Source of the DNA: an uncultured Clostridia bacterium
GTDB taxonomy: Bacteria > Bacillota > Clostridia > TANB77 > CAG-508
Length of the DNA stretch: 64,000 bases
Direction: 5' to 3'
Assembly (NCBI GenBank): GCA_934101145.1
Contig: CAKOPZ010000004.1
Span: 11,652 to 75,651, forward strand
The notes under the pieces were generated by a model. The model searched no databases, had not been told where the DNA came from, and saw only the letters and a program-made list of their open reading frames with translations. The position numbers were made by a program, and so were the translations under genes. This document shows positions 1 to 64,000 of the stretch, piece by piece (positions within the stretch are counted from its first letter, which is position 1; every line of letters starts with the position of its first letter).

Positions 1-292
1 ATTGATGATTATTTAACAGCTTATAATGCAACTATAACAAAATAGTTATTAATTTAAATAGTTTAAAATTAATTTAAACTAAATAGAGGTTATCTATATG
101 GTATCATTTTATGATAATTATATTTAGGTAACCTCTGTTGTTATATATTAAGAAATAAAAGATTTAGTGTATAACAAATACTATAATCACTGTTGCTTTT
201 GAGATTTCATTGTTACATTCGGAAATTAAAATCGGTGAAAACAAATGACGAAAAAAGTTGCTTTGTTCATATAATTATGATTGGAGGGAAAT

Positions 293-1120
293 ATGGACTA
301 TATATTATATTTATTGATTTTTTGCATAGGTACAGTTTTTGGTAGTTTTTTTACTCTTGCTGTATATAGAATTCCACTTAGACAAGACATAACACATACT
401 CGTTCATATTGTCCAAAGTGTAATCATAAATTATCTTTTTGGGATATGATTCCAATTTTAAGCTATGTATTTTTGGGAGGAAAATGCAGATATTGTAAAC
501 AAAAAATTAGACCAAGATATTTGCTACTTGAAATTTTATCTGGAATCGTTTTTGTTTTATTTGCGATTTCAATTAGATTTAGCATTTGGAATGTTGTGTT
601 CTTAGACAAGCAGGTTATATCATATTTAGTTGCAGGATTATTATACATTGCAACATTATTTATAATTGCTGGAATTGATAAGGAGAATATAAAAATTGAA
701 AAGCCGGTACTATTATTTGGCTTTATTTGTGTTACTTTATATATGATGTATCTATATATAGTAGGGATAGAAACTAATGTATATAGATATGTTATATGTT
801 TAGTGTGCTTTTTAATATTAACATTTACAGATACAATTTACATAAGAAAAAATGCAAAAGAAAATTATACAATAGATATTTTATTATTATTAATCGTAAT
901 GCTTATGTTTACATATGAAACGGTATGTATTTATACAATAATAATTACTATGGTAGCAATTGCAATACAATTAATATTAAAAAGAATTTGTATAAAAAAG
1001 AATAAGTGTGTAAAGAAACAAGAAACTGTTAATACAAAAATTCCGATTGGATTTTATATGTGTATTGCAAATATAGTGGCTTTAATTGTAAGTAATTTAT
1101 ACATATTCTATTACTTGTAA
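293..1120 (+). CDS. pilD: Prepilin peptidase / N-methyltransferase (A24 family, PilD-like)
   Basis: Cys box CPKCNHKL..GGKCRYCKQKI followed by a polytopic membrane body. GGAGGG lies 6 nt upstream of ATG 293 (the track ORF starts at an upstream TTG 281). It heads a pilB-pilT-pilC cluster. Confidence 0.8.
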   Translation: MDYILYLLIFCIGTVFGSFFTLAVYRIPLRQDITHTRSYCPKCNHKLSFWDMIPILSYVFLGGKCRYCKQKIRPRYLLLEILSGIVFVLFAISIRFSIWNVVFLDKQVISYLVAGLLYIATLFIIAGIDKENIKIEKPVLLFGFICVTLYMMYLYIVGIETNVYRYVICLVCFLILTFTDTIYIRKNAKENYTIDILLLLIVMLMFTYETVCIYTIIITMVAIAIQLILKRICIKKNKCVKKQETVNTKIPIGFYMCIANIVALIVSNLYIFYYL

Positions 1121-1138
1121 TAAAGAAAAGAGGTAAAA

Positions 1139-1546
1139 ATGAAGGTTGCAAATTTAAAATCAGAATCTGGTTTTACAATGACTGATTTGGTGGTCGCATT
1201 AATAATATTTTCTATGCTTGCAGGTCTTGTTGGTACATTTTTATATTCTTCATATAAATCACAACTAGAGACAAAGCTTGCTGGAGATGCAAGTTATTAT
1301 GCTATAAAGATATTAGAAGATATTGATAAAATAAGTTATGATGATGTTACAAATGGTATGGAAAGTAATTATAAATCAAAATTTTCTATTCCAAGTGGAT
1401 ATAATTTGACATTGGAAGTTAGCAATTACAATGAAGGAACAAGCAAATTAGATCTTATAAAAAATGTAAAATTAACAATAAAATATGGACTTGATAATGA
1501 AACAAAGTCTATTGTAATAAACAAAATAAAAGTAAAAGAGGTCTAA
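1139..1546 (+). CDS. Type IV pilin / pseudopilin-like protein
   Basis: N-terminus MKVANLKSESG|FTMTDLVVALIIFSMLAG is a prepilin-type leader plus hydrophobic helix, with Asp rather than Glu at +5. It sits next to pilD and pilB. Confidence 0.65.
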   Translation: MKVANLKSESGFTMTDLVVALIIFSMLAGLVGTFLYSSYKSQLETKLAGDASYYAIKILEDIDKISYDDVTNGMESNYKSKFSIPSGYNLTLEVSNYNEGTSKLDLIKNVKLTIKYGLDNETKSIVINKIKVKEV

Positions 1547-1579
1547 TTTATAATTAATCTTAGAAAGGATAGATTACTT

Positions 1580-2017
1580 ATGAAGTGTGAAAAAGGTGTA
1601 ACATTAACAGCATTGGTTGCATATGTAATGGTTTTTATGATAATTATAAGCATTGTTTCTATGATATCAACACATTTTTATGGAAATCTTGCAAAAGTAA
1701 AGGAGCCAGCGAAATATGTTTTGGAATTTAATAAATTTGCTATGTTTTTTATAACAGACGTAAAATTAAATAATTCTATTAATTCAATTTCCACAACTTC
1801 AATTGAATTTGGGGATGGAACAAAATATGAATATAAAAATAGTAAAATATATAGAAATAATCAGGCTATTTGCAAAAATGTATCTTCATTTGAATTTACA
1901 AAAGGTGAATACACAGAAAATAATTATAGCAAAACATTAGTTAATGTTAAAGCAGTATATGGACAAAGTGAGAATGCATTAAGTAGAACAGTAGACTTTG
2001 TTTTAAAATATTGGTAA
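1580..2017 (+). CDS. Minor pilin-like protein with degenerate prepilin leader
   Basis: MKCEKG|VTLTALVAYVMVFMIII is a short basic leader, Gly, then a hydrophobic helix with no acidic +5 residue. It lies inside the pilus cluster. Confidence 0.45.
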   Translation: MKCEKGVTLTALVAYVMVFMIIISIVSMISTHFYGNLAKVKEPAKYVLEFNKFAMFFITDVKLNNSINSISTTSIEFGDGTKYEYKNSKIYRNNQAICKNVSSFEFTKGEYTENNYSKTLVNVKAVYGQSENALSRTVDFVLKYW

Positions 2018-2103
2018 ATTAATGTAAATAATAATAAGTACTATTTAAAATGTTTATGATATAGTATAATAGTTTTATATAAACAAAAGAAAGGAGAATT
2101 ACT

Positions 2104-3729
2104 ATGGGGGAAAGAAATAGACAACCTTTAGGAATAGAACTTGTAAAAAGAGGAATAGTAACAGAAGAGGATATAACAAGAGCACTTGAATTTCAAAAAA
2201 CACAACCAGGAAGAAAACTAGGAGATATATTAAATACTTTAAAAGTTTGTGATTCATATGTGCTGATAGATGCTATTGGAGATATTTTGGAAGAAAATGC
2301 AATGTTTCTTCGTGAAAGCGACATAAAGGTTAATATACTTGATTATATTTCAATAGATCTTGCTAAAGCCAACAAAGCAATTCCTTTTGAAGTTGGTGGA
2401 GGTAAAATTAAGGTGTGTTTTGCAGATACATCAAATAAAAAATCTGTAGAAACAATTAGACTTTTATTGTTAAATAGAGGGCTAATTATGGAAAAATATA
2501 TTACATTTGCTACCAATATTGAAAATATTTTAGCAAGTTTAGAAGGAAAATCTGGAGATATTGATATTAATGCTGATGTATCAGGCTTAATAGATAGTGT
2601 AATAAAATCTGCTATGGAGAAAAGAGCAAGTGATATTCATATAGAGCCACTTCAAAAATCATTAAGAATTAGGTATAGAATTGATGGACAATTGGTAACA
2701 GTTACAACAATTGATAATGAAAAACAATCACAAATAATTGGAAGACTTAAGGCTATATCTAATATGCATCAAGAAAAACAAGAATCTCAAGATGGAAGAA
2801 TTATCATGTATCCAGACTATAATATTCGTGTGTCTTCACAAAAAAATATTTATGGTGAAAAATTCGTTTTGAGATTACTTAAAAAGAATGAAAATGTTAA
2901 GGAAATATTTGAGCTTGGTTTTCCAAGAGATGAAAAATTATTAAAAGATGCATTTAATAAGAAAAATAGTATTACAGTTATTGCAGCACCAACTGGAGAA
3001 GGAAAAACTACTACTTTATATAGTATTATTGATTACCTAAATAGACCAGAAATAAATATTACAACAATTGAGGATCCAGTAGAAATTCGTATTAATGGAT
3101 TAAATCAAATTGAAATTGATAATAAAACAACATTTGCAGGTTCTTTAAGAACAGTTTTAAGACAGGATCCAGATATTATATTAGTTGGTGAAATTAGAGA
3201 TGATGAAACAGCAGAGATTGCAATGCAAGCTGGACAAACAGGTCATTATGTATTATCAACAATTCATACAATAAATAGCATAGAAGTTGTAACAAGATTA
3301 AGAAAAATGGGGATATCAAATTACGATATTTCAAGTACACTTGCTACAGCTGTATCACAAAGATTAGTAAGAAAATTGTGTCCAAACTGCAGAAAAGAAA
3401 GAGACTTTACTAAAGAAGAGATAGAAATTATGACTAAAATAGGAAATCAGTATGGTGTTTCATTTGATTTTGAAGGTAAAAAGACATATGATGCAGTAGG
3501 ATGTAAAAAATGCAATAATAGTGGGTATTATGAGAGAATAGGTATTTTCGAAGTATTAATATTAAATGATAAGATTAGAACATTAATTTCAAACAATGCA
3601 CCTGTAATTGATATAAAAAAAGCTGCTATGGAAGAAGGATATTTACCACTTGTTATTGATGGTATAAAAAGAGTTTTAGATGGCACAACAAATTTAAATG
3701 AACTAAATAATAAATTAGCACTTTATTAA
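2104..3729 (+). CDS. pilB: Type IV pilus assembly ATPase (GspE/PilB family) with MshEN-like N-terminal domain
   Basis: Walker A APTGEGKTTT, Asp/His boxes and a C-terminal tetracysteine (CPNC..CKKC). The N-terminus has PLGIELVKRGIVTEEDITRALEFQ. Confidence 0.9.
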   Translation: MGERNRQPLGIELVKRGIVTEEDITRALEFQKTQPGRKLGDILNTLKVCDSYVLIDAIGDILEENAMFLRESDIKVNILDYISIDLAKANKAIPFEVGGGKIKVCFADTSNKKSVETIRLLLLNRGLIMEKYITFATNIENILASLEGKSGDIDINADVSGLIDSVIKSAMEKRASDIHIEPLQKSLRIRYRIDGQLVTVTTIDNEKQSQIIGRLKAISNMHQEKQESQDGRIIMYPDYNIRVSSQKNIYGEKFVLRLLKKNENVKEIFELGFPRDEKLLKDAFNKKNSITVIAAPTGEGKTTTLYSIIDYLNRPEINITTIEDPVEIRINGLNQIEIDNKTTFAGSLRTVLRQDPDIILVGEIRDDETAEIAMQAGQTGHYVLSTIHTINSIEVVTRLRKMGISNYDISSTLATAVSQRLVRKLCPNCRKERDFTKEEIEIMTKIGNQYGVSFDFEGKKTYDAVGCKKCNNSGYYERIGIFEVLILNDKIRTLISNNAPVIDIKKAAMEEGYLPLVIDGIKRVLDGTTNLNELNNKLALY

Positions 3730-3753
3730 TATTAAAGGTTAGGAGGGAAACGA

Positions 3754-4872
3754 ATGATAGATATAGATTTAATATTGACAATAGCCAAAGAAAGAGATGC
3801 TTCTGATGTGCATTTAATATGTGGAATGAAGCCTATACTAAGAATTATGAGAAAATTAGTTCATATTGAGGAATTAGAAGAACTTACAGTTGACGATATG
3901 AATGATGCATACGATTATTTTGTACGTGGAAATCTAGATAAAGACAAAGTATTCAAAGATACAAGAAAACTAGACTGTTCATATGAATTTGAAGACATAC
4001 GTTTAAGGGTAAATATTTCATATTCTGATGAAATTCCATTGTTTACATTAAGACTTATAAAAAAGAATTTACCTAAATATGAAGAACTGGGTGTACCAGA
4101 TGTTGTAAGGAGGATGACACATCAACCACAAGGATTGATTTTGGTAACAGGAAAAACAAACTCTGGTAAAACAACAACACTTAATGCTTTGATTAATGAA
4201 ATAAATGAGACACAAAATAAAAAGATTTTAACATTGGAGAATCCTGTTGAATATAAACACAAATCAAAAAAATCAGTAATAGTTCAAAAGGAAATTGGTC
4301 TTGGACGCGATTGCTTAACATTTAGTGATGGTGTTAAAAACTCTTTAAGAGAGGACTGTGATATTCTTGTAATAGGTGAGATTAGAGATAAGGAAACAAT
4401 GGAAGCTGCAATTGAAACAGCAGAGTCAGGACATTTGGTTATTGGAACACTGCATACAAAATCATGTGCTGAAACAATAGACAGAATGGTAAATTTCTAT
4501 GAAATAAGAGATCAACAAACTGTAAAATATATGATTTCATCATTATTAAAATTAGTTATATCACAAAGGTTATTACCATCTAAAAGAGGGGATTTAGTAT
4601 TGGTACCAGAAGTTATGGTTGTTGATAATATAATTTCGGGTATAATAAGAAAAGATAAGATAAGCGTTTCTGAAATAGAAGATGCAATTCAAAGCAATAG
4701 CGAAAAGGGAAGTATAGGACTTATAAATTCTATAGCAGAGTTATTTGTCAATGATGTTATTACATTAGAGCAAGCAAAAGCTCAAATAGAAGAGAAAAAT
4801 ATAGAGATTTTAAATAGAACAATAATGCAATTAAAAATAAAAAGAGATAGAGAAAATAGAATAGAACAATAA
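3754..4872 (+). CDS. pilT: Twitching-motility / retraction ATPase (PilT family)
   Basis: ASDVHL motif and Walker A GKTNSGKTTT, at PilT-like length (372 aa) without the GspE N-domain. Confidence 0.85.
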   Translation: MIDIDLILTIAKERDASDVHLICGMKPILRIMRKLVHIEELEELTVDDMNDAYDYFVRGNLDKDKVFKDTRKLDCSYEFEDIRLRVNISYSDEIPLFTLRLIKKNLPKYEELGVPDVVRRMTHQPQGLILVTGKTNSGKTTTLNALINEINETQNKKILTLENPVEYKHKSKKSVIVQKEIGLGRDCLTFSDGVKNSLREDCDILVIGEIRDKETMEAAIETAESGHLVIGTLHTKSCAETIDRMVNFYEIRDQQTVKYMISSLLKLVISQRLLPSKRGDLVLVPEVMVVDNIISGIIRKDKISVSEIEDAIQSNSEKGSIGLINSIAELFVNDVITLEQAKAQIEEKNIEILNRTIMQLKIKRDRENRIEQ

Positions 4873-4923
4873 AATACATATCTATGAATATTAGATATAA
4901 ATAATTGTTAAAAGGAGGAGGAA

Positions 4924-6288
4924 ATGCCAGAGTATAGATACAGAGCGATAACTGATAAGGGACAAATTGTAAATAATAGAGTAGAAGATGTAAATAGAAA
5001 TACTTTAATTAAAAGATTAAAAAACAACAATTTGTTGCCTATTAGTATTACGCAAGTTAGGTATAATAGTAAAAAGAAAAAAGTAAGTAAAAGAAATGTT
5101 ATGGATATTGCAGATATCATGAAACAGGCCGATTCATCTAATATTTTACAAGGTAGAATTGTTAATAAGCCAAAATTTAAAGAAAGAGTTAATCTTGCAC
5201 TTGCTAGGGATGAAAAGGTAACTCCAAGAGATATAATAATTTTTACTCAAAATTTTTATTTACTTAAAAAAGCTAATTTTAATAATATTCATGCATTAAG
5301 TACAATAATTGAAAGTACAGAGAATATGACTTTAAGAGGAGTACTTGAAGACATACTTGCTGGTGTTGAAGATGGTGAATATATGTATACAACAATGGAA
5401 TATTATTCTAATATATTTCCATATCTTTATACAAATATGATTAAGGTTGGAGAGTTATCAGGAAATCTTACAAAATCACTTGAACAAGCTGTAAAGTATA
5501 TGGAAACATCAACTGATACAAGTAATAAGCTTAGAAAAATAATACTTCCAAATGCTATACAATTGGTTCTATTAATTGGTTTATTAATATTTGGTGTAGC
5601 ATATATTATACCTTTAATACAAGAATCTTTTGCTGCTGCAGGAGCTACTACTCAACTTCCTGCAATAACGCTTTGGTTTGTTGATTTTTGTAATCGAGTA
5701 CAGCAATTCTGGTATATTCCAGTGATAATAATTGCAGGAATTGCTACAATTATTGTAACATACATTAATACTCCAAAAGGTAAATATAATTTTCACTATT
5801 TTAAATACAAAATGCCAGTGTTTGGAAGCCTAATTTATGCTATGGATTTTGAAAGATTAATGAAAGCTATGCTTTTAAATTTGGAGAATGGTATGAGAAT
5901 TCAAGAGGCATTAGAGGTTAGTAAATCAGTAGTAAAAAACTATGTTATGCTTTCTATTATTGAAACGGCTATTAACAATATTTTAATTGGTGCATCTTGG
6001 ATAGAGCCATTTGAAAGATCAGGACTTTCATCTTCAATGGAAACTGAAATGCTTAAAATAGGTATGCAAACAGATTTAACTGGAATGATGAGAAAACTTG
6101 TTGAATATATGGAAATTGATATAGAGAACAAAATGCAGAAAGTAATGAGCGTATTACCACAAATTGTATATGCAATTGTTGGTATAGCATTGATTTTCTT
6201 GGTAATTGTAATTATTGTACCTTGTATACAATTGTATATGGGTGATTGGCTATTTGACTCTGTAGACTTACCAGAACAATTCAAATAA
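4924..6288 (+). CDS. pilC: Type IV pilus platform protein (GspF/PilC family)
   Basis: Two GspF-type repeats with interspersed TM segments. It follows pilB/pilT. Confidence 0.85.
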   Translation: MPEYRYRAITDKGQIVNNRVEDVNRNTLIKRLKNNNLLPISITQVRYNSKKKKVSKRNVMDIADIMKQADSSNILQGRIVNKPKFKERVNLALARDEKVTPRDIIIFTQNFYLLKKANFNNIHALSTIIESTENMTLRGVLEDILAGVEDGEYMYTTMEYYSNIFPYLYTNMIKVGELSGNLTKSLEQAVKYMETSTDTSNKLRKIILPNAIQLVLLIGLLIFGVAYIIPLIQESFAAAGATTQLPAITLWFVDFCNRVQQFWYIPVIIIAGIATIIVTYINTPKGKYNFHYFKYKMPVFGSLIYAMDFERLMKAMLLNLENGMRIQEALEVSKSVVKNYVMLSIIETAINNILIGASWIEPFERSGLSSSMETEMLKIGMQTDLTGMMRKLVEYMEIDIENKMQKVMSVLPQIVYAIVGIALIFLVIVIIVPCIQLYMGDWLFDSVDLPEQFK

Positions 6289-6321
6289 ATGTTATTATTA
6301 AATATGAATAAAGCAACTAAG

Positions 6322-6350
6322 TTGACAAAAATAGTAAAAAATAGTATAAT
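6322..6350 (+). promoter_or_regulatory. Consensus sigma-A promoter (TTGACA-17-TATAAT)
   Basis: TTGACA at 6322-6327, an exact 17-nt spacer, and TATAAT at 6345-6350. Confidence 0.6.
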
Positions 6351-6356
6351 CTATAA

Positions 6357-6581
6357 CAGATGTTACCAAAATAGGTAAAGAAGAGATTTATATGTGATAT
6401 AAAAACAAGATTAAATTGTAAACGAAGAGCGGATTATATATTTTTTATAGGTATATTTTTATAATATATAAATAGTTGATTAGTTGTTAGAAAATAACAA
6501 TGTTTATTTTGTGCGGGAAAAATTAAACAATAGACAAAATATATAACCAAAAAAGTAGTTTATAATAAACTACTTTTTTTC
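6357..6581 (+). ncRNA. Candidate ~225-nt non-coding transcript or terminated leader upstream of rnj
   Basis: Bounded by the consensus promoter at 6322-6350 and the intrinsic terminator at 6549-6581. There is no credible ORF inside. Confidence 0.3.
6549..6581 (+). terminator. Intrinsic terminator
   Basis: AAAAGTAGTTTAT/ATAAACTAC hairpin followed by a T7 run. Confidence 0.7.
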
Positions 6582-6651
6582 TAATATTGGAAAGGTAAAA
6601 ATTTCCTATTTGACATATATAAATAATTACTAAAAAAGAGAGGATGATAAA

Positions 6652-8598
6652 ATGAAAGAGGAAACATCAGGTATGACTGGTTCTACAGAAAAGAACATAC
6701 CACAAAAAGAAAAACAAACTCGAAGAATGCCAAGAAGAAAAAGTACAAGAATAGATGGCAATAAGAGTACACAAAATGTAGAAGCTAAAAAAAGAAGAAC
6801 TTCAAAAAAGGGAGAAGAAAAAATAAAAGGAAAACTAAGAAAAGAAGAGAAATCTCATTCAGAAGTGACAAAAAGTAACATATATTTGGAAGAAAGAAGA
6901 AAGATGCAAAGAAAACCTAGTATTCCAAAATTTGAATTTAAAAAAGAAAATTTGAAAATTATACCACTAGGTGGATTAGATGAAATCGGAAAAAATATAA
7001 CAGTTTTTGAATATGGAAATGAGATTGTTTTAGTAGACTGTGGACTAGAATTTCCAGAAGATGATATGCTTGGAGTAGATTTAGTTATTCCAGATATCAC
7101 TTATCTTGAAAAAAACAAAGAAAAAATAAAAGGACTTGTAATAACACATGGTCACGAAGATCATATTGGTTCAATACCATATTTACTAAGACAAATTAAT
7201 GTACCAATTTATGCTACAAAATTAACTATTGGATTAATACAAAATAAACTTGAAGAACATAAATTACTTGCAAGTACAAAACTAGTAACAGTTGAACAAG
7301 GTCAAACTGTTAACTTTGGAAATATAAAAGTAGAATTTATAAGAAGTAGCCATAGTATTCCAGATTCTGTAATGCTTGCAATTACCACACCAGCAGGAAC
7401 TGTACTTCATACAGGTGACTTTAAAATTGATTATACACCAATTGATAATCAATTAATGGATTTAGGAAGAATAGCAGAACTTGGGAATAAGGGAATTTTA
7501 GCACTTCTTTCTGATAGTACAAATGCTGAAAGAAAAGGATTCACAATGTCGGAAAGTTCAGTTGGAGAGGTTTTTGATAGATTGTTCCAACATAATTCAA
7601 AAAGAATAGTTGTTGCAACTTTTGCATCAAATGTGCATAGAGTACAACAAATAGTAAATTCAGCTGTAAAATATGGTAGAAAAATTGCAGTATGTGGTAG
7701 AAGTATGATAAATATGATTGAAACAGCAAGAGAACTAGGATATATAGATTCTCCTGAAAATTTATTTATTGATATTGATATGATAAAAAATTATACAGAT
7801 GACCAATTAGTTATAATTACAACAGGAAGTCAAGGAGAGACAATGTCTGCATTAACAAGAATGGCAGCAGGTGAGCACAAAAAAGTTGTTATTACACCAA
7901 ATGATATGGTAATTATTTCTGCAACACCAATACCAGGAAACGAAAAACTTGTATCGAATGTTATAAATGATTTAATGCAAATAGGTGCAGAGGTTGTATA
8001 TAGTGCATTAGAAGATATACACGTATCAGGTCACGCATGTCAAGAAGAGCAAAAATTGATTTTAGCATTAGCAAGACCAAAGTATTTTATACCAGTACAT
8101 GGAGAGTACAAACAACTTAGAGCACATGCAGAAACAGCAAAAAAAATGGGAATACCACCAGAAAATATATTCTTGCTTAATAATGGTAGAGTATTAGAGC
8201 TTAATAAAAAAGAAGCTAAAATTACAACCTCAGTTCCATCAGGAAGAATACTTGTTGATGGTTTAGGTGTTGGAGATGTTGGAAACATAGTACTTCGTGA
8301 TAGACAACATTTATCACAAGATGGACTTATTGTAATAGTTATGACAATGGATTCTTCAACAGGAGAAATTGTTTCAGGTCCAGATGTGGTATCTAGAGGA
8401 TTTGTATATGTTAGAGAATCAGAAAATCTTATGGAAGATGTAAAAAGAGCAATAAGGGACGAAGTAAGAATGTTTGAAGAACATGGAATTCGTGATTGGT
8501 CAACAATAAAATCTACATTAAAAGATAATTTAAGAGACTATATATTCCAAAGAACAAAACGTAACCCTATGATACTACCAATTATAATGGAAGTGTAG
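6652..8598 (+). CDS. rnj: Ribonuclease J with ~95-aa Lys/Arg-rich N-terminal extension
   Basis: Beta-lactamase motif ITHGHEDHIG, beta-CASP and a C-terminal domain. The conserved core starts at KIIPLGGLDEIGKN. Confidence 0.9.
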   Translation: MKEETSGMTGSTEKNIPQKEKQTRRMPRRKSTRIDGNKSTQNVEAKKRRTSKKGEEKIKGKLRKEEKSHSEVTKSNIYLEERRKMQRKPSIPKFEFKKENLKIIPLGGLDEIGKNITVFEYGNEIVLVDCGLEFPEDDMLGVDLVIPDITYLEKNKEKIKGLVITHGHEDHIGSIPYLLRQINVPIYATKLTIGLIQNKLEEHKLLASTKLVTVEQGQTVNFGNIKVEFIRSSHSIPDSVMLAITTPAGTVLHTGDFKIDYTPIDNQLMDLGRIAELGNKGILALLSDSTNAERKGFTMSESSVGEVFDRLFQHNSKRIVVATFASNVHRVQQIVNSAVKYGRKIAVCGRSMINMIETARELGYIDSPENLFIDIDMIKNYTDDQLVIITTGSQGETMSALTRMAAGEHKKVVITPNDMVIISATPIPGNEKLVSNVINDLMQIGAEVVYSALEDIHVSGHACQEEQKLILALARPKYFIPVHGEYKQLRAHAETAKKMGIPPENIFLLNNGRVLELNKKEAKITTSVPSGRILVDGLGVGDVGNIVLRDRQHLSQDGLIVIVMTMDSSTGEIVSGPDVVSRGFVYVRESENLMEDVKRAIRDEVRMFEEHGIRDWSTIKSTLKDNLRDYIFQRTKRNPMILPIIMEV

Positions 8599-8627
8599 AA
8601 AAATATTAAATAAGGGAGAGATATATA

Positions 8628-10289
8628 ATGAATTATAAAGATTTAGCAGATTTAATATTTCCAAATGCAAAAGATATAAGCTATTACGAAGAAAAATATC
8701 CAGAAAGAAATTTGCCAGAAGGAGCAATAGTAACAAGATTTGCACCTAGTCCAACAGGTGTTATGCATATAGGTGGGCTTTATCAAGCATTAATTGCAAG
8801 AGTTTTAGCGGATAAAACTCAAGGGGTATTTTTCCTAAGAATAGAAGACACCGATCAAAAAAGAGAAGTAGAAAATGGTGTTACTGGAATAGTTAGTTCA
8901 CTTCAAGATTTTGATATGGCTCCAGATGAGGGAATGATAAGTGATACAGAAGAGATAGGAAATTATGGACCATATAAACAAAGTTTACGAAAAGATATAT
9001 ATGAAGCATATGCCAAATATATGATTGAACAAGGAAAAGCATATCCATGTTTTGCAACACCAGAAGAGCTTGAAGAGATGAGAGCAAAACAAGAAGCAGC
9101 TAAGATTAGACCTGGATATTATGGAGTATGGGCTAAATACAGAAACTTACCTGTAGATGAGGCAATTGAAAAAATTAAGAATGGAGAAAAGTATATAATT
9201 AGATTTAGATCACCTGGAAGAGAAGATAGAAAAATTAAACATAAAGATATTATAAAAGGTAATGTTGATTTTCCAGAGAATGATCAAGATATAGTTATAA
9301 TAAAGGCAGATGGGCTTCCAACATATCATTTTGCACATGCTGTTGATGATCATTTAATGAGAACAACACATGTAATAAGAGGAGATGAATGGCTGTCTTC
9401 TATACCACTTCACCTTCAGTTATTCCATGAGATGGGATTTAAAGCACCAAAATATGCTCATATTTCTCCAATTATGAAAAGTGATAATGGAAACAAACGT
9501 AAATTAAGTAAGAGAAAAGATCCAGAAGCAGCTGTTTCATATTATAAAGAAGAGGGAATACCGGCAGAAGTTGTAAAAGAGTATCTTATTAATATAGCCA
9601 ATTCTTCATTTGAAAATTGGAAAAAAGCAAATCCAGATAAAAATATAGAAGATTTTGATTTTCAATTAAATAAGATGAGTGTAAGTGGTGCCTTATTTGA
9701 TATGGTAAAATTACTTGATATAGGTAAAACAGTTATATCAAAGATGACAGCTGAGGAAGTATATGAAAGTGCATATACTTGGGCAAAAGAATATGATAGT
9801 GAACTTGAAGAAATGCTTAAAAATAAAGAATATTCTTTAAAGGTATTTTCAATAGAAAGAGGAAATGTAAAACCAAGAAAAGATATAAGCAAATGGAAAG
9901 AAGTAAAAAATGCAATAATTTATATGTATGATGATAAATTTGTAAAATTAGATTTAGAATATGAAGATACAAAAATTACTAATAAAAATGAAATTGCAAA
10001 AATATTAAAATTATATTTGTCAAAATATTTTGATATAAACCATGATAAACAAACTTGGTTTGACAATATAAAAGAATTAGCTGAAAAAACTGGTTATGCA
10101 AGAGAAGTTAAAATGTATAAGCAAGAGCCAGAAAAATGGCCAGGACATGTTGGAGATATTAGCACAGTTATAAGAGTAGCATTAACAGGAAGAACAAATA
10201 CACCTGATATGTATGAAATAATTCAAACACTTGGAGAAGAAAGAGTAAAACAAAGAATTGAAATGGCAATCAAAAAAATGGAAAAATAG
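8628..10289 (+). CDS. gltX: Glutamate--tRNA ligase
   Basis: Class I signatures PSPTGVMHIGG and KLSKRK. It lies 30 nt after rnj. Confidence 0.88.
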   Translation: MNYKDLADLIFPNAKDISYYEEKYPERNLPEGAIVTRFAPSPTGVMHIGGLYQALIARVLADKTQGVFFLRIEDTDQKREVENGVTGIVSSLQDFDMAPDEGMISDTEEIGNYGPYKQSLRKDIYEAYAKYMIEQGKAYPCFATPEELEEMRAKQEAAKIRPGYYGVWAKYRNLPVDEAIEKIKNGEKYIIRFRSPGREDRKIKHKDIIKGNVDFPENDQDIVIIKADGLPTYHFAHAVDDHLMRTTHVIRGDEWLSSIPLHLQLFHEMGFKAPKYAHISPIMKSDNGNKRKLSKRKDPEAAVSYYKEEGIPAEVVKEYLINIANSSFENWKKANPDKNIEDFDFQLNKMSVSGALFDMVKLLDIGKTVISKMTAEEVYESAYTWAKEYDSELEEMLKNKEYSLKVFSIERGNVKPRKDISKWKEVKNAIIYMYDDKFVKLDLEYEDTKITNKNEIAKILKLYLSKYFDINHDKQTWFDNIKELAEKTGYAREVKMYKQEPEKWPGHVGDISTVIRVALTGRTNTPDMYEIIQTLGEERVKQRIEMAIKKMEK

Positions 10290-10310
10290 TATTATAGGAG
10301 GTAGGACAAT

Positions 10311-10505
10311 ATGGAATACCAAATAGGAGATATAGTACAAACAAAAAAACAGCATCCATGTGGAAGTAAACTTTGGGTGATTACAAGAGTAGGAGTGGAT
10401 TTTAAACTAAAATGTCAAGGATGTGGGCATGTAGTTATGATTGAAAGGCCAAAGGCCTTAAAAATGATTGTGAAAAAAATCGAAAAAAAGACAAAAGAAA
10501 TGTAA
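10311..10505 (+). CDS. DUF951-family small protein (YyzM-like)
   Basis: HPCGS..W.ITRVG.D.KLKCQGCGH.VMIER pattern, with a good AGGAGG RBS. Confidence 0.75.
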   Translation: MEYQIGDIVQTKKQHPCGSKLWVITRVGVDFKLKCQGCGHVVMIERPKALKMIVKKIEKKTKEM

Positions 10506-10546
10506 ATTGGCGTTTGTTAATGTCAATTTGAAATTTCTAGTATATG

Positions 10547-10590
10547 AAAAAAGAAGGAAAATGCTTTTAAAACATTTCCTTCTTTTTTTA
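10547..10590. terminator. Bidirectional intrinsic terminator
   Basis: AAGAAGGAAA(A)TG / CATTTCCTTCTT stem flanked by an A-run and a T-run. It lies between convergent genes. Confidence 0.7.
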
Positions 10591-10608
10591 GGGTATATTT
10601 ATCCGAGA

Positions 10609-10878
10609 TTAGTTTGCCCGGAAAATGTAATGACCACCAAGCTTCTCAGCTTCGGCTACGAGGACAGACTTGAGGCAGACGTCATCTACAACGCTACCAA
10701 TACCAGTTACCAAAACCTTTTTAGGGTTTTTCTTACCGCTGCCATCTACAGCGTAGGGGTACTGGACATTGCTTGCCCGAGTGTGTGCCGCAAAGCTGTA
10801 AAACCTCTTGGCATCGAATTCATCGCTGAACTCGAAAGAAAAAGTGGGCTTCTTAAAGAGCTTGTTGCCATTGGACAT
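10609..10878 (-). CDS. Unknown 89-aa protein, compositionally GC-rich
   Basis: GGGGGA RBS 7 nt upstream of the ATG, a consensus promoter upstream and a terminator downstream. The overlapping + strand ORF 10507..10926 has no RBS. Confidence 0.6.
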   Translation of the reverse strand: MSNGNKLFKKPTFSFEFSDEFDAKRFYSFAAHTRASNVQYPYAVDGSGKKNPKKVLVTGIGSVVDDVCLKSVLVAEAEKLGGHYIFRAN

Positions 10879-10925
10879 ATAATTGTCCCCCTTATAAAAG
10901 AATTTGCGAAAAATCGCATAACATA

Positions 10926-10954
10926 ATTATAATACATTTAAAGGACAATGTCAA
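10926..10954 (-). promoter_or_regulatory. Consensus sigma-A promoter for the GC-rich small gene
   Basis: On the minus strand: TTGACA (10954-10949), a 17-nt spacer, TATAAT (10931-10926). An AGTCGAA 0A-like box lies at 10959-10965. Confidence 0.6.
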
Positions 10955-10974
10955 CTAAAGTCGAAAAATGTAAA

Positions 10975-11250
10975 CTAAATTCCAAGTATAATTTGTAAAA
11001 GTATAAGTAGGCCTGCTCCAGGAATACCAAGTAAACCGATAAATATAGATGTAAATATATTTATTCCTATATGAAAGGCAAAATTAGTTCCTATTGTATT
11101 TATTATAAATATCAAAATTCCTCCAAAAATAGAATTTAATATTAATTTGAAGATGCTTTTTAAAGGAATAATAAATATTTTTCCAAATATAAATAAAAAA
11201 ATAATGCAAGATAAAAAAGCTAGTATATTATTAATGTCCAAGTATATCAC
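10975..11250 (-). CDS. bofA: Pro-sigma-K processing inhibitor BofA
   Basis: 91-aa two-TM protein ending ..GLLGIPGAGLLILLQ, as I recall for B. subtilis BofA. It sits next to a yaaL-like gene, as in Bacillus. Confidence 0.75.
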   Translation of the reverse strand: MIYLDINNILAFLSCIIFLFIFGKIFIIPLKSIFKLILNSIFGGILIFIINTIGTNFAFHIGINIFTSIFIGLLGIPGAGLLILLQIILGI

Positions 11251-11306
11251 CTCTGCTAAAGTTTATGATATTACTTGGACAAATATTACTGTGCTTTGTT
11301 ATTTTT

Positions 11307-11341
11307 TATATACTAGGAAATTTCTCATTTCCTAGTATATA
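11307..11341. repeat. Perfect 15-bp-arm palindrome TATATACTAGGAAAT-ttctc-ATTTCCTAGTATATA
   Basis: Read directly from the sequence. The arms contain the TAGGAAAT / ATTTCCTA termini shared by the three peptide cassettes. Confidence 0.8.
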
Positions 11342-11411
11342 AAAATGTTATTGCCTTTGAGATTTTCTCCTTTTAGTCGAAAACTCAAATAGGCTTTGAA
11401 CAAAGGGCGAC

Positions 11412-11681
11412 CTACGTTGCTTTGCTTAAGTATATTTCAGAGGCCATATCAAGTGTTAAACCTCTATTTCTAGCTTTTTTCATTAAATAATCTAATTTTG
11501 TTTGATTTGCTTTTATTTGATATGAAAAATAATCAATAAGGCCTTCTTCTGCAAATTCGAAATTTTTGTGTGCTAAGTTGAGTTCTTGTTTTGTCTTTAA
11601 AATGCTAACTACGAGTTCTAGATCTTTTTCATCATCAGTTTTGTCTTTCACCGTTTGTTCTTTTAAATATTCTTCTGTCAT
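11412..11681 (-). CDS. DUF2508 (YaaL-like) protein
   Basis: Helical protein of ~89 aa. GGAG lies 7 nt upstream of ATG 11681 (the track start 11699 lacks an RBS). Synteny with bofA supports the call. Confidence 0.65.
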   Translation of the reverse strand: MTEEYLKEQTVKDKTDDEKDLELVVSILKTKQELNLAHKNFEFAEEGLIDYFSYQIKANQTKLDYLMKKARNRGLTLDMASEIYLSKAT

Positions 11682-11741
11682 AGTTGTTCTCCTTATCATA
11701 TTTTATTTACAAATAGTATATTCCAAAATTTCCAAAATATT

Positions 11742-12560
11742 CTAAATTATAAGGTAAATTATTATTCCAATAGATTCAACTATAAATAAATTTATCATAT
11801 TTGAAGTAAGTAAATTGCTTGTGGCTTCAACAACACCTTCTTTTTCATCTGCATGATGTTTTTGTGATTCAAAGAATGTAATTAATTCTGGAAGGCTTGT
11901 AATAATACCTAAAAGAATTCCAATAATTATTTGTGAAATATCAAATGTATTGCATAAAATCTCAAGGACATTACTTAATTGTTCACCAATAAAATAAAGC
12001 ACAATGCTTATAATAATAAGTAAGATAAAATTAAGAATTATTTTCAAATAGTTTTTATTTTTTGATATTACCTTATTCTCAATTTTATTGTCATGTTTTT
12101 TCATATACAATTTATGAGCATTATGACTTAGCCTATAAAACAAAACAAATAGAAATATAAATATTGGAACTAAAATAAAATTATGCTCTATATCAAAAAT
12201 TGCAATAAAAATAGGAATTAATATTGTGATAAGTACAAGAGATAAGTCAACTTTAATAGCTGTATTTTTTACAACATTTTGATTTTTATTTAAAAGTACA
12301 GATGCAGTATATTGAAGCACATTTATAATATTAGAACTTATAATGTTATACGTACTCGTTTCAATTAGTCCTGTAAATGCAGAAAAAGATACAGTAAGAA
12401 GTTCAGGGATAGATGTTGCAATTCCTGCAATATATCCGATTGTTTTAGGTTTTAAATTAAGCTGTGAGCTAATATTTCTTAAAATTTTTACAAGAGCATA
12501 TTTGGCAATTAAAACAATTAAAATAGAATAAACTATAAATTTTATAAATTCAAAAAACAA
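11742..12560 (-). CDS. Ca2+/cation antiporter (CaCA/YrbG-like) membrane protein
   Basis: Two alpha-repeat signatures: GIATSIPELLTV and GIITSLPELITF. Confidence 0.65.
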   Translation of the reverse strand: MFFEFIKFIVYSILIVLIAKYALVKILRNISSQLNLKPKTIGYIAGIATSIPELLTVSFSAFTGLIETSTYNIISSNIINVLQYTASVLLNKNQNVVKNTAIKVDLSLVLITILIPIFIAIFDIEHNFILVPIFIFLFVLFYRLSHNAHKLYMKKHDNKIENKVISKNKNYLKIILNFILLIIISIVLYFIGEQLSNVLEILCNTFDISQIIIGILLGIITSLPELITFFESQKHHADEKEGVVEATSNLLTSNMINLFIVESIGIIIYLII

Positions 12561-12666
12561 AGTTATTCACCTCATAAAGAGTATTGCCAAATGAAAATAT
12601 AAATATGCGTTTCATTAAAATATTATATTGATTATGATATTATCAATTTTTACTCAGGTATCGGTA

Positions 12667-12695
12667 TTGATTTTGAAGTTTATTAATGATATAAT
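12667..12695 (+). promoter_or_regulatory. Sigma-A promoter upstream of serS
   Basis: TTGATT (12667-12672), a 17-nt spacer, TATAAT (12690-12695). Confidence 0.55.
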
Positions 12696-12733
12696 TGTAC
12701 CATATTTTAGGTACAAGCTATGGAGGGAAAAAT

Positions 12734-14020
12734 ATGATAGACATTAAATTTTTAAGAGAAAATCCAGATGTTGTAAAACAAAACATCAAAAATAAATTTC
12801 AAGATCAAAAGCTACATTTAGTTGATGAGGTTATTGAACTTGATAAAAAATATAGAGAAGCAAAACAAAACGGAGATGAACTTCGTTCTCAAAGAAAAAC
12901 ACTAAGCGAGCAAGTTGGACAATTGATGAGAGAAGGAAAAAAAGAAGAAGCAGAAAGTATAAAAGAGCAAGTTAAAAAAATAAATGAAAAACTTGCAGAA
13001 AATGAAGAACAAGAAGAAAAATATTCTGCAGACATAAAAGAAAGAATGATGAAAATTCCAAATATTATGGATGCATCTGTACCAATTGGAAAAGATGATT
13101 CTGAAAATGTTGAAGTTCAAAGATTTGGAGAACCAGTAGTTCCAGAATATGAAATTCCATATCATGCAGATATTATAGATAGAGTAAATGGAATGGATAA
13201 AGAATCAGCAGGACGCACAAGTGGTGTAGGTTTCTATTATCTAATTGGAGATATTGCAAGATTACATGAAGCAATGCTTGCATATGCAAGAGATTATATG
13301 ATAAATAATGGATTTACATATGCTATCCCACCATTTATGATTAGAAGTGATGTTGTAACAGGTGTTATGAGCTTTGAAGAAATGGATGCCATGATGTATA
13401 AAATTGAAGGAGAAGATTTATATTTAATTGGTACATCAGAGCACTCTATGATTGGAAGATTTAAAGATCAAATATTAAAGAAAAATGAACTTCCAATTAC
13501 AATGACATCATATTCTCCATGCTTTAGAAAAGAGATAGGTTCACACGGACTAGAAGAGAGAGGACTATATCGTGTTCATCAATTTGAAAAACAAGAAATG
13601 ATCGTTTTATGTGAGCCAGAAGATTCTATGACATGGTATAACAAAATGTGGAAATTAAGTGTAGATTTATTTAGAAGTTTCAATGTTCCAGTAAGACAAC
13701 TTGATTGTTGTTCAGGAGATTTAGCAGATTTAAAAGTTAAATCTTGTGATATAGAGGCATGGAGCCCAAGACAAAAGAAGTATTTTGAAGTATGTAGTTG
13801 TTCTACACTTGGAGATGCACAAGCTAGAAGACTTGGAATTCGTGTAAAAGGTGAAAAAGGAAATTATTATCCTCATACATTAAATAATACTGTTGTTGCA
13901 ACACCAAGAGGACTAATAGCAGTAATAGAAAATAATTATAACGAAGATGGAAGCATAACAGTTCCAGAAGTTCTTCGTCCATATATGGGTGGAACAGAAA
14001 AAATAGTTCCAAAAAAATAA
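12734..14020 (+). CDS. serS: Serine--tRNA ligase
   Basis: N-terminal coiled coil MIDIKFLRENP.. and a class II core. GGAGGG lies upstream of ATG 12734 (the track ORF starts earlier at 12695). Confidence 0.9.
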   Translation: MIDIKFLRENPDVVKQNIKNKFQDQKLHLVDEVIELDKKYREAKQNGDELRSQRKTLSEQVGQLMREGKKEEAESIKEQVKKINEKLAENEEQEEKYSADIKERMMKIPNIMDASVPIGKDDSENVEVQRFGEPVVPEYEIPYHADIIDRVNGMDKESAGRTSGVGFYYLIGDIARLHEAMLAYARDYMINNGFTYAIPPFMIRSDVVTGVMSFEEMDAMMYKIEGEDLYLIGTSEHSMIGRFKDQILKKNELPITMTSYSPCFRKEIGSHGLEERGLYRVHQFEKQEMIVLCEPEDSMTWYNKMWKLSVDLFRSFNVPVRQLDCCSGDLADLKVKSCDIEAWSPRQKKYFEVCSCSTLGDAQARRLGIRVKGEKGNYYPHTLNNTVVATPRGLIAVIENNYNEDGSITVPEVLRPYMGGTEKIVPKK

Positions 14021-14112
14021 ATATTAAACTTGCAATGCACACTCTGATTTATTTTAGTTAGAGTGTGTATTTGTAATAAAGATAAGATATATAATGAAAG
14101 GAAAATATAAAT

Positions 14113-14709
14113 ATGATTATAAAAAATGCTGAATTTAAAATATCTGCAGTAAGTCCAAAACAATATCCTGAAGATGATATGCCAGAGATAGTCTTGGTAG
14201 GTAAATCAAATGTAGGTAAATCCTCATTTATAAATACAATGCTTAATAGAAAGAAACTTGCAAGAACAAGTAGTGAGCCAGGGAAAACAAGACAAATCAA
14301 TTTTTATGATGTAAATCATAATTTTTATTTTGTAGATTTACCTGGATATGGATATAGTAAAATGTCAAAACAAGAACAAGCAAAGGTTGGTACATTTATA
14401 GAGGAATATTTATCAAAAAGTAAAAAGATTTCACTTATAATATTTTTAATAGATATAAGACATGATCCTACTGCCAATGATAGATTAATGTATGATTATG
14501 TTGTTCGTACAGGAAGACCATGTTTAATAATTGCAAGTAAGGCAGACAAAATTGCTGTAACAAAAGTAAATGATGCAGTTGTTAGTCTTCAAGATCAATT
14601 AAATCCATTGCATGACTTTACATTTATTCCATTTTCTGCTGAAAGAAGAATTTATACAGAAGATGCATGGAAAGAAATAGAAAAATTTTTAAATGAGTCA
14701 GAAGAATAG
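14113..14709 (+). CDS. engB: Ribosome-biogenesis GTPase EngB/YsxC
   Basis: G1 GKSNVGKSS and G3 DLPGYG motifs, at the expected length. Confidence 0.85.
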   Translation: MIIKNAEFKISAVSPKQYPEDDMPEIVLVGKSNVGKSSFINTMLNRKKLARTSSEPGKTRQINFYDVNHNFYFVDLPGYGYSKMSKQEQAKVGTFIEEYLSKSKKISLIIFLIDIRHDPTANDRLMYDYVVRTGRPCLIIASKADKIAVTKVNDAVVSLQDQLNPLHDFTFIPFSAERRIYTEDAWKEIEKFLNESEE

Positions 14710-14735
14710 AAAAATATTCTAAAGGAAAGCATGAA

Positions 14736-17111
14736 ATGAAAGAAAATATAGAAAGATATAATCCAAATATTGAAGAAGGATTATCAAATAATCAAGTAGA
14801 GAAAAGAAAAAAAGGAAGGCTTGTTAATTTTGATACAACTTCTCCAACTAAAAGCATAAAGTCAATAATTATAAGCAATTTTTTTACAATATTTAATCTT
14901 ATGAATTTACTACTTGCCTTAGCCGTTTTTGCAGTTGGCGAATATAGAAATATGCTATTTATAGGTCTTGTTGTTATAAATACTGCAATAAGTACATTTC
15001 AAGAGATACATTCAAAAAGAGTGATAGACAAGCTTTCTTTAATTTCAAATACAAAAGTAAACTGCATTAGAAATGGAAAAAAAGAAAAGATTGATATAAA
15101 TGAAATTGTACTTGATGATATATTAGAATTTGAAACAGGAAATCAAATTATAACAGATTGTAAAATAGGACAGGGAGAAATTGAGGTAGACGAATCATTT
15201 ATCACAGGTGAATCAAATGCAATTACAAAAAAAGAAGGAGATATTATTTTATCTGGAAGTTTTGTAATAAGTGGTAAATGTAGAGCTCAGGTAGAACATA
15301 TCGGAGAAGATAACTTTACTTCAAAAATTTCAAAACAAACAAGGTATGTGAAAAAAGTAAATTCAGAAATAATGAATTCACTAAATAAGATAATCAAAAC
15401 AGTGTCAATTATAATTATACCTGTTGGAACTTTATTATTTTTAAACCAATATAACCTTGATGGAGGAATATTAAAAGATGCTGTGATACATACTGTTGCA
15501 GCAATAATTGGAATGATTCCAGAAGGGCTTATACTTCTTACAAGTACGGTGCTTGCAGTTAGTGTAATAAGGCTTTCAAAAAGTAATGTGCTTGTTCAAG
15601 AATTATTTTGCATAGAAACTCTTGCACGTGTTGACACATTGTGTTTGGATAAAACAGGAACAATAACACAAGGAAAGATGGAAGTAAATGATATTGTTTT
15701 AGTAAATGCAAAAAAAGATGAAATGCAAATTATTCTTAAACAAATTGGAAGTGCATCAGAGGATAGTAATGCAACAATTGAAGCAATAAGAGAAAAATTT
15801 ATTGATATCAATGAAGCTGAAAAATGGGAGGCTAAACAAAAAATTGCTTTTTCTTCAAGCAAGAAGTGGTCAGGAATTAGCTTTAAAGATCATGGAACAT
15901 ATGTAATAGGAGCACCAGAATTTGTATTAAAAGAAAAGATAGATGATTACAAGAATATAATAGAAGAATACTCAAAAGACTACAGAATGATAGTTTTAGC
16001 TCATTCAAATAATGATTTTGAAGAAAAAGAACTTCCACAAGATATAGAAGTTTTAGGGTTTGTACTTATAACTGATAAATTAAGAGAAAATGCAAAAAAA
16101 ACGATAGAATACTTTAAAAAACAAGGTGTTGATATAAGGATAATATCAGGAGATAATCCTGCTACAGTATCAAAGATTGCTAAAAAAGCTGGAGTAGAAG
16201 GTTTTGAAAATTATATAGATTGTACAACAATAAAAAGTGAGGAAGAATTAGAAAAGGCAGTAGAAAAATATAAAATATTTGGAAGGGTTACTCCAGAGCA
16301 GAAAAAGCAAATTGTGCAAGAATTAAAGAGACAAGGACATACTGTTGCAATGACAGGAGATGGAGTAAATGATATTATTGCTTTAAAAGAAGCGGATTGT
16401 AGTATTGCAATTGCCTCAGGTTCAGATGCTGCAAGAAATGTATCACAACTTGTACTTCTTGACTCTAACTTTGCATCAATGCCAAAAATAGTAGCAGAAG
16501 GAAGACGTACAATCAACAACCTGGAAAGGTCCGCATCATTGTTTTTATCAAAAACAATATATTCAACAATTCTTGCAATATTATTTGTATTTGTAAAAGC
16601 AGAATATCCATTTATGCCAATACAATTAAGTTTAATCTCACTTGTATGTATAGGAATTCCATCATTTATTCTAGCATTAGAGCCAAACAAAGAAAGAGTA
16701 AAGGGTAAATTTATAGGAAATGTTATAAGCAAATCAATTCCTACAGCATTAACTGTTATACTAAATATAGTTATTGTTTTAATATTAAATATATTTTTAA
16801 AATTACCATCACAAATATATTCTACAATATGTGTTATACTTACAGTGCTTACTGGTTTTATGCTAATTATAAAAATATCAAGACCATTTAATATTTTAAG
16901 AGGAATTTTGCTTCCAACACTTGTAGCAATTTTTGCTGGTTGTTGTTTAATATTTAAAAATTGGTTTTGCGTTGAACTTACAAAAGAATATGTAGGTTTA
17001 ATGATATTGCTTTCTGGAATAGCTGTATTTAATTTTATTATATCAAATATGGTATCAAGTAAATTGTTAAATAAGATAAGAAAGAAAAATGAAGTAAAGA
17101 TAAGCATTTAG
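14736..17111 (+). CDS. Cation-translocating P-type ATPase
   Basis: DKTGTIT phosphorylation motif, TGES-like TGESN, MTGDGVNDIIALKEAD, and 8-10 TM segments. Confidence 0.85.
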   Translation: MKENIERYNPNIEEGLSNNQVEKRKKGRLVNFDTTSPTKSIKSIIISNFFTIFNLMNLLLALAVFAVGEYRNMLFIGLVVINTAISTFQEIHSKRVIDKLSLISNTKVNCIRNGKKEKIDINEIVLDDILEFETGNQIITDCKIGQGEIEVDESFITGESNAITKKEGDIILSGSFVISGKCRAQVEHIGEDNFTSKISKQTRYVKKVNSEIMNSLNKIIKTVSIIIIPVGTLLFLNQYNLDGGILKDAVIHTVAAIIGMIPEGLILLTSTVLAVSVIRLSKSNVLVQELFCIETLARVDTLCLDKTGTITQGKMEVNDIVLVNAKKDEMQIILKQIGSASEDSNATIEAIREKFIDINEAEKWEAKQKIAFSSSKKWSGISFKDHGTYVIGAPEFVLKEKIDDYKNIIEEYSKDYRMIVLAHSNNDFEEKELPQDIEVLGFVLITDKLRENAKKTIEYFKKQGVDIRIISGDNPATVSKIAKKAGVEGFENYIDCTTIKSEEELEKAVEKYKIFGRVTPEQKKQIVQELKRQGHTVAMTGDGVNDIIALKEADCSIAIASGSDAARNVSQLVLLDSNFASMPKIVAEGRRTINNLERSASLFLSKTIYSTILAILFVFVKAEYPFMPIQLSLISLVCIGIPSFILALEPNKERVKGKFIGNVISKSIPTALTVILNIVIVLILNIFLKLPSQIYSTICVILTVLTGFMLIIKISRPFNILRGILLPTLVAIFAGCCLIFKNWFCVELTKEYVGLMILLSGIAVFNFIISNMVSSKLLNKIRKKNEVKISI

Positions 17112-17126
17112 ATTAGGGGCGATTTT

Positions 17127-17639
17127 ATGGAATTTGATAAAGAAAGAAATAATGACAGGGAATATGTGTTAGAACAAGTAAGGAAGCAAGGAATTTTGCT
17201 AGATCTTGCAAGTGATGAATTAAAAGACGATAAAGAAGTTGTTATGACAGCAATTGAGCAAGATGGAAATGTTTTAGAATTTGCAAGTAAAAGGCTAAAA
17301 GATGACAAAGAAGTTGTACTTGCATCAGTTCAAAAAGTTGGATGGACAATGTGCTATGCAAGTGATAGACTTAGAGCAGACAAAGAACTTATGCTTATAG
17401 CAGTTAAGATAAATGGACAAGAACTTTATTATGCATCACCAGATTTACGAGATAATAAGGAGACAGTACTAGAAGCGGTTACAAACAAGGGCCTTATTGT
17501 AAAATATGCAAGTAAGAGACTTAGAGCAGATAAAGAAATAATGCTTGCTGCGATTAAAAGTGATAAAAGGGCAAAAGAGTACATATCTGCTCCAATATTA
17601 TTTGAGGATGAGGATATTAAGCAAGCATTAGAGGGATAA
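17127..17639 (+). CDS. DUF4116 repeat protein
   Basis: Five tandem ~30-aa repeats of the form (A/V).Q.G..L.YAS..L(K/R)(A/D)DKE(V/I)(V/M)L.A. Confidence 0.6.
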   Translation: MEFDKERNNDREYVLEQVRKQGILLDLASDELKDDKEVVMTAIEQDGNVLEFASKRLKDDKEVVLASVQKVGWTMCYASDRLRADKELMLIAVKINGQELYYASPDLRDNKETVLEAVTNKGLIVKYASKRLRADKEIMLAAIKSDKRAKEYISAPILFEDEDIKQALEG

Positions 17640-17704
17640 AAATATAAAAGTAATAATAAAAGAATGGATTTTGTTTTAAGCAGGAACCATTCTTTTTGTT
17701 CTGA

Positions 17705-17731
17705 TGTCGAATAGTGTCGAAAAACAACGAA
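17705..17731 (+). promoter_or_regulatory. Three helically phased Spo0A-box-like heptamers
   Basis: TGTCGAA (17705), TGTCGAA (17715) and CAACGAA (17725) have start-to-start spacing of 10 bp. They lie just upstream of TTTACA-17-TAATAT (17741-17769). Confidence 0.45.
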
Positions 17732-17877
17732 CACTTTTTCTTTACAAATGCAACAAAATATAGTAATATTAATATATCTAAAAATTGCAATTTAAATCGA
17801 AAGAAAACTTTAATCTAAAAATTTATTTCTAAAGAAAAATCCAAAAATAATAAATTTAATAAAAAGGCAGGTGCTAT

Positions 17878-18528
17878 GTGGTAAAGTTTATACAAAAGCA
17901 TTTTATTAATGTATCTTTTTGTATTACACTATTTTTTATTATTGCAATAATTATTGCAGGCTTTAATATTGTTTATTTAATAGTAAAAAAATCTGATAAA
18001 AATATTAGTGAGCAATATAGCTTAGATACAAAAGCAATTGATGAAAATATAGAAAACAATATGAATGAATTAGTTGAAGAAAGTGAAAATAAAAAATATA
18101 GTGATAGTGCTAAACAAGATGATACATTATCAAAAATAAATATATATAGAACAAATAAATGGAGAATAAAAATTCCAGTATTAGGATTAGATGCACCAAT
18201 TAGTCAAGGAACAAGTAGCGAAGAATTGAGGCGAACAGTTGGACATTTTGAAGAAACGGATAAATGGGATGGAAACGTTGCTTTGGCTGCACATAATAGA
18301 GGATACAAATGTAATTTCTTTCAAGAAATAAGAAAATTGAAAGATGGAGATACAATAGTATATTCTACTGACAAAGGACAGAGACAATACAAAGTTGTTT
18401 TAAATAAGGTGATTAAGGAGACTGACTGGACTTACATACAAAATACTAAAGATAATAGATTAACATTAATTACATGCGAAATGAATAAAAGAGAATATCG
18501 AAGATGTGTACAAGCAGTGGAAATATAA
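17878..18528 (+). CDS. Sortase-family transpeptidase
   Basis: N-terminal TM, a catalytic-type LTLITCE motif and AAHN. Confidence 0.7.
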   Translation: MVKFIQKHFINVSFCITLFFIIAIIIAGFNIVYLIVKKSDKNISEQYSLDTKAIDENIENNMNELVEESENKKYSDSAKQDDTLSKINIYRTNKWRIKIPVLGLDAPISQGTSSEELRRTVGHFEETDKWDGNVALAAHNRGYKCNFFQEIRKLKDGDTIVYSTDKGQRQYKVVLNKVIKETDWTYIQNTKDNRLTLITCEMNKREYRRCVQAVEI

Positions 18529-18587
18529 GAAAAATATTAATAGATATTAAAAAAACACATACAATATTTACAAAGAAAGGATTGTAT

Positions 18588-19877
18588 ATGTTTTATCAAA
18601 TTATAATTTTATTTATTTTGATTTTATTTAATGCGTATTTTGCAGCAACAGAAATTGCATACATTTCTATAAACGAATCTAAAATAAACAAAATGTCAAA
18701 AGAAGGAAATAAAAGAGCAAAACAGATAGAAGAAATGCTGAAAAATCCAAGTAAATTTTTAGCAACAATACAAATTGGAGTAACACTTGCAGGATTTCTA
18801 TCAAGTGCATTTGCATCAGATGCTTTTGCAAATCAGTTAGCATATGAATTAAATAGACTCTTTTCAAATATTGATTTTGAATTATTAAAAGGATTTTCAA
18901 TAGTTTTCATTACTATAATATTATCTTTTTTTACATTAGTATTTGGTGAATTAGTTCCCAAAAGACTTGCTATGAAATATTATGAAAAAATAGCTTTTGC
19001 AACAATTTCACAGGTAAAGATAATTTCAAAAATTACTTCTCCTTTTGTAAAACTTCTAACATATTCAACAAATATGGTTTCAAGGATATTTGGTGTTAAG
19101 GAAAGTGAAGAAGAAATTGTTACAGAAGAAGAGATAAAAATGCTAATTGATGAAGGACAAGAAAAAGGAGCAATTGAGAAAGAAGAAAAGGAGCTTTTAA
19201 ATAATGTATTTGAGTTTAATGATATTATTGTTTCAGAAATAATGACTCCGAGAACTGATATTTTTGCAATTGAAATTAATGATGACATAAGCAAAATGCT
19301 TAATGAGATTGATGAATATAAATACAGCAGAATTCCTATATATGAGGAAACTATTGATAATATTCAAGGTGTTCTATTTGTAAAAGACATTTTAAAGGTA
19401 TTAAAGGATGGTAAAAAATTAGAAGCAAGAAATATAATGAGAACACCATATTTTGTTCCTGAATCAAAAGAAATTGATAAGCTTTTTAGAGAACTTCAAA
19501 AAAGTAAACAGCAAATGGCAATTGTAATAGATGAATACGGAGGTACAGCAGGGCTAGTGACAATGGAAGATATTATTGAAGAGCTTATGGGAAACATATT
19601 TGATGAATATGATGAAGAAGAAATAGATTATAAAAAGATAGATGAAAATACGTATTTAGTTAGTGGAAATGCTTCTCTATATGAAATAAAAAAGATAATG
19701 GGAGTAGAAATTCCAGAAGGAGATTATGAAACATTATCAGGCTTTTTACTTGAAAAACTGGGTAGAATTCCAAATGAAAATGAGGATATAGTAATAGAAG
19801 ATGGAAAACTTACTTTTAAAATTGAGGATTTTGAAGATAAAAGGATTAAATACGTGAAAATTTGTAAAAATATGTAG
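18588..19877 (+). CDS. CNNM/HlyC-CorC family transporter (DUF21-CBS-CorC)
   Basis: DUF21 TM region, a CBS pair and a CorC_HlyC C-terminus. The start is set at MFYQII.. (ATG 18588); the track ORF overlaps the sortase gene. Confidence 0.8.
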   Translation: MFYQIIILFILILFNAYFAATEIAYISINESKINKMSKEGNKRAKQIEEMLKNPSKFLATIQIGVTLAGFLSSAFASDAFANQLAYELNRLFSNIDFELLKGFSIVFITIILSFFTLVFGELVPKRLAMKYYEKIAFATISQVKIISKITSPFVKLLTYSTNMVSRIFGVKESEEEIVTEEEIKMLIDEGQEKGAIEKEEKELLNNVFEFNDIIVSEIMTPRTDIFAIEINDDISKMLNEIDEYKYSRIPIYEETIDNIQGVLFVKDILKVLKDGKKLEARNIMRTPYFVPESKEIDKLFRELQKSKQQMAIVIDEYGGTAGLVTMEDIIEELMGNIFDEYDEEEIDYKKIDENTYLVSGNASLYEIKKIMGVEIPEGDYETLSGFLLEKLGRIPNENEDIVIEDGKLTFKIEDFEDKRIKYVKICKNM

Positions 19878-19951
19878 ATAAGCTTGATAAATTGTTAAAA
19901 TAAATATAAAATATTAGTATGAAATTTATATAACAAAGGAGAGATTTTTAT

Positions 19952-21694
19952 ATGAAGAAAAAAAACATTTTTATTGTACTTATAATTGTCATACTAATAG
20001 CAATTGTAATAGCAGGAGTATTAATTTATTTTAACAATAAGGCAAAATATGATTTTGAAATAACAAAGGTAACCCAAATTAATTATCATGTTATCAATGA
20101 AAATAATAAGTATGGTGTAATTGATCGTGATGGAAATGTAGTAGTTGAAGCAAAATATGAGGTTGTACAAATACCAGACCCATCAAAAGATATATTTATA
20201 TGTTTATATGATTACAACTCTGAGGAAAAAGATTACAGTTCAGATGTATTTAATTCTAAGGGAGAAAAATTATATCAAAAATACGAAAATGTTCAAGCTA
20301 TTCCAACAGAGACAACATATGATGGAATTCCTTTTGAAAAAACAGTTCTAAAATTTAAAAAAGATGGCAAGTATGGACTAATTGATTTAGATGGTAAACA
20401 AATTTTAAAACCAGAATATGAAAGTATAACGGCTATTCCATACAAAGAAGGAATGTTAATTGTAAAAAAAGATGAAAAATGTGGCGCGGTAAATATCAAT
20501 GGTAAAATTCTAATTCCTATAGAATATGAAAGCATAACAGCTGATAATTATTATAGTGACCAAACTATGTATAAAACAACTGGATTTATAGTAAGCAAGA
20601 AAAGTGATGAAGGATACAGATATGGTTATATAGACTATAAAGGTAAGACAATTGCTAAAACAGAATATACACAGATTGATAGAGTAACTGATGTGGAAGA
20701 TGATAAAAAAGTATATTTAGTTGCATACAAAAATGGACAAGCGGGACTATTAAAAAATAAAAAAGTAGTTTTAAATTATGAATATGAAGATATAAGCTAT
20801 AATGCATATAATGATGTATTTGTTGTAAAAAGAAATTCTAAGGAAGGCATTGCAGATAAACAAGGAAAAATAAAAATACCTACAGAATATACAGATATAT
20901 CATTTGGAGGAATATATGTAAATGCATATAAAGATGGACAGTTTATATTGCTTGATCTAAATGGAAATGTAATAGAAAATCAAGATATAGTTACAAAACT
21001 TCCAACAAAAGATGGAAAGCATTATATTGTAGCAGATAAAAATGAGATGTATGACATTACAGACTTAAATGGCGAAAGCATGATAGAAAATAGTTATGCA
21101 TATATGGAAGAAATTGAACCAAATTATTTTGTTGTAGGAAATAACAACAAAAATGGAATAATTGATTTATCAGGTAAAGCATTTGTTGATTTGAAATATA
21201 ATAGTATATTCCGTATTGATGGAACAGATTTACTACAAGCCAATATATCAGATAATAATACAATAAGTTTAATAGATAAAAAAACAATGAAAATACTTGC
21301 TACAATGGATAATGCAAGTGTTGAAATTGATGACAACTATATAAGACTTTATTCAGATAAAGAAAGTAAATATTTTAGTGATACAGGTAAGGAACTAATT
21401 ACAAGAGATGTATTTCCAAACAATGAACTATATGCAAAAGAAGTTGATGGTAAATGGGGATTTGCAGATAGAAGCGGAAATATAAAAGTTGAATGTAAAT
21501 ATGATATGGTAACAGAATTTAATGAATACGGATTTGCAGGAATAAAGAAAAATGGCAAATGGGGTTCAATAAATTCAAAAGGCGAAGTTGTTCAAGAACC
21601 TAAATATAAAATAAGTTGGACAAACCCTATTTTTGTAGGAAAATATTATCAATCAGAAGAATGGCATGGAGATACTTATTTTACTAATAAATAG
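19952..21694 (+). CDS. WG-repeat (KWG) membrane-anchored protein
   Basis: N-terminal TM, then many K(Y/W)G(V/L/F)ID..G..(I/V).P.YE repeats. Confidence 0.65.
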   Translation: MKKKNIFIVLIIVILIAIVIAGVLIYFNNKAKYDFEITKVTQINYHVINENNKYGVIDRDGNVVVEAKYEVVQIPDPSKDIFICLYDYNSEEKDYSSDVFNSKGEKLYQKYENVQAIPTETTYDGIPFEKTVLKFKKDGKYGLIDLDGKQILKPEYESITAIPYKEGMLIVKKDEKCGAVNINGKILIPIEYESITADNYYSDQTMYKTTGFIVSKKSDEGYRYGYIDYKGKTIAKTEYTQIDRVTDVEDDKKVYLVAYKNGQAGLLKNKKVVLNYEYEDISYNAYNDVFVVKRNSKEGIADKQGKIKIPTEYTDISFGGIYVNAYKDGQFILLDLNGNVIENQDIVTKLPTKDGKHYIVADKNEMYDITDLNGESMIENSYAYMEEIEPNYFVVGNNNKNGIIDLSGKAFVDLKYNSIFRIDGTDLLQANISDNNTISLIDKKTMKILATMDNASVEIDDNYIRLYSDKESKYFSDTGKELITRDVFPNNELYAKEVDGKWGFADRSGNIKVECKYDMVTEFNEYGFAGIKKNGKWGSINSKGEVVQEPKYKISWTNPIFVGKYYQSEEWHGDTYFTNK

Positions 21695-21721
21695 ATATAC
21701 AGTAAGAAAGAAGGAACGAAA

Positions 21722-22999
21722 ATGAACAAAAATGAATATAGAGAATATGGAATATCAGATAAAATAATAGAACTTGCAGAAGAAACTGAAAAAAATGTTA
21801 AAGCTATTTTTGAAGAGATAGATGATGTGGGTGAGTACAATACTTTGAAAGTTTTAAAAGCATTTCAAGATAATAATATATCAGATATGCACTTTGGAAG
21901 TACAACAGGTTATGGATATGGAGATATTGGAAGAGATACAACAGAAAAAGTATTTGCGCAAGTATTAAAAGCAGAGGATAGCTTAGTAAGAGGGCAATTT
22001 ATATCAGGAACACATGCTTTAACTGTTACATTATTTGCACTTCTTAGACCTGGAGATACACTTTTAAGTATCACAGGAAAACCATATGATACATTAGATG
22101 AAGTTATAGGAATAGTTGATAATCCAAGTTCTTTAAAATCATTTAATGTAAATTTTGAACAGATTGAGTTAATAACAGATGAACAAAATCATGAAAATGA
22201 TGATTTTGATTATAGTGCTATAGAAAATAGATTAAAACAGGGAAAAGTAAAAGTTATAGAAATACAACGTTCTAAAGGATATAGTAGTAGAAAAAGTATT
22301 TCAATAGAGCAAATAGAAAAAGTTGTAAAATGCATCAGAAATATTGATAAAGATGTAACTATAATGATCGATAATTGTTATTGTGAATTTGTTGGAAAAA
22401 AGGAACCTTTAGAAGTAGGAGCAGATGTTATAGTAGGGTCACTTATAAAAAATTTAGGTGGGGGAATTGCACCAAATGGAGCATATGTAGCAGGAAGAAA
22501 AGATTTAATACAGCTTGTAGCAGAAAGACTTACAGCCCCTGGAGAAGGAAAAGAAGTTGGACCAACACTTGGAATAACAAAATCAATTTTGCAAGGACTA
22601 TTTATGGCACCACAAGTAGTAGCAAGTAGTTTAAAGACTGCAGTTTTTGCAAGTTATGCATTAGATAAACTTGGATTTGATGCAAGACCAAAATATAATG
22701 ATAAAAGAGCTGACATAGTTCAAACAGTTAATTTTAATGATGAAGAAAAACTTATAAAATACTGTCAGGGTATTCAAATGGGTTCTCCAGTAGATAGTAA
22801 TTCAATCCCAGAGCCATGGGATATGCCAGGATATACTGATAAAGTAATAATGGCTGCTGGAGCATTTACACAAGGTTCATCAATAGAACTTTCATGCGAT
22901 GGTCCAATAAGACCTCCATATACCGCATTTATGCAAGGGGGACTTACATATTATTATGGAAAAATAGGTGTAATGAAAGCTTTAGAAAATATATTATAG
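21722..22999 (+). CDS. YnbB / aluminium-resistance family PLP enzyme (Met gamma-lyase-like)
   Basis: HFGSTTGYGYGDIGRD motif, typical of this family as I recall it. Confidence 0.65.
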   Translation: MNKNEYREYGISDKIIELAEETEKNVKAIFEEIDDVGEYNTLKVLKAFQDNNISDMHFGSTTGYGYGDIGRDTTEKVFAQVLKAEDSLVRGQFISGTHALTVTLFALLRPGDTLLSITGKPYDTLDEVIGIVDNPSSLKSFNVNFEQIELITDEQNHENDDFDYSAIENRLKQGKVKVIEIQRSKGYSSRKSISIEQIEKVVKCIRNIDKDVTIMIDNCYCEFVGKKEPLEVGADVIVGSLIKNLGGGIAPNGAYVAGRKDLIQLVAERLTAPGEGKEVGPTLGITKSILQGLFMAPQVVASSLKTAVFASYALDKLGFDARPKYNDKRADIVQTVNFNDEEKLIKYCQGIQMGSPVDSNSIPEPWDMPGYTDKVIMAAGAFTQGSSIELSCDGPIRPPYTAFMQGGLTYYYGKIGVMKALENIL

Positions 23000-23015
23000 A
23001 AAGTAGATATAAAAA

Positions 23016-24285
23016 ATGAAAGTAGTAATAATACGGAGGTGGACCAGCAGGAATGCTTGCAGGTATCTCCTCTGCATCAAATGGAACAAATGAAGTAACA
23101 ATACTTGAAAAAAATGATATGCTTGGAAAAAAACTTTTAATAACAGGAAAAGGTAGATGCAATATAACAAGCAGTCTTCCAATAGAAGAATTTATGAATA
23201 ATATACCAGGCAATAGTATGTTTTTATATAGTAGCTTCCACAATTTTGATAATTTAGATATAATAAATTTATTAAAACAGGAAGGAGTAGAAGTAAAAGA
23301 GGAAAGAGGAAATAGAGTATTTCCTGTATCAGATAAATCAAGAGATGTCAAGGCTGCATTAATTCATAGATTAAAAGAATTAAATGTGAAAATTCAGACA
23401 AATTGTGATGTTAAGGACATTTGTATTAAAGATGGAAAAGTTGAAAAAGTGATTTATACATCAAATGGAAAGATTCATGAAATATTGGCTGATAAAGTAA
23501 TACTTGCAACAGGTGGAAAAAGTTATCCAGGAACAGGTTCAACAGGAGATGGGTATAAATTAGCAGAAAAACTTGGACATCATTGTACAAAAATAAGACC
23601 ATCACTTGTTCCAATGGTAGCAAGTAAAAAAGATGTTTCAATATGCAAGAAAATGCAAGGATTAAGTTTAAGAAATGTTGGAATAAAATTTAAGGATATT
23701 TCTAAAAATAAAACTATATATGAAGATTTTGGAGAAATGCTATTTACACATTTTGGAGTATCTGGGCCAACAATATTAAGTGGTTCGGCATATATTCTAA
23801 GATATCCAAAAGTAGATGAGCTATTAAAACAATCTTTAATAAAACTTATAATTGATTTAAAACCAGCATTATCAGAAGAAAAGCTTGATGAAAGAATACT
23901 TAGAGATTTTTCTGAAAATAAGAATAAAGCATTAAAAAATAGTTTAGATAAACTGTTACCTAAAAAAATGATAGATGTTTTTATAGAGCTTTCTAATATT
24001 TCACCTGATAAGAAAATAAATGAAATAACAAAAAAAGAAAGAGAAAATATAGTACATTTATTAAAAAACTTTGAGATAACAATAGGTGACTTTGGAGATA
24101 TAAATACAGCAATAGTAACATCAGGAGGAATAAATATAAAAGAGATAAATCCAAAAACAATGGAATCTAAATTAATAAGAGGATTATTCTTTGCAGGAGA
24201 ATTGATAGATGTAGACGCATATACGGGAGGATTTAATTTACAAATAGCATATTCAACAGGATATACTGCAGGTATGGAAAATTAA
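23016..24285 (+). pseudogene. HI0933/YhiN-like FAD flavoprotein with +1 frameshift in codon 7
   Basis: ATG 23016 gives MKVVII. Then an extra C at 23034 shifts GGGPAGMLAG out of frame. Removing it restores the MKVVIIGGGPAGMLAGIS.. dinucleotide-binding motif. The track ORF starts at 23053. Confidence 0.7.
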
Positions 24286-24304
24286 ATTTAACTGAAAGGA
24301 AAAG

Positions 24305-24943
24305 ATGATGGAACAGTTTAAAACAATTATGCAAGATGCACAGGCAGAAATAGAAGAAAAGAAATCTCGATTTATAGCAAATGTTTATTATATAGAGAAA
24401 ACAGAAGAAGCAGAAGCGCACTTGCAACATATAAGAAAAAAGTATTTTGATGCAAGACATAACTGCTTTGCTTACCGCATTTTAGAAGAAAATGGAGTAA
24501 AGGAAAAACAATCTGATGATGGAGAACCAAGTGGAACTGCAGGAGCACCAATGTTAAATATATTACAAAAAAACAATTTATATAATGTTTTAATTGTTGT
24601 AACAAGATATTTTGGAGGAACACTTTTGGGAACAGGAGGACTTGTAAGAGCATATTCAGATGCAACAATTAAATCATTAGAAAATGCGAAAGTTATAATT
24701 CAAACTAAAGGTTATTTAATCAATGTGGTAATTGAATATAAGGACTTAGAAAAATTTAAATATTATTGTCGTATGCATGGAATTATAATTGTAAATACAG
24801 TTTATGAAAATAATATTATATGTACTATAGAAATATCAAAAAACGAAAAAGAAAACTTATTAGGAAAAGAACAAAAAGAAATAACAATTTTAAGAAATAC
24901 TGTAATTAGGGAAAAATATATAAGAATAAACATAGAAGAATAA
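24305..24943 (+). CDS. YigZ / IMPACT-family protein (UPF0029)
   Basis: RHNCFAYRI and DDGEPSGTAGAPML motifs. Confidence 0.75.
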   Translation: MMEQFKTIMQDAQAEIEEKKSRFIANVYYIEKTEEAEAHLQHIRKKYFDARHNCFAYRILEENGVKEKQSDDGEPSGTAGAPMLNILQKNNLYNVLIVVTRYFGGTLLGTGGLVRAYSDATIKSLENAKVIIQTKGYLINVVIEYKDLEKFKYYCRMHGIIIVNTVYENNIICTIEISKNEKENLLGKEQKEITILRNTVIREKYIRINIEE

Positions 24944-25049
24944 GATAAAATGTACATATTAGAAAAAATTTCCAAAAACTATTGCAATAAAATGGAAATA
25001 AATGTATAATTAAAACTGTAAAAAATTTACAATTATGAATTAGGGGGAA

Positions 25050-25874
25050 ATGAATTTGAACGAGAAAATTAGAATTTTGGTGGCTGACGATAATAAGGAA
25101 TTTGGAGATACACTTGTAAGTTATTTAGAAAAAGAAGAAAACTTTGAGGTTGTTGGTATTGCAAGAGACGGCAATCAAGCTGTTGATGAAATAACAATGA
25201 TGAAGCCTGATATTGTTTTGCTTGATATCATTATGCCACATTTAGATGGGCTTGGTGTCTTAGAAAAATTAAATGAAAGAAATATAGAAAATAAACCTAT
25301 GTGTATTATTTTATCAGCGGTTGGACAAGATAAAATTACTCAAAGGGCAATTGATCTTGGTGCTCAATATTACATAGTTAAACCATTTGATATTCAAATT
25401 TTAGTAAAAAGAATAAAAGAACTAAAATATTATCAACCATCACAATATAAAAATAATTTTATTAGTAGAGAAATAAAAACACAATATATAGATATATCCC
25501 CAGAAGAGAAAAAGAATGAAGAAAACTTAGAAGCACTTGTTACAAATGTAATACATGAAGTTGGTGTACCAGCTCATATTAAAGGTTACCAATATTTAAG
25601 AGAAGCAATTATAATGGTAGTAAATAATATTGAAGTTATAAATCAAATAACAAAACAATTATATCCAGATATTGCTAAAAAATATGGAACAACTCCATCA
25701 AGAGTAGAAAGAGCAATACGTCATGCAATAGAAGTTGCATGGGGAAGAGGTCAAGCAGATGTTGTTGAAAGTATATTTGGATATACTGTTTCAGCATCAA
25801 AAGGCAAGCCAACAAATAGTGAATTTATAGCAATGATTGCTGATAAATTAAGACTAGAATTAAAAACAGCGTAA
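25050..25874 (+). CDS. spo0A: Sporulation master regulator Spo0A
   Basis: Receiver domain ([14 protein letters not shown]) plus a Spo0A-C domain ([12 protein letters not shown].., [15 protein letters not shown]). Confidence 0.92.
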
Positions 25875-25880
25875 ATAATA

Positions 25881-25906
25881 AACCCAGTACGATTTTGTAC
25901 CGGGTT
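25881..25906 (+). terminator. Hairpin after spo0A
   Basis: AACCCAGTAC-gatttt-GTACCGGGTT. There is no clear T-run, so efficiency is uncertain. Confidence 0.45.
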
Positions 25907-26213
25907 AAATTATATAGGGGTACACAAAAAAAGATGGTACAAAAGTGCCAGAACATAGACGCTCAACACCAAATTAATATTTAAAGCATATAATGTTCCC
26001 GAAAATAGTCAAACTAATTTTATGTGTAATCCTTTTAAAAATTGATACAATACCTACAATTATAACTTTAGCGATTGATATGATTGATAAACTTTTTTTG
26101 AAAGGGGAAAGTAAAATGAAAAAAATAAATTGCAAGAATGGTAAAGACCTTTGTATATATGGGGTTGCAAAATAAATATGTTTGATGAAGATAGGTAAAT
26201 AATTATAGATAAA

Positions 26214-26246
26214 GGTCGAGGTGGTTCGAGTCCACTCCCAAATCCA
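26214..26246 (+). other. tRNA 3'-half-like fragment (T-arm plus acceptor strand)
   Basis: GGTGG-TTCGAGT-CCACT T-arm followed by CCCAAATCCA. No matching 5' acceptor strand was found upstream. Confidence 0.35.
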
Positions 26247-26574
26247 TTATATAAAGAATAGATGATTAAGTTCATTTATTCTTATTTTTTATTTCTAGGA
26301 AATAGCATTTTAAAATGTATAATTTGTTATATTTTATAATTTCTTTAGAAATTTTGTGCTTTTTGTAATAAAAGAACTAATATGAAAACGTATTGATAAA
26401 AATTAGAGGTTATGATAAAGAAATGAATAAAAAATAATTGTAAAATTTGTGATATTTGCTTGAAAAATGTAAAAATTTATTGTATAGTAAATGTTGTAGG
26501 AAATGAGATAGCAGATATGTTGTGGCTACCACTTTCAATACTCGATACATTCGAGAGCAAGGAGGTGGTTGTTT

Positions 26575-26676
26575 ATGGGATTTATATTATTTTTAATATA
26601 TGCTTTGGGATTCTCCCTAACTGTAAACGTAGCCTTGTTGTGTATTATATACATAATGTGGACTAATAAACAATAA
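26575..26676 (+). CDS. 33-aa hydrophobic peptide MGFILFLIYALGFSLTVNVALLCIIYIMWTNKQ
   Basis: GGAGGTGG lies 6 nt upstream of the ATG. The position and architecture are conserved in copies B and C. It is too short for the ORF track. Confidence 0.5.
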   Translation: MGFILFLIYALGFSLTVNVALLCIIYIMWTNKQ

Positions 26677-26761
26677 AAAACAACACATTCTGCTTTAGTC
26701 GGTTGGAATGTGTTGTTACAACAATTTATATGGTAGCCACATTCTGTGACTCTCATTTTCT
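26672..26761 (-). ncRNA. Predicted ~90-nt antisense RNA of cassette A
   Basis: The start is inferred ~7 nt after the minus-strand TATAAT. The end is the 26679-26717 hairpin, which is followed by a U-run only on the minus strand. Confidence 0.4.
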
Positions 26762-26958
26762 ATCTTTATTATACACAGCTTTTCCATTTTTGTCAAATGG
26801 ATTTTTTTTATTTTTTTACGAAAATTTTTAGTTCATAAAATTGACAAAGAAAAAATTTTCTACTACAATCAATGCAATAAACATATAGAGGTAAATGCAA
26901 TGAATATTTATTGCATTAGTTATTTTTTAAGAAACAAGAGTTTCACATAAAATTCAAT

Positions 26959-27144
26959 ACAACACCATCTCGTGTAGAAAGAGCAATACGTCATGCAATA
27001 GAGGTTGCATGGGGAAGGGGCCAAGCAGATGTTGTTGAAAGTATATTTGGATATACCGTTTCTGCCAGCAAAGGAAAGCCAACAAATAGCGAATTCATTG
27101 CGATGATAGCTGATAAATTAAGACTTGAATTAAAAACAGCGTAA
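26959..27144 (+). pseudogene. Detached duplicate of the last 62 codons of spo0A
   Basis: It translates to exactly the same 62 aa as 25689-25874, with 21 nt differences in 17 codons, all synonymous. The homology continues through the terminator to 27186. Confidence 0.9.
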
Positions 27145-27325
27145 ATAATAAACCCAGTGCGATTTTGTACTGGGTTAAATTATATAAATGTAAAATATTG
27201 GATTATTACACTAGATAAATAAGTAAAAATATACTATACTATTAAGCATAGGAAATGAGAATAAGCAGATGTGGGTGCTACCACTTTACATACGCAGTTT
27301 ATGCTGTGAGAATGGAGGTGGTGCT

Positions 27326-27436
27326 ATGGAAATATTATTAATTCAATTAATATATCTATTATTCTTCGGATTAATAGGAGTTACTATCATAGCAGTTGCC
27401 TTAATCATAACTTTGGTTATTATTTTGAGCAAATAA
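27326..27436 (+). CDS. 36-aa hydrophobic peptide MEILLIQLIYLLFFGLIGVTIIAVALIITLVIILSK
   Basis: GGAGGTGG SD 6 nt upstream of the ATG. It is a close paralog of the copy C peptide (shared IYLL.FGLI...II..ALII.LVIILSK). Confidence 0.55.
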   Translation: MEILLIQLIYLLFFGLIGVTIIAVALIITLVIILSK

Positions 27437-27522
27437 AAAAACACCACATTATGCCCTGCCAAGCTATGTGGTGTTAAACATATTATATATGGTAGCACAC
27501 ATTTCTGTGGCTTTCATTTCCT
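27432..27522 (-). ncRNA. Predicted ~90-nt antisense RNA of cassette B
   Basis: Consensus minus-strand promoter. AACACCACAT/ATGTGGTGTT hairpin plus a U7 run on the minus strand. Confidence 0.45.
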
Positions 27523-27564
27523 ATAATTATTATACATAGATTAAACAGATTTGTCAAACAAAAA

Positions 27565-27999
27565 TTATTTTTTTTCATTTAATAGATCTTCTAAAGTATG
27601 CCATGCTAAAAGTGCACATTTAACTCTAGCAGGCATATTTGCTATATTTTTGAATGCGATTGCATCTTCTAATTTTGAGTATTCTTCTTCAGAAAGATTT
27701 TCTCTTTTTATCATTTTAATAAAATCTTCTATTATTTCCTTTGCTTGTTCAATTGTTTTATCTTTTAATGTATCAATCATAATAGAAGTTGAAGCTTGAG
27801 AAATTGCACATCCATGTCCTGTAAAAGCCATATCTTTTATGACATTTCCATCTAAAATCAATTCTATTTCGATTTCATCTCCACAATTTGGATTATGACC
27901 TTTACTGCAAAGATCACAATGATCAAGCTTTTTCTTATTATATGAATTCATGCTATGTTCCATTATAAGGTCATTATACATTTCATCTATTTCACTCAT
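27565..27999 (-). CDS. sufU: Fe-S cluster scaffold SufU (IscU/NifU-like)
   Basis: NPNCGDEI, GHGCAIS and PARVKCA cysteine motifs. It is the last gene of the suf operon. Confidence 0.85.
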   Translation of the reverse strand: MSEIDEMYNDLIMEHSMNSYNKKKLDHCDLCSKGHNPNCGDEIEIELILDGNVIKDMAFTGHGCAISQASTSIMIDTLKDKTIEQAKEIIEDFIKMIKRENLSEEEYSKLEDAIAFKNIANMPARVKCALLAWHTLEDLLNEKK

Positions 28000-28010
28000 C
28001 TTACTACTCC

Positions 28011-29249
28011 TTATTTAGTAATATATTTTTCAAATGTCTTGTATGCTTTTTTTAGTGCTTCTACAAGCTTGTCTACATCTTCTTTGTTATTATAGAAATA
28101 GAAGCTCGCTCTACAGGTTGAATCTATTCCTAAAAATCTCATAAGAGGTTGTGCACAGTGATTTCCTGAACGAACACATACACTGCATGAATCTAAAATA
28201 CTTGCCACATCATGTGGGTGAATGCCACGAATATTAAAAGATATTACTGCAGAATGATTTTGGCGATTTTTTGTAGTATATAAATCTATAAATTCAAGTT
28301 TAGAAAGCTCATCAAGTGCATAATTTACAACAGATTCTTCTATTTCTTGAATTGTATCATATCCTACTTGATTTATATAATCTATCGCAGCGCCAAGTCC
28401 AACAACGCCTTCAACATTTTGCGTTCCAGCTTCAAATTTGTTTGGAAGTGGGGCAAAGGTGGTATCTTGTTCATATACATATTCTATCATATCTCCACCC
28501 ATTAAAAATGGAGGCATTTTGTTTAATAATTCTTCTTTTCCATATAGTACACCAATACCAAGAGGTGCAAGCATTTTGTGACCTGAAAAAACAACGAAAT
28601 CTGCATCAAGTTCTTGTACATCAATTTTCATATGAGGTATGCTTTGAGAAGCATCCAAAACAACAACTGCACCTTTTTTATGTGCATAATCTATAATTTC
28701 TTTTACAGGATTTATTGTTCCAAGTACATTTGAAACATGAGTAATACCAACTATTTTTGTTTTGTCTGTTATTTTTTCTTTTACTTCATCAATAGAAAGT
28801 TCAAAATTATCGTTTATATACATATATGATAATTTGCTTTCAGTTTGTTTAGTTACAAATTGCCATGGAACAAGGTTTGAGTGATGCTCCATTATTGAAA
28901 TTACTACTTCATCATCTTTTTTTAAATTTGTAAGTCCATAAGAATATGCAATTAAATTTAATGATTCGCTTGCATTTTTTGAAAAAATAATCTGTTCTGC
29001 TTTAGGAGCATTGATGAATTTTGCAATTTTTGCTCTTGTATTTTCGTACTCATTTGTAGCATCAATGCTTAAAGAATATGCACCTCTGTGAGGGTTGGCA
29101 TTATTTTTTTTATAAAAATTGTCTATTGCATCTATTACTTGAATTGGTCTTTGTGTAGTTGCACCACTGTCTAAATATACAATATCTCTATTTTCAAAAA
29201 TAGGGAAGTCTTTTCTTAAATCTTTATTATTCAAAAATTTTTCCTCCAA
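28011..29249 (-). CDS. sufS: Cysteine desulfurase SufS
   Basis: Class V aminotransferase with SGHKM (PLP Lys) and RSGNHCAQP active-site Cys. Confidence 0.9.
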   Translation of the reverse strand: MEEKFLNNKDLRKDFPIFENRDIVYLDSGATTQRPIQVIDAIDNFYKKNNANPHRGAYSLSIDATNEYENTRAKIAKFINAPKAEQIIFSKNASESLNLIAYSYGLTNLKKDDEVVISIMEHHSNLVPWQFVTKQTESKLSYMYINDNFELSIDEVKEKITDKTKIVGITHVSNVLGTINPVKEIIDYAHKKGAVVVLDASQSIPHMKIDVQELDADFVVFSGHKMLAPLGIGVLYGKEELLNKMPPFLMGGDMIEYVYEQDTTFAPLPNKFEAGTQNVEGVVGLGAAIDYINQVGYDTIQEIEESVVNYALDELSKLEFIDLYTTKNRQNHSAVISFNIRGIHPHDVASILDSCSVCVRSGNHCAQPLMRFLGIDSTCRASFYFYNNKEDVDKLVEALKKAYKTFEKYITK

Positions 29250-29251
29250 TA

Positions 29252-30304
29252 TTATGATAATTTTTCATCTATTTTGCTAAGTATTTCAGTTTTTAAATCT
29301 TCATCAGGTATTGTTTCTATTATGTTGTTAAAACGGGCACGTACTATCATTTTTATAGCGTCTTTGTAGCAAATCCCTCTGCTCATAATATAAAATAGAG
29401 TTTCTTTATTTGCCTTGCCAGAAGCTGTTGAATGATTTCCTTCTACATCAGATTCTGTGCAAAGTAGCATAGGAAGTGCCTTTGATTTTGCTGTATTTGA
29501 AAGTAGCATACAATATTCGTTTTCATTTCCTTTTGATTTTTTGCAACCTTTTTTGAAATCGATTGTTCCTTTAAAATTCTTTTTTGCATTGCCATCTAAG
29601 GCGCCTTGAACATCAATATCAATTTGAGATTTTACACCTTTTAGATGAGCAATATAGTTTATATCTTTTACTTGATTTTCAGTTCCTAAATAAATTGTTT
29701 TTAAATTATTATTTGCATTTTCTCCAATAATATTTGTAAAATAGTTAGAAACACTATATTTACCGCCAATATCAATTATTGTGTAATTAACATTACTATT
29801 TGTATCTAAAGTATTTTCTATTGCATCAAAATTGTGTGATAAATTATTTAAAAGATTAACTACAACAATATTTACATTAGAATTTTCATTTGCAAATAAT
29901 CTAATAATTCCATTATGGAAGCAAGGCTTGTTAGTTTTGGAATTATATGTGATTATAATATTTGAACTGCCATTTGCAAAAATGTCAATATTGTTAATAA
30001 GTGATAGGTTATTATCATCAAATGTGTAATTTATTTTTATAGTTTCATCTGATGTAGTAAGCTTAGCTCTATGGTTTGCACATTTTTTAACATTCTCTTC
30101 TAAAACATCACCATTTCCATATGTTAAATTATCACTTGAAAAATCAGACTCAATCTTACTGCTTTTGCATATTATTTTTGCATTTTCAAATTTTCTTAAG
30201 TTTGTAGGTATTTCTAAATCTTCAAGAGTAATATTGTTTATTTGAAAATTAATTGATGTTCTTACAGGTGTTTCATTTATAGTTAAATTTTTCATATTAT
30301 CCAA
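29252..30304 (-). CDS. sufD: Fe-S assembly protein SufD
   Basis: SufB/D beta-helix family, shorter than its SufB paralog, in operon position. Confidence 0.8.
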   Translation of the reverse strand: MDNMKNLTINETPVRTSINFQINNITLEDLEIPTNLRKFENAKIICKSSKIESDFSSDNLTYGNGDVLEENVKKCANHRAKLTTSDETIKINYTFDDNNLSLINNIDIFANGSSNIIITYNSKTNKPCFHNGIIRLFANENSNVNIVVVNLLNNLSHNFDAIENTLDTNSNVNYTIIDIGGKYSVSNYFTNIIGENANNNLKTIYLGTENQVKDINYIAHLKGVKSQIDIDVQGALDGNAKKNFKGTIDFKKGCKKSKGNENEYCMLLSNTAKSKALPMLLCTESDVEGNHSTASGKANKETLFYIMSRGICYKDAIKMIVRARFNNIIETIPDEDLKTEILSKIDEKLS

Positions 30305-31694
30305 TAGCTCCTTCCAATTCTAGATTTATCAAATTATTCATTTCTGCTGCATATTCAACAGGTAATTCTTTTGAAATAGGGTAGGCAAATCCCCTAACTA
30401 TCATAGCTTTTGCGTCTTCTTCTGAAAGACCACGGCTCATAAGATAGAATATTTCTTTATCACTTATTTTACCAATTGTAGCTTCATGTGAAAATTCTAC
30501 ATCATCATTTCTTATATCATTTGTAGGAATTGTGTCAGATCTAGAAATGTCATCAAGCATTAAAGATTCACAGCTTACACTACATTTTGAGCCTTTGGCA
30601 TTTTCTCCAATTCGAACCAAAGCTCTATATGTGCAAGAACCACCATCTTTTGAAATTGATTTAGAATTTACAACAGAAGATGTATTAGGGAAGTTGTGAA
30701 CAACTTTAAATCCTGTATCAAGGTTTTGTCCTTTTCCGGCAAATGTAATACCTGTGTATTCTGTTTTTGCACCTTCTCCATTTAAAATACTCATAGGGTA
30801 TAGCATAGATACTTTAGAACCAAAAGAACCTGTAACCCAGTCTATTTGAGCGTTTTTACCAACAATTGCTTTTTTTGTATTTAAATTCATCATGTTTTTA
30901 GACCAGTTTTCAATTGTAGAATATCTTAAATATGCATTATCTTTTACATATAGTTCAACACAGCCTGCGTGAAGATTTACTTTGTTATATTTAGGAGCAG
31001 AACATCCTTCTATAAAATGAAGATTTGCACCTTCATCAACAATTATAAGTGTATGTTCAAATTGTCCAGATTCTGGTGAGTTAAGTCTAAAGTATGATTG
31101 CAAAGGAAAGTCAAGTTTTACTCCCTTTGGAATATATACGAAAGAACCGCCAGACCATACTGCTGCATGAAGTGCAACAAATTTGTGATCTGTTACAGGC
31201 ACACATTTCATAAAATGTTCTTTTACAATTTCAGGGTATTCCTTTACAGCAGTATCCATATCTGTGTAAATAACACCTTGTTTTTTCAAGTCCTCTTTCA
31301 TACTATGATATACAACTTCAGAATCATATTGAGCTCCAACACCTGCAAGAGATTTTTTTTCAGCCTCAGGTATTCCTAAACGATCAAAAGTATCTTTTAT
31401 ATCTTCTGGAACATCGTCCCAGTTGTCATTTAAATTTGTTTTAGGCTTTACGTATGTTGCAATTTCATCCATATTTAGTTCTGATAAATCAGGTCCCCAT
31501 GTAGGAAGGCTAAGTTTGAAATAAGCATCAAGAGCCTTTAGTCTAATATCAAGCATCCAACTAGGCTCGTCCTTTTGCTTAGATATTTCTCTAACTATAT
31601 CTTCATTTAATCCTTTTTGCATTTTGAAAGCATATTTATCTGAATTTTTAATATCGTATATATTTCTATTAATATCATCTATTTTAGTTTTCAT
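30297..31694 (-). CDS. sufB: Fe-S assembly protein SufB
   Basis: 465-aa SufB with typical C-terminal ..HEATIGKISDKEIFYLMSRGLSEEDA. Confidence 0.9.
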   Translation of the reverse strand: MKTKIDDINRNIYDIKNSDKYAFKMQKGLNEDIVREISKQKDEPSWMLDIRLKALDAYFKLSLPTWGPDLSELNMDEIATYVKPKTNLNDNWDDVPEDIKDTFDRLGIPEAEKKSLAGVGAQYDSEVVYHSMKEDLKKQGVIYTDMDTAVKEYPEIVKEHFMKCVPVTDHKFVALHAAVWSGGSFVYIPKGVKLDFPLQSYFRLNSPESGQFEHTLIIVDEGANLHFIEGCSAPKYNKVNLHAGCVELYVKDNAYLRYSTIENWSKNMMNLNTKKAIVGKNAQIDWVTGSFGSKVSMLYPMSILNGEGAKTEYTGITFAGKGQNLDTGFKVVHNFPNTSSVVNSKSISKDGGSCTYRALVRIGENAKGSKCSVSCESLMLDDISRSDTIPTNDIRNDDVEFSHEATIGKISDKEIFYLMSRGLSEEDAKAMIVRGFAYPISKELPVEYAAEMNNLINLELEGAIG

Positions 31695-31698
31695 AATA

Positions 31699-32445
31699 TT
31701 ATCCTTTCAATGTTTTGTATTTTGCATATCCATTTTCTTCGATTTCTTTTGCAAGTTCTGGTCCGCCAGTTTTTACAATTTTTCCATCAACTAAAATATG
31801 AACATAATCTACTTTTAAATTTTCTAATATACGTGTGTTGTGTGTGATTATTAAAACAGCATTTTCCTCTGTTTTGTATAAACTAATTCCCTTTGATACT
31901 GTTTTTATTGCGTCAACGTCAAGACCAGAATCTGTTTCGTCTAGAATTGCAAGTTTTGGCTCTAATACAAGCATTTGCAAGATTTCATTTTTCTTTTTTT
32001 CACCACCAGAAAAACCAACATTTAGGTTTCTGTCAATTAATTTTGGATTCATATTTAATTCTTGAATATGAGATGAAATTGTATCTTTAAATGCAAATAA
32101 TTTTACAGGTTTTTCTGTAATTTTTCCTTTAGCATATTTCAAGAAATTTAGAGTTGATATTCCTGGAATTTCTTCAGGAGATTGAAAAGACATAAATACA
32201 CCTTTTTTTGCAATTTTATCAGTTGTAAGGGAAGTGATGTCCTCTGAATCAAATGTTATACTTCCAGATTTTTTTGTATATGCTGGGTTGTTAAAAATAA
32301 CATTTGCAAGTGTAGATTTTCCTGCACCATTTGGTCCCATGATAACATGAGTTTCACCTTTGTTTATTGTTAAATTAAGACCTTTTAAAATTTCTTTATC
32401 TTCTGCATTTGCATATAAATCTTTTATTTCTAATAGGTTTTCCAT
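31699..32445 (-). CDS. sufC: Fe-S assembly ATPase SufC
   Basis: ABC ATPase with Walker A GPNGAGKST and signature FSGGEKK. GGAGG precedes ATG 32445 (the track start 32457 overlaps the RBS). Confidence 0.9.
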   Translation of the reverse strand: MENLLEIKDLYANAEDKEILKGLNLTINKGETHVIMGPNGAGKSTLANVIFNNPAYTKKSGSITFDSEDITSLTTDKIAKKGVFMSFQSPEEIPGISTLNFLKYAKGKITEKPVKLFAFKDTISSHIQELNMNPKLIDRNLNVGFSGGEKKKNEILQMLVLEPKLAILDETDSGLDVDAIKTVSKGISLYKTEENAVLIITHNTRILENLKVDYVHILVDGKIVKTGGPELAKEIEENGYAKYKTLKG

Positions 32446-32499
32446 AATTTCCTCCATCTATATATAATCTTATCAAAATCTAAAAAAATATTCATACTA

Positions 32500-32540
32500 A
32501 CTAAGTAGGAATTATACCATAAAATATCCTACTTAGTCAA
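32500..32540 (-). promoter_or_regulatory. suf promoter with overlapping palindromic operator
   Basis: Minus strand: TTGACT (32540-32535), 18 nt, TGgTATAAT (-10 at 32516-32511). Perfect 11-bp inverted repeat ACTAAGTAGGA-16 nt-TCCTACTTAGT (32500-32537) covers the -35 and the start site. Confidence 0.55.
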
Positions 32541-32877
32541 TAGGAATTAAGCAGAATCCAAGGATATGTTACTGTTTACTGATTTTTAAATTCTTTGGGA
32601 AGAATTACACAATGAAAATTTTAATTCCGTGGAATCACACAGAATTAAAATTGATTAAGTTGGTAGTATATTATTCCTACTGAAAAAATTATTTGTATAT
32701 GCAGAAGAATATATGTTATTAGAAGAAAACAATAATGATAACATTAAAATAAAATTTATATGAAGTAGATTTAAATTAAACATGTTTTAAGATAATTTTT
32801 AAAGACTTATTATGTTTTATTGATTTTATCATCATTGTTGGTAATATATAATAAAAAGCATTATTCATGTATTTTTT

Positions 32878-32966
32878 TGTATATTATACACTGGAATTGT
32901 CCTATTAAAATTATTATAAAAAATTAGAGACTTCTTTTGTTAACATATTTCACTCGAGAAAATGTT
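32878..32966. repeat. 89-bp direct repeat, copy 1 (decayed sigma-start / membrane-gene-end junction)
   Basis: Roughly 80% identical, without gaps, to 35424-35512. It carries a stop-interrupted remnant (GTG Y N I Q K N T stop). Confidence 0.8.
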
Positions 32967-32983
32967 ACATAATGTTAAATTAG

Positions 32984-33502
32984 TTAGTTACAATGTGATA
33001 TTTTTTTAAGAATAGTAATAATAATTATCTTTGGAGTTGGTTTTGTATCAACATTATATGAAAAATAATTTTGTAAAATTTCAAAAGGAGTTTCTGCATA
33101 CATAAAATTTGTAGCTTTAATTATATTGTTTTTTATATTCACAACTGATTTTTTATATTTTCGAGCTATAAAAGAATAAACATCACGTTCTAAATTTATT
33201 TCAAGGTTTGGATAAGTTTTATTAATAAACATGATAGCTTCATACAAGTATTGGGTACCAATATGCTTTATATTAAAGCCAATATATAATAATTCATTTA
33301 TAATTTTTTGCTCTTCGGAAATTTTAGAGCAATGAATGGACATATTATTGTATATATGTAATGAATCTGGAATAACATCTATAGGAATGTTTAACTTTGT
33401 GAATTTGTTGGTAAATACATTTAAGGTAAAAAAATCGCAATTGTTTTTTTCTAAATATTTTATAATTTTTTCAATATCTGCTAGTACATATATTTTTCTC
33501 AT
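32984..33502 (-). CDS. Spo0A C-terminal-domain-like DNA-binding protein with truncated receiver
   Basis: GFNIKHIGTQYLYEAIMFI.., VYSFIARKY.. and KPTPKIIIITILKKI align with Spo0A in this window ([39 protein letters not shown]). The N-terminus is only ~55 aa. Confidence 0.6.
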   Translation of the reverse strand: MRKIYVLADIEKIIKYLEKNNCDFFTLNVFTNKFTKLNIPIDVIPDSLHIYNNMSIHCSKISEEQKIINELLYIGFNIKHIGTQYLYEAIMFINKTYPNLEINLERDVYSFIARKYKKSVVNIKNNIIKATNFMYAETPFEILQNYFSYNVDTKPTPKIIIITILKKISHCN

Positions 33503-33716
33503 TTATTTCCTCCATATTTATAATATAAGTGACATAAAAAAATAATTTGTTACATAAATTTTATTCTTTTTTATTCTTGTATTGATTTTTAAAAACAAAG
33601 TTGGTAAAATTTTTCTGAAATTTAATATTTTTTGTCTACATTATATAATGTATTTTTTGCATTATATTTACTGTAGAATAGTGTAAGGATATTTATTATT
33701 AAGGAGGAATTTTTTC

Positions 33717-34187
33717 ATGAAGATTAAAAAGAACAATGGAGTCCTTAGTGTAGTATTTACACTTGTTATGATTTTTTCGTTAATGAGTGGTTCTACAGCA
33801 ATTGCTGCGGAAGTCCCACAGGAAAGTTCCGCAGCAATTGTAAGTGCATCAGTTGAGAATGAAGTTCAGCCACGGGGAACGTTAAGTGGATATGGTTCAA
33901 CAACTGTTACAAAAACAAGTGGAAAAAAGACTTTTAATGTACCGGTATCTGGAAATTATAGTACAGGTGCTGGAATGACTTTGAAAACATCCGGAAACAG
34001 TGACGCCTTTGGATATATTACAGTATATAAACCGGATGGAAGTGTTTACAAGAATCAGGTTAACATGACGGGAAACCAAGAAAGAAAATTTCAGTTGTAC
34101 TTTGTAAAAGGAGGAACATATAAAGTTGAGGTGGATTTTTATGTTCCATCTGGAAGTGTTACAGCACAATGCTGGATTTATGCATAA
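33717..34187 (+). CDS. Secreted 156-aa protein of unknown function
   Basis: Signal peptide ..SGSTAIA|AEVP and a beta-rich mature part. It is visibly GC-richer than its neighbours. Confidence 0.6.
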   Translation: MKIKKNNGVLSVVFTLVMIFSLMSGSTAIAAEVPQESSAAIVSASVENEVQPRGTLSGYGSTTVTKTSGKKTFNVPVSGNYSTGAGMTLKTSGNSDAFGYITVYKPDGSVYKNQVNMTGNQERKFQLYFVKGGTYKVEVDFYVPSGSVTAQCWIYA

Positions 34188-34219
34188 ATAAGAAATGATA
34201 CTAGGAATCCTTACACTAT

Positions 34220-34246
34220 AAAGGGAGTGATTTTATCACTCCCTTT
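34220..34246. terminator. Bidirectional terminator
   Basis: AAAGGGAGTGA-tttta-TCACTCCCTTT between convergent genes. Confidence 0.7.
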
Positions 34247-34248
34247 AA

Positions 34249-34959
34249 TTAATATATTTCAATAATTTTATCATCATCATTTTCAAGCATTTCATTTAAG
34301 ATTTGCTCTTTATTTGAATTTTCAAAGCTAATGTTGTATGAATATGAATTATTATTATGTTGTAAATTTGATATTTTACTATTGCTAATATCTAAAAATT
34401 TCGCAAGTTGGTTTGTCATATCATTAATATATTGTTTAGTTACCCCATGTACAATTAATTTGTAATTTTGAATTTTATTTGTAGATTCATCTAATTGTAA
34501 TATGTATATTTTGGTATAATTTTTTTCGTTTTCAGATATTTCAGAGTCAGTTATTGTTTGTGTAGCAACATAATATGAAACATTAGAAGATGAATAATTA
34601 TAACCAAATATTGAGTGAAATATATCTATATTACCATTTTCGTCTATTATCCATAAATAATTAGGTATTATAAAAATAACTATAATAATTGTCAAAATAA
34701 TTGTAATTATCAATAATGAAATTGCACTTCTTTTAAAAATAGTATTTTTCTTATTTATCTTTTTTAAAAAATCAATTTCTTTTTCTTCATAGATATCTTT
34801 TAATAATAATTCACCATTCATATTTTTTAGAGTGTTTGCACAATTTGGACAATTTTTGATATGATTTTTAATATAATCATTTGTTGCACGTGAAGTCAAA
34901 CTTTCAATGTAATTTGGTAATAAATCTTTTACAATTTCACAATCATTTTTAGAACTCAT
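34249..34959 (-). CDS. Anti-sigma factor (zf-HC2, single TM)
   Basis: N-terminal C.....H...C..C zinc motif (CEIVKDL..HIKNCPNC) and a central TM. It overlaps the sigma gene by 11 nt. Confidence 0.75.
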   Translation of the reverse strand: MSSKNDCEIVKDLLPNYIESLTSRATNDYIKNHIKNCPNCANTLKNMNGELLLKDIYEEKEIDFLKKINKKNTIFKRSAISLLIITIILTIIIVIFIIPNYLWIIDENGNIDIFHSIFGYNYSSSNVSYYVATQTITDSEISENEKNYTKIYILQLDESTNKIQNYKLIVHGVTKQYINDMTNQLAKFLDISNSKISNLQHNNNSYSYNISFENSNKEQILNEMLENDDDKIIEIY

Positions 34960-35437
34960 TTGAATTATCCTCCTTTAATTTTTCTTTTCCTCTATAAAAT
35001 GTTATTCTAGCCCAAGCTTCAGATTTTCCCATTAACAAACCAATTTCTTTAAAACTCAAATCACCACAAATCCTAAATAAAATTACTTTTTTTGTTGTAA
35101 TATTTAATGAATCAATTTGTTCATACAATTTTTCTTTTAAAATCTTATCGACTATGCAAGTTTCTAAATCAGAAGTAATATCAGATACTGATTCAAAATT
35201 TTCTATAGGAATTTTAGTTTTTTCTTTTTTTAAATGCTTGTACCATAAAAATTTAGCAATTTGACATAGCCAAACTGATAATTTACAGTTTCCTTGAAAT
35301 TTATCAATGCTTTTGATTGCACAGAAAAAAGTTTCTTGGGTTAAATCTTCAGATAATTCTACATTGTTAGTAATACATAATAAAAAGTTATATACTGTTT
35401 TTGAGTATTCTTCATATATTTTCTGTATATCATACAC
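34949..35437 (-). CDS. ECF-type sigma-70 family sigma factor
   Basis: Region 2 (..DLTQETFFCAIK..) and region 4 (..SFKEIGLLMGKSEAWARITFYRGKEKL). GTG start with GGAGGA 8 nt upstream. Confidence 0.8.
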   Translation of the reverse strand: MYDIQKIYEEYSKTVYNFLLCITNNVELSEDLTQETFFCAIKSIDKFQGNCKLSVWLCQIAKFLWYKHLKKEKTKIPIENFESVSDITSDLETCIVDKILKEKLYEQIDSLNITTKKVILFRICGDLSFKEIGLLMGKSEAWARITFYRGKEKLKEDNSNEF

Positions 35438-35512
35438 CGAAATTGTCCTCCTAAAATTAGTATAAAGAATTAGCTTCTTCTTTTGTTAACATATTTGACT
35501 CAAGAAAATGTT
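35424..35512. repeat. 89-bp direct repeat, copy 2 (functional junction)
   Basis: It spans the sigma-factor start and the 3' end of the small membrane-protein gene. Partner of 32878-32966. Confidence 0.8.
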
Positions 35513-35696
35513 CAATTATATTTTGTCTTAAAGTTTTATCTTCAATAGCTTGAATTTTTTGCTTAACTTCGTTTTTGGCGTTTGAATCTATTGGAAATAG
35601 GTGTGAACTTAGATAATTGTATGTACCAATAGCAATTATTAAGATTAATAAAAAAATTACAACAAAAATAATAAATGATTTTACACTCTTTTTCAT
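35457..35696 (-). CDS. Small single-TM protein (79 aa)
   Basis: AGGAGG lies upstream of ATG 35696 (MKKSVKSFIIF..). The longer track ORF has no RBS. Confidence 0.5.
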   Translation of the reverse strand: MKKSVKSFIIFVVIFLLILIIAIGTYNYLSSHLFPIDSNAKNEVKQKIQAIEDKTLRQNIIEHFLESNMLTKEEANSLY

Positions 35697-35801
35697 TGCG
35701 GACACCTCCTTATATTTTATATATAAGTACATTTGAATTAATAAAATGTTACAAAAAATCATGCCAAGATTATAAAAAAAATTTGGCATGATTTAAATAT
35801 T

Positions 35802-37643
35802 CTATTCTACAGTTACAGATTTTGCAAGATTTCTTGGTTTATCAACATCTAGACCTTTATTTTTTGAAATATAGTAGGCAAGAAGTTGAAGTGGAACTAC
35901 TGCTAAAATAGGTGAAAGTAGTGGATTTGTATCAGGTATATTTATTACATAATTAAAATGAGTATTTGGAAGTATTTTGTTTGTTATAACAAGAGTTTTT
36001 GCTCCTCTTGTAATTACTTCCTGCATATTACTAATTGATTTTTCAATCAATTTTTCATCTGTGATAATTCCTATTACTGTCACATCATTCTCAATAAGTG
36101 CAATAGGTCCATGTTTTAATTCTCCTGCGGCATATGCATCAGAGTGAATATATGATATTTCTTTTAATTTAAGAGATCCCTCCAAAGAAGTAGAATAATC
36201 AGTTCCACGACCTAGGAAAAACATATCTTTTTCTGTGTATACTTTTTTAGCAAATTCTTTTATAACAGATGTATCATCCAAAATTGTTTCAATTTTTGAA
36301 GGCAAATCTAATATGTCAGATTTTAGAACTTCAATCTCATCTTGACTGCATCTTTCAAGTATTTCTGCAAAGTGAAGTGCAAGTATTGCTAAAAGCACAA
36401 CTTGTGATGTGTATGCTTTTGTTGATGCAACTGCAATTTCAGGTCCGGCATGTGTATATATAACATAATCTGCTTCTCTTGTAATTGAGCTACCTATAAC
36501 ATTTGATATAGCAAGAGTTTTTGCACCTTGTGATTTTGCAAGTTTTAATGCAGCAATTGTATCTGCAGTTTCTCCAGATTGACTTATATAAATACACAAT
36601 GTTTTTTCATCAATTAGAGGTTCTCTGTATCTAAATTCTGATGCAATGTCAACTATTACTGGAATTTTGCATAATCTCTCTAAAATTGTTTTACCTGCAA
36701 GGCCTGCATGCATTGCAGTTCCACAGGCTACAATATATATTTTATTTACAGAGTTTAAATATTCTTTTGAAATTTCTAAATCATTAAATGAACATTTTTC
36801 TCCAAGTTTAAATCTTGATCCAATTGTTTCTCTTACAGAAGTTGGTTGCTCAAAAATTTCTTTTAGCATAAAATCCTCATATCCGTCTTTTTGGGTAGAG
36901 TTTGCATCCCAATCAATATTTTTAATCGCTTTATTGTGAGCTGTAAGAGAATTATCATAAAAACTAACTTTATCTCTTGTAATTACAGCAAATTCATTGT
37001 CATCAGGTAGATAAAAGTTTTTTGTATGCTCTAAAATAGCAGGAATATCTGATGCAATAAAATTTTCACCTTCAGATGTTCCAATAACAAGTGGACTGTC
37101 TTTTCTTACTGCAATTATTTCGTCAGGAAATAGGGGAGAAATAACACCAAGTGAATAACTTCCTTTTAAATCGTCAACAGCTGATTTTACAGCACTTAAA
37201 AATTTATTTTCATGTGTTTGAACACCATTATGAAAATAGTAGTGTATTAAATTTGGTATTACTTCCGTATCTGTTTGAGATGAAAAAGAATATCCTTTAC
37301 TACTTAAAAAATTCTTTAAATCAATATAGTTTTCTATTATTCCATTATGGACTACGGCAAAGCTTTTGCTGTTATCCATATGTGGATGCGCATTTTCTTT
37401 TGATGGTTTTCCATGAGTTGCCCATCTTGTATGAGCAATACCAACTGTTCCGTTAAGTTCATTTATTCCATCAATATTATATAAATTATTTACTCTTCCT
37501 TTATCTTTTTTTACAGATATTTTGTCACCTTCAATTGTTGCAATTCCGGCTGAATCATATCCTCTATATTCAAGACATAATAAGCCATTAATTAGTATTG
37601 GTGTAGCCTTTTTACTACCTATGTATCCTACAATTCCACACAT
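35802..37643 (-). CDS. glmS: Glutamine--fructose-6-phosphate aminotransferase
   Basis: N-terminal MCGIVGY, two SIS domains, C-terminal ..KSVTVE. Confidence 0.95.
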   Translation of the reverse strand: MCGIVGYIGSKKATPILINGLLCLEYRGYDSAGIATIEGDKISVKKDKGRVNNLYNIDGINELNGTVGIAHTRWATHGKPSKENAHPHMDNSKSFAVVHNGIIENYIDLKNFLSSKGYSFSSQTDTEVIPNLIHYYFHNGVQTHENKFLSAVKSAVDDLKGSYSLGVISPLFPDEIIAVRKDSPLVIGTSEGENFIASDIPAILEHTKNFYLPDDNEFAVITRDKVSFYDNSLTAHNKAIKNIDWDANSTQKDGYEDFMLKEIFEQPTSVRETIGSRFKLGEKCSFNDLEISKEYLNSVNKIYIVACGTAMHAGLAGKTILERLCKIPVIVDIASEFRYREPLIDEKTLCIYISQSGETADTIAALKLAKSQGAKTLAISNVIGSSITREADYVIYTHAGPEIAVASTKAYTSQVVLLAILALHFAEILERCSQDEIEVLKSDILDLPSKIETILDDTSVIKEFAKKVYTEKDMFFLGRGTDYSTSLEGSLKLKEISYIHSDAYAAGELKHGPIALIENDVTVIGIITDEKLIEKSISNMQEVITRGAKTLVITNKILPNTHFNYVINIPDTNPLLSPILAVVPLQLLAYYISKNKGLDVDKPRNLAKSVTVE

Positions 37644-37674
37644 AAAAATCCCTCCTAGATATTAAATATCTAAA

Positions 37675-37842
37675 AAAGCATTACAAATAAAAGGCTATTC
37701 TATTAGTTTTGTATACTGATATTACTATCAGGTTTTTGCTAATATTTATGGCAATAACCTAAATGCCAGGAAACCATCCGCCGAATCTTTCGATAAGTTT
37801 CCATCCTCGTCAACACATATATTTTGTGTCCAGGCGCTTTTT
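37675..37842 (-). ncRNA. glmS ribozyme
   Basis: The minus strand reads AGCGCCTGGAC...GACGAGGATGGAAACTTATCGAAAGATTCGGCGGATGGTTTCCTGGC, matching the conserved glmS ribozyme core directly upstream of glmS. Confidence 0.85.
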
Positions 37843-38084
37843 ATTTATAAATTATCCTCCTTTCAAAAAGTGCATTTGCAAAACTTCTCTAGTTATGTCA
37901 TTATATTACTATAGATTCAAAATTGTGTCAAATTGATTAATGAATAAACTGGCAAAAACTTGTTCTTGAGTATTGATTTTTATATTCTTACATGATATAC
38001 TAGTTCTTGTAGGAAATGAGAATAAGCAGATGTGGTTTGCCACTTTTAATCCACAACTTATGTTGTGAGTGAGGAGGTGGTGCT

Positions 38085-38195
38085 ATGATAGAAGCAGTTT
38101 TATTAGAAATAATATATCTACTTTCATTTGGCTTAATTGCCGAAACTATTATAGTGTTTGCCTTAATTATACTGGTTATAATTTTAAGCAAATAA
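38085..38195 (+). CDS. 36-aa hydrophobic peptide MIEAVLLEIIYLLSFGLIAETIIVFALIILVIILSK
   Basis: GGAGGTGG SD 6 nt upstream. Paralog of the copy B peptide. Confidence 0.55.
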   Translation: MIEAVLLEIIYLLSFGLIAETIIVFALIILVIILSK

Positions 38196-38283
38196 AATAA
38201 AAAAAACACATCTGTACTTGCCCGGTTAGATGTGTTTTTTACATATTCAGTGGTAAACCACGTTTGTGGATTCTCTATTTCCT
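38196..38283 (-). ncRNA. Predicted antisense RNA of cassette C
   Basis: Minus-strand promoter at 38318-38290. The AAACACATCT/AGATGTGTTT hairpin is flanked by A and T runs, so it can terminate in both directions. Confidence 0.4.
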
Positions 38284-38340
38284 ACTTTTATTATAATCAA
38301 TTGTGTTCAAAAAGTCAATAAAAAAGGAGAAAATTTTGAA

Positions 38341-40201
38341 GTGTTTGATATAGAGGAAGAATTAAAGAAATTGCCTGGAAAACCACGGTGTATATATTAT
38401 GCATGATAAAGATGATAAGATAATATATGTTGGAAAAGCAGTTTCTTTAAAAAATCGTGTAAGGCAATATTTTAGAAAAACTAATAAAACAAAAAGAATT
38501 CAAAATATGGTAGCTTTGATAGATCATTTTGAATATATTGTAACAGATAATGAAGCAGAGGCACTTATTTTGGAGTGTAATTTGATCAAAAAAAATATGC
38601 CTAAATTTAATGTATTGCTAAAAGATGACAAAACATATCCATACATAAAGGTAAATGTAAAAGATGAGTACCCAGATGTGTATATGACTAGAAGAATTTT
38701 AAATGATGGTGCAAAATATTTTGGACCATATGCATCTGCAGGTTCTGCAAAAGAAATGATAGAATTTATAAAATCAAAATTCAAAATAAGGCAATGTAAG
38801 AATTTTAAATACAAAGATAGGCCTTGTTTAAATTATCACATAAAAAAATGTTTAGCTCCTTGCATGGGTTATGTTTCAAAAGAAGAGTATAGAAAGCAAA
38901 TAGATGAAATAATTGACTTGCTTGAAGGAAAAACTGATAAATTGATTAGAGGTTTGTCGCAAGAAATAAAAGAAGCATCAGCAAAAATGGAGTATGAAAA
39001 AGCTGCATATTTAAGAGATAAAATGATTGCTCTTGAAAGAGTGTCTGAAAAGCAAAAGGTTTCAAATATTTCTGAAAATGATATTGATGTTATTGGGATT
39101 GCAAGAAGTGAGCTTCATGTTTGCTTGGAAATATTTTTTGTTAGAAAAAGTAAGATGATAGGAAGAGAACATTACTTTTTAGATGAGTTTCAAGATGAAA
39201 CAGATAGTGAAATTTTATCAAATTTTATTAAACAGTATTACATGGATAAACCATTTTTACCAAATAAGATTATGATAAGAGAAGAGATTGAGGATAAAGA
39301 TTTAATAAGCAGTTTACTTTCTCAAAAAGCTGGCAGAAAAGTTGAAATAAAAACACCTCAAAAAGGAGAAAAGTTGAGATTTGTTGAGATGGCTGAAAAC
39401 AATGCAAAAATAACACTTGAAAATAAAGAAAAAGATAAAACAGCAATTTTGCTTAGCTTAAAAGAAGTGTTAAATATGGAAAAATTACCAAGAAAAATTG
39501 AGACATATGATATTTCAAATATTTCTGGACAATTTATGGTTGCCGGTATGTGCGTACTTCAAGATGGAGTTATAAAAAAGAATTTATCAAGGCGTTTTAA
39601 GATAAAAACTGTGTTTGAACAAGATGATCCAAAGTGTATGAAAGAGGTTATAACAAGAAGATTAAGACATTCTGTAGATATTTTAAATGAGAGCAAGAGT
39701 AGTGGGTTTGGTGCACTTCCTGATGCAATTTTTGTTGATGGTGGCATTACACAAATTAGAGCTTGCAGACAAGCAATTGATGAAATAAATAGAGAAATAA
39801 AAGAAAAAGAAGAAGAGTATGGAGTGACTGAAAATAGAGAAAAAGTTGACATCAAAGTGTTTGGTATGGTAAAAAATGATAAACACACAACTAGGGCTTT
39901 GATAAATGAAAATAAAGAAGAAATACCTCTTTCACATGAACTTATGATGCTTATTACCAATTTTCAAGATACTGTACATGATACAGCAATTGGATATCAT
40001 AAGATGCTTAGGGATAAGTCAATGAAAAAATCTAGTCTTGACGATATATCTGGAATTGGAGAAGTGAAAAAGAAAGAATTGCTTAAGAAATTTGGAAGTA
40101 CTGCTAAGATTGCAAGTGCGGATATTGAAGAAATTGCTAGAATAAAGGGAATTAATATTGAGCTTGCTAAAAAAATAAAAGATGAGCTTAATAATATGTA
40201 G
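38341..40201 (+). pseudogene. uvrC: Excinuclease ABC subunit C with +1 frameshift in codon ~16
   Basis: GTG 38341 (RBS AGGAGA) gives MFDIEEELKKLPGKP. An extra C at ~38385 breaks PGVYIMHDKDD. The track ORF restarts at ATG 38399 without the GIY tyrosine. The rest is a full UvrC (YVGKA, UvrBC, RNase H-like, HhH). Confidence 0.75.
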
Positions 40202-40551
40202 TATTTTGGAGTACGAAAGCCAGCATATTTCATATATCACAATCATATAATTATAGTAATATGGCACATTGGGGATAGTGCGAAAATAAAGAAGGGATTG
40301 TGATTTTAATATGGAGTATACTAAAGATGTTGTTTTTAATGTTCATTATGGACAAGATGTTTTAAAGGAAAATGAAAAATTGAGTGCTTTTAAAAGAATT
40401 CGACTACTGTTAAATAGGCATAAAATGATAACAGCTATAGTTTTAATTACAATTATGTTTATGATATTTGATCTTATGCTTGTTTCAAGTTTTATAGAGG
40501 TATTAAGTAGTATGAATTTATAGAGGCAAATATGGAAAGGATAAATATAGT

Positions 40552-41409
40552 ATGAATGTAGCAAATGAGTGGAAAGATTATGAGATATTAGATATGGCAA
40601 ATGGCGAAAAGCTTGAGAGATGGAAAGATATTATTCTTGCAAGACCTGACCCACAAATTATATGGAAAGAAAAATCTTATCCTGAAAAATGGAAAAAGGT
40701 AAATGCAAGATACATAAGAAGTAATACTGGTGGAGGTCATTGGGAATACTCTAAAAAAATGCCTAGTAATTGGCAGGTTAAATATAAAAATTTAACTTTT
40801 AATATTAAACCAATGGGATTTAAACATACAGGTCTTTTTCCAGAGCAAGCTGTTAACTGGGATTGGATGATAAATAAAATTCAAAATACAAAAAGAGATA
40901 TAAAAGTACTAAATTTGTTTGCATATACAGGGGGTGCAACAGTTGCTTGTAGCTATGCAGGTGCATCTGTATGTCATGTAGATAGCTCAAAAGGAATGAC
41001 TTTGTGGGCAAAAGAAAATATTGTATCATCTGGACTTAAAGATAGACCTGTAAGATTTATTGTTGATGATGTTGTTAAATTTGTAAATAGAGAAATACGT
41101 CGCGGAAATAAATATGATGCAATTATAATGGATCCACCTTCATATGGTAGAGGTACAAATGGAGAAGTGTGGAAATTTGAGGAAAATATTGCAGATTTAG
41201 TTAAATTATGTACAAAAGTTTTATCAGATAAACCACTATTCTTTTTGATTAATTCATATACAACAGGAATTTCTAGCACAGTGCTTGAAAATATTCTAAA
41301 GCTTAATATAAAAGCAAAAGGTAAGTTTTCTTGCGGAGAAATTGGACTACCTATGACTGCATCTAGTATGATTCTTCCTTGTGGAATATATGGAAGATGG
41401 GAGAGTTAA
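40552..41409 (+). CDS. Class I SAM-dependent methyltransferase (RlmI/RlmK C-domain-like)
   Basis: LNLFAYTGGATV (motif I) and IIMDPPSYGRG (motif IV). Confidence 0.7.
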   Translation: MNVANEWKDYEILDMANGEKLERWKDIILARPDPQIIWKEKSYPEKWKKVNARYIRSNTGGGHWEYSKKMPSNWQVKYKNLTFNIKPMGFKHTGLFPEQAVNWDWMINKIQNTKRDIKVLNLFAYTGGATVACSYAGASVCHVDSSKGMTLWAKENIVSSGLKDRPVRFIVDDVVKFVNREIRRGNKYDAIIMDPPSYGRGTNGEVWKFEENIADLVKLCTKVLSDKPLFFLINSYTTGISSTVLENILKLNIKAKGKFSCGEIGLPMTASSMILPCGIYGRWES

Positions 41410-41412
41410 AAG

Positions 41413-42111
41413 ATGAGTGATATATCAAACAAAATAAATGTAATATATGAAGATAATCATATTATAGTTGTGGAAAAGCCTGTAAATATTCCATCACAAG
41501 GAGATAAAACAGGGGATATAGATATGCTTACTTTAATAAAAGAATATATAAAAGAAAAGTATAATAAACCTGGAAATGTCTATCTTGGGTTAATTCATAG
41601 ACTTGATAGACCTGTTGGTGGAGTTATGGTTTTTGCTAAAACTTCTAAAGCAGCATCAAGATTAAGTGAGCAAGTAAGAGAAAAAGTATTTCAAAAAAGA
41701 TACTTAGTTATTTGCAATGGCAAAATGGAAAAAACAAATGGAACACTTGAAGACTATTTACTTAAAAATGAAAGAAATAATATGAGCAAAGTTGTAAAAG
41801 AAGAAAGTAAAAATAGCAAATATGCAAATTTAGATTATGAGGTTTTAAAATATGATAAAGATTTGGATTTGTCTGTTTTAAAAATACTTTTACATACAGG
41901 AAGACATCATCAAATACGTGTGCAACTTGCAAGTAGGGGGCACAGCATTTATGGTGATCAAAAATATGGAGGAAGGGGTCATGGCAAGCAGATAACATTG
42001 TGGGCATATAGTTTAACAATACTTCATCCAATTACAAAAGAAAAGATGGAGTTTAAGGCAATTCCTCAAAAAATAGGCAGTTGGAAGATTCTTGAGGGAA
42101 TAGATATTTAA
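41413..42111 (+). CDS. RluA-family pseudouridine synthase
   Basis: HRLDRPVGGVMVFAKT catalytic motif. Confidence 0.85.
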   Translation: MSDISNKINVIYEDNHIIVVEKPVNIPSQGDKTGDIDMLTLIKEYIKEKYNKPGNVYLGLIHRLDRPVGGVMVFAKTSKAASRLSEQVREKVFQKRYLVICNGKMEKTNGTLEDYLLKNERNNMSKVVKEESKNSKYANLDYEVLKYDKDLDLSVLKILLHTGRHHQIRVQLASRGHSIYGDQKYGGRGHGKQITLWAYSLTILHPITKEKMEFKAIPQKIGSWKILEGIDI

Positions 42112-42215
42112 TAATTATGGCTTTTTAAGTTATAAAAAATTTAATACATAAATTATGCAAAATACTATATTGTTAAAATACTACACATTATAAATTATGT
42201 AAATTTTACAAAAAT

Positions 42216-42269
42216 GAAAAATCATATATAAAAGTGAAAAATATCACTTTTTGTATATGATTTTTTTTC
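42216..42269 (+). terminator. Long hairpin terminator after the pseudouridine synthase gene
   Basis: GAAAAATCATATATAAAAGTGA / TCACTTTTTGTATATGATTTTT stem followed by a T-run. Confidence 0.7.
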
Positions 42270-42341
42270 ATTTGTATATAAAGTAAAAAAATGTAGAAAA
42301 ATAGTTGTAATATATATACAGAAACAAAGAGGGAGGCAAAT

Positions 42342-42965
42342 ATGATAGAAAAAATTTGTGCCTACATTGTAAATCAAATGAGAAAACAAATGCCAGATAT
42401 AGATGATGAAAAAGCAGAAGTTATTACATATGGTATTGAACTAATAATTGGAGAAATTCCAAAAATTTTCTTACTATTTGTACTTAGTTTTATACTTGGA
42501 ATTGGATGGTATACAGTTTTTGCATATGTGGCACTCATACCATATAGAGCATCTTCTGGAGGATTTCACTTAAAAACACATATTGGATGCATAGTTGGAA
42601 GTAGTTTATTTTATTATGGAATAGTATATTTAAGTAAATTTATTACATTAAGTGTATTTCAAAAATATATTCTTATTGGACTAGCTCTTGTATTTGGAAT
42701 AATTATGGTTAGCCTATATGCTCCAGCAGATACAGAAAATATTCCAATAATAAGCAAAAAAGAAAGAAAACGAAAAAAAGTATTATCATATATAACACTT
42801 GTACTTACACTTATAGCTTCAGTATTTATAAAAGATAGTATTATTTCAAACATATTAATATTTGGAGTAATTGTTCAAAGCTTTATGATAAGCAGACTTG
42901 CATATTTACTTACAAATAATAAATATGGATATAAAGAATATCAGCAAAAAGAAAAATTAGCTTAA
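42342..42965 (+). CDS. agrB: AgrB-family autoinducer-processing membrane protease
   Basis: 207-aa polytopic protein with the RASSGGFH motif typical of AgrB. Confidence 0.8.
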   Translation: MIEKICAYIVNQMRKQMPDIDDEKAEVITYGIELIIGEIPKIFLLFVLSFILGIGWYTVFAYVALIPYRASSGGFHLKTHIGCIVGSSLFYYGIVYLSKFITLSVFQKYILIGLALVFGIIMVSLYAPADTENIPIISKKERKRKKVLSYITLVLTLIASVFIKDSIISNILIFGVIVQSFMISRLAYLLTNNKYGYKEYQQKEKLA

Positions 42966-43040
42966 ATAAACATATGATTAATATAACATTGATACGGCCG
43001 GCAATGTTTTATTATATAAACACTAAAGGGGGAATTTTAT

Positions 43041-43160
43041 ATGTTAAAAATGTTAGCTAAAATAGCAGAAAAATATGCAAAGGCAACAAATACAACTTGT
43101 GTTTTATTTAGTATGTTACATCAACCAAAAATGCCTGCATCTTTAATAAAAAAAGACTAA
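43041..43160 (+). CDS. agrD: AgrD-like autoinducing-peptide precursor (39 aa)
   Basis: MLKMLAKIAEKYAKATNTTCVLFSMLHQPKMPASLIKKD has an amphipathic leader, a single Cys and a downstream HQP..P..L tail, as in clostridial AgrD. GGGGGA RBS. It is missing from the ORF track. Confidence 0.65.
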   Translation: MLKMLAKIAEKYAKATNTTCVLFSMLHQPKMPASLIKKD

Positions 43161-43199
43161 TAAAGTGGGATAATAACATTATATAAAAAGATAAATAAT

Positions 43200-43232
43200 A
43201 AACGATTTCTTAAATTATTTAAGAAATCGTTT
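43200..43232. terminator. Bidirectional terminator between the agrD-like and agrC-like genes
   Basis: Perfect 16-nt arms AAACGATTTCTTAAAT / ATTTAAGAAATCGTTT. Confidence 0.7.
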
Positions 43233-43242
43233 ATTTGGGGAA

Positions 43243-44601
43243 TTAATAGTAAATTTCAAATTGTTGTTTAAACATATCAGAAGATTTTGTTGTAAATAAA
43301 TTTAGATTATTATTTCTTTTTAATATTTGTCTTACTTTCCAAAGTCCAAGTCCAGAGTTTGTTTCACTTGACTTGCTAGAAACACCTTTTTCAAAAATCC
43401 TTTCTGTATCAACATCTTTGTTATTATATGTATTTTCTATAATTACTAAAATTCTATGTCTACTATCTTCTTTTCTAAAAGAAACCTTAATAAGTTTGTT
43501 ATCACATTCCTTGGCAGCTTCAATAGCATTATCAAGAAGTATTCCAAGAATTCTTGTAAATTCATATATTTTCATATGTTGTTCAATTTCATTTAAATCT
43601 AAGAAAATATCAAGATTTATTTGTATATTCTGCTCATCTGCATCATAATACTTAGTTGAAAGAATATTATAAATTGCAGGATGATTAATTACTTTTGGAT
43701 TTAGAGAATACAAGTTATTTGTTTTATTGCAATCCTCCAAAAGTTCTTCATAAAATTTTGTTAAACCTTCCATATCATCATTTCTTATATAACCACCAAT
43801 ACCATTTACAATATTATCAAAATCATGTTTAAAAGTTCTAACAGTATCATGAAGAACCTGAAGAGAATGAAGTGTTAGTTTTGTACCTTCTAAATCTCTT
43901 GTTGTCATTTCAAGTTTTGATGATCCAACAATACAATAAATACTAATAGTAAAATATGCAATTAATCCAAGTATATCTATAAAAGTTATAAGTGATGGCA
44001 TAGTATTGCTAAAATATCTAACTAAGTAAAATTGTGAACCAAGAACAAGTGCCATCAGTACTAAATTTGCAATCAAAAGTGTTTTGGCCCTTGTGCTCAT
44101 GTTATCAATAACACCAATATTAATCTTTAAGTATTTAATTATTAATGTAATAAAGTAAATAGTTAAGTAAATACTAAAAGCAGAAATTATTCTATATAAA
44201 GGAACTGTCATAAGATGGTTCATTGTTATATGAAATACGTCAAATGCAACATCAGAACAAGTAAAATCTAATATCGAAGTTAATGCCATAGTAATAACTT
44301 CTGATAAAATACTTTTTAAAATAGTTGTCTTAAAAATAAAATATACCATTACTGGCCATAAAATTATAGTTACAAAAACTGTATATGATGCAGGTACAAT
44401 AAAATTGACTAGACATCCTAAAGAACCATAAACTAATACATAGATTAATTTTCTTATTTTATTTGCTTTTATATTTAAAACTGTAGTAAAAAATTGCATA
44501 CCAATAAACGCTTCTAGATATGAAAGAGGAATAAGTAAAATTTGTACTAAACCCTCATTAGGTGTTGTCAGTAAAGTTAAAATCTTTTGTAAAATATTCA
44601 T
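43243..44601 (-). CDS. AgrC-like sensor histidine kinase (HPK10, GHKL)
   Basis: 6-7 N-terminal TMs, H-box FKHDFDNIV, N/G boxes (LLDNAIEA, GLGLW). Confidence 0.8.
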   Translation of the reverse strand: MNILQKILTLLTTPNEGLVQILLIPLSYLEAFIGMQFFTTVLNIKANKIRKLIYVLVYGSLGCLVNFIVPASYTVFVTIILWPVMVYFIFKTTILKSILSEVITMALTSILDFTCSDVAFDVFHITMNHLMTVPLYRIISAFSIYLTIYFITLIIKYLKINIGVIDNMSTRAKTLLIANLVLMALVLGSQFYLVRYFSNTMPSLITFIDILGLIAYFTISIYCIVGSSKLEMTTRDLEGTKLTLHSLQVLHDTVRTFKHDFDNIVNGIGGYIRNDDMEGLTKFYEELLEDCNKTNNLYSLNPKVINHPAIYNILSTKYYDADEQNIQINLDIFLDLNEIEQHMKIYEFTRILGILLDNAIEAAKECDNKLIKVSFRKEDSRHRILVIIENTYNNKDVDTERIFEKGVSSKSSETNSGLGLWKVRQILKRNNNLNLFTTKSSDMFKQQFEIYY

Positions 44602-45298
44602 TATTAAAAACCTCCTTAAAATTATTTTTATATTTAGGACCTATGTAACATTCGTCATTATTGCTAAAAAATATTGTGTTAGATGAAAAATCTATATTAT
44701 CAATTTTATCCAAATTAACAATATATGACTTATGACATCTGACAAATTGTTTAGGCAATAAAGGTGATATTTTGTTAAAAGAATTATATACTTCATAGGT
44801 TCTTGTATCTGTTGTAAAAACAAGTTTCATGCCGTCTTTTTGAATATACTTTATAGAATTTTCTGGAATTATAGTTTTATTTTTATCAAGTCTTAAATAT
44901 TTTATATTGTTTTCACTAAAAGCATCATCATAGAGTCTTAAAATAGTTTCTTTGAGTCTTTCAAAAGTTAGAGGCTTTGAAATATAATCAAATGTTTTAT
45001 ATTTATATGCTATAAGTCCATATTCCAAATGACCTGTGATAAAAATAATATATATATTTTTATCCTGAGTTCTTATTTTTTCTGCAAGTTTTAAACCAGT
45101 TATATCTGTATTTAAATCAACATCCAAAATTACGACATTTACGGGATGTGTTTCAACATATTTAAGTAAATTGTATGGGTTAGGTGTAGAAAAAACAACC
45201 TGTCCTTCCAAATTTTCTTGAATGAAAATAGAATCTAACATTGCTGAAAGTTTTTTGATGGCGGTAGGGCTATCGTCGCATAACACAAAATTTAACAT
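44558..45298 (-). CDS. LytTR-family response regulator (AgrA-like)
   Basis: Receiver domain (LCDD, ILDVDL) plus a LytTR domain. GGGGGA RBS upstream of ATG 45298 (the track ORF extends to 45406). Overlaps the kinase gene start. Confidence 0.8.
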   Translation of the reverse strand: MLNFVLCDDSPTAIKKLSAMLDSIFIQENLEGQVVFSTPNPYNLLKYVETHPVNVVILDVDLNTDITGLKLAEKIRTQDKNIYIIFITGHLEYGLIAYKYKTFDYISKPLTFERLKETILRLYDDAFSENNIKYLRLDKNKTIIPENSIKYIQKDGMKLVFTTDTRTYEVYNSFNKISPLLPKQFVRCHKSYIVNLDKIDNIDFSSNTIFFSNNDECYIGPKYKNNFKEVFNNEYFTKDFNFTDNT

Positions 45299-45594
45299 AA
45301 AATCCCCCAAACTATTAAAAAATAGCACCGAAACTGGAAATATAGTACGATAAGTAACATTCGAGTTACCTAAAAATTTCCAATTTGTGATAATAATATA
45401 ATCCAATTTTTTTCAGTTGTCAATATTTTTTTTATAAAAGGGAAAACTTGTGTATCCTGTCGAACCGTAAAGAAAAATGAAAAACGAAAAGGAATTAAAT
45501 GGAAAAACAATAAGACTAAAAAATCTTTAGTTATTTTTTTATAACTTTCTTCATAGGATTAAATAAAAAGTAATATGGAAAGGTAAAATTTATT

Positions 45595-46026
45595 ATGGAG
45601 AAAAAAAGATTAATAATAGTATGTATTTGCATAATTGCAATTTTAATTTTATTTGTAATATTAACTAATATGAATAGTGCTAGAAGTATGCAAACAAGTG
45701 CTTCTACAGTAAGTAATAAAAAAATTGGTTGGGGAATAAAAAGAAACAATAATCATACTCAGCCAGAGGTTGGAGCAGAAAATAAAAGGATAATAGAGAA
45801 ATATAATGGAATATGTATGGGAAATAGCGAAAAACCATATATATACTTAACATTTGATAGCGGGTATGAAGCAGGATATACAAAAAAGATATTGGAAGTT
45901 TTAAAAAGAAACCAGGTTCCTGCAACGTTTTTTGTAACAGCACATTATGTTAATAGTCATCCAGAATTAATAAAACAAATGATAGATGAAGGACATATAA
46001 TAGGAAACCAATTTCCACTTAGCTAG
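45595..46026 (+). pseudogene. pdaA: 5' part of an interrupted PdaA-type polysaccharide (MurNAc) deacetylase gene
   Basis: TM anchor, WGIKRNNNHTQP, YLTFDSGYEAGYT, TFFVT and DEGHIIGN, then 6 unrelated codons and a stop. Authentic coding ends near 46010. Confidence 0.8.
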
Positions 46027-46034
46027 ATGTACCA
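46023..46034. repeat. Left terminal inverted repeat of the element
   Basis: CTAGATGTACCA, the exact reverse complement of 56901-56912. Confidence 0.8.
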
Positions 46035-46268
46035 AATTTAGAAAATGATGAAAGCTAGATAAATAGCCTTTTTACAAAGATTTTTAATAACGAATTGAAT
46101 TATCAATTTGTTATTTTTTTGCCTAATTTCATTATTTGAAATCATATATACAAAAGAAATATGCTTAAAAATTGTCAAAATCAATTTAAAACAATTTTAC
46201 AACATAATTCGACAAATTATTAGCATAAATAAAAAACAACCCAAATTTTAAATATGGAGGAAAATAAA

Positions 46269-46580
46269 ATGCAAGAAAAAAATTCAATAAAAGTATTAGA
46301 AAATTTAGGAATAGGAATGTTTTGCAATGTGGGACTACCACTAACAAATTCAATGTCGAGTGATGTAATATCTATTTATTTAGAAAAAGATAAAGACGGA
46401 AGATACAATTTTTATGATGGAGGAGGATCAATTGGAACTTTTAAAATGTCAAAAGACTTTATTATAAAAAGAGATATAAAAATATCAAGAGTAAATAACG
46501 AAGAAAAAACAAAACATTTATATACAATATTAAAAAAGCAAGAAATAAGGGACAAGCATAATTTAAGAGATAGCAGATAA
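46269..46580 (+). CDS. Unknown element-borne protein (~103 aa)
   Basis: GGAGG lies 8 nt upstream of ATG 46269, with a hairpin terminator after the stop. Confidence 0.45.
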   Translation: MQEKNSIKVLENLGIGMFCNVGLPLTNSMSSDVISIYLEKDKDGRYNFYDGGGSIGTFKMSKDFIIKRDIKISRVNNEEKTKHLYTILKKQEIRDKHNLRDSR

Positions 46581-46678
46581 ACGAGTTGTAGAAATGCAAT
46601 TCGTTTTTTGCTTTTACATATCAGTGAAATAACATAGTCATATTTTATGACTAAAATTCAAAGAAAGGAGGTAGCCAA

Positions 46679-47455
46679 ATGACAAAAACAAAAGTTATAG
46701 CTATTGCGAATCAAAAAGGAGGTGTAGGAAAAACTACAACAGCTTTAAATTTAGGCGTAGGACTTGTGAATAATGGTAAAAAAGTATTGCTAATTGATGC
46801 AGATCCACAGGGAGATTTGACGACTTGTCTAGGATATAGAAATCCAGATGAGCTTGATAAAACAATAGGAACTGTACTTGATAAGGTAATAAAAGATAAT
46901 TCATTAGAAGAAAACGAGGCAATATTACATCATAATGAGGGAGTAGATTTAGTTCCATCTAATATAGACTTAGAAACAATAGAAGTAGGACTTGTCAATA
47001 TTATGAGTAGAGAACATGTTTTAAAAAGCTATATTGATCGAGTAAAAAGCAAATATGATTATGTGATTATAGATTGCAGACCTTCATTAAGTATGATTAC
47101 ACTTAATGCACTAGCTTGTAGTGATAGTGTAATTATTCCAGTGCAAGCTCATTATTTATCAGCGAAAGGAATGACACAACTAATTCAAACTATAAATAAA
47201 GTACGCAATAGAATAAATCCTAATCTAAAGATTGATGGAGTTTTAATTACTCTTGCAGATATGCAAACAAAGGTAGGAAAGACAACATTGCAAACACTAA
47301 AAAATAATTATGGAAGTAAAATAAAAATTTATGACACAATTATTCCACAAGGAGTAAAGGCAGTAGAGGGGACAATGGCAGGAAAAAGTTTATTTACTTA
47401 TGATAAAGATAGTAAGCCAGCTATTGCTTACAATAATTTTTGTAAGTATGAGTAA
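46679..47455 (+). CDS. ParA/Soj-family partition ATPase with 3' end replaced by IS sequence
   Basis: Deviant Walker A NQKGGVGKTTT. The native C-terminus is lost after ..PAIAYNNF. Confidence 0.8.
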   Translation: MTKTKVIAIANQKGGVGKTTTALNLGVGLVNNGKKVLLIDADPQGDLTTCLGYRNPDELDKTIGTVLDKVIKDNSLEENEAILHHNEGVDLVPSNIDLETIEVGLVNIMSREHVLKSYIDRVKSKYDYVIIDCRPSLSMITLNALACSDSVIIPVQAHYLSAKGMTQLIQTINKVRNRINPNLKIDGVLITLADMQTKVGKTTLQTLKNNYGSKIKIYDTIIPQGVKAVEGTMAGKSLFTYDKDSKPAIAYNNFCKYE

Positions 47456-47957
47456 ATATTCGAGTGAATTTAAATTAGAGGTTGTAAAATATTATTTAGA
47501 AAATAATGTTGGATATCAAGCAGCAGCCGACCACTTTGGTGTAGCATATTCACCCGTTATTAGATGGGTTAGAAAATACAAAGAAAATGGATATGTAGGA
47601 TTAATGAAAAATCAGAGAGCAAGTTATAGTGGAAATTTTAAACAAAATGTAGTAGAATACATGCATGAGAACCATTTATCATGTCAAGAAACAGCATTTC
47701 ATTTTAATTTAGCAGGAGATTATGTAGTTAGTAAATGGGAACGTATATATTATGAGGAAGGACCACAAGGTTTGTATATAGAACGACGTGGAAGGTCGAA
47801 AAATATGAGTTCAAAACCAAGAAAGAAAATTTCAAACAAGGAAGTTAAAGAAGATTTAATTGCTGAAAATCAAAGGCTTCGAATGGAGAATGAATACTTA
47901 AAAAAATTAAATGCCTTAGTTCAGGAAAGAATCAAGCGAGAGAACAAGAAAAAGTAA
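47448..47957 (+). CDS. IS3-family transposase OrfA (HTH)
   Basis: MSKYSSEFKLEVVKYYLEN.., leucine-zipper-like C-terminus, GAAAAAG slippery-like motif at 47948-47954. Confidence 0.8.
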   Translation: MSKYSSEFKLEVVKYYLENNVGYQAAADHFGVAYSPVIRWVRKYKENGYVGLMKNQRASYSGNFKQNVVEYMHENHLSCQETAFHFNLAGDYVVSKWERIYYEEGPQGLYIERRGRSKNMSSKPRKKISNKEVKEDLIAENQRLRMENEYLKKLNALVQERIKRENKKK

Positions 47958-47989
47958 TTGTTGTCGATGAATTAAGGCACAAATATAGC

Positions 47990-48811
47990 TTGAGAGAATT
48001 ATTAAAATTAGCAGAAATACCAAGAAGTACATTTTATTATAATCTAAAAAATATGAGAAAAGAAGATAAATATAAAGTAGAAAAAGACGAAATTTTATCT
48101 ATATTTAATGAAAATAAAGGACGTTATGGTTATAGAAGAATAACATTAGAAATGAGAAATCGTGGCTATATAATAAACCATAAAACAGTTGCAAGACTAA
48201 TGCAAATAATGGGATTACAAAGCATTCAAAGACCAAAAAGAAGATATAATTCATATCAAGGAATAATAGGAAAAATAGCAGATAATTTATTAAAAAGAGA
48301 TTTTAAGGCAGATAAGCCAAACCAAAAGTGGGCTACAGATGTAACGGAATTTAGAGTTAATAATGATAAACTTTATTTATCACCAATAGTAGATTTGTTT
48401 AACGGTGAAGTAATAAGCTTTAATTTATCTCAACATCCAGTATTTAATCAAGTAGTAGATATGTTAGAAAAAGCATTTAATAAAATACCAGATAATACCA
48501 ACCTAATATTACATTCTAATCAAGGATGGCAGTATCAAATGAAACAATATCAATATTTGTTAGAACAAAAGGGTATCAGGCAAAGTATGTCAAGAAAAGG
48601 AAATTGTTTAGATAATGCATGTGCAGAGAATTTTTTTGGAATATTAAAATCAGAGCTCTATTATATAAAAGAAAAAGAGTATAAAAATATAGAAGAATTA
48701 GAAAATGATATAATTGAATATATAGAATATTATAATAACAGAAGAATTAAGAGCAAACTAAAAGGAATGTCCCCTGTTCAATACAGAGAACATTCCGAGT
48801 TAGTAGCCTAA
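47990..48811 (+). CDS. IS3-family transposase OrfB (DDE/rve integrase core)
   Basis: WATDVTEF.., HSNQGWQY.. and DNACAENFF are DDE motifs. The frame stays open back to ~47930 in the -1 frame relative to orfA, so an OrfAB fusion is likely. Confidence 0.8.
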   Translation: MRELLKLAEIPRSTFYYNLKNMRKEDKYKVEKDEILSIFNENKGRYGYRRITLEMRNRGYIINHKTVARLMQIMGLQSIQRPKRRYNSYQGIIGKIADNLLKRDFKADKPNQKWATDVTEFRVNNDKLYLSPIVDLFNGEVISFNLSQHPVFNQVVDMLEKAFNKIPDNTNLILHSNQGWQYQMKQYQYLLEQKGIRQSMSRKGNCLDNACAENFFGILKSELYYIKEKEYKNIEELENDIIEYIEYYNNRRIKSKLKGMSPVQYREHSELVA

Positions 48812-48901
48812 TTTATACTGTCCAACTTTTTGGGTTCAGTACAAAGAAGGGATTGAACTTAATAAAAAAGTATAGAAAATTAATAAATAGGAGGAATTAA
48901 A

Positions 48902-49906
48902 ATGGCAATTTTATTACCAGGAGGAGCAGGTTATATAGGAAGTCACACAGCAGTAGAATTATTGAATGCAGGAAAGGAAATTATAATAATAGATAATTTT
49001 TCAAATAGTAAACCAGAGGTTTTGGATAAAATAAGAAAAATAACAGGTAAGGACTTTAAATTTTATGAAATAGACTATTTAGATAGAGAAAAATTAGAAG
49101 AGGTTTTTGAAGAAAATGACATTGAAGCAGTATTAAACTTTGCAGGATATAAAGCAGTTGGAGAATCTGTAGAAAAACCACTAGAATATTATCACAATAA
49201 TATTTCAGGATGTCTGGTTTTATTACAAACAATGAAAAAATATGGAGTTAAAAAATTCATATTCAGCTCATCTGCAACAGTATATGGTGAACCAGAATAT
49301 ATACCAATTACAGAAGAATGCAAAACTGGAGGCACAACAAATCCATATGGTACAACAAAACTATTTATTGAACAAATACTAAAAGACTTATATACATCTG
49401 ATAATACATGGGATATATGCATATTGAGATATTTTAATCCTGTAGGAGCACATGAAAGTGGATTAATAGGAGAAGAACCACAAGGAATTCCAAACAATTT
49501 AATGCCATATGTAGCAAGGGTAGCTGCTGGACAATTAAAAGAGTTGTCTGTATTTGGCGATGATTATGACACACCTGACGGAACTGGTGTAAGAGACTAT
49601 ATACATGTCGTAGATTTAGCAAGAGGACATGTAGCAGCATTAAAGAAATTAGATAGAGAAGAAGAAGGATTATATATATATAATTTAGGAACAGGAACGG
49701 GATATAGTGTTTTAGATATGGTAAAAGGATTTGAGAAGGCAACAGGTAAAAAAGTACCATATACAATAGCACCAAGAAGAGCTGGAGATATTGCTACATG
49801 CTATGCAAATCCTAAAAAAGCAAGAGAAGAATTAGGATGGGAAGCTACAAGAAATCTAGATGATATGTATAAGGATTCTTGGAATTATATAGAAAAAAAT
49901 AGCTAA
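48902..49906 (+). CDS. galE: UDP-glucose 4-epimerase
   Basis: GGAGYIGSH Rossmann motif and an SSSATVYG..Y..TK catalytic triad region. Confidence 0.88.
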   Translation: MAILLPGGAGYIGSHTAVELLNAGKEIIIIDNFSNSKPEVLDKIRKITGKDFKFYEIDYLDREKLEEVFEENDIEAVLNFAGYKAVGESVEKPLEYYHNNISGCLVLLQTMKKYGVKKFIFSSSATVYGEPEYIPITEECKTGGTTNPYGTTKLFIEQILKDLYTSDNTWDICILRYFNPVGAHESGLIGEEPQGIPNNLMPYVARVAAGQLKELSVFGDDYDTPDGTGVRDYIHVVDLARGHVAALKKLDREEEGLYIYNLGTGTGYSVLDMVKGFEKATGKKVPYTIAPRRAGDIATCYANPKKAREELGWEATRNLDDMYKDSWNYIEKNS

Positions 49907-49913
49907 TATTATT

Positions 49914-50852
49914 GTGACAGAATTAATAATATTATTTATAATTACTGGAGGAACATTTTTATATGTCAAAAATAAATTAGGAAAAATACAAAGAATAGAC
50001 CTAAATGAAAGCGATTTAAATGTATCTGCACAAACAGATAAGAAATTAGCCGATTATAGAAATATAGCTATATTTGGTATTGATTCAAGAGCGAATACTT
50101 ATGATAAAGGAAATAGAAGCGATTGTATAATGATTGCAAGTATCAATGATAAAACAAAAGAAGTAAAGTTGGTATCTATATATAGAGATACACTTGTGCA
50201 AATAGAAGACCATGGGCTTGATAAAATAACTCATGCATATTCTTATGGAGAAGCACCTCTTGCAATAAAAACTTTAAATACAAATTTTGACTTAAACATC
50301 AAAGAGTTTGTAACAGTAAATTTTGATGCGGTAAAGGATATAATTGACAGCATAGGTGGTATATCAATGAATGTAACTACTGAAGAAGTACCACATATAT
50401 CTGGAATAACGGCAGCTGGAACATACAATTTAACAGGAGAACAGGCTTTAGCATATGCAAGAATTAGATATGCTACGGGAGGAGATTATAAAAGAACAGA
50501 GAGAATGAGAGACGTATTAACAGCTGTTGTAAACAAAGTGAAGACATTTAATATAAGTCAATTGAATTCATTTATAGATAAAGTATTACCAAGGGTTTAT
50601 ACTAATATATCTGAAAATGACATATTTAGTATGATACCAAATGCGACGAGTTTTAAAATAACAAAAAGCATAGGGTGGCCATATGAAACAAAAGGAATAA
50701 CACTTGATAGATGGTATGGAGTTCCGATTACATTGGAAAGCAATGTGACAAAATTACATCAAGAAATATTTGATGAGAAAGATTATATACCTTCAGACAC
50801 AGTAAAAGAAATAAGCAATGATATAGTGAAAAAGATGGGATATATTAATTAA
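49914..50852 (+). CDS. LytR-CpsA-Psr (LCP) family phosphotransferase
   Basis: N-terminal TM, NIAIFGIDSR..RSDCIMIASIN.. and FVTVNFDAVKDIIDSIGG. Confidence 0.8.
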   Translation: MTELIILFIITGGTFLYVKNKLGKIQRIDLNESDLNVSAQTDKKLADYRNIAIFGIDSRANTYDKGNRSDCIMIASINDKTKEVKLVSIYRDTLVQIEDHGLDKITHAYSYGEAPLAIKTLNTNFDLNIKEFVTVNFDAVKDIIDSIGGISMNVTTEEVPHISGITAAGTYNLTGEQALAYARIRYATGGDYKRTERMRDVLTAVVNKVKTFNISQLNSFIDKVLPRVYTNISENDIFSMIPNATSFKITKSIGWPYETKGITLDRWYGVPITLESNVTKLHQEIFDEKDYIPSDTVKEISNDIVKKMGYIN

Positions 50853-50903
50853 ACAAGATAAGAATTTCTAAGAGGTGTATGAACGGTAAGGGGAAGTTTT
50901 AAA

Positions 50904-51554
50904 ATGCTGTATATAAAAATAAAAAGAATATTAGATATTATATTATCTGCTATGTTATTAATAGTTTTTGCTATTCCAATGGCAATTGTCGCAATTTGCA
51001 TAAAATTGGAAGATGGAGGACCAGTTATATATAAGTCAAATAGAGTGGGAAAAAATTTAAAAGAATTTAATACATATAAATTTAGATCAATGAAAACAAA
51101 GCGAGAAGAATTGCATAGTACTTTATCGCATGAACAAATGGTAACAAATATAGGAAGATTCATAAGAAAAACCTCATTAGACGAATTACCACAATTAGTT
51201 AATGTATTAAAAGGTGAAATGAGTTTTATAGGACCACGACCATGGATACCAGAATATTATAAATGGTTTACAGATGAACAAAAAAGAAGAATTGAAGTAT
51301 TACCAGGTATTTCAGGATTAGCACAAGTTAGAGGAAGAAATGGAATTAATATATTAAAGAAAATAGAATATGATATTGAATATGTTGATAATATTAGTTT
51401 TAAACAAGATGTTATAATAGCATTTGAAACAATTATAACTGTATTTTCTAAAACAAATGCTGAAATAACGGAAAATGGAATAAAAGAAGAAATTAATGAA
51501 TTGAAAACACAAAGAATTAGTTTGGAAGAAAACATATATAAAGAAGTTATATAA
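50904..51554 (+). CDS. Undecaprenyl-phosphate sugar phosphotransferase (bacterial sugar transferase family)
   Basis: DELPQLVNVLKGEMSFIGPRP motif, at small WbaP C-domain-type length. Confidence 0.8.
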   Translation: MLYIKIKRILDIILSAMLLIVFAIPMAIVAICIKLEDGGPVIYKSNRVGKNLKEFNTYKFRSMKTKREELHSTLSHEQMVTNIGRFIRKTSLDELPQLVNVLKGEMSFIGPRPWIPEYYKWFTDEQKRRIEVLPGISGLAQVRGRNGINILKKIEYDIEYVDNISFKQDVIIAFETIITVFSKTNAEITENGIKEEINELKTQRISLEENIYKEVI

Positions 51555-51575
51555 AATAAATAAAGGGAGAAGGAA

Positions 51576-52829
51576 ATGAAAAAGGTATTGTTTGCAGCAA
51601 CAGTTGATTCTCATATAAAACAATTTCATTTGCTATATTTACAATGGTTTAAAGAACAAGGTTATGAAGTACATGTTGCAACTAATGGTGACGAAGCAAT
51701 ACCATACTGTGACATAAAACATAGGATTCCTTTTGAAAGAAATCCTATCAAAGTTAACAATTTAAAGGCAATAAAAAAATTAAAGAAAATTATAGAAAAT
51801 GAAAAAATTGAATTTATAGATTATGAGCATGAAAATTTTTATAAAAGGCAAATTTCAAGGTTAGAAAGAATAGGAAAGGCAGATGTATATCACAAATCGG
51901 CAATTTATACTTTAGGTATATGCGAAACTACAAGAAGTAATTTTAATAATATTCTTAATTTGGAAACAGATAGAACCAATATAGACAGTTTACAAAGTGC
52001 ATGGCAAACAGGGACAAGCAAAAGAGTAACAAGAATGGCATTGAATTTATGGAATAGTGATAATATGTATGAAGATAGAAAAGCTGAAAAGGAAGATAGA
52101 GTATCTAAGAATTATTGTGTTAGTGAATTGTTTTGTGATGGGTATGATAGATATTTCATGGAAGCAATAAAATTACGATACCCAGAGAATTTTAGAGAAT
52201 ATCAAAATAGTAAAATTATAACTTTAAATAATGATAATAAAGACAACAGTAAATTGTATGGGATTTATATAAGAATAGGTTATTGTCAGAATGAGTTTTC
52301 AGCAATTTTAGAATTAGAGGAAAAGAAAGAGCAAATTTTAAAATACTGTAAAGACAATGGGTATAATGTTAATCATATATATTGTGATATTGGATTTTCT
52401 GGTGCATTAGAAAATAGAATTTCACTAGATAAATTAGTAGATGATATAAATAGTGGAAAATTAGAGGGAGTTATAGCAGAAAGTTTATCTTCAATTATAA
52501 GAGATCCATCACTTGTGAAAACAAAAATATTTTTACAGAGCATAAAAGGACAAATAATTTCAATGCAAGATGGTGTAATTAAAGGCAAAAATAGTAAAAC
52601 AACTGAAAACGAAATGGACACGACTAAAAAAGAAAAAGTTATAAATGAAAGTGATAGAACACAAGAAAATCAATTTAAAGAAATGTTTAATAAACAACAA
52701 AACAAAACTATACCCAAAACGAAAAATGTTATTGTACATAACAATTTAAAATGGAGACCAGTAAGCGAGGAACAAAGAAAAGGACGAATTGAGATGAGAA
52801 TGAAATCAAAGAAAAATTTAGAAAGATAA
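51576..52829 (+). CDS. Chimeric ORF: glycosyltransferase N-terminal fragment fused to a resolvase-like domain lacking the catalytic Ser
   Basis: Residues 1-~80 resemble a GT4 N-terminus (MKKVLFAATVDSHIKQF..). Residues ~225-335 resemble a serine-recombinase catalytic domain, but YIRIGYCQNE replaces Y.R.S...Q. Confidence 0.5.
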   Translation: MKKVLFAATVDSHIKQFHLLYLQWFKEQGYEVHVATNGDEAIPYCDIKHRIPFERNPIKVNNLKAIKKLKKIIENEKIEFIDYEHENFYKRQISRLERIGKADVYHKSAIYTLGICETTRSNFNNILNLETDRTNIDSLQSAWQTGTSKRVTRMALNLWNSDNMYEDRKAEKEDRVSKNYCVSELFCDGYDRYFMEAIKLRYPENFREYQNSKIITLNNDNKDNSKLYGIYIRIGYCQNEFSAILELEEKKEQILKYCKDNGYNVNHIYCDIGFSGALENRISLDKLVDDINSGKLEGVIAESLSSIIRDPSLVKTKIFLQSIKGQIISMQDGVIKGKNSKTTENEMDTTKKEKVINESDRTQENQFKEMFNKQQNKTIPKTKNVIVHNNLKWRPVSEEQRKGRIEMRMKSKKNLER

Positions 52830-52856
52830 ACAAGTCAAAAATGGCTTGTTTTTTTG
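52828..52856 (+). terminator. Intrinsic terminator
   Basis: AAACAAG-loop-CTTGTTT followed by a T-run. Confidence 0.55.
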
Positions 52857-53349
52857 TTAGGAGGGAACAAATTTGAAAACAAATATAGGAAATATAAATA
52901 TGGAAGTAAAAGAGGCAATAGCCTATTACATTTTAGGGTATGAAAAATATCATACTGAGATAAAAGACATTAAAAAGAAACATTGGATAATAATATTAAA
53001 ATTTATATTAGAAATGGTTAGAGATGATGTAGATACACAAGAAGTTATATTACGAAATAAAAACTACTAGATACAATTCTTTTTTCGTGGAAACTAACTC
53101 CAGATGATTTTTTTGCTTATGCAACTTGTATTTTTTATGTATTAACTAACCGAGAAAAAGAAATAACACCAAAAAAATAGTAACAGAATTTTTATCAGAA
53201 GTATATTCACACCACCCAAGAAAAACTTTAAAAGAAGCTAATTTTATACTTGATGAATTTTTTCCAGAAGAATAATTTTATAAAAATAAAGCAATTATTC
53301 ATAAATTTATCATTACCTAAATACCTTTTAATATGAAAGTAAGGAGGTA

Positions 53350-53478
53350 ATGTTGGAAGAAAATAAAGAAGATAGCAAAGTAAAAGTTATCTATGGAAAA
53401 GAAAATTTACGAGAAATAATAACCAATTTGTTAGAAGAAAAATTTAACGAAATTATAGAACAATGTGAAGATCAGTAA
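53350..53478 (+). CDS. Small acidic protein (~42 aa) upstream of the recombinases
   Basis: AAGGAGG precedes ATG 53350 / TTG 53353. Sequence ..KVKVIYGKENLREIITNLLEEKFNEIIEQCEDQ. Function unknown. Confidence 0.3.
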   Translation: MLEENKEDSKVKVIYGKENLREIITNLLEEKFNEIIEQCEDQ

Positions 53479-53567
53479 ATAATATTAAATTTGCACATTT
53501 TACTTCAAATAATTTAAAAGATAAAATTAAATCGTAAAAAGGTTATTTATTCTGGAGAGGAGGTAAG

Positions 53568-55223
53568 ATGAAAAGAATAAATAATTGTGGCAATATAAAT
53601 TATAGAAAAGATAGAACAGTCAAGTATTTGCGTCTTTCAAGAGATGACGGAGATGATAGAGAAAGTGAAAGTATAGAAAATCAAAGAGATATAATAGATA
53701 ATTTTATAAAAAATAGTGATGATTTAGAAGATGTAGGAGAATATATCGATGATGGATATACAGGAACTAATTTTAATAGACCAGATTTTAAACGAATGAT
53801 ACAAGACATTGAAGATGGAAAAATAGACTGCATTATTACAAAAGATTTATCAAGATTTGGAAGAGATCACATAGATACAGGATATTATCTTGAAAGGTAT
53901 TTACCAACAAAAGCTATAAGATATATTGCAATAGGCGATAATGTTGATACCAATAATCCATCTGGATTGCAATTTTTAACTTTTAAATTAAGTTTTAATG
54001 ACTATTATGCACAAGATATATCCAATAAAATAAAAAGTGTAAAGCAAAGAAAAATAGAAAAGGGAGAATTTCAAGGAAATATTGCTCCTTATGGTTACAA
54101 AAAAGATAGTTTAATAAAAAATCATCTAATACCAGATGAAGAATCAGCAAAAGTAGTTGTAGATATATTTGATATGTATGTTAATAAAGGAATGTCAACA
54201 ACACAAATAGCAGATAAATTAAATGAAAATGAAATTTTACCACCTGCAATATATTTAAAGATTCCGACTATTATGAAAGGTAAGAAAGATATATCAGAAT
54301 ACAAATGGCTATATAGTCAAATATCAGAAATGTTACAAAATCAAATATATATAGGAAATGTAGTAGGTAGAAAATATCAAAAAATTAGTCATAAGGTTGA
54401 TAAAGTTAGAAAAACAAAAAAAGAAGAATACATCATTGTACCTAATAAACATAGAGCAATTATTTCAATAGATATATGGAATAAAGCACAGGAAAAAATA
54501 GAAATGTATAAAAAATTTAGAACAAACAAATCTGAGGAATACACACATCCTTTAAAAGAGTTAGTACATTGTGCTGAGTGTGGAGGAAAAGCAATATATA
54601 GACATAGAGTGGCAAAAAGAAAAAACGGCAATATGTGGGAAAATAATAGTTTTATATGTTCTAATAAAAATTCAAAAAGAAATGATTGCGAATGTAAACC
54701 TATAAAATTAGAAGAACTAGAAAAAAAAGTAATTAGTGCAATAAAAGAAGAAATACAAAAATTATCTTATTCAGATGATGAATTACAAGAAATATATGAC
54801 AACGCTGAGCAAAAAATCAATACAAAAATCAATTTTTTCAAAAAACAATTAAAAATTTATGAATGCAAGCTAAAAGAAAAAAATGAAACAATAAAACAAG
54901 TCTATAAAGATAAAACTGAAAATGTAATAACAACTGAAGATTTTAATATTATTTATGAGGACTTATTAAAAGAGAAAAAACTAATTTTACAGCAGATACA
55001 ACAATTAGAAACAAAGATAGAAGAAACCAAAAAAAGTAGTAATAGTCTTAATTATAAACAAATAAAAGAGGTAGCAGAAGAAATATTATCTATTAAAAAT
55101 CCTAGTAGAGAACTATATTCAAAATTGATTCAGAAAATAGAATTTGATAGTCAAAAAAATGTAATTATAACCTTCAGATTTGGACAGATAGAAATAAAAG
55201 AAGGACTAAAGGAGGCAATATAA
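53568..55223 (+). CDS. Large serine recombinase 1
   Basis: Resolvase catalytic domain (YLRLSRDDGD..ENQ, DDGYTGTNFNRP, DLSRFGRD), recombinase domain, Cys-rich zinc ribbon (CAECGG..C..C) and coiled coil. Confidence 0.9.
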   Translation: MKRINNCGNINYRKDRTVKYLRLSRDDGDDRESESIENQRDIIDNFIKNSDDLEDVGEYIDDGYTGTNFNRPDFKRMIQDIEDGKIDCIITKDLSRFGRDHIDTGYYLERYLPTKAIRYIAIGDNVDTNNPSGLQFLTFKLSFNDYYAQDISNKIKSVKQRKIEKGEFQGNIAPYGYKKDSLIKNHLIPDEESAKVVVDIFDMYVNKGMSTTQIADKLNENEILPPAIYLKIPTIMKGKKDISEYKWLYSQISEMLQNQIYIGNVVGRKYQKISHKVDKVRKTKKEEYIIVPNKHRAIISIDIWNKAQEKIEMYKKFRTNKSEEYTHPLKELVHCAECGGKAIYRHRVAKRKNGNMWENNSFICSNKNSKRNDCECKPIKLEELEKKVISAIKEEIQKLSYSDDELQEIYDNAEQKINTKINFFKKQLKIYECKLKEKNETIKQVYKDKTENVITTEDFNIIYEDLLKEKKLILQQIQQLETKIEETKKSSNSLNYKQIKEVAEEILSIKNPSRELYSKLIQKIEFDSQKNVIITFRFGQIEIKEGLKEAI

Positions 55224-56849
55224 ATGCGAATATATAGGGCAGTAAAATATTTGAGATTATCAGAACAAGATGGAGATAAGCAAGAAAGTGAAAGCATAGA
55301 AAATCAAAGGGATATAATAGATAATTTTATAAATAATAATGATGATTTAAAAGCAGTAGGAGAATATATTGATGATGGCTATACAGGAGGAAATTTCGAT
55401 AGACCAGACTTTAAGCGAATGATACAAGATATTGAAGATGGAAAAATAGATTGCATTATCACAAAAGACTTATCAAGATTTGGGAGAGATCATATAGATA
55501 CAGGTTACTATCTTGAAAGGTACTTACCATCAAAAGCTATAAGATATATTGCAATAGGTGATGGTGTAGATACTATAAATGCAAGAGGATTGCAGTTTTT
55601 ATCGTTTAAGTTAAGCTATAATGATTATTACATACAAGATATTTCTAAAAAAATAAAAAGTGTAAAAAAGAAGAAAATGGAAAATGGGGAATATCAAGCA
55701 GGAATTGCTCCTTATGGTTATAAAAAAGATGAAAATATAAAAAATCATTTAGTTATTGATGAAAATGTATATAAAGTTGTGCAAGAAATATTTGATATGT
55801 ACGGAAATAAAGGAATGTCAACTATAAAAATTGCTGATGAATTGAATAGAAGGAATATTGTACCACCTGCTGTCTATATGAATATGCCTTGTACAAAAAG
55901 AAAATGCAAAAATCCATCTGGAGAGTATGTTTGGCTACGAACAACAATAGGAAATATGTTAAAAAATCAAACTTATTTAGGGTATGTTGTAAGTGGTAAA
56001 AGGGAACAAATAAGTCCTAAAATAAAAAAAGGAAGGCAGAAGAAAAAAGAAGAATTTATTGTAATAAAGAATATGCATGATCCTATTATAGATGAAGAAC
56101 TATGGAAAAAAGTTCAAGCTAGATTTAATTCATTTAATACAGATAATAAGAAAAAATATAATTATATTCTAAAAGGTATGGTATATTGTGGAGAATGTGG
56201 AAATGAAGCAACATTTATGCATTCTATAAGCAAAAATAAAAGTGGCAAAGTATATTGGGAGGGAAACTATGCAATATGTAAAAAGAGAAATGATTATATA
56301 AGGTTATGCGAGAATAAAATTCTTGGAGAACACATAATATTAAGAGAACTTAAAAAAGTAATACAAAATGAGTTAAATAAAATAGACATTACTTCCAAAG
56401 AAATAAAAGAAACTTATAAAAAAGCAAAAGTAAAAAGTGATACAAGAGAAAAAAAGAATAAGTTGATTATTGAAAGTAAGAATAAGGAACTCAAAGAAAT
56501 TGAAAATAGATTTTCAGAACTTTACAAAAGAAAATTGAAAAATGAAATTTCAATAGATGACTTCAATAAAATATACGAAGGAATGAAAAATAAAAGAAAA
56601 TCTATAAATCAAGAAATTAAGGAACTTGAAAATGAAATAACTAATGCACAAAGTAAAAAACTAGAAGATAAGGAGTATAAAGAAATAAGAAAAATAGCAA
56701 AAAAATTCTTAAAAATGGAAGAGCCAGATCGAGAAACAATAGAGGCATTAGTAAGGAAAATTACATTTGATAAAAATAAAAATATTACAATAGAACTAAC
56801 TTTTTCAAATCCTTATGAGAAAGTAATATATAAGAAAGATATAGCATAA
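55224..56849 (+). CDS. Large serine recombinase 2 (tandem paralog)
   Basis: Same architecture as recombinase 1. The ATG directly abuts the upstream TAA, with AAGGAGG 8 nt upstream. The N-terminal ~130 aa are near-identical to recombinase 1, and the C-terminal DNA-binding half is diverged. Confidence 0.9.
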   Translation: MRIYRAVKYLRLSEQDGDKQESESIENQRDIIDNFINNNDDLKAVGEYIDDGYTGGNFDRPDFKRMIQDIEDGKIDCIITKDLSRFGRDHIDTGYYLERYLPSKAIRYIAIGDGVDTINARGLQFLSFKLSYNDYYIQDISKKIKSVKKKKMENGEYQAGIAPYGYKKDENIKNHLVIDENVYKVVQEIFDMYGNKGMSTIKIADELNRRNIVPPAVYMNMPCTKRKCKNPSGEYVWLRTTIGNMLKNQTYLGYVVSGKREQISPKIKKGRQKKKEEFIVIKNMHDPIIDEELWKKVQARFNSFNTDNKKKYNYILKGMVYCGECGNEATFMHSISKNKSGKVYWEGNYAICKKRNDYIRLCENKILGEHIILRELKKVIQNELNKIDITSKEIKETYKKAKVKSDTREKKNKLIIESKNKELKEIENRFSELYKRKLKNEISIDDFNKIYEGMKNKRKSINQEIKELENEITNAQSKKLEDKEYKEIRKIAKKFLKMEEPDRETIEALVRKITFDKNKNITIELTFSNPYEKVIYKKDIA

Positions 56850-56900
56850 TAAATTAGAAAGTAGTTATTGATGTTAACTACATAATTTTAGATGAAAAAG

Positions 56901-56912
56901 TGGTACATCTAG
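56901..56912. repeat. Right terminal inverted repeat of the element
   Basis: TGGTACATCTAG, the reverse complement of 46023-46034. Confidence 0.8.
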
Positions 56913-56921
56913 TTAGGTTAA

Positions 56922-57317
56922 AACCATACAGCTAATCATAAATCAATGCCAGAAATAAGTAATGAACAAATAAAAGAAGAAGTAATGAATTTACACAGCA
57001 GTTTGTATGAAAAATTTGGATATGAAATGCAATATATAAGACCACCAAAAGGAGAATATAGTGAAAGAACAGTTGCATATACAAATACACTTGGCTATAC
57101 AACCGTAATGTGGTCATTTGCATATGATGATTGGGATGAATCAAAACAGGGAAGAGAAAAATATGGAAAAAAGAAAATATTAGACAATTTGCATAATGGA
57201 GAAGTAATGCTACTTCATGCAACATCAAAGGATAATAGCAATATATTAGATGAATGTATAAAAGAAATTAAAGCACAGGGATATGAATTTAGAGCAATTG
57301 ATAAATTTGAAAAATAA
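56922..57317 (+). pseudogene. pdaA: 3' part of the interrupted PdaA-type deacetylase gene
   Basis: The frame opens at 56922 as NHTANHKSMPEIS.. (the track ORF starts at internal Met 56946). Contains RPPKGEYS, LGYTTVMWS, LLHATS and QGYEF. Confidence 0.8.
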
Positions 57318-57326
57318 AAAAGGATT

Positions 57327-57635
57327 GTGATTGATTTGAAAAAAAGAAAATCTACACCAAGTAGACTTGAAAGAATTCTGAGTCTACCAGATGAAATCAG
57401 TTCAAATAGACCAAAGATAACAATAGTGGGATTTGAACAAGTTTTTATAGAAAATTACAAAGGAATACTTGAATATCAGGATTATTTTGTAAGATTAAAT
57501 ACATACATTGGTATCATAAATATTAATGGATTTAATTTAAAACTTGAAGAAATGACAACAGATGATATTTTAGTAACAGGCCAAATAGATGGAATTGACT
57601 TTGAAAGCATTGAAAACGAGGAGGAGAAAATTTGA
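57327..57635 (+). CDS. yqfC: YabP/YqfC-family sporulation protein
   Basis: ~100-aa protein with ..ITIVGFEQVFIENYKGILEYQD..V.L.. directly upstream of and overlapping yqfD. Confidence 0.7.
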   Translation: MIDLKKRKSTPSRLERILSLPDEISSNRPKITIVGFEQVFIENYKGILEYQDYFVRLNTYIGIININGFNLKLEEMTTDDILVTGQIDGIDFESIENEEEKI

Positions 57636-58816
57636 ACTTAGATGTACTATTAAGTTATATATATGGCTATGTTGATATAGAAGTAGAAGGATATTATATA
57701 GAAAGATTTATAAACATATGTGCAAGTAAAGGAATATATTTATGGAAAATAAATAGGAGTAAGTCAACAATACTGTGTGCTAGAATAAAAAGAGAAGACT
57801 TTAAAAAATTAAGAAGTGTTTGTAAAAAAACACAATGTAGATTAAAAATTAAAAATAAAAAAGGAATATCATTTAAGTTAAATCAATATAGAAAGAGGAA
57901 GGTATTTGTGCTTTTTCTTTTTATTATATTGTTTACAATTATTGCGCTTTCAAATTTTATATGGAATATAGAAATAATTGGAAACAGTAAAATAAATTCT
58001 AAGGATATTTTAAGTATCGTAAAAGAGAGTGGACTTGATATAGGAAAAATGAGACATGCAATAAACACAAAACAGGTAATAAATAATTTAAGACTTAAAA
58101 GGGACGATATTGCTTGGGTGGGAATTGATATAAAAGGAACAAATGCCATCATTAAAATAGAGGAAGCTGACGAAAAGCCAGAAATAATAAATGAAGATGA
58201 ATACTGTAATATTGTTGCAAAAAAATCAGGTATGATATTGAAAGTAAATGCTGTAAATGGAACATCACTTGTAAAGGAAGGTGATATTGTAAAAGAAGGA
58301 GATAACCTTATTGCAGGATGGATGGAAGGTAAGTATACTAGCAAGCGCTATGTTCATGCACAAGGAGAAATAAAAGCAAAAGTTTGGTATACAAGCAAAC
58401 AAAGAATTGATTTAATAGAAAATAATAAAGAAGAAACTGGCCAAGTAGAAAATAAGTATTGTATAAATATAAATAATTTTAAAATAAATTTATATAAAGG
58501 GCTTTCAAAATTCCAAAATTATGATACAATAGAAGAGACAAAAAAATTGAAGTTATTTTCTAATTTTTATATCCCAATAGAAATTAACAAAATAACTAAT
58601 AAAGAGTACAAAAATATTCAAGTTGTTCATGATGTTAATGAAGCAAAAGAAATAGCAAAAAATATGGCAATGAAGGAACTTGATGAAAAAATAGAAGATA
58701 AAAATAGTATTTTAGATAAGCAGATTACAACACATGAGGATAGTTCTTATGTGGAAGTAGAAGTAACATATGAAGTACAAGAAAACATTGGGACAAAAGA
58801 AAAAATAGTCTTTTAG
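57632..58816 (+). CDS. yqfD: Sporulation protein YqfD
   Basis: GYVDIEVEGYYIERFINICASKGIYLW N-terminus, a central TM, and typical length. Confidence 0.8.
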   Translation: MNLDVLLSYIYGYVDIEVEGYYIERFINICASKGIYLWKINRSKSTILCARIKREDFKKLRSVCKKTQCRLKIKNKKGISFKLNQYRKRKVFVLFLFIILFTIIALSNFIWNIEIIGNSKINSKDILSIVKESGLDIGKMRHAINTKQVINNLRLKRDDIAWVGIDIKGTNAIIKIEEADEKPEIINEDEYCNIVAKKSGMILKVNAVNGTSLVKEGDIVKEGDNLIAGWMEGKYTSKRYVHAQGEIKAKVWYTSKQRIDLIENNKEETGQVENKYCININNFKINLYKGLSKFQNYDTIEETKKLKLFSNFYIPIEINKITNKEYKNIQVVHDVNEAKEIAKNMAMKELDEKIEDKNSILDKQITTHEDSSYVEVEVTYEVQENIGTKEKIVF

Positions 58817-58862
58817 AGGATTTGCTAAAGAACAAATGTAAAAGATGGAAGTGGAGGATAAT

Positions 58863-60104
58863 ATGGAAGAAAGAAGTTTAAGGGTTTATAATTCAGAAAA
58901 AACATTTTTTTCAAAAATAACAAATACATTAACAAAATTATTAATACCTACAAAAGTAGGTATTAATGGAATGCTTATATCTATGAAAAGGAATAATGTA
59001 TTAAAAGCATATGAAAATTCTTTAAATATAGATAAAATTGATGATGAAGATAAAAAAGAACAAATAACAAAAAAATTAGATGATACATATGCACTATATT
59101 TAGAATCTATTGATAAATATATTATGGATTCTATATATAAAAAGGTAAAAAATGATACTGCAAATGAATTTGAAAAAGATGCACTATCACAATATTATAT
59201 GATTACACATTTAAAAGAAACAGGATATACAGAATATAAATATAGAAAGCAAATGTATTTACTTAGATTAGACTATGAAACAGTTCAAAATGAAAAAGAA
59301 AAATTAATTGAAAAATACAAAAAGTTTTATGCAATGGAAATGGAAACATTGTATAAAGGACTTTTAAAACATTATTCTATTAGACTTGCAGATAATTTAT
59401 CAGATGGAGAAAAACAAGATATTTATGGAAAGATATTTAAAGCATTAGAAAAATATATATCTGATATATTACCAATAAAATTTGAAGTTGAAGGAAATGA
59501 TACATATAAAGAAATATTAGAAGAATATAATAATTTTGAAAGATTTACAGTAGGAAAACTAGATCAAAATGATTATATAGAAAAAAATATGATATTACTT
59601 GGTCTTAGCAGAAAATTGTTTACACATAGTTTGCCACTTGTTGTAGCTGAGCAATGCTATGAAAAACTTTTAAATGATGCACGTAGTTTAATAGTAGACA
59701 CAAAAATTATAAGAAAACAAGAAAAAGCATATTCATTGTTAATAAACATTATAGAAGAATATAATGTTAGATTGTTAAGTACAAAAATTTATTGGGACAA
59801 ACCTTCTTTAAGAGAAGCATATAAAAGTTTTTGGACAGAATATAAAAAACTTGATAGTTTAAAAGATAATAATTATGATGAATACGTAAAGGAAAAAGAA
59901 ATTTTATTTGTGAGAAATGATCTTCAAAAAGTTTTTGCAAATGAAAATAAATATTACAAAATAATTAAATTTTATAAAAATAAATTGGTTGAACTTGGGG
60001 CTATGAGAGCACTTGCAGATGGATGCTATTCAGAAGGAAGTTATACAAAAGGTGCAAAAAAGGTAGCAAAGAAAAAAGAAAGAAAACCAAGGGTAGCAGT
60101 ATAG
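58863..60104 (+). CDS. Unknown 413-aa Lys/Glu-rich protein
   Basis: GGAGG lies 6 nt upstream of ATG 58863. I recognise no motif. Basic tail KKVAKKKERKPRVAV. Confidence 0.5.
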   Translation: MEERSLRVYNSEKTFFSKITNTLTKLLIPTKVGINGMLISMKRNNVLKAYENSLNIDKIDDEDKKEQITKKLDDTYALYLESIDKYIMDSIYKKVKNDTANEFEKDALSQYYMITHLKETGYTEYKYRKQMYLLRLDYETVQNEKEKLIEKYKKFYAMEMETLYKGLLKHYSIRLADNLSDGEKQDIYGKIFKALEKYISDILPIKFEVEGNDTYKEILEEYNNFERFTVGKLDQNDYIEKNMILLGLSRKLFTHSLPLVVAEQCYEKLLNDARSLIVDTKIIRKQEKAYSLLINIIEEYNVRLLSTKIYWDKPSLREAYKSFWTEYKKLDSLKDNNYDEYVKEKEILFVRNDLQKVFANENKYYKIIKFYKNKLVELGAMRALADGCYSEGSYTKGAKKVAKKKERKPRVAV

Positions 60105-60120
60105 GCAGGAAGGTAATTAG

Positions 60121-61395
60121 ATGAAGGAAAATTGTGAAATTATATATAATGGAATTAATGCAAATGAAAAATATGATGAAACAATAAAAAAAGTAGTAAA
60201 TAAATGCTTTGAAATAGAAGGATTAGAAAACACAAATTTATATATGAGTATTACATTAACATTGCCAGAAGAAATAAAGGAAATAAATAGAAAATACCGC
60301 AATATTGATAAAGCAACAGATGTACTTTCTTTTCCAATGTTTGAAAAAAATGAAATAGAGCAAATAGTAGGCAAGTCTGGCAAGGATGTAGAAGAAGTTG
60401 AGAAAATAGATATTCTTGGAGATATTGTTATATCAATTCCAAGAGTATATGAACAAGCAGAAGAGTATGGACATAGTTTTGAAAGAGAACTTTCATATAT
60501 GGTAGTACATGGATTTTATCATTTGATGGGATATGACCATATGATAGAAGATGAAAAAAAAGTCATGAGACAAAAAGAGGAAGTAGTTTTATCATCATTA
60601 GGAATAAGCAGAGATAAGGAAGAAGAAACATCAAATAAACAGGAAAATGATGAAAAATCCAAAAAAGAAAGATTAGGAAATAGCAATTTTATTGATGCTT
60701 GGAGAAATGCAATTAATGGAATTATATATGCAACAACTACACAATCAAACATAAAAAAACAATTGCTTATTGCTGTGTTTGTTGTAATTATAAGTTTATT
60801 TTTTGAATTAAGCAAAGCTGAATTTTTGATATTTATGTTTACTATAGTTTTAATTTTATTTGCAGAAATGGTCAACACAGCAATAGAAACAGTAGTAGAT
60901 TTATATACAGATTTATATCACCCTAAAGCAAAAATTGCAAAAGATGTTGCAGCAGGTGGAGTTGTTATAACAGCAATTAATGCACTTATAGTAGCATACT
61001 TTTTATTCTTTGATAAAGTAAGTGACATAGGACTCCAATTTATAAGAAATATAATATCATCACCAATACATTTAGCTTTTTCAACTGTAATAATTGTTGT
61101 AATTACAATACTGTCTTTAATAGCAATGGCAACAACAAATAAACATAAATTCTTAAATAAAAAATTTATGCCAAGCGGACATACTGCATTAAGCTTTGCA
61201 GCAAATACTATAATTTGGCTTATGACAGACAATATTGTAGTATTAACTTTATCACTTATAATGGCAATCTTGGTATCAGAAAGTAGAATAGAGGCAAAAA
61301 AACATACGTTATCAGAAGTAGTTTTTAGTGCATCTGTTGGAATTATAGCTGTTCTTGTTATTTATGGAGTGGCAACACTCGCTATAAAACCATAA
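60121..61395 (+). CDS. ybeY: Fusion protein: YbeY endoribonuclease + DgkA-type lipid kinase + PAP2-like phosphatase segment
   Basis: HGFYHLMGYDH (YbeY), EMVNTAIETVVD..AKDVAAGGV (DgkA), and PSGH plus SRIEAKKHTLSE (PAP2 C2/C3-like), all in one 424-aa frame. Confidence 0.75.
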   Translation: MKENCEIIYNGINANEKYDETIKKVVNKCFEIEGLENTNLYMSITLTLPEEIKEINRKYRNIDKATDVLSFPMFEKNEIEQIVGKSGKDVEEVEKIDILGDIVISIPRVYEQAEEYGHSFERELSYMVVHGFYHLMGYDHMIEDEKKVMRQKEEVVLSSLGISRDKEEETSNKQENDEKSKKERLGNSNFIDAWRNAINGIIYATTTQSNIKKQLLIAVFVVIISLFFELSKAEFLIFMFTIVLILFAEMVNTAIETVVDLYTDLYHPKAKIAKDVAAGGVVITAINALIVAYFLFFDKVSDIGLQFIRNIISSPIHLAFSTVIIVVITILSLIAMATTNKHKFLNKKFMPSGHTALSFAANTIIWLMTDNIVVLTLSLIMAILVSESRIEAKKHTLSEVVFSASVGIIAVLVIYGVATLAIKP

Positions 61396-61414
61396 AAATA
61401 AAGGGGGATTTTTT

Positions 61415-62482
61415 ATGAGAGCTGATAAAGCAAAAAAGAAATCAAGTGGAAGTAAAATTTTTGTAATAGTATTAATTTTACTAATACTTGTAGCAGGTGG
61501 ATTACTTGCAATGAAAGTGTTTAAAGAAAAAGGTAATACGCAAGATGTTGGCAGCACTAATTTAATTGAGAATACAGACAGCTCAGTACTTTACGTTGAC
61601 GAAAAAAAGGCAAAAACGTTTGCGGGAAATGTTAGACCAATTGCAGTAATGATTGATAATCATATTGATGCAATGCCACAAGCAGGACTTGAACAAGCAG
61701 ATTTAGTATATGAAATGATTGTAGAAGGTGGAGAAACAAGATTAATGCTTGTTTTAAAAGATAAAGATTTATCAAAAATTGGACCAATAAGAAGTTCAAG
61801 ACATAATTTCCTAGACTATGCACTAGAAAATGATGCTATATATGTACATTATGGATGGAGTCCTAAGGCAAAAGCAGATATTAGTACTTTAAAAGTAAAT
61901 AATATAAATGGAATATTTGAAAGTGGAAGCAAAAATGGATTTTGGAGAGATACTGGTAAATATGCACCACATAATGCTGTAACTAAAACAGAAAACATCT
62001 TAAAGATTGCAAACAGAAAAGGATATAGAACAACTACAACTAAAGATCCAGTTCTTAATTATGTTGTAGATGAAGTAAATTTATCAGATGGTCAAAATGC
62101 AGAAACAGTAACAATTCCATATTCAGATCACAATACAGTAAAATATACATATGATGCTGAAAAACAAGTATATACAAGATATTCAAGAGGAAAAAAACAA
62201 ACAGATTGGGTTACTAAAAATACAGTAACAACAAAAAATATTATTATTTCATTTGCTAAAAATACAGCCATAGATAGCAAAGATAGACAAAATATAGATA
62301 ATGTAAAAACACTTGATGGATATTATATAACAAATGGAAAGGCAATTAAGATTAAATGTGAAAAAACATCAAGAAGTTCACAAACAGTATACAAAGATTT
62401 ACAAGGAAATGAAATAAATGTTAATGACGGAAAAACATTTATTCAAATTTGCCCAATTAATGCGAAAGTTACAATAGAATAG
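61415..62482 (+). CDS. DUF3048 (YerB-like) exported protein
   Basis: N-terminal TM, RPIAVMIDNH..PQAGLEQADLVYEMIVEGGETRLMLV. Confidence 0.7.
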   Translation: MRADKAKKKSSGSKIFVIVLILLILVAGGLLAMKVFKEKGNTQDVGSTNLIENTDSSVLYVDEKKAKTFAGNVRPIAVMIDNHIDAMPQAGLEQADLVYEMIVEGGETRLMLVLKDKDLSKIGPIRSSRHNFLDYALENDAIYVHYGWSPKAKADISTLKVNNINGIFESGSKNGFWRDTGKYAPHNAVTKTENILKIANRKGYRTTTTKDPVLNYVVDEVNLSDGQNAETVTIPYSDHNTVKYTYDAEKQVYTRYSRGKKQTDWVTKNTVTTKNIIISFAKNTAIDSKDRQNIDNVKTLDGYYITNGKAIKIKCEKTSRSSQTVYKDLQGNEINVNDGKTFIQICPINAKVTIE

Positions 62483-62520
62483 TAAGAATAGTAAAGTATA
62501 AAAAGGAGCACACAAAAGAA

Positions 62521-62755
62521 ATGGAAGAGCGTAGAACCGTTGGGGCTGTACACACACACACACACAATACAGTTTAGTAAAGAGATTGAAGAAGAATTAG
62601 TAGGTAAGGTAAAGAAACCAATATATAAAATAAATATAGAAGCAAATAGAGGCGAGAAAGCCTTTATTTGTGATAGAGAAAAAGACAGAAAACAAACAAA
62701 TTGTATTAAGAAAGAAGACTGGAAAGTTTTTGAAGTAATGCAATTGCAAAAGTAG
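62521..62755 (+). CDS. Possible 78-aa ORF containing an (AC)8 tract
   Basis: ATG 62521 lies 12 nt after AAAGGAG. The tract encodes ..VHTHTHTIQ... Coding status is uncertain. Confidence 0.3.
62550..62566. repeat. Dinucleotide repeat (AC)8A flanked by CTGT / ATACAG
   Basis: Read directly: ctgtACACACACACACACACAatacag. Confidence 0.95.
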
Positions 62756-62884
62756 TTTGTTTGCTGTCTTTTTTGCGTGGCTGAGGAAGAAAGTTAGTGT
62801 GCTTTAGATGAGAGAGGTGATAGATAGAAAACAAGATAAAAAACAATGTATAATAAATAAAAAATAGAAAAGGAGATAGAATAA

Positions 62885-64000
62885 ATGGAACATAAGGAAA
62901 AGAAAAGTCAAGCAAACAAAGGAATAACGCTAATAGCGTTAGTTGTAACAAATGTAGTATTAATAATACTAGCAACAGTAAGTATAAATGCAGTGCTTGG
63001 ACAAAATGGAATAATAAAAAAAGCAAAACAGGCAAAAGAGATGTATTCAAATAGTATAGCGAAAGATAATGAAGAAATGGATAGACTATTAAATGAAATG
63101 GCACAGTATGATACTGATAATAGTGGTTCAGGTGGAGGAACGACAAAACCAGAAGAAGGAATAACAGTAACAGTAGATGGTACTGAGGGAATAAAATTAA
63201 CAAAGGCAAATGTAGCAAATTATTTAGGAAAAGTAGTAACAAACTATGTGCCAACAACAAGTAGTGTAACAATAGAAAGTATGGAATATAATGTATCAAC
63301 AAAATATAGGTTATACTATGTAGATTTTGATGGAAAATATGGAGAAAAAAATGGAGTGTATTTAAAGGCAGATTGTACAAGTAACAATTATTTATTGCCA
63401 ATTCCGGATGCAACAGCAAGTACAGCCAATAATGTAAAAATACGAGCACTAAATCCATCATTGTATGCAAGCGGAGTAACATCGCCAGTAGCAGATAATA
63501 CCAATATGCTAGAAGTAACATGGCTAACAAATACAAGTAACTGGGATAGCTTAAAAACAGGCTCAAGCTTAGCAAACAAAGTAAATTATGTAGTAGGAGC
63601 ACCAAGTGTAGAGATGATGATGGATAGTTATAACACAAAATATAACTTAACAGAAAGTACACCAAATACAGGAACATTAACAGCAGATACAGCAAGAGCA
63701 AAACTATTTTATCAATATCCAACAACAGTAGATAGTAATAACTATGGATATGAACTTGGACCATGTCATTATAATGGAACAGAATATGATTATTATACAT
63801 CAAATTATTCAGTAAAAACAGATTCAGCAATAGATAGTATGTATTATCCAGGAGATAACCAATATTACTGGCTGGCGTCTCCTTCGGCTTACGGCGATGA
63901 CATCGTGCTCTTTGTGTTCTGCTACAACGGGGGCTATGTAAGCAGCGACAACCCTGGCAACGCCTACCTCGGTGCGCTTTGTCCGCTAGTTTCTCTTCAA
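62885..64000 (+). CDS. Large exported protein with prepilin-type N-terminus (3' end runs off the window)
   Basis: RBS GGAG. MEHKEKKSQANKG|ITLIALVVTNVVLIILATV leader-helix. The frame stays open for 372 codons to the window end, and it is not in the ORF track. The YYWLASP.. segment near the end is GC-rich. Confidence 0.7.
   Translation, partial: MEHKEKKSQANKGITLIALVVTNVVLIILATVSINAVLGQNGIIKKAKQAKEMYSNSIAKDNEEMDRLLNEMAQYDTDNSGSGGGTTKPEEGITVTVDGTEGIKLTKANVANYLGKVVTNYVPTTSSVTIESMEYNVSTKYRLYYVDFDGKYGEKNGVYLKADCTSNNYLLPIPDATASTANNVKIRALNPSLYASGVTSPVADNTNMLEVTWLTNTSNWDSLKTGSSLANKVNYVVGAPSVEMMMDSYNTKYNLTESTPNTGTLTADTARAKLFYQYPTTVDSNNYGYELGPCHYNGTEYDYYTSNYSVKTDSAIDSMYYPGDNQYYWLASPSAYGDDIVLFVFCYNGGYVSSDNPGNAYLGALCPLVSLQ

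Follow-up and report, generated by a model that had tools for sequence, protein, structure and literature searches.

A 228-nt duplication of the 3' end of spo0A, located in the 64-kb stretch of DNA analysed here (the window), is probably the attachment-site repeat of small integrative elements that target the extreme 3' end of this gene. This reading is backed directly by the repeat itself, its recurrence in other species, the adjacency of a recombinase gene, empty sites, the native haplotype and mosaic alleles. spo0A, which acts as the master switch of endospore formation, is among the most conserved genes of spore-forming Firmicutes. A literature search returned no report of integration at spo0A; this type of footprint is known for other genes, and for spo0A it is, as far as found, apparently new.

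The duplicated spo0A end

The gene, the two copies of its end and its native neighbor are arranged as follows.

25050..25874, + strand: spo0A, full length, 274 aa, Response_reg and Spo0A_C domains, uninterrupted by the insertion
25689..25916, + strand: repeat copy 1, alpha haplotype; last 61 codons and stop of spo0A, then terminator t
26959..27186, + strand: repeat copy 2, orphan spo0A 3' end, beta haplotype, then terminator t'
27565..27999, − strand: sufU (NifU_N), native right-hand neighbor of spo0A

As the original prediction had it, the copies form an ungapped direct repeat of the gene end and its terminator. They are 90% identical and spaced 1270 nt start to start. Beyond the stop codon, the repeat takes in 42 nt of 3' sequence including the terminator hairpin (25881-25906 for t, 27151-27176 for t'). 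The copies differ at 22 nt, of which 20 fall in 17 codons and two in the terminator stem; the 17 codons agree with the first count, while its 21 coding nucleotides become 20 on recounting. None of the 17 changed codons is non-synonymous, and the encoded peptides are identical, as had been claimed. Roughly 25% of single-base changes made at random here would be synonymous, and the probability that all 17 changed codons would be so under neutral decay is ~1e-10, which bears out the argument that decay of a dead fragment would be mostly non-synonymous. With these values and no indels, a decaying tandem duplicate or pseudogene fragment was rejected. By the Nei-Gojobori method, the 20 differences over 42.7 synonymous sites give a pS of 0.47, a dS of ~0.74 and a dN of 0.

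Two finer points of the original prediction fared less well. The terminator stems had been read as carrying compensating changes. At pair 6, the A.C mismatch of copy 1 is A-U in copy 2; at pair 9, the A-U of copy 1 is G.U in copy 2. The two changes thus hit different base pairs and compensatory evolution was rejected, a claim on which no other argument depends. The variants of copy 2 had also been taken to point to a less AT-biased donor. Nine of the 17 variant codons end in G or C in copy 2 versus one in copy 1, so the bias is present but weak: copy 2 has a GC3 of 0.21, the genome averages 0.14 (sd 0.05), and values this high occur in 7% of 61-codon windows. GC3 could not tell which copy is foreign because neither is an outlier.

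The structure is reproducible. A segment of 2951 nt that contains it is 100% identical in contigs of two other assemblies (L001 and L003, which jointly represent 17 further similar contigs) and 99% identical in L002, from a Hadza sample. Because independent metagenome assemblies, from other samples and studies, share the structure, the repeat is not the product of a mis-assembly.

Empty sites and the native allele

The regions downstream of spo0A were compared among related strains, and empty sites were found within the same species. Four strains (L111, L114, L115, L118) carry spo0A(alpha), terminator Z and sufU, with 63 nt between the spo0A stop and sufU and flanks that are 98% identical. L103/L104, from a sister lineage, have the same empty-site order. 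In the window, terminator t stands in place of the native terminator Z. All eight conspecific strains with a single copy (four have an empty site, four have one cassette), as well as the sister lineages, show the copy-1 haplotype at the spo0A end; these strains are 2-5 sites off copy 1 versus ~20 off copy 2. Identity to native single-copy spo0A ends is 97-99% for copy 1 and 88-90% for copy 2, with flanks at 94-99%.

Because the spo0A ends of empty-site conspecifics match copy 1, this copy represents the native allele, and copy 2 probably arrived with the insertion; because all single-copy strains carry the copy-1 haplotype, copy 2 is a foreign allele. The central claim of the original prediction, that copy 2 evolved within a working spo0A elsewhere and came by integration or recombination at spo0A, is therefore upheld. 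It agrees with two further observations, detailed below: copy 2 is joined to a conserved element end that precedes an orphan spo0A copy in four other species, and related insertions have a tyrosine recombinase gene directly after spo0A and the orphan copy at their far end. None of the relatives compared proved to be a native source of the full beta haplotype. The Spo0A protein of the window is identical to that of L002 and one residue off those of the empty-site strains.

Architecture of the insertion

The insertion in the window is a 1.04-kb remnant that comprises terminator t, a tRNA-like scrap, cassette A and a conserved element end with an outward promoter. A second cassette follows copy 2.

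25917..26433, no strand: left part of the insertion, non-coding, seen only in the window species
26214-26247, no strand: tRNA-like scrap within the left part, resembling a T-arm and acceptor end
26434..26815, + strand: cassette A, type I toxin-antitoxin-like by its ORF, promoters and RNA fold
26460-26488, + strand: cassette A promoter, from a promoter scan
26575-26676, + strand: cassette A hydrophobic ORF, 33 aa, with a GGAGG ribosome-binding site
26796 to 26768, − strand: cassette A antisense promoter, convergent, perfect consensus, for a putative antisense RNA
26817..26958, + strand: conserved right end of the element (the spacer), similar to sequence before orphan copies in relatives
26841-26869, + strand: sigma-70-type promoter TTGACA-17-TACAAT, from a promoter scan, reading into copy 2
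26893-26917, + strand: leader hairpin or dyad AATGCAAT-N8-ATTGCATT, in the spacer before copy 2
27187..27564, + strand: cassette B, second type I toxin-antitoxin-like cassette, abutting the sufU stop
27326-27436, + strand: cassette B hydrophobic ORF, 36 aa
27557 to 27529, − strand: cassette B antisense promoter, convergent, perfect consensus

The spacer is 78-88% identical over ~125-300 nt to the region before the orphan spo0A copy in L049, L086 (on one contig with L045) and L085. The Spo0A proteins of these relatives share only ~70% identity with that of the window. The tRNA 3' fragment reported earlier did not hold up beyond its T-arm and acceptor look: ARAGORN called no tRNA in the insertion, and Rfam found no RNA family there, its one match being sub-threshold and on the T-arm-like stem. 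By tblastn, no recombinase gene lies in 25917-26958 or anywhere in the 64-kb window, and the window copy is therefore classed as a non-autonomous remnant rather than an intact element. This absence from both insertion and window counts against the preferred reading, and the mobility of this particular copy is putative.

Cassettes A and B are homologous, at 73-81% over their ends. Cassette B is missing in L002, where the native terminator Z comes after copy 2, and counterparts of cassette B lie 3' of spo0A in L029 (94% identical) and L046 (90%). Terminator t' and cassette B behind copy 2 are probably a remnant of an older insertion. Type I toxin-antitoxin modules such as hok/sok, par/Fst and those of C. 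difficile prophages stabilize mobile elements. Both cassettes resemble them in encoding hydrophobic peptides of 33-36 aa, in a long mRNA 5' leader predicted to pair with the 3' end and hide the ribosome-binding site, and in a strong convergent promoter placed for an antisense RNA. In the predicted fold of the cassette A RNA (26497-26790), a 5'-3' closing helix forms and the ribosome-binding site is paired (z = −6.2). Unlike known type I modules, the cassettes have no Pfam match for their toxin-like peptides and no Rfam family, and because their repeats are inverted rather than direct, the 5' end of the antisense RNA resembles the toxin leader rather than complementing it. From their sequences, the cassettes are thus toxin-antitoxin-like and putatively of type I, and such a cassette may stabilize the insertion against loop-out.

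Recurrence and the recombinase family

At least six further species in this clade of uncultured, AT-rich gut Clostridia share the architecture. Intact insertions span 6.5-8.9 kb, start ~200 nt after the spo0A stop and open with a gene, on the spo0A strand, for an Xer-like tyrosine recombinase. Their far end consists of an outward promoter, conserved before the orphan copy in two subfamilies, and then the element's own version of the final 87-213 nt of spo0A. L049, L045/L086 and L096/L099 have an orphan spo0A 3' copy downstream of the full gene, and such a copy is also present in 8/8 contexts of two recombinase clusters (L087-L094). L085, a short contig without spo0A, bears the element end and an orphan copy. 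The left edge of the repeat differs by subfamily, at −213, −186 and −90 nt from the stop. In L089, L090 and L092-94, the left end of an element follows copy 2, showing tandem accretion.

The recombinases found just after spo0A in L067, L052, L037, L009 and L045 are 327-335 aa long, contain Phage_int_SAM and Phage_integrase domains and are Xer-like by NCBIfam. Their family has >2000 members; no lambda-type arm-binding domain was detected. The gene stands ~200 nt past the spo0A stop in a fixed position and orientation in 8/8 metagenome contexts and five species representatives. An element of the IMEX kind, which lacks its own recombinase and uses XerCD at dif, was rejected, as the relatives encode an Xer-like recombinase and the site is the spo0A end. 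Upstream of the site, the order of an Impact_N gene followed by spo0A is kept in nearly all of 80 related species, while the downstream side is not; an integration hot spot at this locus would explain why gene order in the clade breaks exactly after spo0A.

The excess of synonymous change is common to these repeats. The ratio of synonymous to non-synonymous changed codons is 17/0 in the window, 6/1 in L049, 17/2 in L045-L086, 1-3/0 in L091-94 and 4-6/0 in L087-90. Within each genome, the two copies are closest to each other and have lineage-specific residues in common. Identity across species could not tell which copy is foreign because the copies of each genome resemble each other most, and the crossover could not be located from the copies of strains L087-L090 and L091-L094. 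A few observations sit less comfortably. The orphan copy of L096/L099 shares its left edge with that of the window, is native in type and lacks the conserved element end, which fits the preferred reading poorly. No short att-like repeats were found within the 6 kb fetched around the recombinase insertions of L009, L037, L052 and L067. A metagenome pattern scan for the element end returned only two further copies. IMG/VR gave nothing for the conserved element end and one weak partial match for the recombinase, and neither it nor a phage collection held a circular form or free attP. Thirteen virome contigs in the phage collection match the Spo0A C-terminus, and the three inspected contain full-length, distant spo0A and no attP. 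The lack of a circular form or attP and of a full beta native, together with the varying left edge and the likeness of the two copies within each genome, counts against the preferred reading.

Mosaic alleles and a model for integration

Sister strains reveal that the copies do not evolve in isolation. The working spo0A of L002/L004 contains a beta tract of 16 sites, that of L100/L102, where no element remains, is beta in its 3' half, and L112 has a further mosaic working allele; both copies therefore exchange sequence with the working gene. The purely synonymous divergence probably arises because the copies swap tracts with a working spo0A, an exchange that also helps to keep copy 2 coding-like.

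A reciprocal exchange close to the stop codon would give four types of junction, and all four are seen: alpha|Z in the empty sites, alpha|t in window copy 1, beta|Z in L002 copy 2 and spacer-beta|t' in window copy 2. The partner switch between haplotype and terminator takes place within one 14-19-nt interval at the stop codon, close to identical stretches of 29-35 nt. The expressed end (copy 1) has the native haplotype and the far copy the foreign one, and any element-supplied part of the expressed end could amount to no more than its last ~13 codons. A second candidate site lies slightly upstream.

25822..25849, no strand: near-perfect palindrome (13/14 bp), AATTTATAGCAAT G ATTGCTGATAAATT, inside 10 spo0A codons, read from the sequence

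This palindrome falls inside the shortest repeat common to all three element subfamilies, and in L105/L106 the alpha haplotype gives way to an L091-like patch exactly at its center. It is a candidate recombination core.

These data suggest a model in which integration at the spo0A end would leave direct repeats of the gene end bracketing the element. Spo0A would be unchanged by integration because the element brings its own copy of the last 87-213 nt of the gene. The Xer-like recombinase presumably catalyses the reaction, with strand exchange likely in the last ~45 nt of spo0A, either in the stop-codon region or at the palindrome, and the recombinase gene of the circular form would be driven by the outward promoter. 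The element of the window would have decayed to 1.04 kb and lost its recombinase, with copy 1 native and copy 2 element-borne. Element-borne copies and the working gene would repeatedly swap tracts through gene conversion and loop-out by homologous recombination, and each haplotype would therefore spend time in a functional spo0A and be filtered by purifying selection. Since the two copies in a genome are the most alike, we infer that the element-borne copy must be refreshed from the host.

Comparison with known systems and alternative readings

The closest analog is prophage e14 at icd/icdC of E. coli. Cryptic prophage e14, like phage 21, sits in icd of E. coli K-12 and is associated with the icdC pseudogene (Hill et al. 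1989, as described in PMC6379469 and PMC13626634). In both systems, the element lies at the 3' end of a conserved essential protein gene that stays functional, and direct repeats of the gene end, its last ~160-190 nt in the case of icd, surround the element. Differences between the copies are confined almost entirely to synonymous or conservative sites, and excision or loop-out yields chimeric alleles that appear as clusters of 'parallel synonymous changes'. The spo0A elements differ in their target and their uncultured clostridial hosts, in an Xer-like recombinase with no detected arm-binding domain of the lambda type, and in that the window copy is a 1-kb remnant devoid of a recombinase. The geometry also appears reversed, as the evidence favors an arrangement in which the gene keeps its native allele and the copy brought by the element is the one at the far end.

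A strictly e14-like geometry would place the crossover at the left edge of the repeat, so that copy 1 from codon T213 on would be element-supplied and copy 2 would be the displaced native end. e14 and phage 21 use this arrangement at icd (PMC6379469, PMC13626634), and the repeat always reaches the stop codon and goes no further unless elements stand in tandem. Moreover, L096/L099 and the window have the same copy-2 left edge and the same t'-cassette B-sufU flank with different left cargo, a pattern that two independent insertions at a left-edge core would yield, and ATGCAATAAA-like motifs are repeated near the copy 2 left edge in all subfamilies. Such a geometry is nevertheless unlikely. It requires a beta-type native allele in the window lineage, 88% identical to sister strains whose flanks are at 94-99%, and no single-copy strain has the full beta haplotype. 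It also requires a 'spacer|alpha' attP junction, which was never seen, and in L105/L106 the sequence linked to the left end begins at the palindrome rather than at the left edge of the subfamily repeat.

It is quite improbable that no site-specific step is involved and that RecA-dependent homologous recombination in copies of the very conserved spo0A end, of the Campbell type or by double crossover, spreads and inserts elements for which the recombinase is mere cargo. The mosaic alpha/beta alleles and loop-out scars do attest to active homologous recombination between copies, the window element has no recombinase, left edges differ among subfamilies, and the copies follow the host sequence. 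The constant placement of the recombinase gene in all 8 contexts and 5 representatives argues otherwise, as does the tandem accumulation of elements, which occurs at other site-specific hot spots. Furthermore, the 14-19-nt switch interval is too short for efficient homologous recombination when identical stretches of 29-35 nt lie nearby.

An in-place tandem duplication whose second copy is itself functional, whether translated or as a structured RNA, would account for the strong conserved promoter reading into copy 2 and for a predicted copy-2 transcript slightly more structured than shuffles (z = −3.0). It is very hard to reconcile with the remaining evidence: a dS of ~0.74 with a dN of 0 cannot arise in place where flanks differ by 1-2% between strains, and the same species has empty sites. 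Copy 2 lacks a start codon, a stop lies in frame 13 codons upstream of it, and the short leader ORFs are not conserved between species; translation of copy 2 was rejected. Finally, the joining of two strain alleles of the spo0A end into one contig can be dismissed almost outright, for although the window is probably metagenomic and contig L004 ends within cassette A, independent assemblies from other samples and studies contain the identical structure, its junctions have unique sequences, and homologs of these junctions are present in other species.

The attachment-site reading also invites comparison with two other classes of elements. Genomic islands and prophages integrate in the 3' ends of tRNA and tmRNA genes, and non-autonomous, CIME-type derivatives of them exist. 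Like these islands, the spo0A elements have direct repeats of the target 3' end and an integrase gene beside the target, they stack in tandem at one hot spot, and their decayed remnants keep the att repeats. Unlike them, they target a protein-coding gene and have longer repeats (87-213 nt), whose coding nature makes the filter of purifying selection visible.

Intervening elements are found in sporulation genes, namely skin in sigK, SPbeta in spsM and yin in yabG (PMC5025042, PMC10747680). They share with the spo0A elements a site-specific recombinase, a target in the sporulation pathway and endospore-forming hosts. In contrast to spo0A, whose frame is never interrupted and for which no developmental excision is implied, their target genes are split and restored by excision in the mother cell. 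A skin-like element was rejected for the window, where 25050-25874 is a complete 274-aa ORF.

Implications

The presence of a recombinase family with >2000 public relatives at the spo0A end in many uncultured gut Clostridia points to an integration hot spot, for which an orphan Spo0A_C fragment is a simple marker. Clusters of synonymous polymorphism at the spo0A end would be recombination scars rather than mutation hot spots, the same lesson as for icd. The repeat is also a clean case of purifying selection being visible on an apparently dead gene fragment. The spo0A end and its recombinase may offer a natural, gene-sparing integration site for organisms currently without genetics.

There is a slim chance that the elements plug into spo0A regulation rather than merely park there. 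In the integrated state, no promoter or terminator is detectable between spo0A and the recombinase gene. Under this regulatory reading, excision or rearrangement would be coupled to activation of the sporulation master regulator, and the far-end promoter would make a sense RNA of the spo0A 3' end. This RNA, or a swap of terminators, could change the fate of spo0A mRNA and hence sporulation frequency, and the element-borne homology would be a portable arm that moves recombinase-less remnants by homologous recombination.

The repeated end of spo0A

An ungapped alignment bears out the predicted 228-bp duplication of the spo0A 3' end and its terminator. Positions 25689-25916 recur at 26959-27186, offset by 1270 nt, and comprise the final 61 spo0A codons, the stop and 42 nt 3' of the stop.

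Segments of the spo0A region and the third cassette copy
25050-25874, plus strand: spo0A
25689-25916: copy 1, the end of spo0A itself
25881-25906: hairpin of terminator t, directly 3' of copy 1
517 nt after t and before cassette A: non-coding DNA
26214-26247, inside the 517-nt part: T-arm and acceptor-like scrap (GGTGGTTCGAGTCCACTCCCAAATCCA)
26434-26815: cassette A
26817-26958: 142-nt spacer, with a near-consensus promoter (26841-26869) directed into copy 2
26959-27186: copy 2, the orphan end, closing with terminator t', nearly identical to t
27187-27564: cassette B, the last segment, adjoining the sufU stop (27565)
~37990-38330: third cassette copy, with a 36-aa ORF (38085-38195) and a convergent consensus promoter

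The copies differ at 22 positions. Twenty of these lie in the coding part, spread over 17 codons, and all are synonymous, multi-step pairs such as AGA/CGT and TCA/AGC among them; the original prediction was right about the synonymy and the 17 codons and miscounted the nucleotides as 21. The remaining two are in the stem of the terminator, where pair 6 is an A.C mismatch in copy 1 that is mended in copy 2, and pair 9 is G.U in copy 2, so that the supposed compensating changes form no compensating pair. Because only about one quarter of random changes in this coding stretch would be synonymous, the pattern has a probability of ~1e-10 under neutral decay. With dS ~0.74 (20 differences over 42.7 synonymous sites) and dN 0, it is unlike the decay of a dead fragment, as had been argued. 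Copy 2 has no start codon and meets an in-frame stop 13 codons upstream, so that, as read from its sequence, it cannot be translated.

The duplication is not an artefact. The exact window Spo0A is encoded on 22 contigs of public assemblies; two contigs from other samples (L001, L003) share 2951 nt with the window without a difference, and a Hadza contig (L002) is 99% identical. Mis-assembly, raised beforehand as a possible refutation, is not supported.

The native copy and the crossover

A protein search with the window Spo0A yielded closer relatives. Four loci of the same species (L111, L114, L115, L118; one residue different, flanks 98% identical) are empty sites, with 63 nt including a terminator, Z, and then sufU; four more (L112, L113, L116, L117) carry Z, one cassette and sufU. 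Two loci with Spo0A 94% identical (L103/L104) are also empty. Most of a sister lineage with Spo0A 98% identical has one cassette, and two of its members (L096/L099) have different cargo followed by an orphan copy.

The haplotype of copy 1 (alpha) is found in every single-copy strain, at 2-5 sites from copy 1 versus about 20 from copy 2. Against a further compared locus (L095), the flanks are 94-99% identical and copy 1 98.4%, versus 88.2% for copy 2. These comparisons mark alpha as native and the copy-2 haplotype (beta) as foreign and, with the empty sites, support its proposed arrival by integration or recombination at spo0A.

Beta is always joined to the spacer (window, L002). One reciprocal exchange near the stop would give four junctions, and each of them was found: alpha|Z at empty sites, alpha|t at window copy 1, beta|Z at L002 copy 2 and spacer-beta|t' at window copy 2. 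The switch of partners between haplotype and terminator is confined to 14-19 nt around the stop, and the crossover probably fell in the final ~45 nt of spo0A. A crossover at the left edge of the repeat, of the type seen with the E. coli prophage e14, is improbable; L096/L099 fit it better than they fit a crossover near the stop. An alternative candidate for the recombination core is a near-perfect 13/14-bp palindrome in universally conserved spo0A codons (25822-25849 and 27092-27119). Four of the 20 synonymous differences fall in the copy-2 palindrome and weaken it, and in two further loci (L105/L106) the sequence linked to the element left end starts at this palindrome.

L096/L099 (4826-7140) read spo0A, Z, cassette C, 1.65 kb of cargo (with small membrane proteins and, on the minus strand, a toxin-like ORF), orphan copy, t', cassette B and sufU. 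Their orphan copy is of the native haplotype, shares its left edge with that of the window, and lacks the conserved spacer. Recombination between the 3' ends of these two cassettes would account for the single-cassette strains, which look like deletion products.

Recurrence in other species

The best 80 of 579 related spo0A loci, from one-genome-per-species representatives, were surveyed. All belong to uncultured Clostridia of human, rabbit, chicken and ruminant guts, with Spo0A 64-83% identical to that of the window. The gene upstream of spo0A is kept in nearly all 80 and sufU is downstream in none, so gene order breaks exactly 3' of spo0A. In one of the compared loci (L049) the spo0A 3' end occurs again 1.47 kb downstream; ahead of it stand a homologous toxin cassette and a spacer that shares 82.5% identity with that of the window. 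A spacer-motif scan of metagenome contigs gave two further cases: L085, ordered GIY-YIG gene, spacer, orphan copy, and L086, on the same contig as locus L045 and >6 kb downstream of its spo0A.

Repeat length follows subfamily: ~213 nt (L091-94), 186-190 nt (window, L049, L045, L085, L096) and 87-90 nt (L087-90). The repeat always ends at the stop codon, save where the left end of another element comes next, which indicates tandem accretion. Synonymous and non-synonymous codon changes between copies number 6/1, 17/2, 1-3/0 and 4-6/0 across other species and subfamilies; the differences are almost all synonymous in every case compared.

In L045 the DNA directly after spo0A encodes, in order, a tyrosine recombinase with a frameshift, a 525-aa protein of unknown family and a DEAD-box-type helicase. 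Four loci (L067, L052, L037, L009) have an intact recombinase of 327-335 aa ~200 nt past the spo0A stop, and remnants persist in five (L013, L020, L029, L044, L066). The family (2096 proteins at E <= 1e-30) is Xer-like, yet under every NCBIfam cut-off. Four contexts were fetched for each of two abundant members; in all eight the recombinase gene follows Impact_N and spo0A, with an orphan copy of the spo0A 3' end 6.5-8.9 kb downstream. The gene may be transcribed by read-through from spo0A, since the interval between the two in contig L091 holds no promoter- or terminator-like site.

In the element left end, an inverted repeat, CACTACTTG ... CAAGTAGTG (L091 9860-9905, L090 9853-9870), overlaps a TTGACA hexamer that precedes the recombinase gene and may be an operator. 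Separately, in L087, L089 and L090 (~5500-7900 and 14866-15240) a large serine recombinase gene, which in L089 and L090 is split into two ORFs, and accompanying orphan PASTA-domain fragments adjoin a penicillin-binding-protein gene just upstream of Impact-spo0A, and one more PASTA fragment lies within the spo0A-linked element; this locus may be another gene-end-duplicating insertion.

Exchange with the working gene

In L002/L004 the first four variable sites of the working spo0A are alpha, the next 16 beta, and terminator t follows; elsewhere the 2.1-kb region matches the window at 99.9% identity, and the beta tract is a gene-conversion tract. In two loci without the duplication (L100/L102) the 5' half of the spo0A region is alpha and the 3' half beta, as would be left by loop-out between two copies, and L112 has a four-site patch in spo0A. 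Together with lineage-specific residues common to both copies in every species, these mosaics argue that each haplotype is periodically part of a functional spo0A, which accounts for the lack of amino-acid differences between the copies of the window.

As a baseline, the same 61 codons were compared between pairs of species representatives. Only 2 of 86 pairs with 20-24 nucleotide differences have no amino-acid difference; some pairs with 23-39 differences also have none, so beta fits an ordinary orthologue of a species-level relative in which the peptide is the same. In the proposed search for its closest allele, the top matches outside the window species were the recombinant alleles described above, and no native donor was found among the spo0A loci compared.

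Spo0A residue 99 (25344-25346) is Arg in all carriers of the window's insertion and Lys in all conspecific and sister non-carriers, the sole protein difference between carriers and conspecific non-carriers. A possible Spo0A paralogue or competitor is a 172-aa protein (32984-33502, minus strand) with the Spo0A_C DNA-binding domain alone, lacking the receiver domain. Its gene lies close to one for an ECF-type sigma factor (34949-35437) and is kept in conspecific contigs.

Mechanism and known systems

The feature belongs to a kind already known, the duplicated attachment site at a protein gene's 3' end, and the original prediction was essentially right in observation and is supported in interpretation. 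The Xer-like recombinase would catalyse integration at the spo0A end. The 1.27-kb unit of the window would be a non-autonomous remnant, possibly mobilised in trans or by homologous recombination. If the element were circular, its conserved outward promoter would point toward the recombinase gene.

Tandem accretion and decay, as in the spo0A elements, are also seen in tRNA-gene islands and in derivatives of these that lack a recombinase. A skin-type intervening element is ruled out by the spo0A reading frame, which is never broken, and an IMEX by the element's own recombinase and a site other than dif. Prophage e14 (and phage 21) at icd, with the icdC fragment, is the closest parallel; e14 excision yields chimeric icd alleles, visible as parallel synonymous changes (PMC13626634, PMC6379469). 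There the element supplies the expressed gene end, whereas at spo0A the geometry is possibly reversed, with the native end expressed. The target spo0A is new and the recombinase family previously undescribed; a full-text literature search turned up no account of spo0A serving as an attachment site, which does not itself prove novelty.

Cassettes and other cargo

Cassettes A, B and the third copy share a promoter, a ~80-nt leader, a strong ribosome-binding site and a very hydrophobic 33-36-aa ORF, with a perfect-consensus promoter on the opposite strand aimed back into the 3' end. The cassette A transcript is predicted to pair its 5' end with its 3' end, sequestering the ribosome-binding site (z = -6.2). 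This is the layout of type I toxin-antitoxin loci with putative toxins; the family has no Pfam or Rfam match. Cassette A would stabilise the insertion, because a cell that looped it out across the 228-nt repeats would lose toxin and antitoxin genes together.

The supposed tRNA 3' fragment between the repeats survives as the T-arm-like scrap at 26214-26247, where ARAGORN called no tRNA. It is confined to the insertion of the window species and may be what remains of an att site from a tRNA-targeting element that came along as cargo.

The third copy shows that the cassette family is dispersed and not bound to spo0A; it is flanked by the glmS ribozyme (37691-37849, minus strand) on one side and the next gene on the other. 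Elsewhere, a short or broken recombinase gene stands between spo0A and a cassette-B-like cassette (L029 7000-7600, L044, L046 6700-6800). The cassettes of these three loci are 90-94% identical to cassette B of the window and their Spo0A only ~71%, so the cassette appears to have moved recently between species.

Follow-up and report, generated by a model that had tools for sequence, protein, structure and literature searches.

The window, a 64,000-nucleotide stretch of DNA from an uncultured Clostridia bacterium, contains three cassettes with a common layout. The adjacent copies A and B had been recognized in the initial annotation, and every element it listed for them was recovered in place; the third, to which it alluded, was located at 37973-38318 and is called copy C. 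The layout comprises a weak sense promoter, a ~78-nt leader in which an anti-Shine-Dalgarno element (anti-SD) holds the Shine-Dalgarno sequence (SD) around a covarying hairpin, an open reading frame (ORF) of 33-36 aa, a hairpin with a minus-strand U-tract, and a near-consensus antisense promoter. The parts are as follows.

Copy A, 26460-26796, from the sense promoter through the antisense promoter
26460-26488, plus strand: sense promoter, TTGAAA-17-TATAGT, 10/12 consensus positions, position kept in homologs
26497-26531, plus strand: leader 5' clamp arm (IR-L), TAGGAAATGAGA...GTGGCTACC, the leader's first letters, from 26497, being TAGGAAATGAGA
26529-26536, plus strand: anti-SD CCACTTTC, pairing partner of the SD
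26541-26555, plus strand: leader hairpin P3, CTCGA/TCGAG, 5/5 pairs compensated among homologs
26561-26568, plus strand: SD GGAGGTGG, core AGGTGGT invariant in alignment A4
26575-26676, plus strand: peptide ORF, 33 aa, MGFILFLIYALGFSLTVNVALLCIIYIMWTNKQ; homologs are P0132 and the L004 copies
26679-26717, unstranded: hairpin AACAACACATTC/GAATGTGTTGTT, predicted terminator of the antisense RNA
26731-26762, plus strand: trailer 3' clamp arm (IR-R), TGGTAGCCAC...TCTCATTTTCTA
26672-26761, minus strand: predicted antisense RNA, ~90 nt, with 5' tail, SL1, AU linker, terminator and U-run
26768-26796, minus strand: antisense promoter, TTGACA-17-TATAAT

Copy B, 27212-27557, parts in the same order as in copy A
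27212-27240, plus strand: sense promoter, TAGATA-17-TATACT, 9/12 consensus positions
27249-27283, plus strand: leader 5' clamp arm
27281-27287, plus strand: anti-SD CCACTTT
27293-27308, plus strand: leader hairpin P3, CGCAG/CTGTG
27314-27321, plus strand: SD GGAGGTGG
27326-27436, plus strand: peptide ORF, 36 aa, MEILLIQLIYLLFFGLIGVTIIAVALIITLVIILSK
27440-27475, unstranded: hairpin, predicted terminator of the antisense RNA
27490-27523, plus strand: trailer 3' clamp arm
27434-27522, minus strand: predicted antisense RNA, ~89 nt
27529-27557, minus strand: antisense promoter, TTGACA-17-TATAAT

Copy C, 37973-38318, laid out as A and B
37973-38001, plus strand: sense promoter, TTGATT-17-TATACT
38010-38084, plus strand: leader with clamp arm, anti-SD, hairpin P3 and SD
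38085-38195, plus strand: peptide ORF, 36 aa, MIEAVLLEIIYLLSFGLIAETIIVFALIILVIILSK
38201-38241, unstranded: hairpin with A-run and T-run, putative bidirectional terminator
38250-38284, plus strand: trailer 3' clamp arm
38197-38283, minus strand: predicted antisense RNA, ~87 nt
38290-38318, minus strand: antisense promoter, TTGACT-17-TATAAT

Across the homologs, the antisense promoter matches a mean of 11.6 of 12 consensus positions (perfect in 38/55) and lies at a fixed position, 5 nt from the repeat, in 52/55, while the sense promoter matches a mean of 9.0 of 12. The perfect antisense promoters are not a product of chance: the window has five occurrences of TTGACA-N17-TATAAT where 0.08 would be expected, two of them being the antisense promoters of copies A and B. 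The conserved unit reaches ~35-45 bp past each repeat, into the promoters, and both RNAs are predicted to begin with nearly identical 12 nt. A LexA/Cheo box at the sense promoter was rejected, the GAAC-N4-GTT-like string being present in few homologs only and not general.

The ORFs of 33 and 36 aa encode small hydrophobic membrane peptides, within the size range (<60 aa) of the type I definition. AlphaFold2 (AF2) predicts a single continuous helix for the copy B peptide (residues 2-35, pLDDT 97). The N-terminus is acidic and the C-terminal tails carry K/R; the peptides of copies B and C, close to neutral or acidic, have no strongly basic tail such as many type I toxins carry, and the C-type peptide has an acidic E21 within the helix. 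This single-helix membrane peptide of 33-36 residues is presumed to be the toxin. A longer ORF (55-60 aa) that gene callers start at an ATG within TAGGAAATGAGA was rejected, because in A and C the added N-terminal part is out of frame or interrupted by a stop, and its amino acids are not conserved. A small ORF on the antisense RNA was likewise rejected: it is not conserved, with no ATG in copy C and 17 aa in copy B.

The minus-strand terminator (hairpin plus U-tract) is kept in every sequence class. In copy A the hairpin has an A-run on its upstream side, equal to a minus-strand U-run, and no downstream T-run; a sense-side U-run is missing from the classes to which A and B belong. The initial annotation had described the U-run as confined to the minus strand, which is true of A and B; in copy C, U-runs flank both sides. 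Since the C-type hairpin, with A- and T-runs on both sides, looks bidirectional, sense read-through may be minor in that class. The antisense RNA is predicted to fold like an sRNA, into a 5' hairpin and the terminator. Its SL1 stems covary; covariation of SL1 and the terminator was judged per sequence, as the three classes align out of register column-wise. At the sequence level, each cassette carries a gene for an antisense RNA that has a promoter and a terminator to itself and is complementary to the putative toxin mRNA.

Distribution of the cassettes

A search with the 36-aa peptide plus a few leader-encoded residues identified 222 peptide homologs in 71 clusters at 50% identity, all of them small proteins without a name. 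The whole layout is present in 62 loci of 57 uncultured gut Clostridia assemblies (species-level), and the carrier genomes come from humans, poultry, rabbits, ruminants and mice. The initial annotation had staked its reading on homologs conserving the ORF and the paired promoters. They keep both: these loci and the window together yield 62 distinct cassettes, of which all except two carry an intact peptide ORF, and its amino acids are conserved.

The cassettes are multi-copy, with at least three paralogs per genome at unrelated intergenic sites, and tandem duplicates occur both in the window (A-B) and at locus L004. Copy B is absent from a strain that is 98.7% identical; copy C lies at the identical site in both strains examined. 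The surroundings are ordinary intergenic regions (spo0A-nifU, glmS-uvrC) and are not prophage-like.

Searches of Pfam, NCBIfam, Rfam, PHROGs, PADLOC, plasmid and phage collections and the literature returned zero matches to the cassettes. Pfam-A and NCBIfam held no family for the peptides at E up to 10, Rfam gave chance-level matches only over the region (E >= 2), and blastn against plasmid, phage and viral sequences found no matches. In sequence, the cassettes show no homology to a validated toxin or antitoxin. A plasmid, phage or viral origin was rejected; three pattern matches in viral contigs lack the leader and are attributed to chance. A motif match at 11323 was rejected as an unrelated palindromic hairpin. 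A covariance model of the leader recovers the cassettes cleanly.

On this comparative evidence, A, B and C are members of an undescribed, widely conserved family. As part of a tentative joint reading, the family may be confined to uncultured gut Clostridia and misread by annotation as hypothetical proteins of 55-60 aa.

Predicted pairing within the peptide mRNA

The first ~35 nt of the leader recur, inverted, in the segment immediately inside the antisense promoter, with a core of ~230 bp between the two. When this clamp, the anti-SD:SD helix and P3 were scored together, 98.6% of cells were paired, compared with 38-54% in slid controls. Compensatory changes occur at 10 pairs, and the observed values were reached in 0/500 shuffles. 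RNAalifold recovers the clamp independently. The small leader hairpin had been noted for keeping its structure while its sequence differs, and covariation at 5/5 pairs bears this out.

The leader:trailer duplex is predicted to be more stable on the sense strand in 52/53 cassettes (mean -37.8 vs -31.1 kcal/mol). Transition mismatches are wobble-compatible on the sense strand in 121 cases vs 27, and each of the three sequence classes shows the bias in this direction; strand-biased mutation could in principle account for part of this bias. The arms differ among copies A, B and C of one genome, each matching its own partner only, and one of the compensated changes is an indel matched in the two arms (GGTTTTGCC with GGCAAAACC). 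The clamp covariation and the sense-strand wobble bias thus indicate that the peptide mRNA passes the hairpin and folds into a 5'-3' clamp. Past the trailer and antisense promoter, the sense strand has scattered T-runs and no conserved terminator. The predicted antisense RNA matches the clamp's 3' arm with exact complementarity. Its overlap with the mRNA 3' end, proposed in the initial annotation, requires sense read-through of the hairpin, which the covariation and wobble bias support; the overlap would apply to the read-through 3' UTR only, the ORF being free of it beyond the stop codon.

Pairing between anti-SD and SD is retained at 99.4%, including a U-to-C switch opposite an invariant G, and the SD is sequestered in the predicted leader-only, short and full-length folds. 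A variant without P3 retains SD pairing through a changed anti-SD (GCCUCC:GGAGG). Where the ORF pairs with the start region, rare codons are invariant (GCC 38/38, ATC 33/33); in the genes of the window, GCC makes up 7% of Ala codons and ATC 3% of Ile codons. Folding without the 3' 90 nt raises the predicted cost of opening SD to AUG from 9.6 to 12.1 kcal/mol, with a higher value in 47/53. In the predicted folds, the mRNA therefore shows the SD occlusion by which structurally silenced type I toxin mRNAs are defined, and the full-length mRNA, by folding and covariation, shows long-distance 5'-3' pairing of the Hok/Sok and AapA/IsoA type. Whichever state is considered, predicted SD occlusion is strong (~10 kcal/mol), and translation must therefore depend on an activation step.

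Proposed model and alternatives

Together, these results suggest that each cassette is a chromosomal type I toxin-antitoxin-like module that combines a Hok/AapA-style clamp with a RatA/SR4-style 3' antisense RNA, a reading to which we give a probability of roughly 0.7. The type I-like interpretation of the initial annotation is supported by the conserved layout; the mechanism appears richer than it supposed, as the leader/trailer inverted repeat and the anti-SD had been overlooked.

One alternative is that the module encodes a regulated small membrane protein, for example a modulator of a membrane complex, whose level is kept low or conditional by the antisense RNA and the mRNA structures. The nearly neutral or acidic B and C peptides, set against the basic-tailed classic toxins, and the fixed site of copy C in both strains would fit such a protein. 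Other features, however, are typical of type I toxin loci and would be unusual for housekeeping small proteins (PMC6733600): at least three paralogs per genome at unrelated sites, tandem duplication (A-B in the window, L004), loss of copy B at the strain level, a start region that is triply occluded in the predicted folds, and a near-consensus antisense promoter opposite a weak sense promoter. We consider this alternative unlikely.

Less likely still is a par/Fst-like arrangement, in which the sense mRNA stops at the shared hairpin, the two RNAs meet through their terminator stem-loops, and leader and trailer resemble each other because of a common need at the 5' end (a protein or processing) and not because they pair. 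Arms that differ among A, B and C and fit only their own partner are unexpected of a shared protein site. The compensated changes, including the indel on both arms, and mismatches that are overwhelmingly G-U on the sense strand also argue for pairing. The C-type hairpin, with its A- and T-runs on both sides, should terminate both strands, but the A and B classes have no sense-side U-run. Both RNAs start with almost the same 12 nt and the leader model matches the antisense strand weakly, as this arrangement would have it; the repeats are inverted, however, so the 5' ends cannot pair as DRa/DRb of par do.

A miniature mobile element, with the ~35-bp inverted repeats as transposition ends and the ORF and promoter-like motifs as incidental, would explain a ~230-bp core bounded by inverted repeats, many copies at unrelated intergenic sites and presence that differs among strains, but was rejected as highly improbable: the conserved unit runs ~35-45 bp outside each repeat into the promoters, the empty site at L002 shows neither clean excision nor target duplication, only two of the 62 distinct cassettes lack an intact ORF and its amino acids are conserved, the strand-specific wobble bias fits RNA and not DNA ends, and plasmids, phages and viral contigs have no matches.

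For the type I-like reading, we propose the following model. The layout, its conservation, the pairings with their covariation and the relative quality of the promoters are read from the sequence; from these we infer the transcripts (both start sites and the sense 3' end), the toxicity of the peptide, the nucleases and the order of events. The weak sigma-A-type promoter would give rise to an mRNA for the 33-36 residue membrane peptide. This mRNA would be translationally silent, with the SD paired to the upstream anti-SD (CCAC[U/C]UU) around the small hairpin and the AUG/SD region also able to pair with a codon-constrained segment within the ORF. If the sense mRNA reads through the post-stop hairpin, its last ~35 nt would pair with its first ~35 nt, and the resulting 5'-3' clamp would stack on the SD helix. 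The far stronger convergent promoter would produce a ~90-nt RNA made of a single-stranded 5' tail, SL1, an AU linker and an intrinsic terminator, which would be perfectly complementary to the mRNA 3' UTR, the clamp 3' arm included. This RNA may dock through the free linker and loops and invade the imperfect clamp to form a ~90-bp duplex, a likely substrate of RNase III. [quoted passage not shown] Once the supply of antisense RNA drops, the clamped, stable mRNA would persist and some peptide would be made.

It is possible, though we put it forward with some doubt, that the antisense RNA acts by clamp displacement, as a better-matched competitor of the mRNA's own leader for the 3' trailer. Binding at the far 3' end would thereby control the 5' end, both by exposing its terminus to exonuclease and by letting the longer SD-sequestering helix form.

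Type I toxin-antitoxin families are few, narrow in distribution and hard to find by homology. The cassettes would add a family that spans at least 57 species-level genomes of uncultured gut Clostridia and whose predicted RNA architecture unites two separately known designs, the 5'-3' clamp and the 3' antisense RNA. Their rich natural covariation provides material for studying how one end of an mRNA is controlled by antisense RNA from the other, and clamp displacement, if true, would be a regulatory logic new to type I toxin-antitoxin families. In practical terms, gene callers misannotate these loci by starting the ORF at the leader-internal ATG, and the leader covariance model serves as a clean finder.

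Comparison with known type I systems

In par (fst RNA I / RNA II of Enterococcus faecalis pAD1), direct repeats (DRa/DRb) make the 5' ends of the two RNAs complementary. The cassettes resemble par in convergent transcription toward a common hairpin, in a repeated sequence at the 5' ends of both genes, and in a 5' structure that would limit translation; a putative bidirectional terminator is a likeness of the C-type copies only, A and B having no sense-side U-run. In contrast to par, the inverted orientation of the cassette repeats gives the two RNAs similar and not complementary 5' ends; it is the 3' trailer of the mRNA that is complementary, both to the leader and to the antisense RNA. Fst and the cassette peptide are unrelated (no Pfam match).

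txpA/RatA and bsrG/SR4 of Bacillus subtilis share with the cassettes convergent genes, a short hydrophobic single-helix peptide (~36-38 aa) and a partly sequestered SD. An antisense RNA of ~90-180 nt is directed against the 3' part of the toxin mRNA, as it would be in the cassettes if the sense mRNA reads through the hairpin. The initial annotation had drawn this parallel; it holds for the layout, whereas neither peptide nor RNA shows sequence similarity. The cassettes also differ in lying outside prophage-like regions, in an antisense RNA that would reach no further into the coding region than the stop codon, and in an mRNA whose 5' end is predicted to pair with the antisense target; to our knowledge, such pairing has not been described for bsrG or txpA. 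SR4, although it acts on its target's 3' end, makes the SD helix tighter (PMC3834814), and the predicted rise in start-region opening cost here, +2.5 kcal/mol once the 3' region is sequestered, is similar in kind.

SD occlusion, inert primary transcripts and long-distance 5'-3' pairing are hallmarks of type I toxin mRNAs (PMC6733600). As in hok/Sok and aapA/IsoA, the full-length toxin mRNA of the cassettes would be self-closed by 5'-3' pairing, several anti-SD elements lie upstream of or inside the ORF, synonymous sites are constrained (PMC6733600), and the chromosomal loci are multi-copy. Those systems use the 3' end itself to mask the translation signals, and their antitoxin binds the 5' region once the 3' end has been trimmed, whereas in the cassettes a local upstream anti-SD would mask the SD and the clamp would only stack on that helix. 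The cassette antitoxin would be antisense to the 3' arm, from a gene lying wholly 3' of the stop codon, and not to the 5' region or translation start. No Pfam match links the peptides to Hok_Gef or AapA.

The type I modules of Clostridioides difficile (CD2517.1/RCd8 and others) encode toxins of 34-59 aa with a transmembrane helix and have cis-antisense antitoxins and multiple paralogs; they are linked to prophages, CRISPR arrays or c-di-GMP riboswitches, and their peptides are lysine-rich-tailed (PMC6563280). The cassettes, which occupy ordinary intergenic sites, are set apart from them by description and by the absence of Pfam, NCBIfam and Rfam matches. Common to both are their occurrence in Clostridia, small peptides with a transmembrane helix, cis-antisense RNAs, which are predicted for the cassettes, and several paralogs per genome.

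Layout and distribution of the cassettes

The initial annotation had described two adjacent cassettes, A and B, each running from a sense promoter through a leader, a small hairpin, a Shine-Dalgarno (SD) sequence, a hydrophobic ORF and a second hairpin to a convergent antisense promoter. Direct reading and scans of the region match this order exactly and place A at 26460-26796 and B at 27212-27557.

Cassette features in the window
26497 (A) and 27249 (B), + strand: leader start, TAGGAAATGAGA (direct reading)
Between small hairpin and ORF in A and B, + strand: SD sequence GGAGGTGG (direct reading)
26575-26676, + strand: hydrophobic ORF of copy A, 33 codons (scan)
27326-27436, + strand: hydrophobic ORF of copy B, 36 codons (scan)
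26796-26768 (A) and 27557-27529 (B), - strand: perfect TTGACA-17-TATAAT antisense promoter (scan)
27386-27406 and 38145-38165: invariant rare codons in the ORFs, at the predicted pairing with SD/AUG

The window has five perfect TTGACA-17-TATAAT arrangements where 0.08 would be expected; two of the five are the antisense promoters of A and B. A motif search located a third copy, C (37973-38318), between a glmS ribozyme and uvrC. The alignment of the three copies has a mean column identity of 75%, with the functional motifs invariant. The ribozyme (37691-37849, - strand; Rfam, 91 bits) lies upstream of glmS, and copy C directly adjoins it. A further motif match at 11323 was rejected as unrelated to the cassettes: it falls in a perfect palindromic hairpin, ATATACTAGGAAATGAGAAATTTCCTAGTATAT (11290-11335, - strand), which contains the leader motif by chance and has a small membrane-protein ORF downstream.

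A DNA pattern anchored solely on the SD/start and the last codons matched 62 loci in 57 species-level assemblies from the gut of human, chicken, rabbit, goat, sheep and mouse, labeled Clostridia, Clostridium or Clostridiaceae, one being Candidatus Scatovivens; the window itself comes from an uncultured Clostridia genome of the human gut. In several assemblies, cassettes are spread over two or three contigs. Among the 62 distinct cassettes (loci plus window), about 58 have the leader motif 63-70 nt 5' of the SD, its inverted copy 68-85 nt 3' of the stop codon, and the reverse complement of TATAAT-17-TTGACA 5 nt beyond that copy. The initial reading depended on homologs conserving the ORF and the paired promoters: the ORF is intact in 60 of 62 distinct cassettes and broken in only two, and the paired promoters are kept in most. 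The covariance model that it had suggested, here of the leader (78 positions, 12 pairs), recovers exactly the three window copies at 57-95 bits, its E-values being approximate owing to a shortened calibration, and finds additional copies in other loci. These include a tandem A-type pair in locus L004 (4399-4477 and 4907-4984, both - strand), about 500 bp apart, with a B/C-type cassette about 1 kb away on the opposite strand; the pair encodes 37-aa peptides with a basic tail, ..YKNWVDKQLHK. Searches of Pfam, NCBIfam, Rfam, PHROGs and PADLOC gave no match to the cassettes, nor did plasmid collections, phage collections and viral contigs, and full-text literature searches, covering the peptide strings and new metagenomic type I toxin-antitoxin families, returned no earlier description. 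By sequence comparison, the cassettes form a conserved family and are no peculiarity of this locus.

A profile built from the three peptides matched 222 proteins in a large protein collection, none with a name or Pfam domain, and an exhaustive profile search gave 71 clusters at 50% identity, small proteins throughout. The family has an acidic N-terminus, M-[I/V]-E, followed by a long hydrophobic run and a final K or a short tail with K/R (e.g. ...ILSK, ...ILSKEKTHL, ...LLRRQ; A-type peptides end in ...WTNKQ or ...KNWVDKQLHK). AlphaFold2, given a 20-sequence alignment, predicts a single continuous helix over residues 2-35 (pLDDT 97). Most homologs, including the majority of the matches P0001-P0120, are publicly called as hypothetical proteins of 55-60 aa. 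We regard these calls as spurious, because gene callers begin at an ATG within the non-coding leader; the N-terminal extension is unconserved as protein, and thus the true product is the 36-aa peptide. The majority of the contigs carrying P0001-P0120 are very short, as would be expected if a repeated element broke the assemblies.

The features of a type I toxin-antitoxin system that sequence can address are present: a small membrane peptide, an antisense RNA gene and an occluded SD. The cassettes are predicted to work like such a system, with the peptide as putative toxin; that the peptide is instead a regulated, non-toxic small membrane protein seems unlikely.

RNA pairings within the cassettes

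The two promoters differ in their match to consensus among the homologs.

Promoters of the homologous cassettes
Mean consensus match: antisense 11.6/12, sense 9.0/12
Perfect 12/12 consensus: antisense 38/55
-35 box TTGACA: antisense 42/55, sense 4/54
17-nt spacer: antisense 49/55, sense 51/54
-10 box TATAAT: antisense 52/55, sense 3/54

The distance from antisense promoter to repeat is fixed at 5 nt in 52/55. Roughly half of the cassettes (e.g. loci L005, L011, L048 and L060) share a conserved string, TTTGTTCGCT(T/A)G, located about 10 nt 5' of the sense -35 box and overlapping it, which may be an operator or UP-like element.

The post-stop hairpin (median free energy -14 kcal/mol) falls into three sequence classes whose stems differ while pairing is always kept. 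In all classes an A-run on the sense strand directly precedes it and supplies the U-tract of the antisense RNA. This A-run is present in copies A and B, where no T-run follows the hairpin, in line with the claim of a U-run on the minus strand only. With transcription start sites set by promoter geometry, promoter and terminator positions predict antisense RNAs of 87-90 nt, as against the approximately 90 nt originally proposed. The predicted fold consists of a short single-stranded 5' tail, a stem-loop (SL1) retained with lineage-specific stems (CCAC:GUGG, CACA:UGUG, CAAC:GUUG), an AU-rich linker and the terminator.

A feature overlooked initially is an imperfect inverted repeat: the opening ~35 nt of the leader match, in inverted orientation, the ~35 nt immediately internal to the antisense promoter. 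Sense and antisense RNAs therefore begin nearly alike, and a sense RNA reading through the hairpin would have complementary ends, which could pair as a 5'-3' clamp. RNAalifold on 53 distinct cassettes predicted this long-range leader:trailer helix unprompted, and the minimum free energy folds of A, B and C close the ends in all three. We then counted pairs in a hand-written combined structure comprising the clamp, the anti-SD CCAC[U/C]UU with the SD, and the small leader hairpin: 98.6% of cells were paired, versus 38-54% with the partners slid, and 10 pairs showed two-sided changes, seen in 96 cells; no shuffle out of 500 came up to the observed values. The inner clamp arms of the three window copies (GGCTACC, GTGCTACC and GTTTGCC) each fit only their own trailer, and the A-type copies of L004 have a one-base insertion matched on both arms, GGTTTTGCC with GGCAAAACC.

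A perfect repeat pairs equally on both strands, so that the mismatches alone tell the strands apart. The leader:trailer duplex is more stable on the sense strand in 52 of 53 cassettes (mean -37.8 vs -31.1 kcal/mol). Where the arms differ by a transition, the mismatch is wobble-compatible on the sense strand in 121 cases and incompatible in 27, with the same direction in all three classes (37:10, 44:7 and 40:10), although neither these nor the covariation counts are independent events, because the sequences are related. Strand-biased mutation could contribute, but any mutational bias from the stronger antisense transcription across the trailer should go in the opposite direction. We take these data as evidence for selection on clamp pairing in the sense RNA; such an RNA would have to continue past the hairpin into the trailer. 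The sense RNA might instead end at the shared hairpin as in par, the likeness of the 5' ends serving a common factor. This would accord with the terminator of the C-type class, the only one with a full T-run downstream of the hairpin, but it is at odds with the copy-specific covariation and the wobble bias, and we consider it quite improbable. The leaders of loci L010 (~6890-7029) and L039 (~4565-4700) are interrupted between TAGGAAATGAG and ATAAGCAG by an insertion of ~60 nt, which has a terminal inverted repeat of its own, AACGCTTACC...GGTAGCGTT, and splits the outer clamp arm from the remaining leader.

Folding the leader by itself, the RNA ending at the hairpin or the full-length RNA puts the SD in a helix with the upstream anti-SD each time. 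The sole variable position of this helix is U to C opposite an invariant G, in 19 of 53. A divergent cassette in locus L050 (1436-1492, - strand; 39-aa peptide) has lost the small leader hairpin, and its changed anti-SD, GCCUCC, pairs straight with GGAGG. In the RNAalifold prediction, the SD and AUG also pair with UCAUAG..UUGCCUU within the ORF. At this segment Ala is GCC in 38/38 homologs and Ile is ATC in 33/33, against 7% of Ala and 3% of Ile codons in window genes; such invariance of rare codons indicates an RNA-level constraint. Opening SD..AUG is computed to cost 9.6 kcal/mol in the free full-length RNA and 12.1 kcal/mol with the last ~90 nt unavailable, mimicking the antisense duplex; the cost is higher with the 3' end unavailable in 47 of 53 cassettes.

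Genomic context and strain variation

A 228-nt segment (the final ~190 nt of spo0A plus the terminator hairpin) is directly duplicated at 25689-25916 and 26959-27186, 90% identical. The interval separating the two holds copy A together with the 3' fragment of a tRNA, and copy B comes after the second duplicate. This downstream relic resembles the functional spo0A end of strains L002 and L003 (97%) more than that of its own genome, which suggests recombination or allele replacement at the locus. The tRNA fragment (26213-26246, + strand), between spo0A and copy A, comprises the T-arm GGTGGTTCGAGTCCAC and the acceptor strand ending in CCA; ARAGORN finds no complete tRNA gene there, and it looks like what is left of an integrative element's attachment site. 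A 172-aa protein with a Spo0A_C domain and no receiver domain is encoded at 32984-33502 (- strand), some 7 kb from spo0A.

In strain L002, whose flanks are 98.7% identical, copy B is absent entirely: 49 nt that include a different terminator hairpin take the place of window positions 27158-27564 (L002 5100-5160), and the empty site shows no target-site duplication. Both strains examined have copy C. A miniature mobile element is very improbable, since the conserved unit reaches beyond the inverted repeats, the empty site is not a clean excision and the ORF is conserved at the protein level.

Proposed mechanism and known systems

Taking the layout, its conservation, the pairings and the relative promoter strengths as established by sequence, we propose a model built on sequence and thermodynamic prediction. 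The sense mRNA of ~275 nt would be closed by a clamp starting at or beside its first nucleotide, and would be translationally inert in this state. mRNAs of Firmicutes are protected by 5'-terminal stems. The abundant antisense RNA would nucleate on the single-stranded linker and the complementary loops and outcompete the imperfect clamp by virtue of being perfectly complementary. The resulting ~90-bp duplex would be an expected RNase III substrate, while the freed 5' end of the mRNA would be open to a 5' exonuclease and the freed leader could extend the SD helix.

By sequence, the cassettes fall outside TxpA/BsrG, Fst, Hok and AapA. In architecture they differ from par, which has direct repeats, and from hok/aapA, which have a 5' antitoxin. 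The known type I systems of Clostridia are those of C. difficile (PMC6563280), whose contexts and peptides, going by their description, are unlike those of the cassettes. In hok and aapA, an inert primary transcript has several anti-SD elements and a 5'-3' long-distance interaction (PMC6733600), and in bsrG/SR4 a 3'-acting antitoxin affects both decay and an SD helix (PMC3834814). The cassettes appear to unite the inert transcript and 5'-3' interaction of the former with the 3'-acting antitoxin of the latter, which are separate in the literature (PMC6733600, PMC3834814). We rate them as a new family, in which the predicted antitoxin would target the 3' arm of the putative toxin mRNA's own 5'-3' clamp.

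Follow-up and report, generated by a model that had tools for sequence, protein, structure and literature searches.

Within the 64-kb stretch of DNA analysed here (referred to as the window), we identified three copies of a unit of approximately 270 nt, all on the plus strand: copy A (26497-26762), copy B (27249-27523) and copy C (38010-38284). Copies A and B are located in the interval between spo0A and the suf genes, and copy C lies between the glmS ribozyme/glmS and uvrC. The first-pass annotation had placed copy B at 27249-27524; the start is retained here and the end is corrected to 27523. The parts of all three copies follow the same order: a sense promoter, a leader, a small hairpin, a Shine-Dalgarno (SD) sequence, a small ORF, a second hairpin, an inverted leader and a promoter on the minus strand. 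The sense promoters are weak and of the sigma-A type (9-10 of 12 matches), and the leaders begin with TAGGAAATGAG. A very strong SD (GGAGGTGGT) is followed, 3-5 nt downstream, by the ATG of an ORF of 33 or 36 codons, whose residues are nearly all hydrophobic. The hairpin comes directly 3' of the stop codon and is followed by an imperfect inverted copy of the leader. The antisense promoter matches TTGACA-17-TATAAT at 12/12 positions in copies A and B and at 11/12 in copy C. The features of the three copies are as follows.

27212..27240, plus strand: copy B, weak promoter-like site of the sense (putative toxin) RNA, TAGATA-17-TATACT, 9/12 matches
27249..27283, plus strand: copy B, 5' arm of the helix between the two ends, corresponding to the first ~35 nt predicted for the toxin mRNA (inverted repeat, folds, co-variation with the 3' arm)
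27279..27287, plus strand: copy B, UACCACUUU, predicted to act as an anti-SD block in cis by pairing with GAGGUGGUG at 27315-27323 (MFE and centroid folds)
27293..27308, plus strand: copy B, small hairpin of the leader, located 3' of the anti-SD block and 5' of the SD (folds, RNAalifold)
27314..27322, plus strand: copy B, Shine-Dalgarno GGAGGTGGT, invariant in the alignment, but GAGGTGGTG belonged to the search pattern
27326..27436, plus strand: copy B, 36-aa hydrophobic ORF MEILLIQLIYLLFFGLIGVTIIAVALIITLVIILSK, putative toxin (homologues, ORF conservation)
27442..27473, no strand assigned: copy B, hairpin CACCACAT...ATGTGGTG, flanked on the left by A7 (read as U7 in the antisense RNA) and on the right by no more than TT
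27490..27523, plus strand: copy B, 3' arm of the long-range helix; its minus strand is the 5' part of the antisense RNA, with a small hairpin of its own (repeats, folds)
27433..27523, minus strand: copy B, predicted antisense (putative antitoxin) RNA of ~90 nt with a 5' hairpin and a terminator (promoter and fold; predicted ends)
27529..27557, minus strand: copy B, consensus antisense promoter TTGACA-17-TATAAT, 12/12 matches
26460..26796, plus strand: copy A, whole module, with sense promoter 26460-26488, 5' arm 26497-26531, SD 26561-26569, 33-aa ORF 26575-26676, hairpin 26679-26717, 3' arm 26731-26762 and antisense promoter 26768-26796 (minus strand)
37973..38318, plus strand: copy C, whole module, with sense promoter 37973-38001, 5' arm 38010-38043, SD 38073-38081, 36-aa ORF 38085-38195, bidirectional hairpin 38207-38235, 3' arm 38250-38284 and antisense promoter 38290-38318 (minus strand)

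The unit belongs to a family. A DNA pattern scan of one genome per species returned at least 119 loci, ~105 of which were judged genuine, and at least two loci were present in several metagenome-assembled genomes (MAGs). Among the matches listed, all hosts of genuine loci were uncultured gut Clostridia MAGs (from human, rabbit, goat, chicken and roe deer). The genome MAGs provided at least 96 distinct units, and a second scan of metagenomes, in which the outer part of the leader was left free, provided ~45 further ones, giving at least 141 units that are related to one another, so that counts across them do not represent independent events. A metagenome scan for leaders with a base other than G at position 3 found none. 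Two IMG/VR contigs carried a unit, and the Logan and ENA contigs bearing the ORF were genomic, with no transcripts among them.

About 140 distinct units share the same layout, consisting of a weak sense promoter, a leader, a small hairpin, the SD GGAGGUGGU and the ORF, followed in the 3' half by a hairpin whose U-tract serves the antisense direction, the inverted leader and a near-consensus antisense promoter. TTGACA or TTGACT (spacing 17) together with TATAAT was found 3' of 93 of the 96 units among the matches listed. The sense promoters of the family have TTGnnn plus TATAGT, TATATT or TATACT, and TTGACT or TATAAT-like hexamers were seen on the sense side in a handful of matches only. With regard to genomic location, spo0A lies immediately upstream of at least 12 loci and glmS or uvrC adjoins at least five (among the matches listed), and the positions beside these genes are conserved chromosomal sites. 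The identity of unit B to a unit of another genome reaches 94.6%, although the spo0A proteins of the two are only ~76% identical, and the DNA flanking unit B shows ~80% identity in the closest genomes.

We searched several databases for relatives. Rfam, used with the gathering threshold over the window and with E-values up to 10 at the locus on both strands, returned only glmS elsewhere and chance matches. The three window peptides had no match in Pfam, NCBIfam or PADLOC, and matched PHROGs only at E >= 0.2, i.e., at chance level. [quoted passage not shown] It appears to be an undescribed, toxin-antitoxin-like family of uncultured gut Clostridia.

Across the family, the ORF encodes 33-39 aa, composed almost only of I, L, V, F and A, and it is intact in 94 of the 96 distinct units among the matches listed. 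Differences fall mostly at codon position 3 (3322), followed by position 1 (2991) and, far behind, position 2 (1209). Two peptide subtypes could be distinguished, ...TINVALL..I.WTNKE and ...TIIxxALII..VIILSK. When an artificially extended ORF of 55 aa was used for a protein search, 33 unnamed metagenomic proteins were retrieved; because the N-terminal 'extensions' of these homologues use different frames, the leader is non-coding and the true product is the 36-aa peptide. With their length of 33-39 aa, the ORFs agree with the hydrophobic, membrane-type ORFs of fewer than 60 aa that are a feature of type I systems, and we assume from its size and hydrophobicity that the peptide is a putative membrane-type toxin. 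The PXXXG(C) motif and a charged C-terminal tail are absent: the peptides listed lack any proline, and their tails are ..ILSK or ..WTNKE.

The lack of the charged C-terminal tail of many type I toxins, together with the conserved chromosomal sites (the at least 12 loci adjoining spo0A), would fit an ordinary small membrane protein, with a structured leader and an antisense RNA at the 3' side adjusting how much of it is made. We regard this explanation as improbable in view of the typical traits of type I loci, all of which are present here, namely that several diverged copies occur per genome, that a 33-39 aa peptide of extreme hydrophobicity is encoded behind a silenced SD, that a consensus antisense promoter is set against a weak sense promoter, and that the unit is occasionally carried on viral contigs.

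The two ends of the unit are complementary to each other. In copy B, the arms were found as the halves of two inverted repeats, I13 (19 nt, 84%) and I18 (18 nt, 83%). Duplexes between the 5' and 3' arms (RNAduplex) reached -38.1, -40.6 and -48.8 kcal/mol in copies A, B and C, respectively, corresponding to z values of -8.2, -8.0 and -11.2 (1000 shuffles, mean approximately -14). For any copy, at most one of ~2770 other 46-nt stretches of the window attained the observed duplex value; the best of these stretches (-35 to -41) probably correspond to 3' arms belonging to the remaining copies. The observation that the first ~35 nt of the mRNA are complementary to the 3' flank in every copy is thus borne out for A to C. 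When the full unit B was folded as sense RNA, the MFE was -88.1 kcal/mol (z -6.08, 0 of 200 shuffles as low), with the two ends paired.

The same helix is predicted for most units of the family. Among 141 units (from the matches listed and the metagenomes), the whole-unit MFE fold contained at least 20 arm-to-arm pairs in 127 and had nucleotide 1 paired in 139. Cognate arms paired better (mean -38.0 kcal/mol) than non-cognate arms (-32.9 kcal/mol), with a median rank of 6.5 out of 44 and a permutation p of ~5e-5. The inner block of the arm is GCTACC, GTTACC, TTGCC, TTTCC or TTTTGCC and is identical in both arms of a given unit. With the invariant CC:GG pair as reference point, Watson-Crick swaps were observed at several inner positions, namely one with A-U 10, G-C 21, U-A 2, another with C-G 6, U-A 35 and a further one with G-C 25, U-A 10. 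Compensation was also found in the outer helix of a distant unit (L121), in which CAAGAAATGGAG pairs with TTCATTTCTTG, and in the GTGGTTTTGCC subfamily an extra base is present in both arms. With RNAalifold applied to whole units, no more than the outer 9 bp of the closing helix were recovered, the inner part being misaligned owing to indels; we therefore used anchored pair counts and the comparison of cognate with non-cognate arms instead.

The two arms match at ~75-80% of positions only, and their mismatches follow the wobble rules of RNA. Read as sense RNA, the arm duplex was more stable than on the opposite strand in 94 of 96 units among the matches listed (-39.1 vs -30.2 kcal/mol). Transitions between the arms gave G.U pairs in the sense RNA 138 times, as compared with 31 times for the opposite strand, a direction that would also be expected from C-to-T mutation bias on the plus strand. 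An independent metagenomic subfamily showed wobbles in the sense-strand direction as well. As a control for mutational bias, albeit an indirect one, we considered the small hairpin inside the 3' arm, which had no strand preference; this argues against a simple explanation by mutational bias. Since the mismatches of the arms are mostly G.U wobbles of the sense strand only, they argue for a 5'-3' helix in a toxin mRNA that has read through into the 3' arm. In silico, the idea of an mRNA that can close on itself has therefore gained support from co-variation, from cognate specificity and from wobbles that are confined to the sense strand.

The wobble pattern also bears on the possibility that the unit is an element acting at the DNA level, such as a MITE or an invertible (phase-variable) segment bounded by inverted repeats. 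Inverted repeats of ~35 bp around ~200 bp, present in several copies per genome, do resemble such elements, and inversion would put the ORF under the strong promoter. Nevertheless, we rejected this candidate, which now seems highly improbable: the repeats are imperfect, with mismatches of the RNA-wobble type, the ends of the window units show no target-site duplication, and the ORF is under coding constraint. Moreover, the conserved promoters lie outside the repeats, a strong-type promoter, an indirect indicator of orientation, is found 3' of 93 of 96 units among the matches listed, and no recombinase adjoins the window copies.

A different question is whether the sense transcript contains both arms. 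At the hairpin behind the ORF, a U-tract in the antisense direction (at least 6 of 8 nt) was present in 88 of 95 units among the matches listed. A U-tract in the sense direction was found in 26 of these 95, copy C included, and at most three T residues, that is, essentially no sense U-tract, in 33. The A-run on the left of the hairpin and the rarity of the sense U-tract indicate that it is primarily a terminator of the antisense RNA. Judged by these sequences, copies A and B should read through the hairpin, and copy C would have a bidirectional terminator, with only a fraction of the transcripts reaching the 3' arm; the good sense U-tract of the copy C subfamily implies that much of its mRNA may stop before that arm. 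In addition, the strong antisense promoter just past the 3' arm could block sense read-through. The arrival of the sense RNA at the 3' arm is the weakest link of the model proposed below. As a separate observation, the copy C subfamily has the strongest arm complementarity despite its good sense U-tract.

An explanation without fold-back has to be weighed here, and we consider it unlikely. In this reading, the mRNA ends at the hairpin, the 3' arm is nothing but the 5' part of the antisense RNA, and the likeness of the two 5' sequences reflects a requirement of both RNAs for a common promoter-proximal or 5'-terminal element, such as an initial transcribed sequence or a site for a protein or an RNase. 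The units with a sense U-tract would fit this reading, as would the near-identity of the sense and antisense RNAs over their first 11 nt. However, a shared constraint predicts identity, not the complementarity tolerant of G.U on one strand that was observed in the arms. Furthermore, the middle of the leader differs from the 5' end of the antisense RNA (GCAGAU vs ACAAAC), by which the local hairpin of the antisense type is lost and pairing with the 3' arm is kept. The third of units having essentially no sense U-tract also speaks against an mRNA that ends at the hairpin. We therefore continue with the fold-back of the read-through mRNA as the preferred reading.

Next to the 5' arm, the leader contains a block that is predicted to pair with the SD. 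The pairing of UACCACUUU (27279-27287) with GAGGUGGUG (27315-27323) in copy B, and its counterparts in A and C, appeared in both the MFE and the centroid folds of the leader. CCAC in the leader is nearly invariant across the family alignment, and the small leader hairpin shows compensatory changes at RNAalifold columns 62-66/76-80. We modelled four states in search of an on/off switch of the SD, and found it paired in all of them, with no convincing switch: the mean probability of the SD core being unpaired was 0.16 in the full unit, and 0.07 in the unit truncated at the hairpin, in the unit with a blocked 3' UTR and in the leader alone. In approximately one-third of the full-length folds, the partner of the SD was an invariant GCCUUA block within the ORF. 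As the SD is paired in every state modelled, with CCACYU of the leader as its predicted partner, the folds reveal no clear on-switch, and the message is predicted to be silent once the SD has been made. Occlusion of the SD by the leader in cis, as put forward by the first-pass annotation, is what the folds predict in every modelled state, the block responsible being the one that follows the 5' arm. The accompanying claim that the 3' end competes for this leader block may apply to a subset of units, whose 3' arm (GTGG...) extends over CCAC and could compete with the SD for it. According to the folds, occlusion of the SD would become tighter, if it changed at all, once the leader is released from the 3' arm; this effect is small and we do not rely on it.

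The antisense RNA mirrors the leader. The predicted mRNA starts with TAGGAAATGAG... and the predicted antisense RNA with TAGGAAATGAA... or TAGAAAATGAG..., and the two are nearly the same over ~35 nt, as had been noticed earlier. Because the start site of the antisense RNA is the outer end of the 3' arm, these near-identical 5' ends need no separate explanation. The predicted antisense RNA of copy B folds at -26.3 kcal/mol into a 5' hairpin and a terminator that is followed by U7, and its 5' hairpin shows co-variation in relatives (CCGC/GCGG in L018 and L084, ATACA/TGTAT in L005). The features of the antisense gene, namely the consensus promoter (93/96) and the hairpin with a U-tract (88/95; both among the matches listed), are predictions from sequence, as is an overlap in cis that covers at least the hairpin. 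Within the mRNA, the hairpin and the 3' arm are the parts to which the predicted antisense RNA has perfect complementarity.

A CUACCA block had been thought to be common to both leaders. GCTACCA is indeed present in both arms of copies A and B, but it is replaced by TTTGCCA, GTTACC or TTTCCA in copy C and most relatives; across units, CCA(C) is the only conserved part of the block. Such a block could suggest a mechanism as in par/Fst or SprA1, in which the 5' domain of the antisense RNA, carrying a CUACCA-like anti-SD, acts in trans on the initiation region and the hairpin serves as the first contact. Convergent promoters, a shared hairpin and an antisense RNA located on the 3' side without overlap of the ORF are all consistent with this scheme (PMC7472228, PMC8594479), and ACCAC or CCA in the 5' region of the antisense RNA could form 5-8 bp with GGUGGU. 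On the other hand, when the 5' part of the antisense RNA was tested against the 5' region of the mRNA (RNAduplex, 43 representatives), the best duplexes were no better than those of shuffled sequences, with a mean z of -0.47. The repeats are inverted and not direct, the block lies partly within the antisense RNA's own hairpin, and the identity of the arms ends at ...CCA, so that C(U/C)U, which is needed to complete the pairing with the SD, is missing from the antisense copy. Action in trans of this kind is accordingly hard to credit, and the claim that the antisense RNA is an anti-SD that titrates the start region is not upheld.

What is shown here in silico is how the unit is built, that this layout is conserved, that its arms co-vary and that their pairing differs between the strands. 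These features make it probable that the unit is a type I TA-like module in which a closed, silent toxin mRNA is combined with an antisense RNA from the 3' side that targets the closing strand. The weak promoter would produce, at a low level, the mRNA for the membrane-type peptide of 33-39 aa. The near-consensus convergent promoter would give rise to abundant antisense transcripts, ~90 nt in length, with their 3' ends at the hairpin just past the stop codon. As the hairpin of many units lacks a sense U-tract, sense transcripts are expected to read through into the 3' arm. This arm would then pair with the first ~35 nt of the mRNA over ~29 bp, the 5'-terminal nucleotide included, resulting in a closed RNA with both ends buried. 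CCAC(U/C)U, directly 3' of the 5' arm, would pair with the SD and make the message translationally silent. The predicted sense RNA of ~275 nt would span TAGGAAAT... to ...CATTTCCTA, and the minus-strand antisense RNA would start at ...TAGGAAAT. The 3' end of the sense RNA may arise by processing, with 3' exonucleases shortening read-through transcripts up to the point where the long closing helix begins.

For the outcome of antisense binding, we infer three steps, given in decreasing order of confidence. The antisense RNA would first pair with the 3' UTR and displace the leader from the 3' arm; this is the step of which we are most confident. The resulting duplex of ~90 bp may then be a substrate for RNase III, and the opened 5' end may be exposed to 5'-end-dependent decay. 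Finally, and with the least confidence, the freed leader might keep or even tighten the occlusion of the SD.

A further and tentative idea, which we regard as possible yet considerably less likely than the module itself, is that the antitoxin 5' end, being a near copy of the mRNA leader, exchanges strands with it for the 3' arm and opens the closed mRNA by mimicry of the leader. The freed leader (GUGG...CCACYU) might then pass to the SD or to a local hairpin. If this is true, binding at a single distant site, the 3' end, would decide how stable the message is and whether it can be translated, and the unit would be a natural, portable RNA switch. We know of no type I system for which such a logic has been described.

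To our knowledge, type I TA loci are hard to find, and outside enterobacteria and a small number of model Firmicutes almost none are known. The present family comprises well over 100 loci, with several copies per genome, and gives a clean comparative signal of a long-range 5'-3' helix. If the transcripts are as proposed, the target of the antitoxin would be the closing strand of the mRNA itself, which offers a testable case of control of a distant 5' end and ribosome-binding site by the 3' UTR. The compact design of ~275 nt may be useful for synthetic RNA regulation, and the family also flags unannotated small ORFs beside spo0A and glmS/uvrC in many MAGs.

In hok/sok of plasmid R1 and AapA1/IsoA1 of Helicobacter, the toxin mRNA is closed from its 5' end to its 3' end and its SD is sequestered, which renders it stable and silent. 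Closure of this type is also described in PMC9841398 and PMC8594479. The 5'-3' fold-back of the full-length toxin mRNA is the likeness between these systems and the present unit, for which it is indicated by in silico and comparative evidence. The differences lie in the antisense RNA and in processing: in hok and AapA1 systems the antisense RNA lies within the mRNA, its target being the region at the 5' end or close to the ORF, whereas here it would target the 3' arm of the closing helix, and 3' trimming activates their message. In hok/sok, moreover, the antisense gene is in the 5' leader, at the mok start region, and not 3' of the ORF as here; there is no Hok-family Pfam match among the window peptides, and the present hosts are Gram-positive.

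With regard to par (Fst/RNA II) of Enterococcus faecalis pAD1 and its relatives, a 5'-UH helix buries the mRNA 5' end and a 5'-SL stem hides the SD (PMC7472228). Both have convergent promoters that share a hairpin terminator, an antisense RNA without overlap of the ORF, a buried 5' end and a hidden SD (PMC7472228); in the present units, the 5' end finds its partner past the hairpin. The direct repeats DRa and DRb of par give complementary 5' regions (PMC7472228), whereas the inverted repeats here give 5' regions that are alike, and complementarity to the start region in trans is at shuffle level (mean z -0.47). The terminator of par is shared and bidirectional; the hairpin is also shared here, but it is unidirectional in most units, so that copy C fits and copies A and B do not. 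The peptides also lack the PXXXG motif and the charged tail. Membership in par/Fst, for which direct repeats and a charged-tailed peptide of the PXXXG type are required (PMC7472228), is therefore not supported.

In bsrG/SR4, the binding takes place at the 3' end, where it favours decay and also has a distant effect, a tighter occlusion of the SD. By analogy, this system would be the closest functional counterpart of the mechanism proposed here. Like the present units, bsrG/SR4 and txpA/RatA of Bacillus subtilis and sprA1/SprA1as and sprG/SprF of Staphylococcus aureus are Gram-positive systems with the antitoxin RNA on the 3' side (PMC8594479). In these families, however, the antisense RNA mostly overlaps the ORF or, as in SprA1as, has a separate trans domain, and their peptides show no similarity to those of our units. 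The position of SprA1as on the 3' side without ORF overlap does fit, but the complementarity to the start region is not significant here.

Type I matches in Clostridia mentioned in reviews are TxpA-, Ldr- and Fst-like ones in a few organisms, plus the Clostridioides difficile systems (PMC6563280). The latter, such as CD2517.1/RCd8, resemble the present family in having clostridial hosts, convergent overlapping genes and unannotated small hydrophobic toxins (PMC6563280). They differ in that their toxins have 50-53 aa and lysine-rich C-termini and their antitoxin genes overlap extensively; there is no sequence relation, and mirrored leaders are not described for them. In the reviews of type I TA systems, we found no antitoxin target that doubles as the partner of the mRNA's own 5' end. 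On the features that could be assessed here, the module is outside the hok, Fst, SprA1, TxpA/BsrG and C. difficile families. Our best reading is that it combines a fold-back as in hok/AapA1, or a 5' helix as in par, with the 3'-side antitoxin RNA of Gram-positive systems (classes as in PMC8594479).

Copy B of the toxin-antitoxin-like (TA) unit, taken as positions 27208-27559 of the window, shares 94.6% identity over 355 nt with the unit at L116, a related locus in another genome, whereas the Spo0A protein of that genome is only ~76% identical and the flanking DNA of the closest genomes ~80% identical. This difference points to an entire unit that is either under very strong constraint or laterally exchanged.

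The neighborhood of copies A and B contains the following features:

25050-25874, genuine spo0A
26841-26869, + strand, strong promoter-like site (TTGACA-17-TACAAT, 11/12 matches)
26960-27187, partial spo0A duplicate, between copies A and B

The duplicate comprises the final ~60 codons of spo0A together with the spo0A terminator and is ~90% identical to its counterpart at 25690-25917, with differences from the genuine gene that are mostly synonymous. Similarly, a Spo0A fragment of just 50 aa adjoins the TA unit at locus L104. These arrangements suggest that the TA units and the 3' end of spo0A were duplicated or exchanged jointly. The promoter-like site lies between the predicted antisense promoter of copy A and the spo0A fragment, and a hairpin (GCAATAAA...TTTATTGC) comes next; downstream of the site there is no obvious gene.

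Intact units were also present on two predicted viral contigs from IMG/VR (one each on L124 and L125). A few genomic units were disrupted, either truncated or interrupted beyond the first ~25 codons (L093 and L115) or with the start region lost (L011). Among divergent units on ENA metagenome contigs (L120, L122 and L121), the stop codon is shifted and the ORF extends into the terminator hairpin, ending in ...ILSKEKTHL or ...LSENKKTHL; their leaders begin with AAGAAAATGAG or CAAGAAATGGAG, and the 3' arm, the segment complementary to the leader, carries matching changes.

The arms of the outer helix, the outer part of this leader-3' segment pairing, also make up a palindrome in the window:

11310-11345, perfect palindrome (ATATACTAGGAAAT-TTCTC-ATTTCCTAGTATAT)

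It is composed of both outer-helix arms, including an 11-nt exact match (CTCATTTCCTA). T- and A-runs flank it, and its predicted folding energy is -22.6 kcal/mol on either strand. Such an arm-derived palindrome may represent a unit that has collapsed, or else a terminator reusing the motif. A similar palindrome, flanked by TTGACA/TGTCAA, was observed around position 6073 of L076, another related locus.

Within the ORF, we identified a GCCTT(A) block (alignment A1 columns 183-187):

26633-26638, block in copy A
27396-27402, block in copy B
38160-38165, block in copy C

The block encodes Ala-Leu. Although codon usage is AT-rich, its synonymous sites are essentially invariant across all 44 representatives. 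RNAalifold predicted pairing between the block and the SD GAGGU; roughly one third of the full-length folds have the block, instead of the leader, as the SD partner. GCCTT(A) may be a second, internal anti-SD.

Further features were seen on the 5' side of the sense promoters:

26436-26462, conserved upstream block, copy A
37943-37975, conserved upstream block, copy C
37691-37849, - strand, glmS ribozyme (Rfam RF00234, 91 bits)

The ribozyme, directly 5' of the copy C sense promoter on the opposite strand, was the only Rfam match at gathering level in the whole window. The block, AAAAaTTT.tT.TgTTcgC, is conserved among related loci directly 5' of the sense -35 TTG, within 40 nt upstream of the -35, and GTTCGC lies exactly 6 nt 5' of the -35 in 34 of the 92 units. 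It may serve as an UP element or as a regulator site, or combine the two roles. At a few loci (L002, L010, L039 and L068), the promoter spacer contains a sequence resembling a LexA box (GAACAAATGTTA).
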